Assembly: GCF_046119375.1 (NCBI RefSeq)
Contig: NW_027363230.1
Location: 310,001 to 374,000, forward strand
Direction: 5' to 3'
Length of the DNA: 64,000 bases
Source of the DNA: Phyllobates terribilis
Lineage: Eukaryota
Below are positions 1 through 64,000 of this stretch, piece by piece. A program made the translations under genes and the position numbers. Position 1 is the stretch's first letter, and each line of letters starts with the position of its first letter. The notes under the pieces were generated by a model. The model searched no databases and was not told the DNA's origin. It saw only the letters and a list, made by a program, of their open reading frames with translations.

Positions 1-504
1 TAAATGTCTCAAATTTCTGTGTGTGAATCAGACCTGAGATCTAACGTGATAGAAGATTACAGTCCGGAATCATATAGACGGCCGGTGGTGATCTAGTGGG
101 TGACAGGACTCTGGCCAAATATGTTTCTAGAGCTGTAGTTGAAGATCAAAATGTCATCCTCATCATGAAGTAGTTATTTGTCATGTGACGTGTAATGAAT
201 ATCTCCTGCAGTATTGCTAATGCCGATTCCAGTGTCCGTAAATGAGACGAGAATTAGCGTTATGGAAGATGAGTCTATGAGAAACGTGTTCAGCTGCCGA
301 CTCCAAGGAAGAAACTGCTTGTTGTCTGTGGCCTAAAATATATAGGTTTTATTACTAGATGTAAAGAAGAAAACAAAATAGTAAATCTCATATATTTCCC
401 TTATTATCTCCAGTGATTGTATTATTACACAGGATTTTTATGAATTTACATCGGCTCATCTTCTCATTCAGGTCTCTACAATATCGGATCCTCTAAATAA
501 GAAA

Positions 505-606
505 ATGTTTCTGCTTCATCCATTAAGCATGGATATGGACAGGGACAAGATGGCGGAGAGGATATTACACCTCACCCTGGAGATCCTCTTTCGTCTTACT
601 GGAGAG
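505..606 (+). CDS. ZNF coding exon 1 ([34 protein letters not shown])
   Basis: Acceptor ttctcattcAG at 470-471, ATG at 505/529, donor GTGAGA at 607. Confidence 0.75.
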
Positions 607-3600
607 GTGAGAGATTCTGATGACGTCACATTACATCATTCTTATCTATGGGAATAAGAGATGGACAGAACTGGAGAGGTGAGGACTCTGGAAATGTCTG
701 TAGTGGTATTTATTAATGTCTCTCCATAACCAGGATTACACAGTAGTGAAGAAGACCTCTAATGAGCACTGTCAGGATCCTGTGTCTGAGGGATGGGGAA
801 GACCCCTGAGCCCAATCACGGGGCCTCCACCTCACCCCCTGATGCATGAGGACATCAATGACCAGAAGATCCTAGAACTCACCTACAAGATGATTGAGCT
901 GCTGACTGGAGAGGTGACACTGCTGGGAATGCTGGGACTTTATACAGTAACGCTGTGAAGGGATCGGGGGGGTAACGGTATCATTGTATGTGTCAGGCTT
1001 CTATAAGATGTCAGGATGTCGCTGTCTATTTCTCCATGGAGGAGTGGGAGTATTTAGAAGGACACCAATATCTGTACAGGGACATCAAGATGGAGGTTCC
1101 CCAGCCCCTCACATCAACAGGTAATAAGACAGAACTAAATACACTTGGCCTATTATCTGTATGTAAAGAATGAATTCAGTCCCTGTATGTGTTTTCCTTC
1201 AGATCTATCTAGTGAGAGGACAACACCAGAGAGATGTCCTCATCCTCTTCTTCCACAGGACTGTAAACCTGAAGATCCCGATGTTCCTCAGGATCATCAG
1301 GTAGATGGAGAGAATGTATCATGAGATCTCCCCTATGATGTGTAGATGGCTGTGAAGGTCTTGTGCTCAGTCTTGTTTTATCCACCAGTATTATATGTTT
1401 TATACTTGTGTAATGAGAATGGTGGAGATGGCAGGATTAGAGCTGATCATAGATGTGAATTCTCCATCTGTCTGTGACTGTTACGGATCCGGGTGTGAAA
1501 CCTCTGTGCTGTGATACAAGGAGGGACCAGAGCGGCGTAACTAAGTGCCTACCCTGACTGACCCTGGCCACACGGCGGCTTAGTCGACTCCGTGAACCAA
1601 GGAGGGACCGGGAAGGTGAACCAGGTGCCACTCTGGGACCGACCTTGTGCGAGAGCAGGCGACTCCCACGGGACTGATGGCCGAAGCCGACAGGCACAGC
1701 AGATGAGCACGGCTGGTAGACAGGCAGGTGATGCGGGTAGACAAGCAGGTGGGCAAGGCTGATAGGCAGGCGGGCACTGGAACCTGAGGGCTGAGGAGAG
1801 TGTTAGCACACAAACAATAACCTTGCACAGGCACCTCAATTTTGGAGGTGCCTAATATAGGAGCAGTCCTCCGGCCATTGGCCGGGGACTCTTTTTAGGA
1901 CTGATCGCGCGGCCCCTTTAAGAGGGAAGGAGCTCACGCGCGTGCGCCCAAAGAACAGTGCATGGAGAACTGCGTGTGGTGCACACACCCCATGCAGATG
2001 CAGCAGGGGAGCCGGAAGACGCCTGACCGGGACCGCGGTGGTGAGGGGATCGGCGTCTCTGCCTGGCAGGAGGCAGAGACGCCGACGCTACAGTACCCCC
2101 TCCTCTACGCCACATCTTCTTTAGGCTCGCAAGAATTTTTTCTAGAAGACAAGGAGCATGAATGTTCTCCCTGGGCTCCCAAGACCTCTCCTCAGGACCA
2201 AACCCCTTCCAATCCACAAGAAAGTCTTTCCTCTTACCCTCTTGATGGCCAAAATATTCTCTACCTCAAAGACGTCCTCAGTGGAGACTGGAGCTGGAGT
2301 GGTACCTGGATCGTCAGAGAAAGGATTAAGGACAATAGGCTTGTGGAGAGACACATGAAAGGAATTGGGAATCCTTAAGGAGGCAGGGAGTTTCAGCTTG
2401 TACGCCACTGGATTTATTTGGTTCAGGATCTAGAAAGAACCGATGAAACCCAGGCCCAACTTGTATGATGGTATCTTGAGATGGACATATTTGGAGGAAA
2501 GCCAGACCTTGTCTCCCGGATGAATTGAGGTGGATCCAGACGTCTCTTATCAGCATGCTTCTTCATCCGTTCGGAGGACTGAAGAAGCGCGGATCAAGTG
2601 TCTCAAATTCACTGACGAGAGATTCCGCGGCAGGATTGTCCACTGAAGAAGAGATGGGAAACGGAATTCGGGGGTGTCAACCGTAAACCACAAAAAACGG
2701 AGACTTAGCAGCGGACTCGCTCACATGATTGTTATAAGAAAACTCGGCCCAAGGCAGAAGTTCTACCCAATCGCTATGATGAGCGTTGACAAAGTGCCGA
2801 AGAAAACTGGTAAGGATCTGATTAATACGTTCCATTGGACTGAGGATGATAGGCTGAAGAAAAGTCCAAAGAGACATCCAGCAGCTTGCACGTGGCTCTC
2901 CAGAAGCGAGAAGTGAACTGAACTCCTCTGTCTGAGACCATGTGGAGGGGTAAGCCTTGGAGACGAAAGATGTGACGGATGAAGTCCTTAGCCAGCACCG
3001 ATGCGGACGGAAGACCAGGCAAAGGAATGAAGTGAGCCATCTTGGAGAACCGGTCAGCGACCACCCATATGACGGTAGAAACGACAGATACCGGAAGATC
3101 AGTCATGAAGTCCATAGCAATGTGTTGCCAAGGAGCAGAAGGCACGGGTAGAGGAAGAAGACGACCAGCTGGGAGGTGCCTGGGTATCTTGTTACAGGCA
3201 CAGGAGGAACAGGCCACGACAAAATCCGCAACATCCTTGTGCAGGGTGGGCCACCAATAATGTCTGGCAATGAGCAGAAGCGTCTTCCTCTGGCCGGCAT
3301 GACCAGCCAGTTTGGCCGAATGACCCCAGAGTAAGACCCTCTTCCGATCCTGAGCCGCTACAAAGGTCTTACCAGGAGCTAGATGAGACAGGTCAAACGG
3401 AGCAACAGTCATTATACTGGAGGGGTCAATAATGTGTAGAGGCTCCTCCTCTCGATCGGTAGACAGAAAAGAGCAGAATAGAGCTTCAGCTTTAATATTC
3501 TTGTCTGCCGGGCGGAAATGGAGAGTGAAGCTGAAACGAGCAAAGACCATCTGGCCCGGCCCGGATTTAATCTTTGGGCGGTCTGCAAGTAAGCGAGGTT

Positions 3601-6600
3601 TTTATGGTGAATGTAGATGACCACCGAGTGCAAGTAGCGCCACTCCTCCAGCGCTAATTTGATGGCCATCAGTTCTCGATTTCCTATGGAGTAATTGAGC
3701 TCGGACGAAGAAAAGAGTTTGGAGAAGAAGCCACAGGTCACCATTCGCCCGGACGAGGATTTCTGGGTGAGCACTGCTCCGGCCCCGGAGGAAGTGGCGT
3801 CAACCTCCAGGAAGAACTGTTTATTGCAATCTGGACGATGTAGCACAGGAGCGGAGGAGAAGGCTTGATTAAGAGAAACAAAGGCACTTTCCGCCTCGGA
3901 AGTCCATTCCCTGGGATTTGCTCCTTTACGGGTGAGAGCAGAGATGGGAGCAGTCCGGGAGGAGAAATAAGGAATGAAGAGGCGGTAATAGTTAGCGAAT
4001 CCCAGAAACCACTGAATATCCTTAAACCCCTCAGGTCGGGGCCCCTTTAAGACAGCAGACACCTTCTCGGGATCCATCCGCAGTCCGGTCTCAGAGATGA
4101 TATTCCCCAAAAATGGTAGGGAGGTCTGGTCAAAGAGGCATTTCTCGTACTTAGCATACAGACGATTCTTCCGGAGCCTCAGCAGTACCTGACGAACATC
4201 CTTCCGGTGAGAGGGAGGTCAGGGGAGAACACCAAGATATCGTTCAGGCACACCACCATGCGGGAATACAGGAGATCTCGGAAGATGTCATTCACTAACT
4301 TTTGGAAGACGGCTGGAGCATTAGAGACCGAAGGGCATCACGCGGTACTCGTAGTGACCATCCCAAGTGTTGAATGCCGTCTTCCACTCGTCTACCTGGC
4401 GAATCTGGACCAGATTGTACGCCCCACGAAGATCGAGCTAAGTGAAGATCTTTGCACCTTTTAGACGGTCAAACAGCTCCGAGATGAGAGGCATGGGGTA
4501 CTTATTTTTGATGGTAATCTTGTTTAGGCCCCTATAGTCCATACATGGACGAAGAGAGCCATCTTTCTTTTTGACGAAGAAGAATCCTGCTCCAGCCGGA
4601 GAGGTGGATTTCTGGATAAATCCCCTAGCAATATTCTCTTCTATGTATTCAGACATAGCACGGGTCTCGGCCAGCGACAAGGGGTAGATTCGCCCGCGGG
4701 GAGGTGAAGCACCAGGTATTAGGTCGATGGGGCAATCATACGGCCTATGAGGTGGTAGTGTCTCTGCCTCCTTTTTATCAAAGATGTCTGCTTATGACCA
4801 GTAGGGTGCCGGCAGACCAGGTAGGTTAGCTTGAGTAGACGGAGGTCAAACAGGACGAATCGGAACCAGACAGGACTTATGACATTCCTGACCCCAATGG
4901 AGCACCTCACCCGAGCTCCAATTCAGGACGGCCTCATGTCTCTGTAACCAAGGCAGGCCAAGCAAGAGGGGATAAGAGAGACCGGACAGCATGTAAAAGG
5001 AGACCCTCTCCGAATGTAGCATTCCCACCTGAAGAGTTACAGGCTCAGTGACAAACAAGATGGTCTCAGAGAAAAGCTTTCCATCCACAGAGGAAACCGC
5101 TAAAGGATCAGCCAGACGTATGGTAGAAATCTGATATCGCTCCACAACGGCCTGTTGAATAAGGTTCCCAGTGGCTCCGGAATCCAGATAGGCAGTCTCG
5201 AAGAAGCGGGTCTCATCACTGGTAACTGAAACGGACAGAGTCAAAGGTGGAGAGGAAGAACTTTGGCCTAGGACGACCTCTCCAAGCGGTCCTAGACACT
5301 GGAGTTTCCCGGTCTCACCGGACAGGTGCAGATTGGATGCTCTATACTGCCACAGTAGAAGCAACTCCCCTCGGCACGGCTGATCTCCTGCTCAGACTTG
5401 ACCATGTTAACTTGGTCTATTTGCATAGACTCTGGAGAAGACACCGGAGGGGATGCTGGTTGTGAGACTGGCCTTTGGAAGGTCAGTGCGAGGCGCAGGG
5501 GCCTCCTCTCACGGGTCTTGTTCTTTAGAACGCTCCTGAAAACGGATGTCGATCCGTGTAGCTAATGACACCAGGTCGTCCAGAGAGGGAGGTATGTCAC
5601 GACCGGCTAGATCATCCTTGATCCGTCCGGAAAGGCCCTCCCAAAAGGTGGACACCAGAGCCTCATTGTTCCAGGCAAGTTCAGATGCGAGGGTGCGGAA
5701 ACGCGCGGCATACTGTCCCACAGAGAGACTCCCTTGGCGGAGTCGGAGAAGAGAAGAGGCAGTCGAAGATTTTCGTCCAGGCTCATCGAACACCTTCCAG
5801 AAAGCCGCGAGGAAGGCCTGGAGGTCGGACACCAGAGGATCCCCTCTCTCCTACAGAGGGTTAAGCCACGCCAACGCCTCTCCGGTGAGATGAGACATGA
5901 TGAATGCCACCCTGGCCCGGTCGGAGGTGAACTGGTGTGCCAGGAGTTCAAAGTGCAGCGTGCACTGATTAATGAAGCCATAGGGCAGGGTGACCACCGA
6001 AACGTGGAGGAGCAGAAAGCTGGGGTCCTAAGCCGGATGCCACAGCGGCACTAGGTTGAGGTGTCGTCGGAGCGGGTGCCGCTTGGTTAGAGGCGGACAC
6101 AGTCTGGGTGAACAGCGCATCCAAGTGGGAGTTGACTGTCCGCAGATAGGACAAGATAGTATCCTGTTGGGATCTCTGGTGAGACACCTCTTGGTACAGG
6201 TCTGAGAACGAAGGAGCCTGGGAGACACCGGATTCCATGGCCTGTGCAAACTGTTACAGATCTGAGTGGTGGAACCTCTGTGCTGTGACACAAAGAGGGA
6301 CCAGAGGGGCGTAACTAAGTGCCTACCTGGACCAACCCTGGCCAGACGGCGGCTTAGTCAACTCCGTGAACCAAGGAGGGACCGGGAAGGTGAACCAGGT
6401 GCAACTCTGGGACCGACCTTGTGTGTGAGCAGGCGACTCCCATGGGACTGATGGCCGAAGCCGACAGGCACAGCAGATGAGCACGGCTTGTAGAAAGGCA
6501 GGTGATGCAGGTAGACAAACAGACGGGCACAGCAGATACACAGGCAGGCGAGCACAGCTGATAGACAGGCTGGCGGGCACTGGAACCTGAGGGCTGAGGA

Positions 6601-9600
6601 GAGTGTTAGCACGCAAACAACAACCTTGCATCGGCAACTTCATTTTCGAGGAGGTGCCTAATATAGGAGCAGTCATCCGGGCCATTGGCTGGGGACTCTT
6701 TAGGACAGCAAGAACAGTGTCCGGGGAACTGCGCGTGCTGCGCACACCCCGGGCAGATGCAGCAGGGGAGCCGGAAGACGCCGGGACAGCGGCTGTGAGG
6801 GGATCGGTGTCTCTGCCCGGCAGGAGGCAAAGACGCCGACGCTACAGTGACTTTTACAATATTTGTTTCAGGGTGAAGATCTGACCCATATTAATACCAC
6901 AGAGACATATGTGAGGGGAGATGAGAAGTGTAAAGAGGAGATTCCTACATATGACTACCCAGGTGAGTAGTAACCACTAAATACAGAGAAGTCACAGATT
7001 TTTCTCAGATAATAGTGTAGAAAACCGCAACACTGGTGGAATAGGTGCGCAAGTAGGGTCCAAAGCCATTCAAAAAGCAAATGAAACTTGACAGGCATAA
7101 TTTTAAAGTATTTAATTGCAGTCCAACACAGGTACAATTGTTTTGGTCCTCAAGACCTTCATCAGTGTGTGCTGCAGCATAAAGAAATAAAAGTAAAAAC
7201 TACATATATCAGACAAAAGCATAAAAAGTACTAGAAACAAACTGTCATAAGGTATTTCTGAAATTCATAATTATCTGAAAATCAAAAACATTGCAATAGA
7301 GTGCACATAATGGCTGTATAATAAGTGTGACCTACCAGACTGCTAGGAATATAGTTAAAGGTGAAAGCAGGAAGTACACAGTGTCTCAGTGGATAGACAG
7401 GATCTAGGGAGACAAACAGCCATAAGAACACCAGCCTCATAATGATTATCCAATAGGTACCAGCAGATATACAGTGGGTACGGAAAGTATTCAGACCCCT
7501 TTAAATTTTTCACTCTTTGTTTCATTGCAGCCATTTGGTAAATTCTAAAAAGTTCATTTTTTCTCATTAAAGTCCACTCTGCACCCCATCTTGACTGAAA
7601 AAAAACAGAAATGTAAAATTTTTTGCAAATTTATTAAAAAAGAAAAACTGAAATATCACACGGGCATAAGTATTCAGACCCTTTGCTCAGTATTGAGTAG
7701 ATGCCCCCTTTTGAGCTAGTACAGCCATGAGTCTTCTTGGGAATGATGCAACAAGTTTTTCACAGCTGGATTTGGGGATCCTCTGCCATTCTTCCTTGCA
7801 GATCCTCTCCAGTTCCGTCAGGTTGGAGGGTGAACGTTGGTGGACAGCCATTTTCAGGTTTCTCCATAGATGCTCAATTGGGTTTAGGTCAGGGCTCTGG
7901 CTGGGCCAGTCAAGAATGGTCACAGAGTTGTTCTGAAGCCACTCCTTTGTTATTTTAGCTGTGTGCTTAGGGTCATTGTCTTGTTGGAAGGTGAACCTTT
8001 GGCCAAACCTGAGGTGCAGAGCACTCTGGAAGAGGTTTTCATCCAGGATATGTCTGTACTTGGCCGCATTCATGTTTCCTTCAATTGCAACCAGTCGTCC
8101 TGTGCCTGCAGCTGAAAAACACCCCCACAGCAAGATGCTGCCACCACCATATTGCACTGTTGGGATTGTATTGGGCAGGTGATGAGCAGTGCCTGGTTTT
8201 CTCCACACATACCGCTTAGAATTATCACCAAAAAATTCTATCTTTGTCTCATCAGACCAGAGAATCTTATTTCTCATAGTCATAGGTTTTGAGCAAACTC
8301 TATGCGGGCTTTCATATGTCTTGCACTGAGGAGAGGCTTCCGTCGGGCCACTCTGCCATAATGGCCCGACTGGTGGAGGGCTGCAGTGATAGTTGACTTT
8401 GTGGCACTTTCTCCCATCTCCCCACTGCATCTCTGGAGCTCAGCCACAGTGATCTTGGGGTTCTTCTTTACCTCTCTCACCAAGGCTCTTCTCCCACGAT
8501 TGCTCAGTTTGGCTGGACGGCCAGGTCTAGGGAGACTTCTGGTGGTCCCAAACATCTTCCATTTAAGGTTCCTAAGAGCACAGTGGCCTCCATAATCCTT
8601 GAGTAATGCAGAAATTCTTTTATAACCTTGGCCAGATCTGTGCCTTGCCACAATTCTGTCTCTGAGCTCCTTGGGCAGTTCCTTTGAGCTCATGATTCTC
8701 ATTTGGTCTGACATGCACTGTGAGCTTTGAGGTCTTATATAGACAGGTGTGCGCCTTTCCAAATCAAGCCCTATCAGTTTAATTAAATACAGCTGGACTC
8801 CAATGAAGGAGTAGAACCATCTCAAGCAGGATCACAAGGAAATGGACAGCATGTGACTTAAATATGAGTGTCTGAGCAAAGGGTCTCAATACTTATGACC
8901 GTGTATTTCAGATTTTCTTTTTTAATTTGCAAAAAATTCTACATTTGTTTTTTTTCAGTCAAGATGGGGTGCAGAGTGTACTTTAATGAGAAAAAAATGA
9001 ACTTTTTAGAATTTACCAAATGGCTGCAATGAAACAAAAAGTGAAAAATTTAAAGGGGTCTGAATACTTTCCGTACCCACTGTATGTAGAAACATACCCA
9101 GTAGTGAGAGCAGGAAGTATGACAGGTGTGGAATGTGGTATTCCCCGCTGGTTCCTAAGGTCGCCATGTCAAGGGAGGAGAAAGCCTAGTATATGTGGTC
9201 AGAGGGCAGGACCTAATGTCCCAGGAGACCAGTCAGGGTGAACCGCTAGTGTAACGTTCCTGGAAGTGGACTGAAGCGATAGGAGGCGGTGTCTGGATAG
9301 CAGTGACGTCACCGGAAATGACGACATGTCGAGCGCCGCTAACGATTGCCTGAAGGCTTAGGAGGAGGCGTGGCTGGAGAAACTGAGGGCGAACGTGCGT
9401 TCCACGGTGCAGGATGTGCATGTCAGAGGCTGTGTCATGCGTTGCAACAGCAACGGTGTTCTGAGTGGGTGGAGTGCGTTCCAGAACAGGGGAGTTTGCA
9501 TTTCACTATGTGATGAGGGATGGAGGTCGTGCAGGACAAAAAAATAATAAGCCTGGAAATGTGACAGGAGGTGAACATGTGTAAGTGGATCAGCCTGTGG

Positions 9601-12600
9601 GTAGTGGAGGATGATGATCAGTGATTAAAATAAGGAGAAGCCGTTCTGCAACATAAAGAATGCAAAATAAATACCATGATAATGAAAGAAAATCCCTTAA
9701 ATGACATGCAAATACTGTATCTCAAAACACATATAAGTACACTCCAACAGTGAAAAACTCAAGGCTGAGAACAATGTGGTACAACTTATGCAGTTCTCTC
9801 TAAAATTATCACAGGAATGATAATAAAACATAATCCCTATTGAGCCCCCTGGGGGTAAGGGTTTGATGTTCATGGATCCAAAAGGCCTCCCTTACTTCAG
9901 TAGGCGTACACGTTCACCTCCTCGTGTAGGGGAAGCACCTGTTCAATGACCTGGAACTTGAGTTGAGATATGTTATGGCCTAATGTAACGAAATGTTGTA
10001 GCAAGAGTAGTAGTAGATTCTTACATCTAATTGTGGACTTATGCTTGTGGTTGTGTCGTCTCACCAATGTATGCCAGACCACAAGGGCATTTAATGAGGT
10101 ATACTATGAAGTTGGTGTAACAGGTAAAATACCCTGTGACCGGGTATTGTTTACCGGTATGGGGATGGTAAATGGTGTTCCCATGTAGGACGTTGTTGCA
10201 TTGGTGGCACTGCAAGCAGTGGAAGGTTCCCCTTAGGAATTTGTAAAAAACGTTGTTTGACCCCTGTATGTTTGGGGCCCTCGTCGACATGAATCCTTGA
10301 GATTGGGTGCCCGATTGAAACACGGAAAAAATGATTATTGGAACTCTGGGATGTGGGGATAAGCAGATTGTAGGATGTGCCAATGTTTCCGGATGGTTTT
10401 GTGCAAAATGTATGCAAACGGATGGTAATTGTAACATAGTAACATAGTTTTTAAGGTTGAAGGAAGACTAAGTCCATCTAGTTCAACCCATAGCCTAACA
10501 TGTTGATCCAGAGGAAGGCAAAAAAAAACCATGTGGCAAACACTACGCTCCACATTGGGGAAAAAAATTCCTTCCCGACTCCATACGACAATCAGACTAG
10601 TTCCCTGGATCAACGCCCTATCAAGGAATCTAGTATTTATAACCTGTAATATTATACTTTTCAAGAAAGGCATCCATGCCCTTCTTAAATGTTATTAGTG
10701 AATCACTCATTGCAACATCATGCGGCAGAGAGCTCCATAGTCTCACTGCTCTTACAGTAAAGAATCCCCGTCTGTGATTATGATTAAACCTTCTTTCCTC
10801 CAGTCGTAGAAGATGCCCCCTTGTCCCCGTCTCAGGCCTCAGAGTAAAAAGATCAGTAGAAAGGTCTTTGTACTGTCCCCTCATATACTTGTATATAGTA
10901 ATAAGATCACCCCTAAGCCTTCTTTTTTCCACAGTAAATAACCCCAAGTGTAATAACCTGTCTTGGTATTGCAGACCCCCCAGTCCCCTAATAACCTTGG
11001 TCGCTCTTCTCTGCTCTAGTTCAGCTATGTCTTTCTTATACACCGGAGACCAGAACTGTACACAGTATTCTAAGTGTGGTCGCACTAATGACTTGTATAG
11101 AGGTAAAATTATCTTCTCCTCATGAGCATCTATGCTTCTTTTAATGCATCCCATTATTTTATTTGCCTTTGCAGCAGCTGCCTGACACTGGCCACTAAAC
11201 GTGAGCTTGTCGTCCACCAATACACCCAGGTCTTTTTCAGTTACAGTTTTGCCCAGTGTTTTACAATTAAGCATATAATTATACATTTTATTTCCTCTGC
11301 CCAAGTGCATTACCTTACATTTATCCCTATTAAAGCTCATTTGCCATTTATCAGCCCAAGCTTCTAGTTTACATAGATCCTCCTGTAATATAAAATTGTC
11401 CTCCTCTGTATTGATTACCCTGCAGAGTTTAGTGTCATCTGCAAATATTGAAATATTACTCTGTATGCCCCCTACAAGGTCATTAATAAATATGTTAAAA
11501 AGAAGGGGGCCCAATACTGACCCCTGTGGTACCCCGCTGTTAACTGAGACCCAGTCTCAGTGTGTTCCATTAATAACCACCCTTTGTTTCCTATCACTGA
11601 GCCAATTCTTAACCCACATACATATATTTTCCCCTATCCCCATTGTTCTCATTTTATGTATCAACCTTTTGTGTGGAACCATATCAAAAGCTTTTGAAAA
11701 GTCCATATACACAACATCCACTGCATTTCCTTGGTCCAGTCCGGAACTTGCCTCCTCATAAAAACTGATCAGATTAGTTTGACAGGAACGGTCCCTCGTA
11801 AACCCATGTTGATATTGGGTCGTGAGGTTATTCTTCTTGAGATACTCTATTATAGCATCTCTTAGGAAACCCTCCAGGATTTTACCCACAGTAGAGGTTA
11901 AGCTTACCGGCCTATAATTTACAAGTTCAGTTTTTGTCCCTTTTTTGAATATTGGCACCACATTTGCTATACGCCAGTCCTGTGGTACAGACCCTGTTAT
12001 TATGGAATCTTTAAAGATTAAAAATAATGGTCTATCTATGACGTTACTTAATTCCTGCAGTACTCGCGGGTGTATCCCATCCGGGCCCGGGGATTTGTCA
12101 ACTTTAGTGATTTTTAGACACCGCCGTACTTCCTGCTGGGTTAAGCAAGTGACATTTAATGGAGAATTTTTGTTGTCACTAATCATGTTTTCTGTCATGC
12201 GATTTTCTTGTGTAAATACGGTTGAAAAAAAATCATTTAGCATATTGGCTTTTTCCTCATCCTCATCCACCATTTCACCCAGACTATTTTTAATGGGGCC
12301 AACACTATCATTTTTTAGTTTTTTACTATTTATGTAGTTAAAGAATATTTTGGGGTTATTTTACTTTCTCTGGCAATGATTCTCTCTGCCTCAATCTTTG
12401 CTGCCTTGATTTGTTTTTTTACAGAATTTATTTAATTTTCTATATTTATTTAATGCCCCATCACTACCTACTTGCTTTAGTTCTCTAAATGCTTTCTTTT
12501 TGTCACTTATTGCGCCCCTTACAGCTCTATTTAGCCATAGTGGTTTCCTCCTATTTCTAGCATGTTTATTCCCAGAGGGTATATATTGTGCACAGGTCCT

Positions 12601-15600
12601 ACTCAGGATGTTAATAAATGTCTCCCATTTGCTTTGTGTAGCTTTATGTCTCAGGATATCGTCCCAGTTTATTGCACTAAGATCATCTCTTAACCGTTGG
12701 AAATTTGCCTTCCTGAAGTTTAGTGTCCTTGTAACCCCTCTACTACACATCTTATTAAAGGTTACATGAAAACGTATTATTTTGTGATCACTATTACCCA
12801 AGTGACACCCAACTCGTATATTTGATATGCGGTCTGGCCTATTGGTTAATATTAGGTCTAGCAGTGCCCTCCTTCTTGTTGGGTCCTGAACCAGTTGTGA
12901 AAGGTAATTGTCTCTCATAGTTGTCAAAAACCTATTACCTTTGCTTGAACTACAGGTTTCTGTCCCCCAATGTATTTCAGGGTAGTTGAAGTCTCCCATA
13001 ATAATGACTTCTCCTTGAGTCGCTGCTTCATCTATTTGCTTTACGAGGATATTCTCCGCTACTTCCATTATTTTTGGAGACTTATAACAAACCCCTATCA
13101 GTAATTTATAATTTTTTCCCCCTCCCCTTATCTTCACCCACAGGGACTCTACATTTTCATTAGATTCACATATATCCTCCCACAAGATGGGATTTAAGGA
13201 TGATTTTACATATAAACACCCCCCCCCCCCCCTCGATTGTTTGTACGGTCATTTCTGAACAGACTATAGCCCTGTAAATTGACTGCCCAGTCATGGCTCT
13301 CGTCCAGCCACGTCTCAGATATCCCCACCATGTCATAATTATTTTCCAACAAAATTAATTCTAATTCCTCCATTTTGTTGTTGAGGCTTCTGGCATTAGT
13401 GTACATGCATTTTATGTATCTCTCTATACCTCTATTCCTTCTGTGGACAAACAGAATCCGGTTCATGGATTGAAGAAGGGTGTGGGCTGAAGGTGTGTTA
13501 TGTTGGTGTAGAATTTCAGGGGGGATAGCCCCTTTCCTCAAATTTGTGGCACATTTCTGGTAGCCTCTGTGAGTGTAATTGATCATTGCTCACTATCCTA
13601 TTTACCCGCTGGAGCTGGGATTTTGAATTGACCGTTTCATTTGTAAAGAGTGATTACTCGAAAAGTGTAAGTGACCGTTTCGATCGGTAGGTTTTGTGTA
13701 TGTCAGTGATTAGTAATCCTTGTTAGTCCTTGAGGAACATGGTATCCAGGAAACTGATTTGATGAGATCTGTGAGTCATGGTAAAGCCCAGGTCTGTCAA
13801 GGAGGAGTTCAAAAGGTCATAGAACTCATTTAGAGATTCCTGTGGACACCCCCCCACCCCCCCATATGCAAAAAATGTCATCGATGTAATGTTTCCATGC
13901 GATGGAGTGAGTATGGAAGAATAGATTGGAGTAAACTATTTGGGCTTCGAAGGTGGCCATATAACAGTTTGCATAAGGGGGGGCCATGTCAGAGCCCATT
14001 GCTGTCCCTTTAGTCTGTAGGAAGTAAGTATCTTGGAACAAGAAATAATTTTTGTTAAGAACTAAGGTCAGGAGTTCAATGCAAAGTTCAATGATCTGTC
14101 TGTGACTCAAGCAACAGACTGTGTACAGCACGTATACCTTCAGAGTGTGGAATGCACGTATAGAGTCTGTTGATATAAAAAGAAACCAAGATGCATTTAG
14201 TGGGGGACACATTTTAGGTCAGTGATAAAAATGAGAAAAGCTCCTGTATCTAGTAAAAAGGAGGGACTTTTTTTTTAATTAAAGGTGTCAATATTTTGTC
14301 TATGAAAATTGCTAAAGGTGAAAGAAGCAAATCTGTTGAGGTTACTATAGGACGACCACGAGGATGGTCAAGGCTTTTGTGAATTTTGAGGAGTACATAA
14401 AAGGCAAGTGTGATGGAATGTTGCTTAGTGAGAAAATCATGTGCCTTACTATCAATCACTCCTCTGGAGAGAAAATGTTCCATCACAGATGTTATTGCAG
14501 TCCTGACTTGATGTGTTGAGTCATGGGGTAGTCCTTGGTATGTGGAGTTATCGTTAAGTTGTCTATTGACTTCCAGGAGATAATCCTCTTTATACATCAC
14601 TACTATGGCGCCCCCTTTGTCTGCCGGTTTGATGATAAGATTGCTCTCTTCCTGAAGGCTTCTGAGGACCTGACTGTTAAGGGGAGAAATATTGGACTGG
14701 TAATGAAGCAGCCCTTTATCTACCTTGGAACTTTAGTCCTGAAAGGCACTATCCACAAAACCAATGAAGGTCTCGAGCGCGTATAAGCCATGTGGAGGAC
14801 TGTATGAACTTTTGGGGCGTAGGCAGAGACTGGCAGCCGTGATGAAGGTATTAATATCAGAGAGGGTAGAGGGAATAGAAAAGGTATTGCCTACTGTGTC
14901 CTAAGGCGTAGTGAGAGATAAAAACATTGTAACTCCATATCAAGATTTAATATGTTGTACTTGTTAGTGACAAAAAATAACCCCATTTGTAGTACAGGAA
15001 GTTGTGCAATACTCAAAGTCCTAGAGGAGATATTTACCACCAACTGTGCTGTGCCTGGGAGCAGATAACTCGGATGAAGTCCATGTTTCCGCTTGTGTTG
15101 GCCACCTCTTCTGGTCTTCTGCATCGGTAATATCTTTTTCTTTGACCTAAATAATGAGCAGAAGTGATAAAAAGGTCCCTCCTGTCCGTGTCCGAACTGG
15201 AGGTAGAAGAATCTGTAGTGGATTTGGCAAATCTGGGAGCATAATTTCTTGAGGTGTATCTGTTTTGCCATCTATAGACCCATTCTTGCTCATAATCTTC
15301 GGTATCTCTCGCAAACTTATTCCTTTTCTTGCTCTCCTTATCTCTTTGACACTGGTCGATGCTCGTCTTGATTTTGTTTTGTAGAGTGCTGAGTTTTGTT
15401 GTAGAGATAGTAGCAGCAAGTTGAGTCTCAATATTTTTTACCTGTTCCTTGATAGATAGAATAGCCTTCTGTAAGTAGTCAACTGTTAGGGTCATAAGAT
15501 TGAAAGAGCATTTATTAAGTATATGTTCAAATTTCAAACAGTACTCAGACTAATCGCTATACAGGGTTGGACGAATCAATCCCATTGGGATCCTTTATAC

Positions 15601-18600
15601 TCTCAAGTATTCCGTCAATGTGGCACAATGCAACTCGATGCTGGGGAGGTGGCTAAATTCTCGCTTCAAGTTCCATCCTCGCATCTCCAACGGGGGGACT
15701 TTTAAGAAATCACATGATAGGTTAGATTGTGCAATGATATTGGAGAACGTAGAAGAGGACATGACACTTCAGCATGCTTACGTCCTGGAGTAGATAATAG
15801 TGTAGAAAACCGCAGCACTGGTGGAATAGGGTCCAAAACCTTTGAAAAGGCAAATGAAACTTGGCACTCAAACAGGCATAATTTTAAAGTATTTAACTAG
15901 TCCAACACAGGTACAAACGTTTTGGTCCTTAAGACCTTCATCAGTGTGTACTGCAGCTTAAACACATAAAAATAAAAACTACATATATCAGACAAAAGCA
16001 TAAAAAGTACTAGAAACAAACTGTCATAAGGTATTTCTGAAATTCATAATCATCTGAAAATCCAAAACATTACAATAGAGTGCACATAATAGCTGTTGTG
16101 AGGCAGTGACTGGGATCGTATACGAGGGACGGTATATATCCCCCAGAATATGTGCAGAGACCTATTAAACCATTGGAGTGCATTGCCGTCACAGACACAG
16201 CTGTGGCTGCAATGCAGGAATGAAGTTGAGCATTGACCTGGTCAGGCTATCTGGCTAAGGCAGATTAAGTAAAATCCGGCAGGGCCTTCATTTCTTAGAG
16301 GAGGCTACAGGAAGGCAGTAGGGCGGCCTCCTCACTCCAACCCGGGTTTTCCAGTGGCTCTTGCCACAGGTCCTTTAAAAACCCTACATTAAGGATTAGT
16401 GTTGTTCAGTGTTGGAACCTGCTAGGAGCATAGCAGGAAAGCTTGGTGGACCTGTGAGTAGCTGAACCCATGCCTGGGAAGGCTCTGCACCCGTCAGGCT
16501 CTGAGCCCGTTGTTATGGACTTGTGTTAACCCGGCTGCGAACTGGAGGACTTTTCTGTTTACCCGTGAGTCTGCTGAATAAAAGCTGCTTATGTTGGACT
16601 TTCTTGGGTCACTGCCTCAGTTACTGCACTGTGTGAACACCGCCGCCTTACACTGTATAATAAGTATCTCAACTCAAGTTCCAGGTCATTGAACTGGTGC
16701 TTCCCCCTACACGCGGAGGTGACCTTGTATGCCTACTGAAGATAAGGGAGGCCTTTTGGATCCATGAACTTCAAACTCTTACCCCCAGGGGGCTCAATAT
16801 GGATTATGATTTATTGTCATTCCTGTGATGGGAGAACTGCATAGGATGTACCACATTGTTCTTGTTAACCTTGAGTTTTTCACTGTTGGAGTGTACATAT
16901 ATGTGTTTTGAGATACAGTATTTGCATGTCATTTAAGGGAGATTAATTTTCTTTCATTATCATGGTATTTATTTTGTATTCTTTATGTTGCAGAACGGCT
17001 TCTCCTTATTTTAATCACTGATCATCATCCTCCACGGCCCACAGGCTGATCCACTTACACATGTTCACCTCCTGTCATATTTCCAGGCTTATTATTCTTT
17101 TGTCCTATAGTCCTGCACGGCGTCCATCCCTCATCACACAGTGAAACGCAAACTCCCCTGTTCTGGAACGCACTCCACCCACTCAGAACACAGTCTTCCT
17201 GCTGTTGGAATGCATTACGCAGCCAAATCCGATGATACATTATATACGATTGTACACTACTGTCTGAGCACCTGGCAGGTTAAGAAAGGAAGATGCGCCA
17301 TTTAGTTATTGGAATGCAGATTTTGTTGGAGTAGTTTGCAGACACAATGTATTGGGGCACTGTTCATGGTCACCTGGCAGCTCAAAAGATGGTGACCACA
17401 AACAAACTTGGTGCTATATACCCCATTTTCCAGATCCCAGGGATTGCCTTGCTCATCACCCTTTAACCTCTTCACGACATTGGACTTATCCATACATCCA
17501 GGTCGGTAAGATCTTACCGACCTTGGATGTATAGATATGCCCATGCGATTTTGCGTGCACAGGAGCTGTGCCGCACGATTGCTGCCGGGTGTCATAGTAA
17601 CATAGTTTTTAAGGTTGAAGGAAGACTAAGTCCATCTAGTTCAACCCATAGCCTAACATGCTGATCCAGAGGAAGGCAAAAAAAAAAACATGTGGCAAAC
17701 ACTAAGCTCCACATTGGGGAAAAAAATTCCTCCCCGACTCCATACGACAATCAGACTGAATCAACGCCCTATCAAGGAATCTAGTATATATAACCTGTAA
17801 TATTATACTTTTCAAGAAAGGAATCCATGCCCTTCTTAAATTTTAACAGTGAATCACTCATTACAGCATCATGCGGCAGAGAGTTCCATAGTCTCACTGC
17901 TCTTACAGTAAAGAATCCCCGTCTGTGATTATGATTAAACCTTCTTTCCTCCAGACGTAGAAGATGCCCCCTTGTCCCCGTCTCAGGCCTCAGAGTAAAA
18001 AGATCAGTAGAAAGGTCTTTGTACTGTCCCCTCATATACTTGTACATAGTAATAAGATCACCCCCTAAGCCTTCTTTTTACCACAGTAAATAACCCCAAG
18101 TGTAATAACCTGTCTTGGTATTGCAGACCCCCCAGTCCTCTAATAAGCTTTGTCACTCTTCTCTTCACCCTCTCTGGTTCAGCTATGTCTTTCTTATACA
18201 CCGGAGACCAGAACTGTACACAGTATTCTAAGTGTGGTCGCACTAATGACTTGTATAGAGGTAAAATTATCTTCTCCTCATGAGCATCTATGCCTCTTTT
18301 AATGCATCCCATTATTTTATTTGCCTTTGCAGCAGCAGCCTGACACTGGTCACCAAACGTGAGCTTGTCGTCCACCAATACACCCAGGTCTTTTTCAGTG
18401 ACAGTTTTGCCCAGTGTTTTACAATTAAGCATATAATTATACATTTTATTTCCTCTGCCCAAGTGCATTACCTTACATTTATCCCCATTAAAGTTCATTT
18501 GCCATTTATCATCTCAAGCTTCTAGTTTACATAGATCCTCCTGTAATTTAAAATTGTCCTCCTCTGTATTGATTACCCTGCATAGTTTAGTGTCATCTGC

Positions 18601-21600
18601 AAATATTGAAATACTACTCTGTATGCCCCCTACAAGGTCATTAATAAATATGTTAAAAAGAAGGGGGCCCAATACTGACCCCTGTGGTACCCCACTGTTA
18701 ACTGAGACCCAGTCTCAGTGTGTTCCATTAATAACCACCCTTTGTTTCTTATCACTGAGCCAATTCTTAACCCACATACATATATTTTCCCCTATCCCCA
18801 TTGTTCTCATTTTATGTATCAACCTTTTGTGTGGAACCGTATCAAAAGCTTTTGAAAAGTCCATATACACAACATCCACTACATTTCCTTGGTCCAGTCC
18901 AGAACTTGCCTCCTCATAAAAGCTGATCAGATTAGTTTGACAGGAACGGTCCCTCGTAAACCCATGTTGATATTGGGTCATGAGGTTATTCTTCTTCAGA
19001 TACTCTAGTATAGCATCTCTTAGGAAACCCTCCAGGATTTTACTCACAGTAGAGGTTAAGCTTACTGGCCTATAATTTCCAAGTTTGGTTTTTGTCCCCT
19101 TTTTGAATATTGGCACCACATTTCCTTCCTATACGCCAGTCCTATGGTACAAACCCTGTTATTATGGAATCTTTAAGGATTAAAAACAATGGTCGATCTA
19201 TGACGTTACTTAATTCCTGCAGTACTCGCGGGTGTATCCCATCCGGGCCCGGGGATTTGTCAACTTTAGTGATTTTTAGACACCGCCATCAGGGGCGCAC
19301 ATAGGAATCATGGGGCCCCATAGCAGAAGTTCTAATTGGGCCCCCCCCCCCCCCAAAAAAAAGTAAATAATTGTCGGGGTCACAGAAGAGCAGATCTCAC
19401 AACTTTGCAGCCTTTACATAGTAATTTTCCTCCTGCTGAAGTCCTAGATTCCTTTTTCATTGCCCCATAAAGTGTGATGCCAACAATGCCAACAAAAGTG
19501 TCCCCAAACACAGTATGATACCCCCATGGTGAATTCCTCCACATTCACAGTATAATGACCCTATTGTACCCCACCTCAACTCCCAAGGCAAATTATGGTG
19601 ACCCCAACACAGTATGATCCCCCAACTGTGACCCCCACACAGCCCTCCATGCAGTATAATGGGCCTACATACAATATAATGGCCCCACACCTCTCCACAC
19701 TCCAGAGAGTATAATGCACTCGCCATGGTCCTCCATACATTATAAGGCACTCGCCATGGTCCTTCACACAGTATAATGCACTCGCCATGATCCTCCATAC
19801 AGTATAATGCACTCACCATGGTCCTCCACATAGTATAAGACACTCACCATGGTCCTCCACACAGTATAATGCACTCGCCATGGTCCTCCACACAGTATAA
19901 GACACTCGCCATGGTCCTCCACACAGTATAATGCACTCGCCATGGTCCTCCACGCGGTATAATGTGTAATGCACACGCCCGGACTGACTGGCGTGTGCGT
20001 GTTTATGTAGTGATTCCACTGTGCCATGAACCGGAGAGTGCCTGGAGGGGCATAACTAAGTATCTGCCCGATCCGACCAAGGTCGCACAACGGCATACGA
20101 CGCCAGTACACCAGGGAGGAACCGAGCAGAGGAACCAGGGTCTACTCCAGGTCAGACTCCGGACACGGCTGTTGACCCACACCGGGGAATACAGGAACAG
20201 GCAGACTAGGGCGCAGGCTGGGTAGGGTCCAGTACAGACTGGGAGACAAATTTGAAACCGCAGACGCGGTGGACAGAGCTGAGCAAAGCGAAAACCGCAG
20301 ACGCGGTGGACAGAGCTGAGCAAAGCGAAAACCGCAGACGCGGTGGACAGAGCTGAGCAAAGCGAAAACCGCAGACGCGGTGGACAGAGCTGAGCAAAGC
20401 GAAAACCGCAGACGCGGTGGACAGAGCTGAGCAAAGCGAAAACCGCAGACGCGGTGGACAGAGCTGAGCAAAGCGAAAACCGCAGACGCGGTGGACAGAG
20501 CTGAGCAAAGCGAAAACCGCAGACGCGGTGGACAGAGCTGAGCAAAGCGAAAACCGCAGACGCGGTGGACAGAGCTGAGCAAAGCGAAAACCGCAGACGC
20601 GGTGGGGACAGGGCTCTGTACACACGGAACAGACTAGAAGGGAAAGGCAGAACCAGATACCCACAGGGTACTTGCAGAGAAGTAGCGAGTGGACCACAAA
20701 CTCACAAACGGAAGTACAGTGACAACGAGCAGGAGTTAGGTATGAGTTCAGACTGCAGAAAAAAGGGAAAGTACGAACATAGAGAAAAACAAAACAGGCT
20801 AGGAGAGTATTCAGACAAGAACAGACACAGCAGCAAGATACAGGAGCGGGTCTAGGTATGCGGTCCCTAGAAGGCGGAACGAACAGGCAGGAGCGAGTTC
20901 ACACAGGCCTGGAAATACAGCCTCCAGGATAGGCAGAAGACAACAAGCTAGAAGATAATACAGACAGGACACAGTTCAGACACGGGAACTGATACCGAAG
21001 GCAGGAAACATAAACGGGACCTGGCATATCAGTGACCAAAGGCCAACTGATAGAGCACAATGCTCAGGCAGGGATTCATTGGAGCAGCTGGGTTAAATAC
21101 CAGATGGCAGACAGCAATAGGCTGAGGACACACAAGGGGTGTGCCTGCAGCAGGTACAAAAAGCAGGAAGTGATCGGGCGCCGCCCTTAAGCAGCAGACA
21201 CAGAGGCAAACAGCATGGAGGGAAGCCAGGCTAGCAAACTGGACTGGAGATCAAGTGCGCTCTCTTGCACAGTGGGAGATGGACCACTATGCAAGGATGC
21301 CGCCAGGTATGTTACAGTACCCCCCCCCCCTTACGCCCCCTCTTCTTCAGTCCTGCCAGAATGTTCCGCAGGGAATTCGAGGGCCAATCCTTTACTTCAA
21401 GGAGATCACTTCGACTGTCCACCGGAAAAACTGGTCTCCTCTGGGTAGCTAGGATGCTACCTCCTATCCAGCCATCCTCAGCAACAGACGAAACGGGTGG
21501 AGTACCAGGAATAGCACACAAGGAAGTCTCTCTCCACTTATTATCAGGTAGCACCCCAGAGGGTTCAGGAGACAACTGGAAGCCCTCCGACGGGTTGGAG

Positions 21601-24600
21601 GGGTGCAGAGACTCGGGGGTAACCTCTGCTTCGGGGTACATCTTGTCAAGCTCACAGGATGAAATGGGCTAGGTATCAGGTACAAGGTGTAGAAAAGTCA
21701 CTGTCTCTTTGTTATCAGGTGGTACCCCAGAGGATTCGGGAAACAACTGGGGGTCCTCCGCCGGGTCGGAAGAGTGCAGAGACTCGGGGGTAACCTCTGC
21801 TTCGGAGTACACTAGGTCGGACTCACTGGAAGAAGCGGGCGAGGTATCAGATACCGAGTATAGGAGAGTCTCTGTCCATTCGCTATCAGGTAGCACCCCG
21901 AAGGGTTCAGGAAACAACTGGAGGTCCTCCGCCTGGTCGGATGGGTGTAGAGACTCGGGGGAAACCTCTGCTTCGGAGTACACTAGGTCGGACTCACTGG
22001 ACGAAGCAGGCGAGGTATCAGGTGCAGAGTATAGGAAAGTCTCTGTCCATTCGCTACCAGGTAGCACCCCAAAGGGTTCAGGAGACAACTGGAGGTCCTC
22101 CGCCTCGTCGGAGGGGTGTAGAGACTCGGGGGTAACCTCTGCTTCGGAGTACACTAGGTCGGACTCACTGAATGAAGCGGGCGAGGTATCAGGTGCAGAG
22201 TATAGGAAAGTCTCTGTCCATTCGCTACCAGATAGCACCCCGAAGGGTTCAGGAGACAACTGGAGGTCCTATGCCTGGTCAGAGGGGTGTAGAGACTCGG
22301 GGGTAACCTCTGCTTCGGAGTACCCTTGGACAGGCTCACCGATTAAAGTGGGTGAAGTATCAGATACCAGGTGCAGGAAGTCCTCCTGTGTGGATTCTGG
22401 GTGGGCAGCAGTCTCTTCGGGCAGGAGAACTGGTGCGCTACCCACGCACATTACCCATCAGGGCTGCTCCGGGATACTGGGAAATGAAGCTTCAACAGGG
22501 ACTTCAAGGTTGGGGTCAGGAGGTCTTTGGGAGGACAGACCCTGGTGTGACGGCTTGCCTCTACGCCTATCACGTCTGGACTGCCTCTTAAGGTTGGGAA
22601 AAGTATTCCGGAGAGCGTAGTCATCCTGTGTGGATTCTGATTGGGCAGTAGTCTCTTCGGGCAGGAGTACTAGTGCTCTACCCACACACATTACCCATCG
22701 GGGCTGCTCCGGGATATTGGGAAGTGAAGCTTCAGCAGGAGCCTCCGGGTTAGGATCATCGAAGACCATTAGAAAGGCCACAAGGAAGGCCATTATGTCG
22801 AGGACGATAGGATCCTGTGTTTCCCATAGGGGGTTGATCCATTCCAAGGCATCACCCGCTAGGTTAGACATAATGAATCCCACCTTAACCCAATCGGTGG
22901 GAAAACAAAGAGGGTAGAACTTGAAGTGTAGCATGCATTGCTCCACAAATGCACGACTCTGTCTTGGATCCCCATAGTACCGTGGCGGATCCGCAGGAAC
23001 GAGAGCTGATAGATCCATCTGGACGGGTGCGTAGTTCGTCTGGAACTCAGCTAGAGAAAAAAAAAATTATTTATTTTTAATGCATGTATTCGCTGGAAAA
23101 CGTCTCAGAGATCGAAGGCCGTGGGGCTCAACGGGAACCATGGCCTGAGCATGCTGTAATGCACACGCCCGGACTGACTGGCGTGTGCGTGTTTATGTAG
23201 TGATTCCACTGTGCCATGAACCGGAGAGTGCCTGGAGGGGCGTAACTAAGTATCTGCCCGATCCGACCAAGGTCGCACGACGGCATACGACGCCAGTGCA
23301 CCAGGGAGGAACCGAGCAGAGGAACCAGGGTCTACTCCAGGTCAGACTCCGAACACAGCTGTTGACCCACATCGGGGAATACAGGAACAGGCAGACTAGG
23401 GCGCAGGCTGGGTAGGGTCCAGTACAGACTGGGAGACAAATTTGAAACCGCAGACGCGGTGGACAGAGCTGAGCAGAGCGAAAACCGCAGACGCGGTGGA
23501 CAGAGCTGAGCAAAGCAAAAACCGCAGACGCGGTGGACAGAGCTGAGCAAAGCGAAAACCGCAGACGCGGTGGACAGAGCTGAGCAAAGCGAAAACCGCA
23601 GACGCGGTGGACAGAGCTGAGCAAAGCGAAAACCGCAGACGCGGTGGACAGAGCTGAGCAAATCGAAAACCGCAGACGCGGTGGACAGAGCTGAGCAAAG
23701 CGAAAACCGCAGACGCGGTGGACAGAGCTGAGCAAAGCGAAAACCGCAGACGCGGTGGACAGAGCTGAGCAAAGCGAAAACCGCAGACGCGGTGGACAGA
23801 GCTGAGCAAAGAGAAAGCCGCAGACGCGGTGGACAGAGCTGAGCAAAGCGAAAGCCGCAGACGCGGTGGACAGAGCTGAGCAAAGCGAGAGCCGCAGACG
23901 CGGTGGACAGAGCTGAGCAAAGCGAGAGCCGCAGACGCGGTGGACAGAGCTGAGCAAAGCGAGAGCCGCAGACGCGGTGGACAGAGCTGAGCAAAGCGAG
24001 AGCCGCAGACGCGGTGGACAGAGCTGAGCAAAGCGAAAACCGCAGACGCGGTGGGGACAGGGCTCTGTACACACGGAACAGACTAGAAGGGAAAGGCAGA
24101 ACCAGATACCCACAGGGTACTTGCAGAGAAGTAGCGAGTGGACCACAAACTCACAAACGGAAGTACAGTGACAACGAGCAGGAGTTAGGTACGAGTTCAG
24201 ACTCTGCAGAAAAAAGGGAAAGTACGAACATAGAGAAAAACAAAACAGGCTAGGAGAGTATTCAGACAAGAACAGACACAGCAGCAAGATACAGGAGCGG
24301 GTCTAGGTATGCGGTCCCTAGAAGGCGGAACGAACAGGCAGGAGCGAGTTCACACAGGCCTGGAAATACAGCCTCCAGGATAGGCAGAAGACAACAAGCT
24401 AGAAGATAATACAGACAGGACACAGTTCAGACACGGGAACTGATACCGAAGGCAGGAAACATAAACGGGACCTGGCATATCAGTGACCAAAGGCCAACTG
24501 ATAGAGCACAATGCTCAGGCAGGGATTCATTGGAGCAGCTGGGTTAAATACCAGATGGCAGACAGCAATAGGCTGAGGACGCACAAGGGGTGTGCCTGCA

Positions 24601-26830
24601 GCAGGTACAAAAAGCAGGAAGTGATCGGGTGCCGCCCTTAAGCAGCAGACACAGAGGCAAACAGACAGCATGGAGGGAAGCCAGGCTAGCAAACTGGACT
24701 GGAGATCAAGTGCGCGCTCTTGCACAGTGGGAGATGGACCACTATGCAAGGACGCCACCAGGTATGTTACATAATGCACTCGCCATGGTCCTCCACGCGG
24801 TATAATGCACTCGCCATGGTCCTCCACGCGGTATAATGCACTCGCCATGGTCCTCCACGCGGTATAATGCACTCGCCATGGTCCTCCACGCGGTATAATG
24901 CACTCGCCATGGTCCTCCACGCGGTATAATGCACTCGCCATGGTCCTCCACGCGGTATAATGCACTCGCCATGGTCCTCCACACGGTATAATGCTCTCTC
25001 CATGGTCCTGTATGCAGTATAATGCGACAGTATAATGAACTCCCCATGGTCCTCCACGCAGTATAATGCACCCCATGGTCCTGTACGCAGTATAATGCAG
25101 CCCCCCATAGGGTAAAATGCAGCTTCCCCCCACTATAGGGTAAAATGCCGCCCCCAGTCCTCCAGTTTTATCAGTATTCACTGATTTATAAATAAATACA
25201 TACTTACCGCTCCTCGTTCCCCACTGCTTCAGTCTCTGCAGAGCGTCTGTGTCATCACCTCAGTAGCTGCCAGCTCCACTGTCTGACAGAGCGTGGAGCG
25301 TCATCACGCCGCTGCGTCAGACGCAGAGGAGGAATGATGGGAGAGAGAGTGTCACATGACGTTCCCTCCTCCATCATTGCTATCAACCAGGGCCGACTCC
25401 AGATTTTCGTGGGCCCCGGGCGAAAGAGTCTCAGTGGGCCTTTTAATACATACACCATTCATGATGCACAGATACCGTAGAGAAATATAGGTATAGTACA
25501 CAGGGCCCAGGCTGTCCCCTCATCCTTCATATACTGTATGCAAACATGCACACGCACACACACATTGCGCAGACATGCGCGCACACACACAGTACGCAGA
25601 TATGCGCGCACACACAGTACGCAGATATGCACACACTCACAGTACGCAGAAACGCGCGCACACACACACAGTACGCAGACATGCACACACACAGTACGCA
25701 GACATGCACACACACAGTACGCAGACATGCACACATACAGTACCCAGACATGCGCACACACACAGTACGCAGACATGCGCACGCGCGCACACGGTACGCA
25801 GACATGCGCACACACAGTACGCAAACATGCGCACACACACAGTACGCAGACATGCGCACACACACAGTACGCAGACATGCGCACACAGTACGCAGACATG
25901 CGTGCTCGCACACGGTACGCAGACATGCGTGCTCGCACACGGTACTCAGACATGCGCGCTCGCACACGGTACGCAGACATGCGCACACACGGTACGCAGA
26001 CATGCGCTCACACAGTACGCAGACATGCGCGCGCACACGGTACGCAGACATGCACACACACAGTACGCAGACATGCGCGCGCACACAGTACGCAGACATG
26101 CACACACACAGTACGCAGACATGCGCACGCGCGCACACAGTACGCAGACATGCGCACACAGTACGCAGACATGCAAACGCGCGCACACAGTACGCAGACA
26201 TGCGCACACGGTACGCAGACATGCGCGCGCGCACACAGTACGCAGACATGCACGCACACAGTACGCAGACATGCGCACGCGCGCACACAGTACGCAGACA
26301 TGCGCACGCGCGCACACAGTACGCAGACATGCGCACGCGCGCACACAGTACGCAGACATGCGCACGCGCGCACACAGTACGCAGACATGCGAACGCGCGC
26401 ACACAGTACGCAGACATGCGCACGCGCGCACGGTACGCAGACATGCGCGCGCACACGGTACGCAGACATGCGCGCGCACACGGTACGCAGACATGCCCGC
26501 GCACACGGTACGTAGACATGCGCGCGCACACGGTACGCAGACTTGCGCACAAGGTACGCAGGCATGCGCGCGCGCACACGGTACGCAGACATGCGCGCGC
26601 GCACACGGTACGCTGCGCGCACACACGGTACGCAGACATGCGCGCACACGTTACGCAGACATGTGCGCGCGCACACTCACATTACGCAGACATGCGCGCG
26701 CACACGTTACGCAGACATGCGCGTGCACACGGTAAGCAGACATGCACATACACAAACAGATACTCAGATAACTACACATACAGACATACGTACATATTTG
26801 AACACATTCTTAAAAACACATAAAACAGAC

Positions 26831-26887
<57 letters not shown>

Positions 26888-28142
26888 GTCATACACACTG
26901 ACATACACACAAGACACATTAGAAATATACTTAATATGGGGATTGGTGAATCTAGCAACAAGCCTGTGTCCAGTCCAGCTGTGCAGGGCCGCCGGCTTGT
27001 CTGATGGCCATCACAGGCCCTGGACCATCCGAGCGGTCCACTCGCCGTTGGGGCCCACACCGCTTCCCCAACATCTCCGCAGGGAGGACCTCCGGCGGTG
27101 TTTGATTGCTGGCACGTCATCAGGGCCCCCCTCCTGCTCCACCGGCGCTGCTTAATTGATGGCACTTCATCAGGGCCCCCCTTGGGGCCTCTCTTCATCA
27201 GGGCCCCCATCGGGGCCTCCCTTCGTCAGGAACCCCCTCGGGGCCTGCCTTCATCAGGGGCGACGGCAGGGGCGACACAAGCACAATTAAAAGCACAGTG
27301 TCGCCCCTGCTGTGTCATTACTACAATACACAGCCACACAGCGCACTGCCATGCCTGAAGACAGTGCCGGTGGGAGGCGGCGGCGGCAATCAAGCAGCTG
27401 AGCGGTGAGTGAAGGAGGGGGGGACTGCTATGGGGCCCCCCCAGCTCACGGGCCCCATAGCAGTCGCTTGGCCTGCCGCCATTGGCGGATGCCACTGGCC
27501 GCCGTACTTCCTGCTGGGTTAAGCAAGTGACTTTTAATGGAGAATTTTTGGCATCACTAATCATGTTTTCTGTCATGCAATTTTCTTGTGTAAATACGGT
27601 TGAAAAAAAATCATTTGGCATATTCGCTTTTTCCTCATCCACATCCACCATTTCACCCAGACTATTTTTAAGGGGGCAAACACTATCATTTTTTAGTTTT
27701 TTACTATTTATCTAGTTAAAGAATATTTTGGGATTATTTTTACTTTCTCTGGCAATGAGTCTCTCTGTCTCAATCTTTGCTGCCTTGATTTAGTTTTTAC
27801 AGAATTTATTTAATTTTCTGTATTTATTTAATGCCTCATCACTACCTACTTGCTTTAGTACTCTAAATGCTTTCTTTTTGTCACTTATTGCGCCCCTTAC
27901 AGCTCTATTTAGCCATAGTGGTTTCCTCCTATTTCTAGCATGTTTATTCCCATAGGATATATATTTTGCACAGGTCCTATTCAGGATGCTAATAAATGTC
28001 TTCCATTTGCTTTGTGTAGTTTTATGTCTCAGGATAATCTGACAGCAACACCTCAACTGTTCTTGGAATCAGCATAGGGTATTAGTAATTTATTAACTAA
28101 TTGCCATAAGCAAATAATCCCTCAACTCAAGATTCTCTATTA

Positions 28143-28173
<31 letters not shown>

Positions 28174-31100
28174 AATAACAATAAAAGAAAATTTGTGCAA
28201 TTTTAAAATTACAATGAATGTGTGGTCTTTATATGGTCTTGATGTAAAGCATTCTAATTTATTATCGGAGATAAAGACAAAAAGCCGGCACCTGTGTATT
28301 TCAATTACCTTGCGCTGCTGATACTGCCTGTGAGCGGCGCTATTGGTGGCCGCTCGCAGGCAGCACGTGACCCCCGGCTGCAGCCGGCGCTGACATCCGC
28401 TGATGTCACGACAAGTTGCGGCTGCAGCCAGGGGTCCCTCTTCCGCGTTCCACCAGTGGCTGCTGGGTCACACCCGGCTTCCACCACGCGCTCTCATTCA
28501 CTGGGAAAGCGTGCGGTGGATGCTGGGTGTGACGCAGGGGAATAACTCCGCCCACAACCCAGCAGCCACCGCGGGGACCCCAGCGCTGAGTCACGCCTCT
28601 CTTGTCGTGACGTCAGCGTGGGGTCATGTGCTGACTGTGAGTGGCCACCTGCTCACAGGCAGTATCAGCAGCGCGAGGTAATTAAAAGGAAGGTTGTATT
28701 TATCATTAAAACACACTGGCATTTTTTTAAAAGTACCGAACAACCCCTTTAAGCAGCAATGTTACAAAAGCAGCCAGGACACCTCATCCCACGCAAGTCG
28801 GGTGCATATCTCAATGGAAACAGTGAGCAATCGTCTGTGTCAGTAAGAGGATAGATAGCACTCACCGACTGTAAAAATACCAGTCTTTATTTCATCACTT
28901 TAAAACCTAAGAGCTGGGGAGTAAGTGGAACATATTGTGGATGACGGCCGTTTCGCGCTTCCTTGCGCTTCTACTTGTCTCAAGATGAATGCTATCTATC
29001 TTCTTACTGACACGTTCTAATTAGTGATGAGCGAGCATGCTCATTACTCGAGATGCGCGAGCATGATCGTTACTCGAGATGAGCGAGCATGCTCGTTACT
29101 CGAGATTTACAAGCATGCTCGAGCGAGCACCTAGTATCTTCAGCATGCTCAGAGTAATGTTAAAATCACTCCCGTGTGCATGATTTGCCACTGTTTGACA
29201 GCTTTAATACATGTGAAGAATGCTTAAGAAGCAGCCATTTCTCACATGTATTAAAGCTGTCAAGCAGTTGCAAATCATGCACACAGGAGTGATTTTAACA
29301 TAACACCGAGCACGCTGAAGATACTCGGTGCTAGCTGAAAGGGTTAACAGAACAAACTCGCTCATCACTAGTTCTAATTTATTAATTTGTCACCAGTGAG
29401 AGAAACTATATTATCTTTTCCATGGTATCACCTATATTCATTGATAATGAACACGTCCACTAGAGGGCGTCTCCTACTAGTTTGACGTCTCACTGCCAAT
29501 AGTTCCCATATAATGAGGGACTAACCACATTACTGGTAGCAGAGAGGTTCTGGAAAAGTGAAAATGGCTCCTCGTCCCCCAAAAGAAATTCAGCAAATTC
29601 TACTCTTCCTAATGCAAATGCTCCCCTCCCTTCTGAGCACCACAGTGTGCCCAAACCGCAGTTAGCGTCCATATGTTTGGCATTTCTGTAGCGATGAGAG
29701 TCAGCCTAATTAACTGCTGCATGTCTTCAGAAGCATGAGCTGGGCACTATGTACAGGAACTACTATGTACTGGGTACTACAACGGCAGTTTGCAATTTTC
29801 ACTCAGCAACATCCACTGCTGCTTGTTTCTGGAAAACACCCATGGAGTCAAAGTCTTCACTACACCTGTAGATAAATTCCCAAAGGGATATATTTTCCAA
29901 AATGGGATCACTTGAGGGGGGATTCTGTCCTTCTAGCACTTAGGGGCTTTGTATATGGAGTCCTTTGCTCTAGGAGGCAAATAGCGCTCCGTCCTTCCCG
30001 AGTCTCGCCGGGTGGCTAAGCAGTACTGTACAGCCACATATGGGGTATTTCTACATTGAGCAGAAATTGTGTGATTAATTTTGGTGCCATTTTTATCCAT
30101 TTCCCAGTGTGAAAATGTAAAATCTAGGACTAAAACAAAATTTTAGTGGGAAAAATATTATTTTTTCTTCACTGCCCAATAGTATAAAATTCTGTGCCCC
30201 CCCCGTGGTGTCAATATGATCACTGCACCCCTAGATTGATTCATTGAGAGGTTTAGTTTGTAAAATGGGGTCTCTTATGGGGGAGGTTCTATTGTTCTGG
30301 CACCTCAGGGGCTCTGTGATATGGCACCCTCAAACTAGTCCAGCAAAATCTGAACTCCAATATGGCACTTTTTCCCTTCTGAGCTTTGCACTGCGCCTCA
30401 AAAGTAGTTTTCTTCCACATATGGGGTATCGGCGTACTCAGGAGAAATTACACAACAAATTTTGGGGTCCATTTTTTCCTGCTATCCTTGTGAAAATGAA
30501 AAAAATTGGGGCTAAAACAACATTTTTGTGGGAAAAATATTTTTTTTTTCATTTTCACAGATTAGCGTTGTAAAATTTTGTGAAGCACCTGTGGTTTCAA
30601 TGTGCTCACCACACATCCAGATAAGTTCCCTGAGGGGTCAGGTTTCCAAAAAGAGGTCACTTGTGGAAGTTTTTCACTGTTTAGGCAAATCATGGGCTCT
30701 CCAAATGCGACATGACACTCGCAGACCTGAAAGATCTTGAAATTACCGTTGCAGAAGGTCCTTCAGCTGCTCAGCTCCTGCAGCCTCCGGTTTCTGTGAT
30801 TGGGGAGGATGCGGTGTCAGCTTCCTCCTCCATCACAGGAAGCTGCCTCCGGACTATAAGACGCACACACTTTTTAACGAGTTTTTTTTGTTAAAAAAAT
30901 GCATTTTATAGTCCAAATAATAAGGTAGATAAATTCCTTAAGGGATCTAGTTTCCAAAATTGGTTCACTTGTGGAGGTTTTCCTCTGTTCAGGCACATCA
31001 GGAGTTCTACAAACATGACATGACACCTGCAGACCATTCCATCAAAGAAACATCATTCCTTCCTTTCTGAGCCGTGTCGTACGCCCAAAGAGTAGTTGTC

Positions 31101-34100
31101 CCCCACATATGGGGTATCTGCATACTCAGGGGAAATTGCACAACAAATTGTGTGGTGCAATTTTTCTTGTTACCCTTTTGAAGAAGCAAAATGTGGGGCA
31201 AAAAAACATTTTTGTGGGAAAAATTAGATTTTCTATATTTTCACGGCTCAACATTATAAACTTCTGTGAAGAATATGGTGCTCACCATACTTCTAGATAG
31301 GTTCCTTGAGGGGTCTAGGTTCCAAAATGGTGTCACTTGTGGGGTGTTTCCACTGTTTAGGCACATCAGGGGCTCTCCAATCGCGACATGGCGTCCGCTA
31401 ATTATTCCAGCAAATTTTACATTTAAAAAGTCAAATGGCGATCCTTTTCTTCTGAGCCCTGCCATGCGCCCAAACAGTTGTTTTCCCCTACATGGGATAT
31501 CAGCATGCTTAAGAGAAAATGCACAACAAATTTTGGGGTCCATTTTCTCCTGTTGTGAAACTAAAAATTTCCTTCCACATTCCATTAATTCCTGTGAAAC
31601 ACCTGGAGGGTTACTAAACTTCTTGAATGTCGTTTTGAGCACCTTGAGGGATGCAGTTTTTAGAATGGTGTCACTTTTGGGTATTTTCTGTCATATGCAT
31701 ATTGACAAATTACCGAGAGGGTAAAAAAAACCCTGGTTGAGGGGTGTATAAAAAAATGTCTTATTACTGCTTTTACTAAAATGTGGTAAAGAAGTAAATT
31801 AAAACTACACTAGTTTGTCTGTGCCCTTACTGTGATATTAAGTCTCTAGAAACTGTATAGTATTACGATACATCTGATATCATGAGCTCATTATATTCAT
31901 TATAGTTTTCCTCTGTCTGCAGTTTATAGATTAATTGATCAGATTATTTACTAGGACATACACAGGTTCCCTAGTGCTACCAAAAATATATACATAGCCA
32001 CCCCAACAAGTTTCGCCATGTCTGGCTTCCTCAGGGGGCTGGGGCTATTAGTGGCTGGACAGAGCCTGCGCCGCCAAGAGCTTATTCCGACGTCTCTTCC
32101 ATCACCAGCGTTGCCTGCAGAATGAATAAACGGTAATTACTTACCGGTAATTTGATTTTCCTGAAAGCCATGACAGCACCATACGAGAGTGTAGGATCCG
32201 CTCCTATTACCGGACAGGAAGCCCTGAGCACAAAATAAAAAGGCAACTCCCACTTCCTCCTTCAATGTGGTTTCCAGGAGTCAAGTAAGAGTCACCCAAT
32301 TCATCATCATTTTTATTTATACATTCACTCAAGCACATTCTTCATTGTGAGAAGAGAAGACTAAGAACCATCAACCAAAAGCCAGAGGGAGGGAAAATTA
32401 GGGTACTGTCATGGGTTTCAGGAAAATCAAATTAACGGTAAGTAATTATCGTTTTTCCCTTCCCCCATAACAGCACCATACGAGAGACGAAAGCAACGGA
32501 GCCCTTCAATAGGGAGGGAGCACCCATGTAGGATCTTACACCTGAAGAAATATCCCTGAAATATCCTAGTTCAACAGATTGTGAATTTTTTAGATATCAT
32601 TCAATCTTCCTTCTTGAAGCACTATCAACATAATCTCTATCGATTTGGAGCTTAAACCCAAAGCACCAACAAGAGTAAAAAGGATTTTTACAACACTCTT
32701 TCCTCTTTATCTCCCAGAGAAAGGTCTATATTTAGAGACCTCACTTATATACATGGTTGAATATTTTTCACAGATTTGATTAGATATTCTGTTTTCATTA
32801 AATCAACTAACCAACAACTGAAATATATAAGAACTGGTACTAGTACTCAGCGTGTAATAGAAGCAGAAGTTAATCGATTCAGGGAACCTGGTAACCTTAA
32901 CCAGGCTTTGACTAGGGTTTCTACTTTAATATTGTTGCCATTTTCAATTGAAGGCCCCACTTAAGGCCAAGATCTGGGCCCTAAACCTTTTCTAGGGTCA
33001 ATGATCACATAATTATTCAAAACTACCCAACTCTATGCTACCAAGAGTAGATAGAGCATGCCAGATTGCCAAAATGGGGATCTCAAAACCAGCAGAAATA
33101 TTTAGTACTTTATATCCCTTAAGGTGTAACGTTAAGTTCCCCCAAGAAATGTATTTAAGCCGAACGGACACTTTTATAGTTTGAGATTTCCATCCTGGGG
33201 AGTTTCTGGCTACCACAATCTAGCCAAGTACCAAGAGCTAATACAACTAGAAAGGGTAAGATACAGATCTGAGCTATTCCAAAAGAAAAGTCACAATCCA
33301 CCGTTCATTCAGGAATAGTGTTGAGCGATACCTTCTGATATCGGGAAATATCGGATCGGATTGGATCGGACCGATACCCAAAAAATATCGGATATCGGAT
33401 ATCGCCGATTCCAATACCGGAAACCAATGCATGTCAATGGGACACAAATATCGGAATGCCATCCCAGCGTGAGAGAATTCTCCTGATTGTTTAAAAGCCG
33501 GCGGGCGGTAAAAAGCCGCCGACTTTTAAACAATCACACAGCCCCATACTGCTTCCCCGCAGCCTCCCATCCCGATCCTCTGCTCCCCACGCCTAAGTTA
33601 GGACCGGGCGGGGAGCGAAGCACCAAGGAGCGGGGAGCGAAGGACCCGGGCGGGGAAGCCAGCAGTGAAAAGACTTTCCCGTTCTGTGCTGCGCTCCCCG
33701 CTCCCTGATGTATGTGGTATGATGTATGATTGGTGTGTGCGCGGTGTCTGCGGGTGTTTGTGGGTGTCTGCGTGCAGGCAGACATAGGCCGATGTGACAC
33801 TACTACTCCCATCGGTCTATGTCTGTCCCCCGTCCACTCGTGCCAGCAGGATCAGCTTGATGGGAGCAGTAGTTCCCATCTGCCTGATCCTGCTATTTAA
33901 ATTGCCCTACTGTGTCCTTTAAACTACCCCATATGTTATTTTGGCCCCCATGGGTTTATATTTTTGGCCCTATACATGTTTTATTTTTTTAGGCCCCCAT
34001 AGTTTTTGTTTTTGGTCCCCAATAAATTTTAAATACATTTCATTGGTGGCCAGTGGTTACCTAAAATAAATTAGTTTATACATTACCTGTCCCCGCCGAT

Positions 34101-37100
34101 CGCCACATAAAATAAAGTAAAAAATAAAAAAATACACCTATACTCACCTAGACACCTAATTCCCCGAAGCCATCAATCTCCTGTTATAAAATATAAAATA
34201 ATAAACCATAATTTTATCCTTACCCCTCCGTAGTAGTCCAAATCGAGTGTCCCACGATGATCTCCAGTTTAGAGCAGCCACATAAAATGTGACCGCTCTA
34301 AACCGCTACCGCCGCTACAATGACGGGGCCGTAAAGCAGCCCCGTCATTGCATAAGCGGGTTCGCCGGAGTTCAGGCAGCGCTGCTCCGGTGAGCTCCTT
34401 TACGGCCCCGCTGACCGTGAGAAATTCCCACGGTACAGCAGGGCCGTAAAGGAGGTCACCGGAGCTGCGCTGACTGAATGCACTCCGGTGACCTTAGTCA
34501 GGGGCTCACGCTGCCGGGAGCGGACGTGTTCCCTGCAGTGTGAGCTTACAGCAGCAATGACAGCTGTCACATCTCCAGATGTGACAGCTGTGCATGGGAG
34601 ATCAGCGCAGGAAAGTGGACAGGTAACTTTTATATTTTTTAGTAAACTAAGAATTAAATAAAATTGTGTGTTTTATTTCAAATAAATTATTTTTTTCTGG
34701 GTGTGGTGTCTGTTTTTTCTTTTTAACACTTTGTAGGTTAGTAATGGGGGTGTCATATAGACGGCCATCATTACTAACCTGGGCTTCATGGCAGCTGGCG
34801 CTGACATGAACCCCACCACTATTACCCCCTGCCACCGCACCAGGGCAGCGTGGAAGAGCGAGGCTAAGAGCCAGATTTGGCGCACAAATAGGATGTGCCA
34901 AATCTGGGGCGGCTGAGGGCTGATATTATAGCCTGCGAGGGGGCCTATAGCCATGGCCCCTTTCTAGGCTATTAATATCAGGTCGCAGCTGTCGGCCTAG
35001 CCTTTGCTGGCTCCAATTTATAGGGGGACCCTATTTTTTTTTTTTTTTTTTTTTTTGGGGGGGGGGGGTCCCACGTGTAGAATGGGCTGTAAAGGCTAAG
35101 CTAACTGCTGCGGACTGATATTAATAGCAAGGGAAGGGGCCATGATCCTTGGCTACTTCCCAGACTATTAAATCAGCCCTCAGCTTTCCCTCTTTTCCTT
35201 AAAAATACGCATGAGCCCACCCTTTTTTTTTTTTTTTTTTATACATTGAATAGGGGTTGGAGTAGGAAATGACATCAAATTGGCCTTTTTTTTCTTCACT
35301 AATTTTATTTGTCTTCAAAAACGCACATAGAATCCGCATGCGTTTTTCTGGCAAGGAGATGCGGAAATGGTCAGGAAAATTTCTGCTTCATTTCTGCATC
35401 GTGGGCACATAGCCTAATATTGGCGTGACCCCATGAATTTCGGGCTTAGGGCCAGTGGATAATACAAATCTGGCCCTAACCCCTTTATTACCCAGTGAGC
35501 CACCGAACCAGGGCCCTGGATGAGCTTGATACAGCGCCAGAAGATGGCACTTCTATGAACGCAACATTTTCTGGGGTGGCTGCGGACTGCAGTTCGCAGC
35601 AGGGGGGTCCCACAAAGCTTGGGCCACCCTGCACTGTGGATTCCAGCCCCCAGCTGCTTAGTTGTACCTGGCTGGACACAAAAATAGGGCGAAGCCCCAC
35701 TTATTTTTTTTTTAATTATTTCATGAAATTCATGAAATAATTAAAAAAAAAGGGCTTCCCTATATTGTTGTGTCCGGCCAGGTACAAATAGGCATCTGGG
35801 TGTTGGGGGCAGCCCGTTCCTGGATGCTGTACCTGGCTGGCATACAAAAATATGGCGAAGCCCATGTCAAAATTTTTGGGATAAATTAGGTAAAAAATAA
35901 ATAATAATTTAGGGACTGCATCTTTATTAACCCCTCAAGTGTCATTTAGTGTTAAAATAAAGGATTGGCGTGGGATCCCCCATAATTTTAGTCTCTAGCG
36001 GAGGTTAAGCAGACGGCTGGGGCAGATGTTTGAAGCCTGGGAAGGGGGTAATACCCACGGAGCTTCCCAGGCTACTAATATCAGCCCCCAGCTGAATACC
36101 TAGCCTTTACTAGCTATTAAAATGGGGGACCCAAAAAAAAATGATGTGGGGTCCCCTTATTTTAATAGCTAGCAAAGGCTAGGCAGACAGCTGGGGGCTG
36201 ATATTAATAGCCCAGGAAAGGTGCCATGAATATTGGCCCCCTCCCAAGCTAGAAACAGCAGCCCTCAGCCGCCCCAGATTTGGCACATCCTATTTGTGCG
36301 CCAAATCTGGCGCTTAGCCTCGCTCTTCCACGCTGCCCTGTAGCGGTGGCAGGGGGTAATAGTGGTGGGGTTCATGTCAGTGCCAGCTGCCATGAAGCCC
36401 AGGTTAGTAATGATGGGCGTCTATAAGACACCCCTATTACTAACCTACAAAGTGTTAAAAAGAAAAAACAGACACTACACCCAGAAAAAAATAATTTATT
36501 TGAAATAAAACACACAATTTTATTTAATTCTTAGTTTACTAAAAAAAAAAATAGTTACCTGCGCTGATCTCCCATGCACAGCTGTCACATCTGGAGATGT
36601 GACAGCTGTCATTGCTGCTGTAAGCTCACACTGCCGGGAACACGTCCGCTCCCGGCAGCGTGAGCCCCTGACTGAGGTCACCGGAGTGCATTCAGTCAGC
36701 GCAGCTCCGGTGACCTCCTTTACGGCCCTGCTGTACCGTGGGAATTTCTCACGGTCAGCGGGGCCGTAAAGGAGCTCACTGAAGCAGTGCTGCCTGAACT
36801 CCGGCGAACCCGCTTATGCAATGACGGGGCTGCTTTACGGCCCCGTCATTGTAGCGGCGGTAGCGGTTTAGAGCGGTCACATTTTATGTGGCTGCTCTAA
36901 ACTGGAGATCATCGTGGGACACTCGATTTGGACTACTACGGAGGGGTAAGGATAAAATTGTGGTTTATTATTTTATATTTTATAGCAGGAGATTGATGGC
37001 TTCGGGGAATTAGGTGTCTAGGTGAGTATAGGTGTATTTTTTTATTTTTACTTTATTTTATGTGGCGATCGGCGGGGACAGGTAATGTATAAACTAATTT

Positions 37101-40100
37101 ATTTTAGGTAACCACTGGCCACCAATGAAATGTATTTAAAATTTATTGGGGACCAGAAACAGACAAAAAAAAAATATGGGAGCCTAAAAAAATAAAACAT
37201 GTATAGGGCCAAAAATATAAACCTATGGGGGCCAAAATAACATATGGGGGCAGTTTAAAGGACACAGTAGGGCAATTTAAATAGCAGGATCAGGCTGATG
37301 GGAACTACTGCTCCCATCGAGCTGATCCTGCTTGCACGAGTGGACGGGGGACAGACATAGGCCGATGGGAGTAATAGTGTCACATCGGCCTATGTCTGCC
37401 TGCACGCAGACATCGCGCAGACACCGCGCACACACCAATCATACATCATACCACATACATCAGGGAGCGGGGAGCGCAGCACAGAACGGGAAAGCCGGCG
37501 GTATAGTCTTTTCACTGCCGGCTTCCCCGCCCGGGTCCTCCGCTCCCCGCTCCTTGGTGCTGCGCTCCCCGCCCGGTCCTAACTTACGATCAGGATGGGG
37601 GGAGCGGAGGATCGGGGTGGGAGGCTGTGGGGAAGCAGTATGGGGCTGTGTGATTGTTTAAAAGCTGGCGGCTTTTTACCGCCCACCAGCTTTTAAACAA
37701 TCAGGAGAATTCTCCCACGCTGGGATGGCATTCTGATGACAGGCTGGATCGCAGCTGAGCGCTGCCATCCAGCTTGTCATCCTTCAGAGACACTGTATAG
37801 TGCAGGCATTATGGGAACTTCCGATTCCGGTATCCGATATCCTAAAAGTATCGGAACTCCGATACTGCGAATATCGGTCGATATTTCAGTATCGGAATGC
37901 TCAACACTATTCAGGAATGATCGTATTTACACTATTCCCCTATAATAGCATTAATTCTGCAACTTTATAATCCAACCATGGAGATTGTTAGATGAAAATA
38001 GTTCAAATGAAAAATAGATTCGTTTTCAAGCAAAGAAACTAAGTAAACTGAGTGATAACCATCTCCTCTGATACACTTTTTTTTCCAAAGCAACTCATTC
38101 AGAAAGAGATCTAGATCTCTTATGGTATTTGTCAAATCTCAGATGGTCTTAAGCTAAGGTATTAGCATCCCGTCCCGTTAAACATGTACCTTAAGTACGT
38201 ATCATCCTGTGCTTGAGTAATAATCAGAACAGTCTTACCTCAGTGTGAAGGCATTCGTCTTAACTAGCAAAGATGCTTCTCCTTCACCACAGGAGTCTCA
38301 CGGATACGGGGACATTTTAACTCATCCACTGATTCCTCCTTTTATAGGTTTATTGCAGCGCTGCCATCTTATCACTCCAAGAGCGCACCGACTGGATATT
38401 TAACCAACTCGCCACTTAGTTGAGTCTACCAGTTTATGACTTTAATCGCAAGAATACATAGTGTAATATGGTTCCATTGACTTAATTTCCAATTTGTCCA
38501 TCTGCACTTCTAACTGGGAGGATACACTGGTCTTGAAATAATTTTACCAGATCCTGCATAATCATGTCTGTCGGGCAACTCCATTAGGAAGATGGACTGG
38601 GATATTTACTGGTTCGTCAGTCCCATACCAGCGAGTCCAACTCGTACCTCCCTTAGTAGGGCAGGCCGTTAGTGCTGCCCGACTCAGTACAATCAAGTTT
38701 ATCTTTCCATTCCGAATCAGGAGGGTAGATTGAGGCAATTTTTGGATTATCAACCATAGTTGCCAGTGAGTCGAGCTCGCACTTCCCTTAGGAAGGCCGA
38801 CCGGTATGGTGCTGCCTTACTTGGCACAATCAAGTTCATCTTACCATTCTATACCAGGAGGGTAGATTGAGGCAATTGGTAGTTAGTCAGCTCCCAATAC
38901 TGGCGAGTCCAGCTCGCACTTCCCTTAGGAAGGCTGACCGGTATAGTGCTGCCTTACTTGGCACAATCAAGTTTATCTTACCATTCCATACCAGGAGGGT
39001 AGATTGGGGCAATTGATGGTCTATCAACCAACTCATACCTCCCTTAGGAGGTCAGACCGGTATAGTGCTGCCCTCTTGGCACAATCAAGTTTCTTATCAC
39101 TGTAAGCCAGAAGGGTAGATTGGGGCAAATGTTGGATTTTCAGCCCCCCACCGGTGAGTACAACTCGCAGCTCCTCCTACCATTTCCTATCAGGGGGATA
39201 TGGGATATAGAGAGTTTAATCACTTAAGGTCGAAAAGGTCATTCGAAGACTCCAGGTAGGAGTTTTAAGTGGACTTATAGTGGTTTCTTTTAAGCTTTGC
39301 ACAGACATGTTCCTCTTGCACCTTCAACCAGGAGGGGGTGGGGGGAACTGAGCTGCAGATGTTTATCAGCCAGTTCATCTAAAGAGATGGAGGCCTCTCA
39401 TATGATGAGAGGTTGAAAAAGTTGAGCTTGTTTAGCTTAGAAAAATGACTCCTCAGAGGGGGATCTCATTTACATCTATAAATATATGTGTGGTCAGTAC
39501 AAAGGACTAGCACATAACTTATTCCCTCCAAAGACCATACTAAGGACCAGGGGCACTCATTTCGGGTGGAAGAAAGGCAATTCCAGCACCTAAAATATGA
39601 AAGGGTCCTTTACTGTCAGTGCAGTCAGACTGTGGAATGCCAACCACAAGAGGTAGTAAGGGCAGACACTAACAGCTTTTAAAAAAGAAAAGGCTGGATG
39701 ATTTCCTCGATACACATAATATTGTGGGTTACAGTTAAATTAGATAAAATATTACACCTATAGTAGTACATTTGATCCAGGGTTCTAGGACTGATCACCT
39801 TTTCTTGGGGTCAAGAGGGAATTTTTTTTTTTTCCCCTTGATGCAAATTGCTGAATGTGACCTGGGTTTTGCCTTCTTCTGGATCAACAGTTTTTAGGTA
39901 TAGGGATTTTAGTAAAACCATTGTTACAAATACAAAAAAATAAAACTAATTAAAAATTATAAACTGATTCATTATAATTGTAATAGTGAAGTTATAATTA
40001 TAAAGGTAATAATACATTTGTGAGGCCTAGTCCCAGTAAGTTAGTAAGTTAGTGTCAGAGTGCAATTGGGGGAGAAAGGTTGAACTTGATGGACCTAGGT

Positions 40101-43100
40101 CTTTATTCAATCTGTTACGTTACTAATGATCCCAGATTGTGAAGATAAACTGAACTTAAATTGGTATTATTCTTTTAGCGCCCCCATTCACACCTTTACC
40201 AAGAAGACCACTGGGACATAGATGATAAATGCAGACTAGTTCAATATGCTATCCAAGTATGAAGGATTGACTGGACCTGTTACTCAGCAGCTATCCTTTG
40301 GACTGTATTTAATAGAATCACCCCAGACCGAGGGCATCGTCCAGAGACCTTATTTACCAATATCAGTAATATTGCTAGTAAAGGGCAGTGAAGTTTTGAG
40401 ACCTTAGTGAAACAGATCTACAAGCCCCAAGTTGTCTTGCTAACCGGGCAACCCCCCGTGAGGCAGACAGCTGAGGAAAATCCTAGACCTAACGTGGCAG
40501 GTTCTTCCGCAACTATTAAGCGGTCTAAAAAAACCTTCAGACAGGCCAACGTGAGTCATAAACCTACACCTGAATTGGCATGAGGCCTAGCTGTGAGGCT
40601 CTATGCAAACCATGAGGTCTAGCCATGAGGCTCAATATGCAAGCCATGAGGCCTAGCCGTGAGGTTCAATACGCAAGCCGTGAGGCTCAATACACAAGCC
40701 ATGAGGCTTAATACGCAAGCCATGAGGCCTAACTGTGAGGCACAATACGCAAGCCATGAGGACTACCGTGAGGCTCATTTCGCAAGCCATGAGGCCTAGC
40801 CGTGAGGTTCAATACGCAAGCCATGAGTCATAGCCGTGAGACTCAATACGCAAGCCATGAGGCTCAATACACAAGCCATGAGGCCTAGCCATGATGCTCA
40901 ATACGCAAGTCATGAGGCCTAACCGTGAGGCTCAATACGCAAGCCATGAGGCCTAACCGTGAGGCTCAATGCACAAACCATGAGTCCTAGCGTGAGGCTC
41001 AATACACAAGCCATGAGGCCTAGCCTTGAGGCTTTATACACAAGCCATGAGGCCTAACCATGAGGCTCAATACACAAGCCATGAGGCTTAGGCCAAAAAA
41101 ACGTAGGTAGGTACGGAATCATTAAATTTAGATTCTTCCAGACTGATGTTATCATTTCAGCGCCCAACTGGGCCCCTGCTCATTGCCACTCACTAGAGGT
41201 AGCTATAGAACTCAGCATGGTGTTCCATGATTCACTGGTGTTCCATGATTTACGGCTGCTCCAGCCGTGAGCTCCAGGCTTCTACATCCTTGAGGACAGG
41301 AAACCACATTGAAGGAGGAAGTGGGGGTTGCCTTTTTATTTTGTGCTCAGGGCTTCCTGTCCGGTAATAGGGGCAGATCCTACTCTCTCTCGTATGGTGC
41401 TGTCATGGGGGAAGGGAAAAAGGTGGCTCCTGGTGACAGAAGCAGATGTCACAGTAGGAGATCCCAGAGGAGATAGGACACACCATTTGCAGAAGCTCTT
41501 ATATGACACAATGGCAGAAAACCAGATCAGTAGAAATCACCTTAAAGTGGCTCCATTTTGGAAATTATAACCCTCAGTGAATTAATCTATAGGAGTAGTG
41601 ACTATTTTGACTCCAAAGCCACTTTCCTGAAATTAGCACGCTGTGGATGTTGTAGAGTGAAAATTGCACATTTGTTGTTTTATAACCCAACACATAGTGT
41701 CCAGATTGTGCTCCAGGAGACACACACCATCAATTAAGTGGGTTCTTCTCACTATAGTAATGCCAAATACATGGATGATAAATGTGGTTTGGGCACACTG
41801 CAAAGCTCAGAACAAGGGGGAGATTTGACTTTGGGAGAGCAGATATTGCTGGATTGGTTTATGAAAGCCATGTTGCTTTTCAAGAGCCTTTGAGCCACTA
41901 ATAATGTGGAAACCTCTGTTTTTCAGATGATGGACCTGAGTGAGGACTTGTTTTTTTGTGAGATGAGAAGTTTTTTTTGGTATTATTTTCGCTTACATAA
42001 CATTGTTTGGTGGCTTTTTATTCCATATATGGGAAGCAGAATGAACAAACAATTGAACACCACGCTCTTCTGGTTCATCCTATGAGGTTATCTATTAGAC
42101 TGTGAACTGTCATTGTCTTGGTGAATAATTCAATTTTTTTGCATAACTTCCCATTTTTACAGACAGTTTAAGTAGAAATGTTCAAAAATATATAATTACA
42201 CGGATTTTTTATTAAAAAATACTAATTGCTTTTATTATTGGCAGATGATTGTACCAGGAGATCAGAGGGACAGCTGACATCTTCAATTTTCAAATCAGAT
42301 AATTTTGAGATCTCAGAGGATACAATTGAAGTGAATAGCATTACTCCAGATATACCATCATCCCTTCACATCAAAGATCTGTCTTCTGATCCTTTGAAAC
42401 AGGTTCTGTCTTCTGATTCATTACCGACTACTCAGAAAAATCAGAGTCACAAAATAAGCATTAAAAAACAAATTGCTCCTAAAGCAAAGAAGCCATTTTC
42501 ACGTTCAGAATATAGAAATAGTTTTCCCCTCAAAAAGTCTTTTCTTAAGCATGAAAAAATTCACAAAGCGAAGAATAGATTTTCTTGTTCCAAGTGTGGG
42601 AGATGTTTTAATCAGAAATCAGATTTTGTTAGGCACCAGATAACTCACACAGGAGAGAAGCCATTTTCCTGTTCAGAATGTGGGAAATGTTTTACAAAGA
42701 ATTCAGATCTTATTGGACATCAGAGAACTCACACAGGGGAGAAGCCATTTTCATGTTCAGAATGTGGAAACTGCTTTACAGTGAAATCAAATCTTATTGC
42801 ACATCAGAGAACTCACACAGGGGAGAAGCCATTTTCATGTTCAGAATGTGGGAAATGTTTTATAAAGAAATCAAATCTTATCAGCCATCAGAGAACTCAC
42901 ACAGGGGAGAAGCCATTTTCATGTTCAGAATGTGGGAACTGCTTTACAGAGAAATCAAATCTTATTGCACATCAGAGAATTCACACAGGGGAGAAGCCAT
43001 TTTCATGTTCAGAATGTGGGAAATGTTTTGCAAATCAATCAAATCTTATCAGCCATCAGAGAACTCACTCAGGGCAGAAGCTATTTTCATGTTCCGAATG

Positions 43101-43773
43101 TGGGAACTGCTTTACAGAGAAATCAAAGCTTATTACACATCAGAGAACTCACACAGGGTTGAAGCCATTTTCATGTTCAGAATGTGAGAAATGTTTTGTA
43201 CAGAAATCAAATCTTATCAAACATCAGAGAATTCACACAGGGGAGAAGCCATTTTCATGTTCAGAATGTGGGAAATGTTTTGTACAGGAATCAAATCTTA
43301 TTAGACATCAGAGAATTCACACAGGGGAGAAGCCTTTTTCATGTTCAGAATGTGGGAACTGTTTTACATTGCAATCAACGCTTATCGACCATCAGAGAAC
43401 TCACACAGGGGAGAAGCCATTTTCATGTTCAGAATGTGGTAAATATTTTGCAAAGAAATCAAATCTTAGCAAACATCAGAGAATTCACACAGGGGAGAAG
43501 CCATTTTCATGTTCAGAATGTGGAAAATGTTTTGTACGGAAATCAAGTCTTATCAAACATCAGAGAACTCACACAGGGGAGAAGCTTTTTTCATGTTCAG
43601 AATGTGGGAAATGTTTTACAGAGCAATCAACGCTTATCGAACATCAGAGAACTCACACAGGGGAGAAGCCATTTTCATGTTCAAAATGTGGGAAATGTTT
43701 TAACCAGAAAGCGCATCTTGATAGCCACCGGAGAACCCACACAGAGGAGAATGCCGCAGCTACACCCAACTAG
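505..43773 (+). CDS. Spliced KRAB-like C2H2 zinc-finger gene (amphibian oocyte/gastrula ZNF, XlCOF/XlCGF-like), 6 coding exons, ~707 aa
   Basis: Exons 505-606, 734-913, 997-1120, 1203-1300, 6872-6962 and 42245-43773 all have GT/AG borders and compatible phases (0,0,1,0,1). They total 2124 nt = 707 aa + stop with no internal stop. An alternative in-frame ATG lies at 529. No transcript evidence is available. Confidence 0.8.
734..913 (+). CDS. ZNF coding exon 2 (DYTVVKKT...[16 protein letters not shown])
   Basis: Acceptor ccataaccAG at 732-733, donor GTGACA at 914; 180 nt, phase 0/0. Confidence 0.8.
997..1120 (+). CDS. ZNF coding exon 3, KRAB-A-like box ([21 protein letters not shown])
   Basis: KRAB-A-like DVAVYFSxEEW motif; acceptor gtgtcAG at 995-996, donor GTAATA at 1121. 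Confidence 0.85.
1203..1300 (+). CDS. ZNF coding exon 4 (linker, ...[24 protein letters not shown])
   Basis: Acceptor ttttccttcAG at 1201-1202, donor GTAGAT at 1301; phase 1/0 keeps the frame. Confidence 0.75.
1479..2092 (-). repeat. 3' LTR of the sushi-type element
   Basis: TG..CA ends; homologous to 6252-6846; TATA-like TATATTA on the minus strand at 1859-1853. Confidence 0.9.
2110..5364 (-). pseudogene. pol: protease (LDSGA), RT (YxDD mutated to CLND), RNase H, integrase, chromodomain
   Basis: ORF pieces 4846-5364, 4438-4680, 3412-4110, 2822-3550, 2677-2877, 2142-2408 and 1918-2217 ([13 protein letters not shown] chromodomain); multiple stops and frameshifts. Confidence 0.9.
5292..6238 (-). 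pseudogene. gag, frameshifted, with degenerate CCHC knuckle ([14 protein letters not shown])
   Basis: ORF pieces 5969-6238, 5607-5981 and 5509-5832 (retrotransposon gag RLRQG motif); ATG 14 nt after the 5' LTR. Confidence 0.85.
6252..6846 (-). repeat. 5' LTR of the sushi-type element
   Basis: TG..CA ends; homologous to 1479-2092 with many substitutions and indels. Confidence 0.9.
6872..6962 (+). CDS. ZNF coding exon 5 ([30 protein letters not shown])
   Basis: Acceptor atttgtttcAG at 6870-6871, donor GTGAGT at 6963; 91 nt, phase 0/1. Confidence 0.75.
7126..7170 (-). ncRNA. Degenerate minimal hammerhead-like motif in PLE pseudo-LTR (second copy at 15905-15950)
   Basis: CTGATGA-a-GGTC/GACC stem-AAAAC on the minus strand; G12 of the GAAA core is replaced by A in both copies. 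Confidence 0.4.
7472..9082 (-). mobile_element. Tc1-like DD34E DNA transposon with IR/DR-type long TIRs, defective
   Basis: TA TSD (7470-7471 / 9083-9084); ~200-bp TIRs starting CAGTGGGTACGGAAAGTATTCAGACCC with an internal direct repeat; transposase split into 8280-8825 and 7687-8430 ([14 protein letters not shown]-34-E). Confidence 0.95.
10432..13574 (-). mobile_element. CR1 LINE copy 1 (near-complete ORF2: APE endonuclease + RT), disrupted
   Basis: ORF pieces 13206-13586 (YTNARSL, GISETW), 12391-13185, 11557-12273 and 10630-11514 (FADD); 3' tail of CTATGTTA repeats; 7-bp TSD GTAATTG (10425-10431 / 13575-13581). Confidence 0.95.
16097..16652 (+). mobile_element. Solo LTR (556 bp)
   Basis: TG..CA ends, 4-bp TSD CTGT (16093-16096 / 16653-16656), AATAAA near 16577; interrupts the PLE pseudo-LTR. 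Confidence 0.8.
20255..20606. repeat. 37-bp tandem repeat in the 3' LTR, 9 units + partial
   Basis: AAAACCGCAGACGCGGTGGACAGAGCTGAGCAAAGCG, head-to-tail, no spacers. Confidence 0.95.
21312..23018 (-). pseudogene. Gag capsid-like domain (RTL/LDOC1-like) fused to acidic Ser/Pro/Glu 57-aa repeats; one frame with 3 premature stops
   Basis: ORFs 22458-23018, 22269-22451, 21669-22259 and 21312-21641 share one frame; N-terminus PPRYYGDP...FVEQCMLHF...GDALEW; 171-bp repeat anchors at 21610, 21781, 21952, 22123 and 22294. Confidence 0.75.
23445..24056. repeat. 37-bp tandem repeat in the 5' LTR, 16 units + partial
   Basis: Same unit as 20255-20606, with variant units clustered at ~23808-24003. Confidence 0.95.
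25538..26760. repeat. CpG-rich alternating purine-pyrimidine minisatellite (ACACAGTACGCAGACATGCGC variants)
   Basis: Variable ~21-27-bp units, followed by (AT)n at ~26835-26882. Confidence 0.9.
29022..29370. mobile_element. hAT-type MITE (TIR TAGTGATGAGCG)
   Basis: Perfect 8-bp TSD GTTCTAAT (29014-29021 / 29371-29378). Confidence 0.9.
29550..31720. repeat. Degenerate ~370-400-bp tandem units, probably the interior of a non-autonomous DNA element
   Basis: Recurrent CACATATGGGGTAT and CAAAATGG-GTCACTTG anchors near 30036, 30417, 31105 and 31490; no termini found. Confidence 0.5.
33316..37909. mobile_element. 4.6-kb fold-back non-autonomous hAT element (TIR TAGTGTTGAGC)
   Basis: Perfect 8-bp TSD TTCAGGAA (33308-33315 / 37910-37917); ~1.6-kb inverted arms at 33454-~35030 and ~36140-37733. 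Confidence 0.9.
38620..39150. repeat. Four ~125-135-bp tandem units inside the DIRS element
   Basis: Recurrent GGCACAATCAAGTT...AGGAGGGTAGATTG. Confidence 0.75.
39386..40123 (+). mobile_element. Old 5'-truncated CR1 3' fragment inside DIRS
   Basis: Degenerate [34 protein letters not shown], ending in a GTTAC-repeat tail. Confidence 0.75.
40575..41095. repeat. 34/21-bp VNTR (GCCATGAGGCCTAGCCGTGAGGCTCAATACGCAA) near the DIRS 5' end
   Basis: About 16 imperfect units seen directly. Confidence 0.85.
42245..43773 (+). CDS. ZNF terminal exon: spacer, one degenerate finger and 14 C2H2 fingers
   Basis: ORF 42226-43773 carries 14 CxxC-x12-HxxxH fingers with TGEKP-type linkers; acceptor tttattattggcAG at 42243-42244, phase 1. 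Confidence 0.95.
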
Positions 43774-44109
43774 TCTCTGTACAGACTAGAAAGGCCCTAG
43801 CTGCACAACTAAAAATACTACGGACCTAATTCTCTAATTGAGGAGTTTCTCGTACCTCCTGAGGAACCAGAGGGGAGGCCACAACATACTGTCAACCAGG
43901 GGAAAGGAAAGTATGAAGTAAAATACGAAAACCCTGAGTGAGAAACTAAAACACATTCATATAGGGCAAAGAAGGCAAGCTAATGAGAGCCACAAATAAA
44001 AGGAACAAGTATAATCTCCCAGAAACCTAACATTGTTAGAATGAAAATGTACTAGGAGGGAAAGCAAACTGACCGGGAGGATAGTTTCACCTTTGTGGTG
44101 AAACTTATA

Positions 44110-44520
44110 CAATTCATCCTCACCAACTGTAAATGTAAACCTGTCCATTTATAATGACCACGGACAAGATAAAGATTCCCAACTCACATCAGGACCACAA
44201 GATCCCAGGTACTTTCAGCTGCATCACAACTAATGTAGTGTACTTAATTATATGTACCAAAGGTCCAACTGGGGGTCTGTATGTAGGGGAGATGGGGCAA
44301 AAACTTAGAACAAGGATGAATTCTCATCGCCACACAATAAAAGAAAAAAAGAATAGATCTACCTGTAGCCAAACATTTTTGTATCCCTGATCACAGCATC
44401 ATGGACATGAAATTACTTGTATTAAAAGGTAACTTCAAATCTCAGAGAGACAGAGTTATGACAACCTTTTACACACTCGGAGCAGGAATGAATGTGTCAC
44501 TTGGATTTATGTCTTTTTAC
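44110..44520 (+). mobile_element. Penelope 3' fragment (GIY-YIG endonuclease)
   Basis: ORF 44154-44390 FSCITTNVVYLIICTK...LYVGEMGQKLRTRMNSHR. Confidence 0.75.
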
Positions 44521-45869
44521 TAGTGATGAGCGAATACATTCGGCACTATTCTTTACTCTCACGAATAGTACACAATTCAGGCTCTTCGACGAGTCATTAG
44601 CTATTCACCTCGGTATATTCGAGTGACCCGCCCAGCATGTTTGGCGCTTTATTTGCAGCCAATGAACATGCTGGGCTTGCTTGCCAATCACAGTAATGCC
44701 GTTGCCATCTTTGTTGTGGCATTACTGTGATTGGCTGGCCTTACAGCATCATAGGGGGATATTTAAGCCCTGCCGGCGCTATCTTGCGCATTTTACATGC
44801 GGACTCAACGTAGTGTGAGCGTAGGGAGAGTGAAAGCAGCGTATAGGGAGTGTCTTTTAAGAGCTATTTAGAGTGAAGATTAGTTCTCTGTTAGGTTGAG
44901 ATAGCGCAGAGTGAGATTTAATACGAGGGAGAGGAAAAGGGAGGCAGGGTGTTAGCATTGCAAGTACATGCTGCAGATCTCTGCTAGGTTGCATTGTGTA
45001 TAGTCAGAAGCATATAAACCGAAGAACATGGCGGTATAGATAAACCATAGTTCATATGTGGGCACTCCCAATAAAGTACAACCTACAAAAAGAGTGGAGT
45101 GACAGAGCCCCAAAAAGAGTCAGGTCACCATCATAATGTTTTATTGTGTATCCAAAATCTAAAAAGAAGGTCCCACGGACACTCCTAAATAGAGCACAAC
45201 CAATAAAAATAGTATGTCATGGGTGAAAACTACAAAAAGGACAGAGAGACAACCATGTGAGTCTACAAATATGGGTACATGAAAAGAAGTGACAATATTA
45301 TCAATCCAAGTATCAATTATTCCAGTTACCAAGTAAATGGACAACGTAACTTACAATTAATTACATTAAATGTCCTATGTTAATCCATTCCTGGACACTT
45401 CAACATGAATAAACAACCAAAATATCCAGATCAATATATACTAAACGTCTGGACAATGAAGAGATACCAGCTGCTTATAAAAGATATAGATTTTATTTCA
45501 TCAAATTGATAAAACCAATTAACAAGACAGGGCAACAACCTCTATAAAGGAGCGACACATACATGAGCTGGGAGGGAAAATTAACCCCCAAAAAAGGCCA
45601 AAAAATTGAACATCACTAGTAAACAAGAAATTAATTAATATAATGCCATATTCATACAATGTATTTGTTAGTAAGTGGCATGAATCATACACATGATGGT
45701 AACATAACTTAATTTAAATCAATACTGAAGAGACTATCCTAATGAAAAAATACAGCCTAAAATGCCAAAGTTTAAGGTGCCAGTGCTTCAGTGACTCTGA
45801 TGGTCATACAGATAATAGATAGGTATGTCATGATGTAAAACAGGCCAATGAATACAGGTAAACTGCAGA

Positions 45870-46060
45870 CTGTGATATTTCAGTTTTTCTTTTTTAATAA
45901 ATTTGCAAAAATTTCTACATTTCTGTTTTCTTTCAGTCAAGATGGGGAGCAGAGTGGACTTTAATGAGAAAAAAATGAACTTTTTAGAATTTACCAAATG
46001 ACTGCAATGAAACAAAGAGTGAAAAATTTAAAGGGGTCTGAATACTTTCCGTACCCAGTG
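45870..46060. mobile_element. Solo right TIR of the same Tc1 family as 7472-9082
   Basis: Matches ~8900-9082, ending ...GAATACTTTCCGTACCCAGTG-TA. Confidence 0.85.
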
Positions 46061-48861
46061 TATATATTAGTATAAAATAACCCCTATACATTTAAAACCC
46101 ATATCTAACATAGTGATACAATAATTCACATAGACGACTATATTGTCACTGTAGTCTTCTATCCCACACGTATAGGGTCATCCGCGAGGATAGACGTTCA
46201 ACTGCCTTGCTCGTACAGTTGAGCTGGTCCCCCAGCCACTGGAAACGCACATCCCGCCACGACCCATCAACCCAGGCAAAAGCTTTCCTAAGGATGAATA
46301 AAAACAATTAAAAACACCAATACATCTACAATAAAACCATAAGATATTAAAAGAAACCCCCATCTACCCATTAGCCTCTATTATAGGAAGGTACTGAACC
46401 CAAAGCTTTCATTAAGTCCTGCCGGTGCTAGGGTACCCCGTCGATAGATCCACTTACTCTCCAATTGTGCTAAAATCCTCCCCAGGTCCCCTCCTCTTGC
46501 TCCCATGGTGACTTGATCAATATCTATGATGCAGAATTCTCTTCGGCTGCATTGATGGTGATGTAAAAAATGGCGTGGTAAAGTTTTGAGTGCTAGGGTC
46601 TTCCACCGTTTTGGCTTTGATAATGTCCCTAACTTGCTCTCTTACTCAAATTTTTAATTCTTTAGTAGTAAGTCGACATATATCTTTTTACAAGGACATT
46701 GGGCATAATAAATTACGCCCTTCGAGGTACAATTTAAATGTGCCCTTATTTCAAATGTTTTGGAGCCACCAAAACTATCAAACTTCTTTGCCTTCTTCAA
46801 ATAACCACACGCCTTACAAAGCCCGCACGGAAAAAAAACATTAATCTCTTTCCTGTTATCCTGTTTATCTCTACATCTCTCCGGATCATAGTGACTGTGA
46901 ACCAACAGATCTTTTAAGTTTGGACTTTGCTTCTCCACCATTGAGGGTGCTGGGGGGAGGATTTGACGGAGGATCGGATCTGTTAATAGAACTTACTAGT
47001 GCTTCTGTAAAATTGATCTCACTTCAGGCCACTGATTGTTATATACCAAAATAAATCGTACCTCCTCTGATTTGTTGATGTTTTTTTTTATTGCCATAAA
47101 TTAATTGATCTCTTGGGGTTCGTGCTGCTATCCTGTAACCCCGTCTGATTGACCTACAGCTATATCCCCTCTTCAAACCGATTATCCAGTTCTATCGCTT
47201 GTTCCTCAAATGTTTTCTCATTAGAGAATATCCTTTTGGCCCTAAGGAACTGACCTATTGGAATTCCTCTTATAGTGGAGGGTGGGTGTGCCAATTCTAC
47301 GTGTAACAACGAGTTTGTCGCAGTTGATTTCCTAAATATGTCAGTAGTTATAATACCATTCTCAGATACCCCGATTTTTAAATCCAAGAAGTCCAGACTT
47401 CTTCCGAATTTATATGTTAGCCGAATATTCAAATTGTTATCATTCAGCTTGGTCATAAGCCTCTCCAAATCTCTGGCTGTAGCCTCCCACACAAACCATA
47501 TATCATCAATGTATCTGATCCTTCCCTGGACGATGTCCATCTCAACAGGTGGTATCCGCCTGGAATATATCCCGCTCCCACGAACCCAAAAAAGGTTGGC
47601 GTAGGAGGGGGCACAGGAGGCCCCCATATTGGAGCCCTGTTGTTGTAAGTAGATGTTCTTTTTGAAAATAAACACATGTCGAAGGACAAATTCCAGGAGG
47701 ACCACGAGCAGCTCGGCAGGGACAGCTTGAGACCACTTGACGTCAGATACCACGAAACCACCCTAATACCATCTTCATGTTTGATGGACGTATAAAGTGT
47801 CTCTACATCTGCAGTGACCATGACTATATGGTCACCGAGGCAGAGGTGATCCAATCTTTGCAGGGCGGCCATGGTATCTTGTAGGAGGGCAGGCCAGAGA
47901 CCAAGAGCTTCAAGTAGTGATCAATTACACTAGATATAATTTCACACAAACTGCTGTTACCGGCAACAATTGGCCTACCTGGTGGATCAATCGGATTTTT
48001 GTGATGTTTTGGAATTAAGTCAAAGGTGGCCAAACGGGGCTATAGTTTGCGCACCGTATCCAACAGTTCTTTTGGGATCACACCCTGTTTGAATGCCTCT
48101 TCGAGGATAGACACCAATTCATCCTGGAAAGAGGATAGGGGGTTATAAGAAAGTTTTTTTATAGCAATGGGGGGTATTCAGAAGTTTATATGCCTGCTTT
48201 TTGTAAAGGCTGACTGGCCAGACAACGAGGTTTCCCCATTTATCCGCAGGTTTAAAAATAACATCTTTCAATTTTAGTAAATATTTTAGCTCCATTTTTT
48301 CCATTTTACTTGGGTTAGATTTCCAAGGCGTGCATTGGGAAAGATTTTCAATGTCCAAAGTGACCAACTTAGTGAATACCTCAATGGCAGGACATAGGCT
48401 GAGGGCTGGAAATTTCTTAGATTTGTTACATAGATTATGGGGAAAGTCACTAACCTCTGAATTACTTTCTGCCTCCAGAGATTCCAGGGTTTCCAATGCT
48501 TCCCTTTCTTCTCTGGTAGGAAATAGGTCATGTAACGCTGTTTTGTAATGTAATTTTTTGTAAATGAGTTTCCTTGCAAATAGATGTGTAACTTTCACCT
48601 TCGTGAACGGGTCTAGGTGATAAACAGGAGAATAGGTAGGGCCCTTCTCTAAGAGTGTTAGTTGAGTTGTGGATAAGGTATGGGTAGATAAATTAATTAC
48701 CTTACATCTGTCACCACCTACCTTTTATATGCAGCTGGTATCTCTTCTTTGTCCAGACGTTTAATATATATTGATCTGGATATTTTGGTTGTTTAACGTA
48801 ACTTACAAGAACGGTATACAATCATGCATATGTGTTATCCTGGCACAACGTTGTGGACAAC

Positions 48862-48899
48862 GCCCCCCGAAGAGCCTCATGCGAAACGCGCGTCGGTGC
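48862..48899 (+). ncRNA. Minimal type-I hammerhead ribozyme-like motif
   Basis: GCCCC-CCGAAGA-GC(CTCAT)GC-GAAAC-GCGC-GTC-GGTGC; palindromic loop 3, core U4 replaced by C, one stem I mismatch. Confidence 0.6.
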
Positions 48900-51800
48900 C
48901 CCAGCGAGACACCAGTCCATACAGCACTATGGGTATGTTATGACTCATCTTTATGTCAATGTCAATTTCTCTTCCCAGGCAATGTCAGTATATTTCTGGA
49001 CATCATAAAAGGTTACACATGTCTTATGGGCACCTTTACTGTTATGATGCCAAGATAACACATATGCATGATTGTATACTGTGCTTGTAAGTTACGTTGT
49101 CCAATTACTTGGTAACTCGATTTATTGATACTTGGATTGATAATATTGTCACTTCTTTTCATGTTCCCATATATGTGGACTCACATGGTTGTCTCTGTCC
49201 TTTGTGTAGTTTTCACCTATGACCTACTATTTTATTGGTTGTGCTCTATTTAGAAGTGTCTGTGGGACCTCCTTTTTATATTTTTAATCCACAATAAAAC
49301 TGATTTTATTATCTGGAATCATTATGATGTTGACCTGACTCTTTTTTGGGCTCTGTCACGCCACTCTGTTTGTAGGTTGTGTATAATGTAGGAACAGATT
49401 ATGGGAGTTGGGAGAGAGGCCGGGTTTCATATCCAGTACCATAATATACAAAACAGCTCTTTTTTAGAGCAAAATAATATTCCTTAGTACCTGCATATAC
49501 TAAACAATTTTTTCAGCTAAATAATATTCCTGGCCTATTGCTAAAATAGCGTATATTTATCTAGCAGTTGTGCGACTGGCGCAAAGCCTGCTGAGCTATG
49601 CAAACTAAACTATTTACCAGTAATTTTCCTGAGTCTGCTGTTGGCGTGTGTCATAAAGGCGATAGAACAAAAATTACTCTACTATTGGTAAAGTAAATGG
49701 CGTATATTTATCCAACAGTTGTGTGACTGGCGCAAAGCCTGCTGAGATACGCAAACGTCGCTATTTACCAGTAATTTTCCTGAGTCTGCTGTTGCTGTCT
49801 AATAAAGCTAAAAAAAATTACCCACACATTACTACCTACAGGGAATTTATACATAACACATCTGTGAGAGTACTTGTAAAAAATAAAGCCAAGGAATTTT
49901 TTTTCATAAAGCATTCAATATCGGAAAGGGTGACGTTAAGGAATGGGGATGTCGATGTGGTGGTGCCCAAAGATCAGAAGTAGTGATGAGCGAGCGTGCT
50001 CGACACTGCTCGGTACTCGCCTGAGGATCTCACTGCTCGACATGCTTGGCAAGTATTTCTGGGATGCTTGGGCGGGAGCTCGGGTCCCTGCCCTGCATGT
50101 TTGGTGCTCTTAAGAGAGCCAGTCAACATGCAGGGATTGTCTGCCACTCACTGTAATGCCGTAGCCATCTTGGTTGTGGCATTACAGTGATTGCCAGGCC
50201 CCATATCGTCATCGGGTCTATATAAGACCTGGTGCCCCTATGCTCATCACAGTCTAACCCGGAAACAGGCAGAGTAGGGAGAGGTGCTGCTGTGTGAAGG
50301 ACAGAATTGGCAGTGTAATAGTTAGGTATAGGTATTCCACACCAAGATAGATATCCATCTGAACTAACAGTCCTTCTGAGGACTAATCCAGCTGCATATA
50401 TTCAGTGGTGATAGCAGGAGCTAGGCAGGCAGGTTTTTGTGGACACTGTATACTGCACAATAGGGTCCATTGCACGTTCTGTCTGCTCCTGCTGTTACAG
50501 ATATCTGTAGACATGGCCCCAGATAATTATTTTTTTTTTTATCTTAATCCTGATTAGTAGCTTAAAAAGCAATACAGTACACCATTTTGCTGCTCCATAT
50601 GCTTGTTAGCAGAATACAGGCATTTTTTTTTATTTTACTCACATTGCTGTATTGTAAAGCAGAGACAATTTTCCATCATCACACCTGATCCCATATTACT
50701 GCCGTAATAATAGACATTTTGTGGAGCATACCAATACTCAATTTAAAGTCAGCCAGCAGTGTGTTGTTGAACCTATTCACACTTGGTGGTTGAACAATAC
50801 TATACTAAAAGGTCCCAGTCTAAAACCGTGGTCGTCACACCTGATCCCATATTACTGCCATAATAATACAGACATTTTGTGAAGCATACCAAATATACTC
50901 GATTTAAAGTCAGCCTGTGTGTTGTTGAACTTATTCACACTTGGTCGCTGAACAATACTATACTAAAAGGCCACAGCCTAAAACCGTGGTCGTCACTAGT
51001 GTTGAGCGAATTTGTTCGGCGGATGTTCGAAAGTTTCAAATTCGGCACGAATATGGCACATTCGGATTCGTGATCACAAAGGCGAGCAAACTTTCTTAAA
51101 ATCTGAAAAGTTTAAGAATTTGCACGGGACTGCGAATACAGGGCAACTACGGCGTTTTGAAATGTTTTGTTCGCATAGTGCAAGTGTATGATGGGCCGTG
51201 ATATGTGCCAGGTGAGTGTGGGGGCTGTGGAGAGCTTAGAACAGGTCACTTTTTTTTTCTTTTTTCCGGTGGGCGGTAACTTTAACTGAAGAAAGCACAG
51301 CCAGCCAATCATAGTGCAGGAAGCATCTACACTGTCCAGACATAAGGGCTTCTGCGATTGGCTGCTGAAATCACATGTCCTCTCAATATAAAAAGTGGCC
51401 ATGTTCCCTCAGCGCCATTATATCCATGTCACTGCTGGAGACAGACGCAGCTCAGTGTTCTCCTGTGTAATGAGAGATATTAGCTAGATAGATGGGCGCT
51501 TGTATGGTAGTCAGATAGTGTAGATAATTCCTGGCCTGTGTACCTCTGCAACCGCTGGTGCAGCACATTTTGGTGTTCTTGTGCAAGTACTGAGATTCTG
51601 ACAGAAACAGAGGGCCAATGCCATACAATAGTGCTGTGCACCGGTGGTATAGAGCTCCATGTCTCAGTATACCTTGAATCTTTTTTTGCTCTTGCTAATG
51701 TGATCAAGTAAGCGCAGTGCACCTTTTCATTTAGTGGGGTTGACATTGTGCTCTGCTATTTTTCTGTTGCTATTGTGATATTGAAAGCTATGCGCACTAA

Positions 51801-53635
51801 AGTTTTTTTAGTGTCAGATACTATTTTAGTGGAGTTGAACTTCAGGTGGTTTCAGAGTAAAAAAATACATTTTTACTCATGCTACGCCCAGTCCAAAAAA
51901 TATTTTTTCCTGTGCCAAAAGTCATACAGTGCTATAAGCCAGCTACTACGTCAGTGGCGGTCAAATTCAGCTTGTACGCACAGTCAAACCTATATTTATT
52001 TTTGGTTGGCAGGCAGAGTCCACCAAAAGTTTTTTACTGTGGCAAAGTTGATCCAGTCTGTTAAAAGGCAGATCCTATTTTAGTGGAGTTGAACTTGTCC
52101 TGGTTTCACAGTAAAAAAAACAAAAACTTCTCTTACCTGGCCCAGTCCAAAAAATATTTTTTCCTGTGCCAAAAGTCATAGAGTGCTATAAACCAGCTAC
52201 TACGTCAGTGGTGGTCAAAGTCAGCTGGACGCAGAGCTTATGCAGAGTAACCGAAATATATTTTTTGCTCTGAGTAAAGTGATACAGCTGGCTAGATCTG
52301 AGTTTGAAATATTTTGGAGCATATATTCTATGTCATACTGGCCTCATCCACATTCAAAAAAAATAATTTCTTCTGTTCCTAAAGTAATACAGCAGGGGAC
52401 ATCTCAGTTTGAAATTGTTTGGAGAACATCTCGTAGGTTTTATCGGCCTCATGCACACTAACAAATTTCTTTTGTCTGTTAGTAATGTTATACGGCAGGC
52501 CATATCTTACCTTGTCATTTAGTGTCACTGAAATTCAGGTGTGTGCTGAGCTATTGCACAGGAAAAAAACGTATTTTTCTTTAGTTAATTGCGTGCTCCT
52601 ACCACTGTATCTGACCAACATGAGTGGGAAAAAGAGAGGGCATGGTGGAAGGGGGAATAGGCTTGGTGTTCAAGGTGTACGTGGGGTATGTGATAATGTT
52701 AGTGAAAGCACTAGTGAACCAACACAAACAGGTCCTATCCAAAGACAACTGACAACTTATGTTAGTGGATGGCCTACTGCACTCCCTTCCTTTGGCAGCC
52801 GCACAGCAATACGCCTTGTTGATAAGGCCTAGAAAAAGCAGGTGCCCCAGTGGATGGCAAGCTCTGCTTCCAGTGGCCTCTCCTCTTCTTCCTCCACCTC
52901 AACATCACACGCAGTACAGTCCTCAGAGGTGGCACCCCAATTACTCATGTTTCCCCCCGCGTCACAACTGGCCAACTGCCCAGCTGACTGTAGCGAACCA
53001 CAGATGGGTGAGTCTGTAGAACTCTTTACCCATTCTACACTATGGGCATCAGAAGTGTACTTCAAACAGTCACGGGGAGGAAAGCATCTGCCCCGATGCC
53101 CAAAATTTTTTTTAGCTTGGATTCGGGGCAGGACGAAGTAGGGTCCGAGCAGGTTCCTGACCCTCGTCACCAGACGTTAACCTCAGAGGAGAGAGGTGAT
53201 CCCGATTAGACTCAGATACCTGAGGCTCATGCGGACTGTACTGTGCTGTCAGAGCAACAAGAAGAGAGGGGTCACTCTGAGGGTGAAGAATAGGATAACA
53301 CATTGGATGATGACAAGGTTGAAGATCCTACTTGGTGCGAACCCAGAGTCACGCAGCCGAGTAGCTCATCGAGGAGGTGGAGGAGGAAAACGAGGAGGTT
53401 ACATTTTGCCCTATGGCGCAGACATGGAGTGTTGCAAGCACGAGGAGCACTACATCCTTAGCCATATCCGTGGCTGTGGCCAGCAGTGGTCACGGATCTG
53501 CAGCTTGCAGGGGCAGCAAGGGTTGCCTAGCATGGGCCTTTTTTGTCGCTGCAAAGGATGAGACAACTCACGTTATCTGCAAACTTTGCAATAAAAAACT
53601 CAGTAGAGGGATAAACTGCAGTAATTTGACTACTA

Positions 53636-54007
53636 CAACCCCTGGCAAAAATTATGGAATCACTGGGCTCGGAGGATGTTCATTCAGTTGTTTAATGTTG
53701 TTGAAAAAAAGCAGATCACAGACATGGCACAAAACTAAAGTAATTTCAAATGGCAACTTTATGGCTTTAAGAAACACTAAAAGAAATCAAGAAAAAAAAT
53801 GTGGTACTCAGTAAGGGTAATTTTTTTCGGGACCAAGCAGAGGGAAAAAATTATGGAATCACTCAATTCTGAGGAAAAAATTATGGAATCACCCTGTAAA
53901 TTTTAATTTCCAAAACTAACACCTGCATCAAATTAGATCTGCTCGTTAGTCTGCATCTAAAATGGAGTGATCACACCTTGGAGAGCTGTTGCACCAAGTG
54001 GACTGAC
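53636..54007 (+). mobile_element. Tc1-like left-end fragment (CAACCCCTGGCAAAAATTATGGAATCAC) in the BED region
   Basis: Follows a TA; AATTATGGAATCAC direct repeats at ~53648, 53849 and 53879; other end missing. Confidence 0.65.
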
Positions 54008-54148
54008 TACTGGCTACACCAGCATGTCGCAGACAACATCACCTGTTCTTTGTCTAAATCTATGTGTGCCAGGGTGCATTTCACCACAGACACCTGGACG
54101 GATAAGCATGGCCCAAGGGCATTACATCTCGCTGACTGGGTACTGGGT

Positions 54149-55340
54149 CAGGGCCGGCGTCAGCACCCGGCGTACCCGGGCAAGTGCCGCGGCCCTGGAA
54201 AATCAGAGGGGCCCAGCCGCCCACTCACTGTCGGGGCCCGGCCCACACACCCACCCGCCCACTCACTGTCGGGGCCGGGCCCTCACACCCACCCGCCCAC
54301 TCACTGTCGGGGCCCTGGCCGCATCCTCGGCACGTGTTCAGGGACGCAGGCGCTGCTTGATTGCCGGCACTCCCCCCAGACATGGCCGCGCGCTGTCTGG
54401 CTGTGTCTGCTAGTAATGACACGGCAGGATCAATGGCACTGCACCTTTAATTGTGCTTGTGTGTCGCCCCTGCCGCGTCATTACTAGCAGACACAGCCGC
54501 ACAGCGCGCGGCCATGTCTGGGGGGAGTGCCGGCAATCAAACACCGTCGGAGCGGAGGTCCTCCACAGATGGGGGGGAGCGGCCCAGACCCGACCGCAAG
54601 TGGACCCCTCTGATGTTCCAGGGCCATGAAGTCTGACACGCCGGGGGCCCTGCACTGCCCCATACCTGAGGAGCTGCTGGACAGGACACTGGACCGGGGA
54701 CAGGTGAGTGAGGCTTCCCCAATCCCCATATTAAAAATACTTGTAATGGGTCTGTGTGAGTGCATGTATGTGAATGTCAGTGTGTATGACTGTGTATATA
54801 TATTTGTTTGTTTTATATATGTCTTTAAGAATTTGTGTAAAAATATGTGTATGTCTGTATGTGTACATGTCTGCGTACCGTGTGTGCGTGCGTTTGTATG
54901 CGTACCGTGTGTACGTGCGTGTCTGGGTACCGTTTGTGCGTGCGCGTTTCTGGGTACCGTGTGTGCGTGCGTGTGTCTGCGTACCGTGTGTGCGTGCGTG
55001 TGTCTGCGTACCGTGTGTGCGTGCGTGTGTCTGCGTACCGTGTGTGCGTGCCTGTGTCTGCGTACCGTGTGTGCGTGCCTGTGTCTGCGTACCGTGTGTG
55101 CGTGCCTGTGTCTGCGTACCGTGTGTGCGTGCATGTGTCTGCGTACCGTGTGTGCGTACCATGTGTGCGTGCCCATGTCTGCATATGTGAAGGATGAGGT
55201 GGCAGGCTGGGCCCTGTGTACTATATATATATATATATATATTTCTCCGCCGTATCTGTGCATCATGAATCGTGTATGTGTTAAAAGGGCCCACTGAGAC
55301 TCTTTTGCCCGGGGCCCAGAAAAACCTGGAGCCGGCCCTG
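54149..55340. mobile_element. hAT-type MITE (TIR CAGGGCCGGC) with an internal 27-bp minisatellite
   Basis: 8-bp TSD TACTGGGT / CACTGGGT (54141-54148 / 55341-55348). Confidence 0.9.
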
Positions 55341-57362
55341 CACTGGGTGACTCTGGTGGCTGTGGGGTCAGGGGCTGCTCCACAAATCTTGGAATTCCCA
55401 AGGCTTGCAGAAGAAACCTCTGTATTTCCCACTTCCTCCTCTGCTTCTGCGTCCTCCACCTCCTCTAGGGCCTCCACCTGCGCACTCAACCTCTGCCTTA
55501 ATGAGACATGCGTTCCAAGGGTGCGGAGCGAATACACACCACCTCCGTACTGCGCAGTCAGGGCTCATCGTAATCAGGCAGTCTTCAAATTAATATGTCT
55601 TGGAGATTGCAGTCATACAGGTGAAGAGTTGTGGGCAGCTCTCCAGGCTCAGTTTGAGCAATATCAGTCTCCGATGAACCTAGAGCCAGGGAAGGTCGTG
55701 TGCGATAACGGTGCGAACCTGTTAGCGGCCCTAGGCCGAGGTAAGCTCGCACACGTGCCTTGCATGGCTCACATCCTCAATCTGGTGGTACAGCGATTTC
55801 TCCGCCACTATCCTGGCCTGGATGAGCTGCCTCACAAAGTACGGAAGCTATGTGCTCACTTACGCCGTTCGTACCCCTCATGTCATCGACTTGCATCAGT
55901 ACAGAGGTCTGTGTCAGTGCCAGTTAACAGGTTGATCTGCGATGTGCCGACGGGGTGGAATTCCACTCTGCACATGCTGTGCCAGCGGCAACGAGCTCTG
56001 ACGCAATATGTCATGACATATAGCGTGGGGCAACGCAGTACGGACTTTGGGCATATCACGTTTGTGGAGTGGGAACAGATTAAGGACCTCCGTACCCTTC
56101 TGCACGGTTTTGAAATGGCTACTAAACTGGTTAGCGCTGACGATGCCGTCATCAGCATGACTATTCCGGTCATATACATGCTGGAGCACACTTTGAATAA
56201 CCTGTGGCAGTAGATGGTGGCCCCAGAAGAAGAGTAGGATGCGGAAGGGATACCAATGTCTCAAATTTCCAGACTGTCATCACACAGGCGGATGCCAAGT
56301 GATGGTGGATTACAGTGATCGACAGGGTTTGGTGATACCAGGCAAACTGTTAGTGAAGGTACAAGAGCCGAGGAACTAATGGAGGAGGAAGAGGTGATGG
56401 GCAGCTGTCAGAGGATAAAGAGGATAATCATTCCCTCTCGTTTGAACTTTGTTGGCAGGAGGGGACGGAGGAAACAAGCATCAGTGTTAAGCAGGCCACA
56501 ATACAGCCTGGCATTGGACCTCCTGGAAGAGCCCAACATATGAGTGCCTTCTTGATACACTATCTGCAACATGATCCCCGTATAGCTAGGATTCAAAATA
56601 ATGCTGACTACGGGGTTGCCACTCTGATAGATCCACGTTATAAAAGTCAATTTTTCCAGATGCTTCCTGCCCTGGAAAGGGACCCGCTTATGTTGGAGTA
56701 TCGAAATAAGCTTTTAAGCAACCTTAGTAGAGGTTTTCCTCAAGATAACAGTGAGGCACACAGTGTGCATCACAGCTGTAGTCCGCTGTAGTCTTTCAAC
56801 CTCCCGCACGTCAGTTTGTCAATGCGAAAACATTAGCAGCAGCACCATAGTAAGTGGCAGAAGCTATTTCTGGGAGTCCTTTCACACATTTTTTGCACCA
56901 GTACAAGTCTGACATGTGGTGAATGACTGGAGAGGATGGTGGAGGAGTATCTAAAGCTTAATATGAATACAATCAGGGAGGATTTTGACCCTTTTACATT
57001 TTGGTCTTCAAAAATGGATGAATGGCCTCTCACGTTTTGGAGGTTTTATTATGCCCGGCAGCCAGTTCTCTCTGAACGTGTCTTCAGCGGTGCTGGTAGT
57101 GTATTAACGGATAAGCGACCCGGCTGTCCCCTGAAAGTGTAGACCGCCTAACTTTCATCAAGATGAACAAGTCATGGATCTCCAAGGACTTTTGCACCCC
57201 AATTGCAGACTGTACAGAGTAGGCGATGTTGTCGTTTTAAGTGTGCTGCATTGATCTCTTGAAACTGCAGTCTGTGATATAGCTTCTGTGCCTGCTCTTG
57301 TTGCTGCTGCAGGTTTTAGGCCCTAATTTTGGGAATGTGGAGAATTTTGATTGTGTCTCCAT

Positions 57363-57673
57363 TAGTGATGAGCGAGTATGTTCTGTTAACCCTTTCGCCG
57401 AGTATGCTCGGGCCGAGCTCCGAGTATTTACAGCTGCTCGGTGATATGCTTGAATCGCTCCCGTGTGCATGATTTGAGACCGTTTGACAGCTTTAATACA
57501 TGTGAGGAATGTGTAAGAAATAGACATTCCTCACATGTACTAAAGCTGTCAAACAGTTGCAAATCATGTACACGGGAGCGATTCAAACATATCACCGAGC
57601 AGCTGTAAATACTCGGAGCTCGGCCCGAGCATACTCGCCGAAAGGGTTAACAGAACATACTCGCTCATCACTA
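57363..57673. mobile_element. hAT-type MITE (TIR TAGTGATGAGCG), largely palindromic
   Basis: Perfect 8-bp TSD GTCTCCAT (57355-57362 / 57674-57681). Confidence 0.9.
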
Positions 57674-59085
57674 GTCTCCATCCATTTTGTTGGCTGTAGT
57701 GAGACAGGTTTGGGTCTGCGTTAAACTACTTGTTGTCTGATGACATTGATGCCACTTCGGTGGTGTTAGGCCCTCATTTAGGGCAATGTGAACACTCCTG
57801 GTTAGGTCTCCATCTCCTGGGTTGGCTGTACTGGAAGAGGTGTGGATCTTATTTACACTATTTCTACCGTAGTGAAATTGATTAGACATTGCTAGTGTCT
57901 GCCACTAATTTTTTGAAATGTGGAGAATCATGATTGGGTCTCCATCTATTGGGTTGGCTGTAGTGGAACTTGTTTGGGCCGCCTTTGCAATACTTATACT
58001 CTAGTGAAATTGATGTCACTTCGGTGGTGTTTGTTAGGCCCTCATTTAGGGCAATGTGAACACTCCTGGTTAAGTCTCCATCTCTTGGGTTGTCTATACT
58101 GGAAGAGATGTGGGTCTCATTTACACTATTTCTACTGTAGTGAAATTGATTACACTTTCCTGGCGTCTGCCGCTAATTTTTGGAAAGGTAGGGAAGCCTG
58201 CATGGGTCTCCATCCATGGGGTTGACTGTAGTGGAAGAGGTTTTGGTCTCCATGCATTTCTATAGTTATACTGTAGTGAAATTGAGCATTTGGTGCAGAT
58301 ATTGTTCTCCCCAAACGGGTACGCAAACATGATAAACTCTAAATTGATTTTCAATAAACAACCATCAGCCGCCACATCAAACACCTCTGTTGCTTCTTCC
58401 TCCTCCTCTGTTACCGTTCCAAGTTGTGTCACGCAGGTGTCCGACAGAACCAGCTGTATACCCGCTGAAGTTAGGCTGAGTGACAGCCCGTCAGCTGTAA
58501 GTGAAGCAGACATGCCTGCTGTGTCACTCTGAGCACACCACACGTTTCTCAATCCACCGTAACATCTCCACCTGCACCTCACTCACGGTTTATCGGTTTG
58601 TCCGTTTCACCGTACTCTGCCCTCTCTCAGCACTGCAGCCAGCCCTCAATCCCACTGTTGTGGTCACGTAAAAGATTGTATCATCCTACACGACAAAGCT
58701 AAGAGGTTGAACTCCACCATCTCCAATCTGTTGGCCACGGAAATGGTGGTCTTAGGCCCTATTTTTTTAAAATGTAAACACTTCCGATTGAGTCTGCATC
58801 TCCTGGGTTGGCTGTAGTGGGACAGGTATGGGTCTGCATTAAACTACTTGTAGTCTGATGACATTGATGCCACTTGGTGGTGTTAGGCCCTCATTTAGGG
58901 CAATGTGAACACTCCTGGTTAGATCTCCATCTCCTGGGTTGGCTGTACTGGAAGAGGTGTGGGTCTTATTTACACTCTTTCTTCTGTAGTGAAATTGATT
59001 AGACATTGCTAGTGTCTTCCACTATTTTTTTTAAATGTGGGGAATCCTGATTGGGTCTCCATCTATTGGGTTGGCTGTAGTGGAA

Positions 59086-60425
59086 CCTTCCTGTTCTGCA
59101 GTCTAAGTTGTGTAAGGTTGCGTACCAGTCCTTGCTGCACTCCTGATACAGACTCTGCCTGCTGCACTCCTGATACAGACTCTGCCTGCTGCGCTCCTGA
59201 TACAGACTCTGCCTTCTGCGCTCCTCATACAGACTCTGCCTGCTGCGCTCCTCGTACAGACTCTGCCTGCTGCGCTCCTCGTACAGACTCTGCCTGCTGC
59301 GCTCCTCGTACAGACTCTGCCTGCTGCGCTCCTCGTACAGACTGTGCCTGCTGCGCTCCTGGTACAGACTCTGCGTGCTGCGCTCCTGGTACAGACTCTG
59401 CGTGCTGCGCTCCTGGTACAGACTCTGCCTGCTGCGCTCCTCGTACAGACTCTGCCTGCTGCGCTCCTCGTACAGACTCTGCCTGCTGCGCTCCTCGTAC
59501 AGACTCTGCCTACTGCGCTCCTCGTACAGACTCTGCCTGCTGCGCTCCTCGTACAGACTCTGCCTGCTGCGCTCCTGGTACAGACTCTGCCTGCTGCACT
59601 CCTGGTACAGACTCTGCCTGCTGCACTCCTGATACAGACTCTGCCTGCTGCGCTCCTCGTACAGACTCTGCCTGCTGCGCTCCTGATACAGACTCTGCCT
59701 TCTGCGCTCCTCATACAGACTCTGCCTGCTGCGCTCCTCGTACAGACTGTGCCTGCTGCGCTCCTCGTACAGACTCTGCCTGCTGCACTCCTCGTACAGA
59801 CTCTGCCTGCTACGCTCCTGGTACAGACTCTGCCTGCTGCGCTCCTCGTACAGACTCTGCCTGCTGCGCTCTTCGTACAGACTCTGCCTGCTGCTCTCCT
59901 CGTACAGACTCTGCCTGCTGCGCTCCTCGTACAGACTCTGCGTGCTGCGCTCCTGGTACAGACTCTGCGTGCTGCGCTCCTGGTACAGACTCTGCGTGCT
60001 GCGCTCCTGGTACAGACTCTACGTGCTGCCCTCCTGGTACAGACTCTGCCTGCTGCCCTCCTGGTACAGACTCTGCCTGCTGCCCTCCTGGTACAGACTC
60101 TGCCTGCTGCACTCCTGGTACAGACTCTGCCTGCTGCACCATCTAGCCTATCTTATGGGATCCAGCTGCTGCGTGTCCGTTGGTCTGTCCTGGAGTGGCA
60201 CCTGGTGTTCATTGGGAGCCAAGTGTAACCTCACCATCAGAGGCTCTAGTAAACAGTCCGGTGCTTAGTCACCCCCCTCCAGGCTCTCCGGGGTCCGTGG
60301 CCCTGTGGTTCCACAAACCACGTCCGTGACCGTGCGACCTCGCAGGTGGGGTCCTCTCTCCTGTTGTACCAGTCGGTGACCCCTTTTGAATTGTAAAGCG
60401 CAACTGAATAAATGTCGCTGTCACA
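59086..60425 (+). mobile_element. 5'-truncated sushi-like solo LTR containing a 27-bp VNTR
   Basis: Ends AATAAA(60407-60412)...TGTCACA; 60262-60310 resembles the reverse complement of 20016-20065. Confidence 0.6.
59133..60138. repeat. 27-bp minisatellite (CTCCTCGTACAGACTCTGCCTGCTGCG), ~37 units
   Basis: Head-to-tail units seen directly. Confidence 0.95.
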
Positions 60426-60673
60426 GTAATAATAATTATAGTACTTGTACTCTGGGTCAATTGATGGCACTTCCCTGGCGTCTACACCAAATTTGATGTG
60501 TTTTGGCAGCTTTTGGTTCCGTTTCTAGGTGTTGTGTATGCATTTTTTTGGTCCCCCATTGACTCCTGTGGGATTCAGAAATGTTCGACAAACAGTTGGC
60601 AAATAAATTCGGCAAATATCAATTTGTTCGGCAAACTTTTTTGAACCGAACATTGAAATGTTCGCTCATGCCT

Positions 60674-60929
60674 AGCTCAGATATGGCAGAAAACACAATA
60701 CAAAGCAACATGTGTCGCCATGAAAAAACTAGCAGCAGCTTGGAAGTGATGGAAGTACATACCGTAGTGGTAGAGAAATGCCCCCTCCCCCCCCCACCCC
60801 GGCTGGAGACGTCCATGGGGGCATTCCTCTACCACTACGGTATGTACTTCCCTTCACTTCCAAGCTGCTGCTAGTTTTTTCATGGCGGCACATGTTGCTC
60901 TGTATTATGTTCTCTGCCATATCTGAGCT
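60674..60929. repeat. 256-bp near-perfect palindrome (MITE-like hairpin)
   Basis: AGCTCAGATATGGCAGA...TCTGCCATATCTGAGCT, arms ~115 bp. Confidence 0.8.
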
Positions 60930-62495
60930 TTCATATGATCTTAATATATCTGGTATTTATGAATCTTGTGTGCACTGTCACTTTATTTGCTCTTGGTTGC
61001 AGATTTGAACCATAGTAACTTTTTCCATCTTGGCTGTACTTTTATAGCGGTCGTGATTTTGCTATTGTATTCTTTAACATCATATATTCTATATTTATTC
61101 TTATATTTATTCTTATATTTATGAACAATGAATTTTGTGCACGGACACTTTACTAGCCCTACATTGCTGGTTTGAAATCATGTTGGTCGCTGTGAATCAG
61201 TAAGGATATATGTAATTATGTACTGTGTGTATTAGTCCCCATGATTTGATTGTTACATTTTTCTCCCCCCTGCTTTATAGTCCACCTGTGTGATTCTTTT
61301 CTTTTTTCCCTCCTTTGGTTACTATGTTGCGGTAATATGTGGTCTGGTCATGGTGTGGTGGTATTTGTTCCTTGAATGTCCTATTATTTGGTTACTTTGT
61401 GGTGGTAATATGTGGTCTAGTCATGGTGTGATGGTATTTGTTCCTTGTATGTGTGTCACCCTGGCCTGGATGCCACAAAATGTAATAAAGCTGTGTCTGA
61501 GAGCAAGGGGGAGGTTCTCTGGTCAGGGGAACATTAGCATGCAATGCCTCCTGTCTCAGGCCAGTAGGGGGAGCTGGCTGCCCCTATAAAAGCTGGTACT
61601 GGGGGCAGGGTTAGAGAGAACTGGATGGCCTGTCTCAGCACTGAGACGTGTCCCGGAGCAGAGCAGGGACAGAAAGTTGTATTGCACCTAAGAGGAAGTG
61701 TGGCAGGAGGAGAGCCACTAGCCAGAGACAAGAGGCCAAGTCAGCCTGTCTTGGCAGATAAAGGACTTAATTTACCAGACTTTGGTGTCTGAGGCTGGGA
61801 GGATTCCACATCCCCGAGCAGATAACCAGTCCGCAGGGGACTGTATATTCCTTGGCCTAAGAAGCCTGGAGGCTCTGCCACAACAGAAGGGACCAGCACA
61901 GCCGTACCAGGCCGGGAGCAGAAAGGAATCCACGTCGCAGGCCATACAGGTGAGAGTACACGGAAAGCTCGGAAACGTGGGCTGTTACCCTATCAGGAGG
62001 AGATAGCCAGAAGGAGCGCAGAAAGCACGGTAGGCCTACACCCTCACCCTGACCAGGGCCAATTTCCCCATTGCTCTCAGACATCCAGGTCCCCTCCTAG
62101 CCGGGACTGTTTGTGGGTCAGTTTACCTGTTCTAGTAAAGACCCTGGACTGCAACCTGTTGTCTGTGTGCTCCTTGCTCCTCCAGTACTATCAGCACTGG
62201 GACTCTCACTACCATCACTCCCACCATTCATTATACTGCCCTGGGGCCGCACTCTTCCCGTGGGGAGTCACGCTACCCTAGCTGCACACCTCATCAGCCC
62301 CAGCAGTCTGCATGCAGCGGCGGTTCCTAATAACCGCAATCCACGGGTGGCGTAGTCGGACATAATCATCAGCACATAGCGGACTACGACTGGCCTGACC
62401 ACCCAGAGCCACGGAACCGGGTTGCCACTACTACTCCCATCGTTCCCCTACTGCCCGGATCCGAGTGCCCCACGGCCCAGGGGGCGAGTCAGCTT

Positions 62496-62514
62496 TGGCG
62501 TAGTCGGCAGGATT
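62496..62514 (+). promoter_or_regulatory. Primer-binding site complementary to the tRNA-Ser 3' end
   Basis: TGGCGTAGTCGGCAGGATT, 4 nt after the LTR end; complementary to ...AATCCTGCCGACTACG-CCA of vertebrate tRNA-Ser (from memory). Confidence 0.85.
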
Positions 62515-62909
62515 TCGTGCCCGCAACCACCGGGTACTGCGTGCCTTCAAAAGACTGTCATACCTACCGTGGTGAAGGTTCCCGCCATCCGGAGCCGTTT
62601 CCCGCCATCTTCAGTCGGTTCCCGCCATCTTCAGCTGTTTTCCCGCCATCCGAAGTCGTTTTCCCGCCGTCGGACGCCATCTTCAGGAAGCCGCGCGGGA
62701 AGAAGAGGGGCGTGGACGCCAAAAGCGCGCGAGCCCTGAAGCTCCACCCCACGCACCGACGCTGCGCAAGGTCCTGGAAGGGAGAGAGAGCGACGCTGAC
62801 GTCATCAGGACGCGACGCAAGGTCCTCGTCCAGAGCAGCGGCAGCGGAGCCGCGGCCTACAGAAGAGGATCGTCGGAAGATAGGCCACGCTTAACTAGGG
62901 GGGAGGAAG

Positions 62910-63902
62910 ATGTCGGATACAGAGGCGCCAACTACCACCAACGCAGCTGCAGCAGCGGTGATGCCCTTTTCCCTGCCCTACATCCCTGGAGCGGCCTGGC
63001 TGCACAAGTACTCAGGGGAGCCCCATGCCCTAACTGACTTTAAGGAAAGGCTGTACAGTTTGTTCCAGGTTTACCCCCTGACAGAGGAACAGAAGGTCAG
63101 CATATTGACAGGGCAGTTAACTGGCGCAGCCCAAAGGGAGGTAAAATCATGGCCCACTGAGGAGAAAAGGACTGTGAAGGGTATTCTGGCCCGGCTGCGG
63201 GGTACCTTTGACACACGTATCTCCGCTGAAATTAAAATGAGGTTCTATGGATGTAAGCAGCGGGCACAGGACAGCATCAGAGACTATGCCCTAAATCTGC
63301 AGGAAGCCTTGAGGGCTATTCAACAAACTGACCCTGGCAGTGTGCAGGAAACGGATAAGCTGCTAACAGAACAATTCATAGAAGGTCTGCTGTCTAGCGC
63401 CCACAGGGCCCAACTGTGCCTCATGTTCTTTCAGAACCCCGACCTGACCTTTGCCCAATTTAAGGACAGGGCCATAAGGGTGCTCCGTGAATCTGCAACC
63501 AGTGGCGCTATAAACCCCCGGCGCCCTGCTCTCACCTACCACCAGGAGGCGGCGCCCTCCTCTATGGACCCCGTGGGGGCTGATGCACAGGCTCTGAACC
63601 AAGCCCCATCGAAAGACCTGCACCACCAAGTCCAGGAGCTGACCAGGAGCGTTGCGGCGTTGACCAGGACCGTCCAGCCGTTGCAAGTGGACCCTTCAAG
63701 ACCCATAGAGCTGGCTTCAAGTCCGGAGGATGTCCCGTGGCGTCGACAGAGGAGGATCCCGTCGTTTCGAGGGAGGCCCACAGACCGCTACGCAGAGGAT
63801 GGACAGCCCATTTGCCGTCAATGCAACCAGCCCGGACACATTTCCAGGTACTGTAATTTAAACGGGTCCAACCTGGGGCATAGGGCCAACCCCCAGGCAT
63901 AA
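62910..63902 (+). CDS. Retrotransposon Gag (PNMA-like capsid) with CCHC zinc knuckle, intact 330 aa
   Basis: Uninterrupted ORF from ATG; CRQCNQPGHISRYC = CX2CX4HX4C. Confidence 0.85.
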   Translation: MSDTEAPTTTNAAAAAVMPFSLPYIPGAAWLHKYSGEPHALTDFKERLYSLFQVYPLTEEQKVSILTGQLTGAAQREVKSWPTEEKRTVKGILARLRGTFDTRISAEIKMRFYGCKQRAQDSIRDYALNLQEALRAIQQTDPGSVQETDKLLTEQFIEGLLSSAHRAQLCLMFFQNPDLTFAQFKDRAIRVLRESATSGAINPRRPALTYHQEAAPSSMDPVGADAQALNQAPSKDLHHQVQELTRSVAALTRTVQPLQVDPSRPIELASSPEDVPWRRQRRIPSFRGRPTDRYAEDGQPICRQCNQPGHISRYCNLNGSNLGHRANPQA

Positions 63903-64000
63903 GATCACCAGGCCCTTATAATTGGCGTGATAAGTACGTTGGGGGGCGCCCGGTTTTACCCGTGGTGCTGGACGGTATCCCCATGAGCACCTTGCTGGAT

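Follow-up and report, generated by a model that had tools for sequence, protein, structure and literature searches.

Non-autonomous LTR elements are usually held to need either RNA signals alone or else a whole Gag. TR-GAG, Bhikhari and 1A11 are known precedents among gag-only elements, and RTL8 and LDOC1 among host genes that encode only the capsid N-lobe; the family described here shares features with each. The plant TR-GAG elements are described as non-autonomous LTR elements with a gag ORF and without enzymes, in which tandem three-LTR arrays are common (PMC13570524). Zebrafish Bhikhari-1/-2 and chicken ENS-1/ERNI are described as vertebrate LTR families that are young, multi-copy and pol-less, carry a single ~600-aa Gag-related ORF and are mobilised by a partner (PMC12067270). 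The Xenopus element 1A11, compared here by its description only, is likewise a frog LTR element, with a 71-kDa protein similar to Gag (PMC4585706). The mammalian proteins RTL8 and LDOC1 are reported as sushi-derived, N-lobe-only capsid proteins (PMC11684626, PMC11011659); according to its description, RTL8 enters PEG10 particles but cannot make particles alone, and it does not aid packaging but reduces particle output (PMC11684626). Self-priming has been described in Tf1/sushi chromoviruses (PMC4600332).

The minus-strand element at 19965-24771 of the window (the whole 64,000-nucleotide stretch of Phyllobates terribilis DNA that was analysed) belongs, as a decayed copy, to a high-copy LTR retrotransposon family without pol. 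It is bounded by TG...CA LTRs of 1617 nt (5′, 23155-24771) and 1352 nt (3′, 19965-21316), which show 15 differences over 1352 aligned sites (1.1%) and are also unequal by about seven units of a 37-bp tandem array (16.5 units at 23445-24054, 9.5 units at 20255-20605) and two small gaps. The 5-bp target-site duplication (24772-24776 upstream, 19960-19964 downstream; CATTA on the minus strand) sits within a 31-bp tandem array. The first-pass annotation had noted the target-site duplication, the polypurine tract, the near-identical LTRs and the lack of pol, and all four were confirmed, with no pol domain found in the element by domain search.

The signals of the 5′ end are also on the minus strand. 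A self-priming type of primer-binding site (PBS, 23143-23152) matches a 10-nt complement within the 5′ LTR (24511-24520) that is the likely RNA 5′ end and self-primer, with a TATA-like box (24544-24550) about 25-30 nt upstream as the putative promoter. The sole poly(A)-signal-like hexamer in the LTR among those scanned, CATAAA (23192-23197), would, if functional, imply a long R and a short U5. Past the PBS, an upstream ORF (23067-23141), which is 24 codons long in this copy and in 109 of 147 copies, starts at the position where autonomous relatives begin gag, and is followed by a T-run ending in AG (23051-23066), 32 nt 5′ of the main ATG, that has the appearance of a splice acceptor and is found in 126 of 151 copies. 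No splice joint at this motif was seen in contigs covering the region from five runs of uncertain kind, a result that is uninformative either way.

A search for further copies found 3,080 exact LTR/PBS junctions in this very large animal genome, that is, a family of about 3,000 copies and not a single deletion derivative. The capsid N-lobe piece was present in all 40 junction copies sampled in genome order, and pol was found between N-lobe and 3′ LTR in none of 36 complete units. Since neither protease, reverse transcriptase (RT), RNase H nor integrase is encoded, this is not an autonomous LTR retrotransposon. The target-site duplication is exact in 101 of 136 copies and has at most one mismatch in 116. 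The copies, with a median LTR divergence of 1.3-1.5%, are young, and the subfamilies are many and diverged (N-lobe identity 74-92%). The element itself lacks RT, and the family is placed in the self-priming Tf1/sushi group of Ty3/Gypsy by its sequence features: TG...CA LTRs, a 5-bp target-site duplication, a polypurine tract, a PBS that complements the stretch of LTR closely following the TATA box, and homology of the gag piece and Pol end to chromodomain-bearing autonomous members.

The exact 10-mer PBS complement occurs in 114 of 140 copies, and only 4 of 2000 shuffles reached 10-nt complementarity. The pair also covaries, with compensatory versions in two autonomous families, where 10-nt pairing was present at 13 of the 16 junctions found among 20 stretches. 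These autonomous Tf1/sushi chromoviruses of the same genome share with the family a PBS that can pair with the predicted start of the RNA, a polypurine tract, a 5-bp target-site duplication, a 3′ part of the LTR that is 70-78% identical, and a Pol frame that runs into the LTR. In contrast, they retain full gag, protease, RT, RNase H, integrase and chromodomain, and lack the linker and repeats described below (no tblastn match in the 20 stretches). One related gag-pol family has young LTRs, gag and full pol domains; N-lobe identity to its clade is 53%, and the 3′ end is common to both. A full gag-pol element nested in L148 was ruled out as the closest partner by its N-lobe identity of 30% and its unrelated LTR. 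Two matches were obtained when an autonomous partner was sought by an identical junction together with an ATGGAY start, and the one examined was an ordinary family member.

The internal region of the copy is a single minus-strand frame (23018-21312; 1707 nt, 569 codons) with stops at codons 187 (22458-22460), 250 (22269-22271) and 450 (21669-21671) and no frameshift, just as the first-pass annotation had read it; all three stops arose after insertion. The remaining two minus-strand frames carry 15 and 46 stops, but one plus-strand frame has only four, and therefore few stops in a single copy are not strong evidence alone. The frame encodes the capsid N-terminal lobe (codons 1-92, 22743-23018), a Pro/Ser-rich linker with an 80-codon duplication and a short basic patch (22344-22742), about five acidic Ser/Pro/Glu units of 171 nt or 57 aa (21487-22323), and about 13 last residues of Pol (21317-21359) that overlap the polypurine tract in the reading frame of autonomous Pol. 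The duplication and repeat units were as first annotated (240 nt, 22379-22518 versus 22619-22758, 86%; 4.7 units by repeat detection), and the acidic tail has a net charge of -51 over residues 236-500. The proposed product of ~568 aa is right for this copy but not for the family, in which the number of units varies and open copies encode 405-899 aa up to the polypurine tract; a fixed stop is absent, and the frame continues through a G-run of varying length, so that across copies the 3′ LTR is entered in all three frames. The expectation that the source element has an open frame was borne out: 77 of 151 copies are open from ATG to polypurine tract, as are 16 of 36 in a set picked without regard to the ORF. 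Among the datable copies of the latter set, 14 of 32 are open; had every copy been open at insertion and decayed since, 14.8 would be expected, a figure that takes the frameshift-to-stop ratio from the same data.

A profile search of the translated frame matched DUF4939 (E=7.9e-7) and not Retrotrans_gag; the capsid piece is real, but "capsid-like protein" overstated a product that has the N-lobe alone, without C-lobe or zinc knuckle. The predicted fold of the N-lobe (pLDDT 89) aligns over 74 residues with the CA N-terminal domain of Ty3 at Z 7.4 and rmsd 2.5, and it reaches Z 8.9 against residues 41-130 of dArc1. These Z-scores are middling and C-lobes score equally well, so the assignment rests on sequence position, the sequence stopping where the C-lobe of PEG10 starts. 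Foldseek gave no match at E<=0.001, its top rows being capsid lobes, and a PDB search with the single sequence gave none. No protein homologue was found at E<=0.001 for the read-through frame or residues 1-110 among candidates of 312-994 aa, which is not evidence of absence. By the filter applied, none of the best 150 library relatives combines N-lobe and acidic repeats (79 have a C-lobe, and the three that passed the filter are unrelated fusions), and an Atlas search with the acidic repeat gave no result.

One alternative is that the frame is unselected, a few sources having stayed open by chance while in-register repeat slippage preserved it. Across copies there are 88 distinct stops and frameshifts, of which 79 are private and nine occur in two or three copies that are not close neighbours (nearest co-carrier ranked 7th or worse of 150); none occurs in more than three. 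Missense or silent alleles found in at least four copies number 152, and among 497 private alleles 19 (3.8%) are stops, as against none of those 152 (p=0.011). Stops and frameshifts have failed to spread in the family. Indels of the front part that occur in at least two copies are all multiples of three (9/9), compared with 13 of 38 private front-part indels and 19 of 81 shared indels in the LTR and leader. The first-pass annotation's idea that indels would keep the frame thus holds for the front part, but not for three shared gaps within the last 400 nt, which are not multiples of three; these were not recovered in the lesion count and are probably alignment artefacts. That copies are young suits an unselected frame, as does the fact that whole-unit gains and losses stay in frame automatically; changes between the nine unit types give no stop in 97, with only P=0.06. 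Even so, the absence of stops from widely shared alleles, the in-frame shared indels, the novel sequence that links the gag piece in frame with the end of Pol, and the many diverged subfamilies make chance an improbable explanation. One antisense frame is nearly as stop-clean between unit types (1 stop in 9), but an antisense ORF was ruled out as the selected frame by more stops outside the units and by lack of constraint.

The amino-acid constraint that the first-pass annotation had proposed to look for by dN/dS is present in the N-lobe and not in the tail. In an unbiased set, with CpG sites excluded, N-lobe dN/dS is 0.41 for shared alleles (p=0.0025) and 1.06 for private ones (private versus shared p=0.048). 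In a tail-selected set the overall N-lobe value is 0.51 (p=0.004), whilst shifted and antisense frames give 0.82-1.26, and the private value, 0.49, disagrees with that of the unbiased set. A third set, of copies chosen by N-lobe similarity, was discarded as biased. Under a codon model of the whole tree, an N-lobe dN/dS of 1 was not rejected (lnL difference 1.06), a result that again suits an unselected frame, and N:S did not differ significantly between N-lobe and linker (p=0.10 in one set, p=0.51 in another). Tail dN/dS is about 1 (0.9-1.4), except for an unexplained 3.5 for private alleles of the C-terminal 115 codons in the unbiased set. Constraint is therefore moderate, limited to the N-lobe and not uniformly significant, and the tail is near-neutral.

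A frame kept open over a near-neutral tail could serve the RNA: if ribosomes translate the internal region to its end, the genomic RNA would be shielded from nonsense-mediated decay or kept on polysomes, and the protein would be largely incidental. This predicts an effect in cis, free tail sequence, free length and the absent fixed stop, and would make the family a clear example of selection on a frame and not on a sequence if RNA stability alone were served. It is nevertheless unlikely, as it leaves unexplained both the lower N-lobe dN/dS and a predicted N-lobe fold that is intact although identity to the helper clade is only about 50%, and the predicted 3′ UTR is long already (1.3-2.5 kb).

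The reading that we favour, tentatively and at a little under an even chance, is that source members keep the frame open and that the N-lobe and acidic-tail product docks co-translationally into related gag-pol capsids, carrying its own RNA. The related gag-pol clade would supply RT and integrase; the N-lobe would dock into the helper capsid while still being translated, the acidic tail may act as a length spacer that holds ribosome and RNA behind the folded N-lobe, and the parent RNA would thereby ride in helper particles. Selection on the frame would then act in cis, because, in a family of about 3,000 copies of which nearly half are open, broken copies would be able to spread on a product supplied in trans. 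Two observations counted against such a tether are that its analogue RTL8 lowers particle output and that nine upstream ATGs lie within the predicted 1.5-kb leader. The half-capsid might instead be dominant-negative, like RTL8 or Ty1 p22, curbing the helper in trans as copy-number control or to host benefit, as proposed for Bhikhari Gag. RTL8 and LDOC1 are described with the same truncation (PMC11684626, PMC11011659), and a tail this bulky and acidic could disrupt a lattice; but a trans inhibitor would not require every source to be intact, yet lesions stayed unspread, and about 3,000 young copies imply that the family depends on helper activity, which makes inhibition improbable.

A half capsid under selection in a family that is still spreading would suggest another means of exploiting a helper, and the family offers a natural many-copy system for studying the preference of LTR elements for their own RNA and the possible origin, before domestication, of N-lobe-only capsid genes such as RTL8 and LDOC1. 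A bolder view, and a rather doubtful one, is that a parasite of a retrotransposon swapped RNA-signal mimicry for a protein grappling hook, with a freely expanding acidic spacer to retain the ribosome-bound parent RNA during docking, thereby gaining cis-preferential packaging without nucleocapsid; it would also be a living, mobile precursor of the N-lobe-only architecture of RTL8/LDOC1-type genes.

An N-lobe joined to acidic repeats in a mobile family was not described in the literature searched, which came mainly from outside subscription journals. Like the TR-GAG elements, the family is repetitive, has LTRs and a gag-derived ORF and lacks enzymes, but it does not encode a complete Gag that could assemble a particle by itself, because homology ends at the N-lobe/C-lobe boundary. 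As TR-GAG is described (PMC13570524), the frog family differs in retaining the N-lobe alone, without C-lobe, zinc knuckle or protease, in its fused, expanding acidic repeats, in its animal host and in its self-priming clade. Bhikhari and ENS-1/ERNI are described as being of retroviral origin, with a coiled coil, a capsid domain and shown developmental roles (PMC12067270), whereas the frog family is of Tf1/sushi origin and has half a capsid. The 1A11 description mentions neither an N-lobe-only protein nor acidic repeats (PMC4585706). The likeness to RTL/SIRH genes in the first-pass annotation stands as to clade of ancestry and truncation, the N-lobe-only architecture being that of RTL8 and LDOC1, but it is not domestication, because the family is dispersed and mobile: instead of a single fixed LTR-less locus conserved across species there are 3,080 dispersed junctions with LTRs and target-site duplications, and the copy in the window is broken. 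RTL8 and LDOC1, as described, are fixed domesticated host genes (PMC11684626, PMC11011659), whereas the frog family is mobile, numbers about 3,000 copies and is apparently under selection in cis.

The element in the window (19965-24771, minus strand) is a real feature. Its minus-strand LTRs of 1617 and 1352 nt mismatch at 15 of 1352 sites and carry 37-bp arrays of unequal length (23445-24054 in the 5′ LTR, 20255-20605 in the 3′ LTR); a PPT is present, and the 5-bp TSD sits within a 31-bp tandem repeat. Between the LTRs lies a single 569-codon frame (23018-21312) with three internal stops and no frameshifts; within it are a duplication of 80 codons and some five units of 57 codons. The first-pass annotation agrees with the sequence, and the domain check that it proposed gave a match to DUF4939 in the frame. 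Across the family, the length of the 37-bp array is highly variable and 5′ LTRs range from 0.8 to 2.6 kb; by position, the array would fall in the predicted transcribed R region. Two other features of the window are an 84-bp tandem repeat of 14 units (42579-43751), whose translation resembles a C2H2 zinc-finger array, and an open frame of 250 aa (7687-8439, minus strand), which we take to resemble a Tc1/mariner transposase.

The insertion is found with shared flanks in nine places (the window and stretches L031-L037 and L039 of the same assembly), mostly on small contigs, representing either segmental duplication or uncollapsed haplotypes; the adjoining gag-pol element was duplicated together with it. 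Four of the nine copies have three internal stops, four have one and one has none, so the stops of the window element postdate its insertion.

The proposed search for other copies revealed a multi-copy family: a 26-nt junction sequence spanning the LTR end, PBS and ATG has 3,080 exact occurrences in the 10.6-Gb host assembly, and its reversed control none. Copies were sampled by capsid-piece similarity, by tail similarity, and by junction in genome order, which is blind to the ORF. Capsid similarity gave 99 stretches including the window, with 105 starts, 94 of them showing tail and 3′ LTR; exclusion of nine with flanks common to another copy left 85, of which 50 are open. Tail similarity gave 31 stretches and 30 units (11 open). 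The genome-order sample had the leader and capsid piece in 40 of 40 cases and 36 complete units, 16 of them open and none with pol inside. Pooled, 77 of 151 copies are open from ATG to PPT. Frame lengths differ mostly in steps of 171 nt, and median LTR divergence is 1.3-1.5%. Tandem LTR-internal-LTR-internal-LTR arrays occur in stretches L038, L051, L061, L088, L091, L098, L099, L131, L142, L155 and L159, and in 7 of 146 units the 3′ LTR is directly followed by a fresh internal part.

Residues 11-89 of the frame have 53% identity to the Gag protein of a complete relative. In a profile of relatives, this N-lobe stretch falls on the N-terminal part of the Ty3 capsid, and the C-lobe of PEG10 begins where the family's homology ends. 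The N-lobe is modelled with confidence (pLDDT 89), and the model has capsid lobes as its structural matches, among them the Ty3 N-terminal domain (Z 7.4, rmsd 2.5, 74 residues), with middling Z-scores similar to those given by C-lobes. Domain comparison found no N-terminal extension, C-lobe or zinc knuckle in the product. Neither the linker nor the repeats could be matched in 20 stretches surrounding autonomous relatives. The product ends in residues that match the C-terminus of Pol in those relatives, with the reading frame preserved; that Pol likewise reads past the PPT and on into the LTR, which explains the lack of a fixed stop in the family.

Lesions that disable the frame have not spread within the family. 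The 74 broken copies carry 88 distinct lesions, 79 private and nine present in two or three copies each, whose co-carriers are not close neighbours. Stops account for 19 of 497 private alleles versus 0 of 152 alleles found in at least four copies (p=0.011). The indel-length test bore out the first-pass expectation, as shared front-part indels are multiples of three in 9/9 cases, compared with 13/38 private front-part indels and 19/81 shared indels of LTR and leader, where alignments are noisy. Three shared out-of-frame gaps of the indel analysis are absent from the later lesion analysis. Gained units automatically keep the frame, and across the units one of the antisense frames has almost no stops. 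The proportion of open copies agrees with neutral decay of insertions that began open, with 14 observed and 14.8 expected of 32. In a further estimate, 51 of 103 were observed versus 28.6 expected by LTR gap rates or 63.5 by stops alone.

Badly aligned copies were excluded region by region from the dN/dS and indel analyses. In the unbiased genome-order set, N-lobe dN/dS is 0.41 for shared alleles (p=0.0025) and 1.06 for private alleles, the latter differing from the 0.49 of the tail-selected set; in that set it is 0.51 overall, with control frames about 1. The dN/dS test proposed for the frame speaks for moderate constraint on the N-lobe and not on the tail: linker and C-terminal parts are at about 1, unit types at about 1.4, and private C-terminal alleles in one set at an anomalous 3.5. 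A whole-tree codon model of the N-lobe did not reject dN/dS=1, and the contrast of N-lobe with linker was non-significant. That the frame is under no selection at all is quite improbable.

In 114 of 140 copies the PBS has a 10-nt complement in the LTR, located at 24520-24511 in the window and directly downstream of a TATA-like box; 4 of 2000 shuffled controls reached this length, and two autonomous families have their own compensated PBS/LTR pairs. Such complementarity is the self-priming signature described for Tf1 and its relatives (PMC4600332). A decayed complete Tf1/sushi-type gag-pol element with a chromodomain end, also in the window (6857-1478, minus strand), belongs to the closest autonomous clade found, which has at least 150 genome matches. 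Since a pol frame of 1150 codons is uninterrupted in 3 of 20 autonomous relatives and several of the 20 have LTRs 98-99% identical, this clade may plausibly be the source of the family's enzymes. Neither the junction search nor the 20 relatives yielded a partner with LTRs matching the family. Family copies also contain nested insertions of a sushi-type gag-pol element that is more distantly related and has LTRs of 424 nt, one in each orientation (L148:4288-8400 and L179), and another decayed sushi-type gag piece with 57% identity to the N-lobe (L070:6320-6990, minus strand) is split by a family LTR.

With about 3,000 copies, nearly half of them open, a trans-acting product would let broken copies replicate as well. 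That broken lineages have not expanded speaks for a frame that benefits its own RNA in cis, presuming many source elements, as the diverged, mosaic subfamilies suggest. An inhibitor resembling RTL8 or Ty1 p22 is an unlikely role for the product. The simplest model for a constrained N-lobe with a tail free in length and sequence, which we favor tentatively at somewhat less than even chances, is a nascent-chain tether: the N-lobe would fold and join a helper capsid before the ribosome has left the tail, and the attached parent RNA would be brought along into the capsid. That translation instead protects the RNA is a more doubtful explanation. Nine ATGs, an upstream ORF of 24 codons and a motif like a splice acceptor lie in the predicted 1.5-kb leader; these features make splicing of the mRNA more likely, and a spliced mRNA would count against the tether model.

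No mobile family combining an N-lobe with an acidic repeat tail was found in the literature searched, repeat databases and supplements aside. Some domesticated genes encode capsid proteins that consist of an N-lobe only; one of these proteins, RTL8, is incorporated into PEG10 particles (PMC11684626, PMC11011659). Fast evolution of disordered regions is usual in such genes (PMC11299033). Known gag-only non-autonomous elements are TR-GAG (PMC13570524), Bhikhari and ENS-1 (PMC12067270) and Xenopus 1A11 (PMC4585706). The family is gag-only and non-autonomous like these four and, like domesticated genes such as RTL8, has the N-lobe alone.
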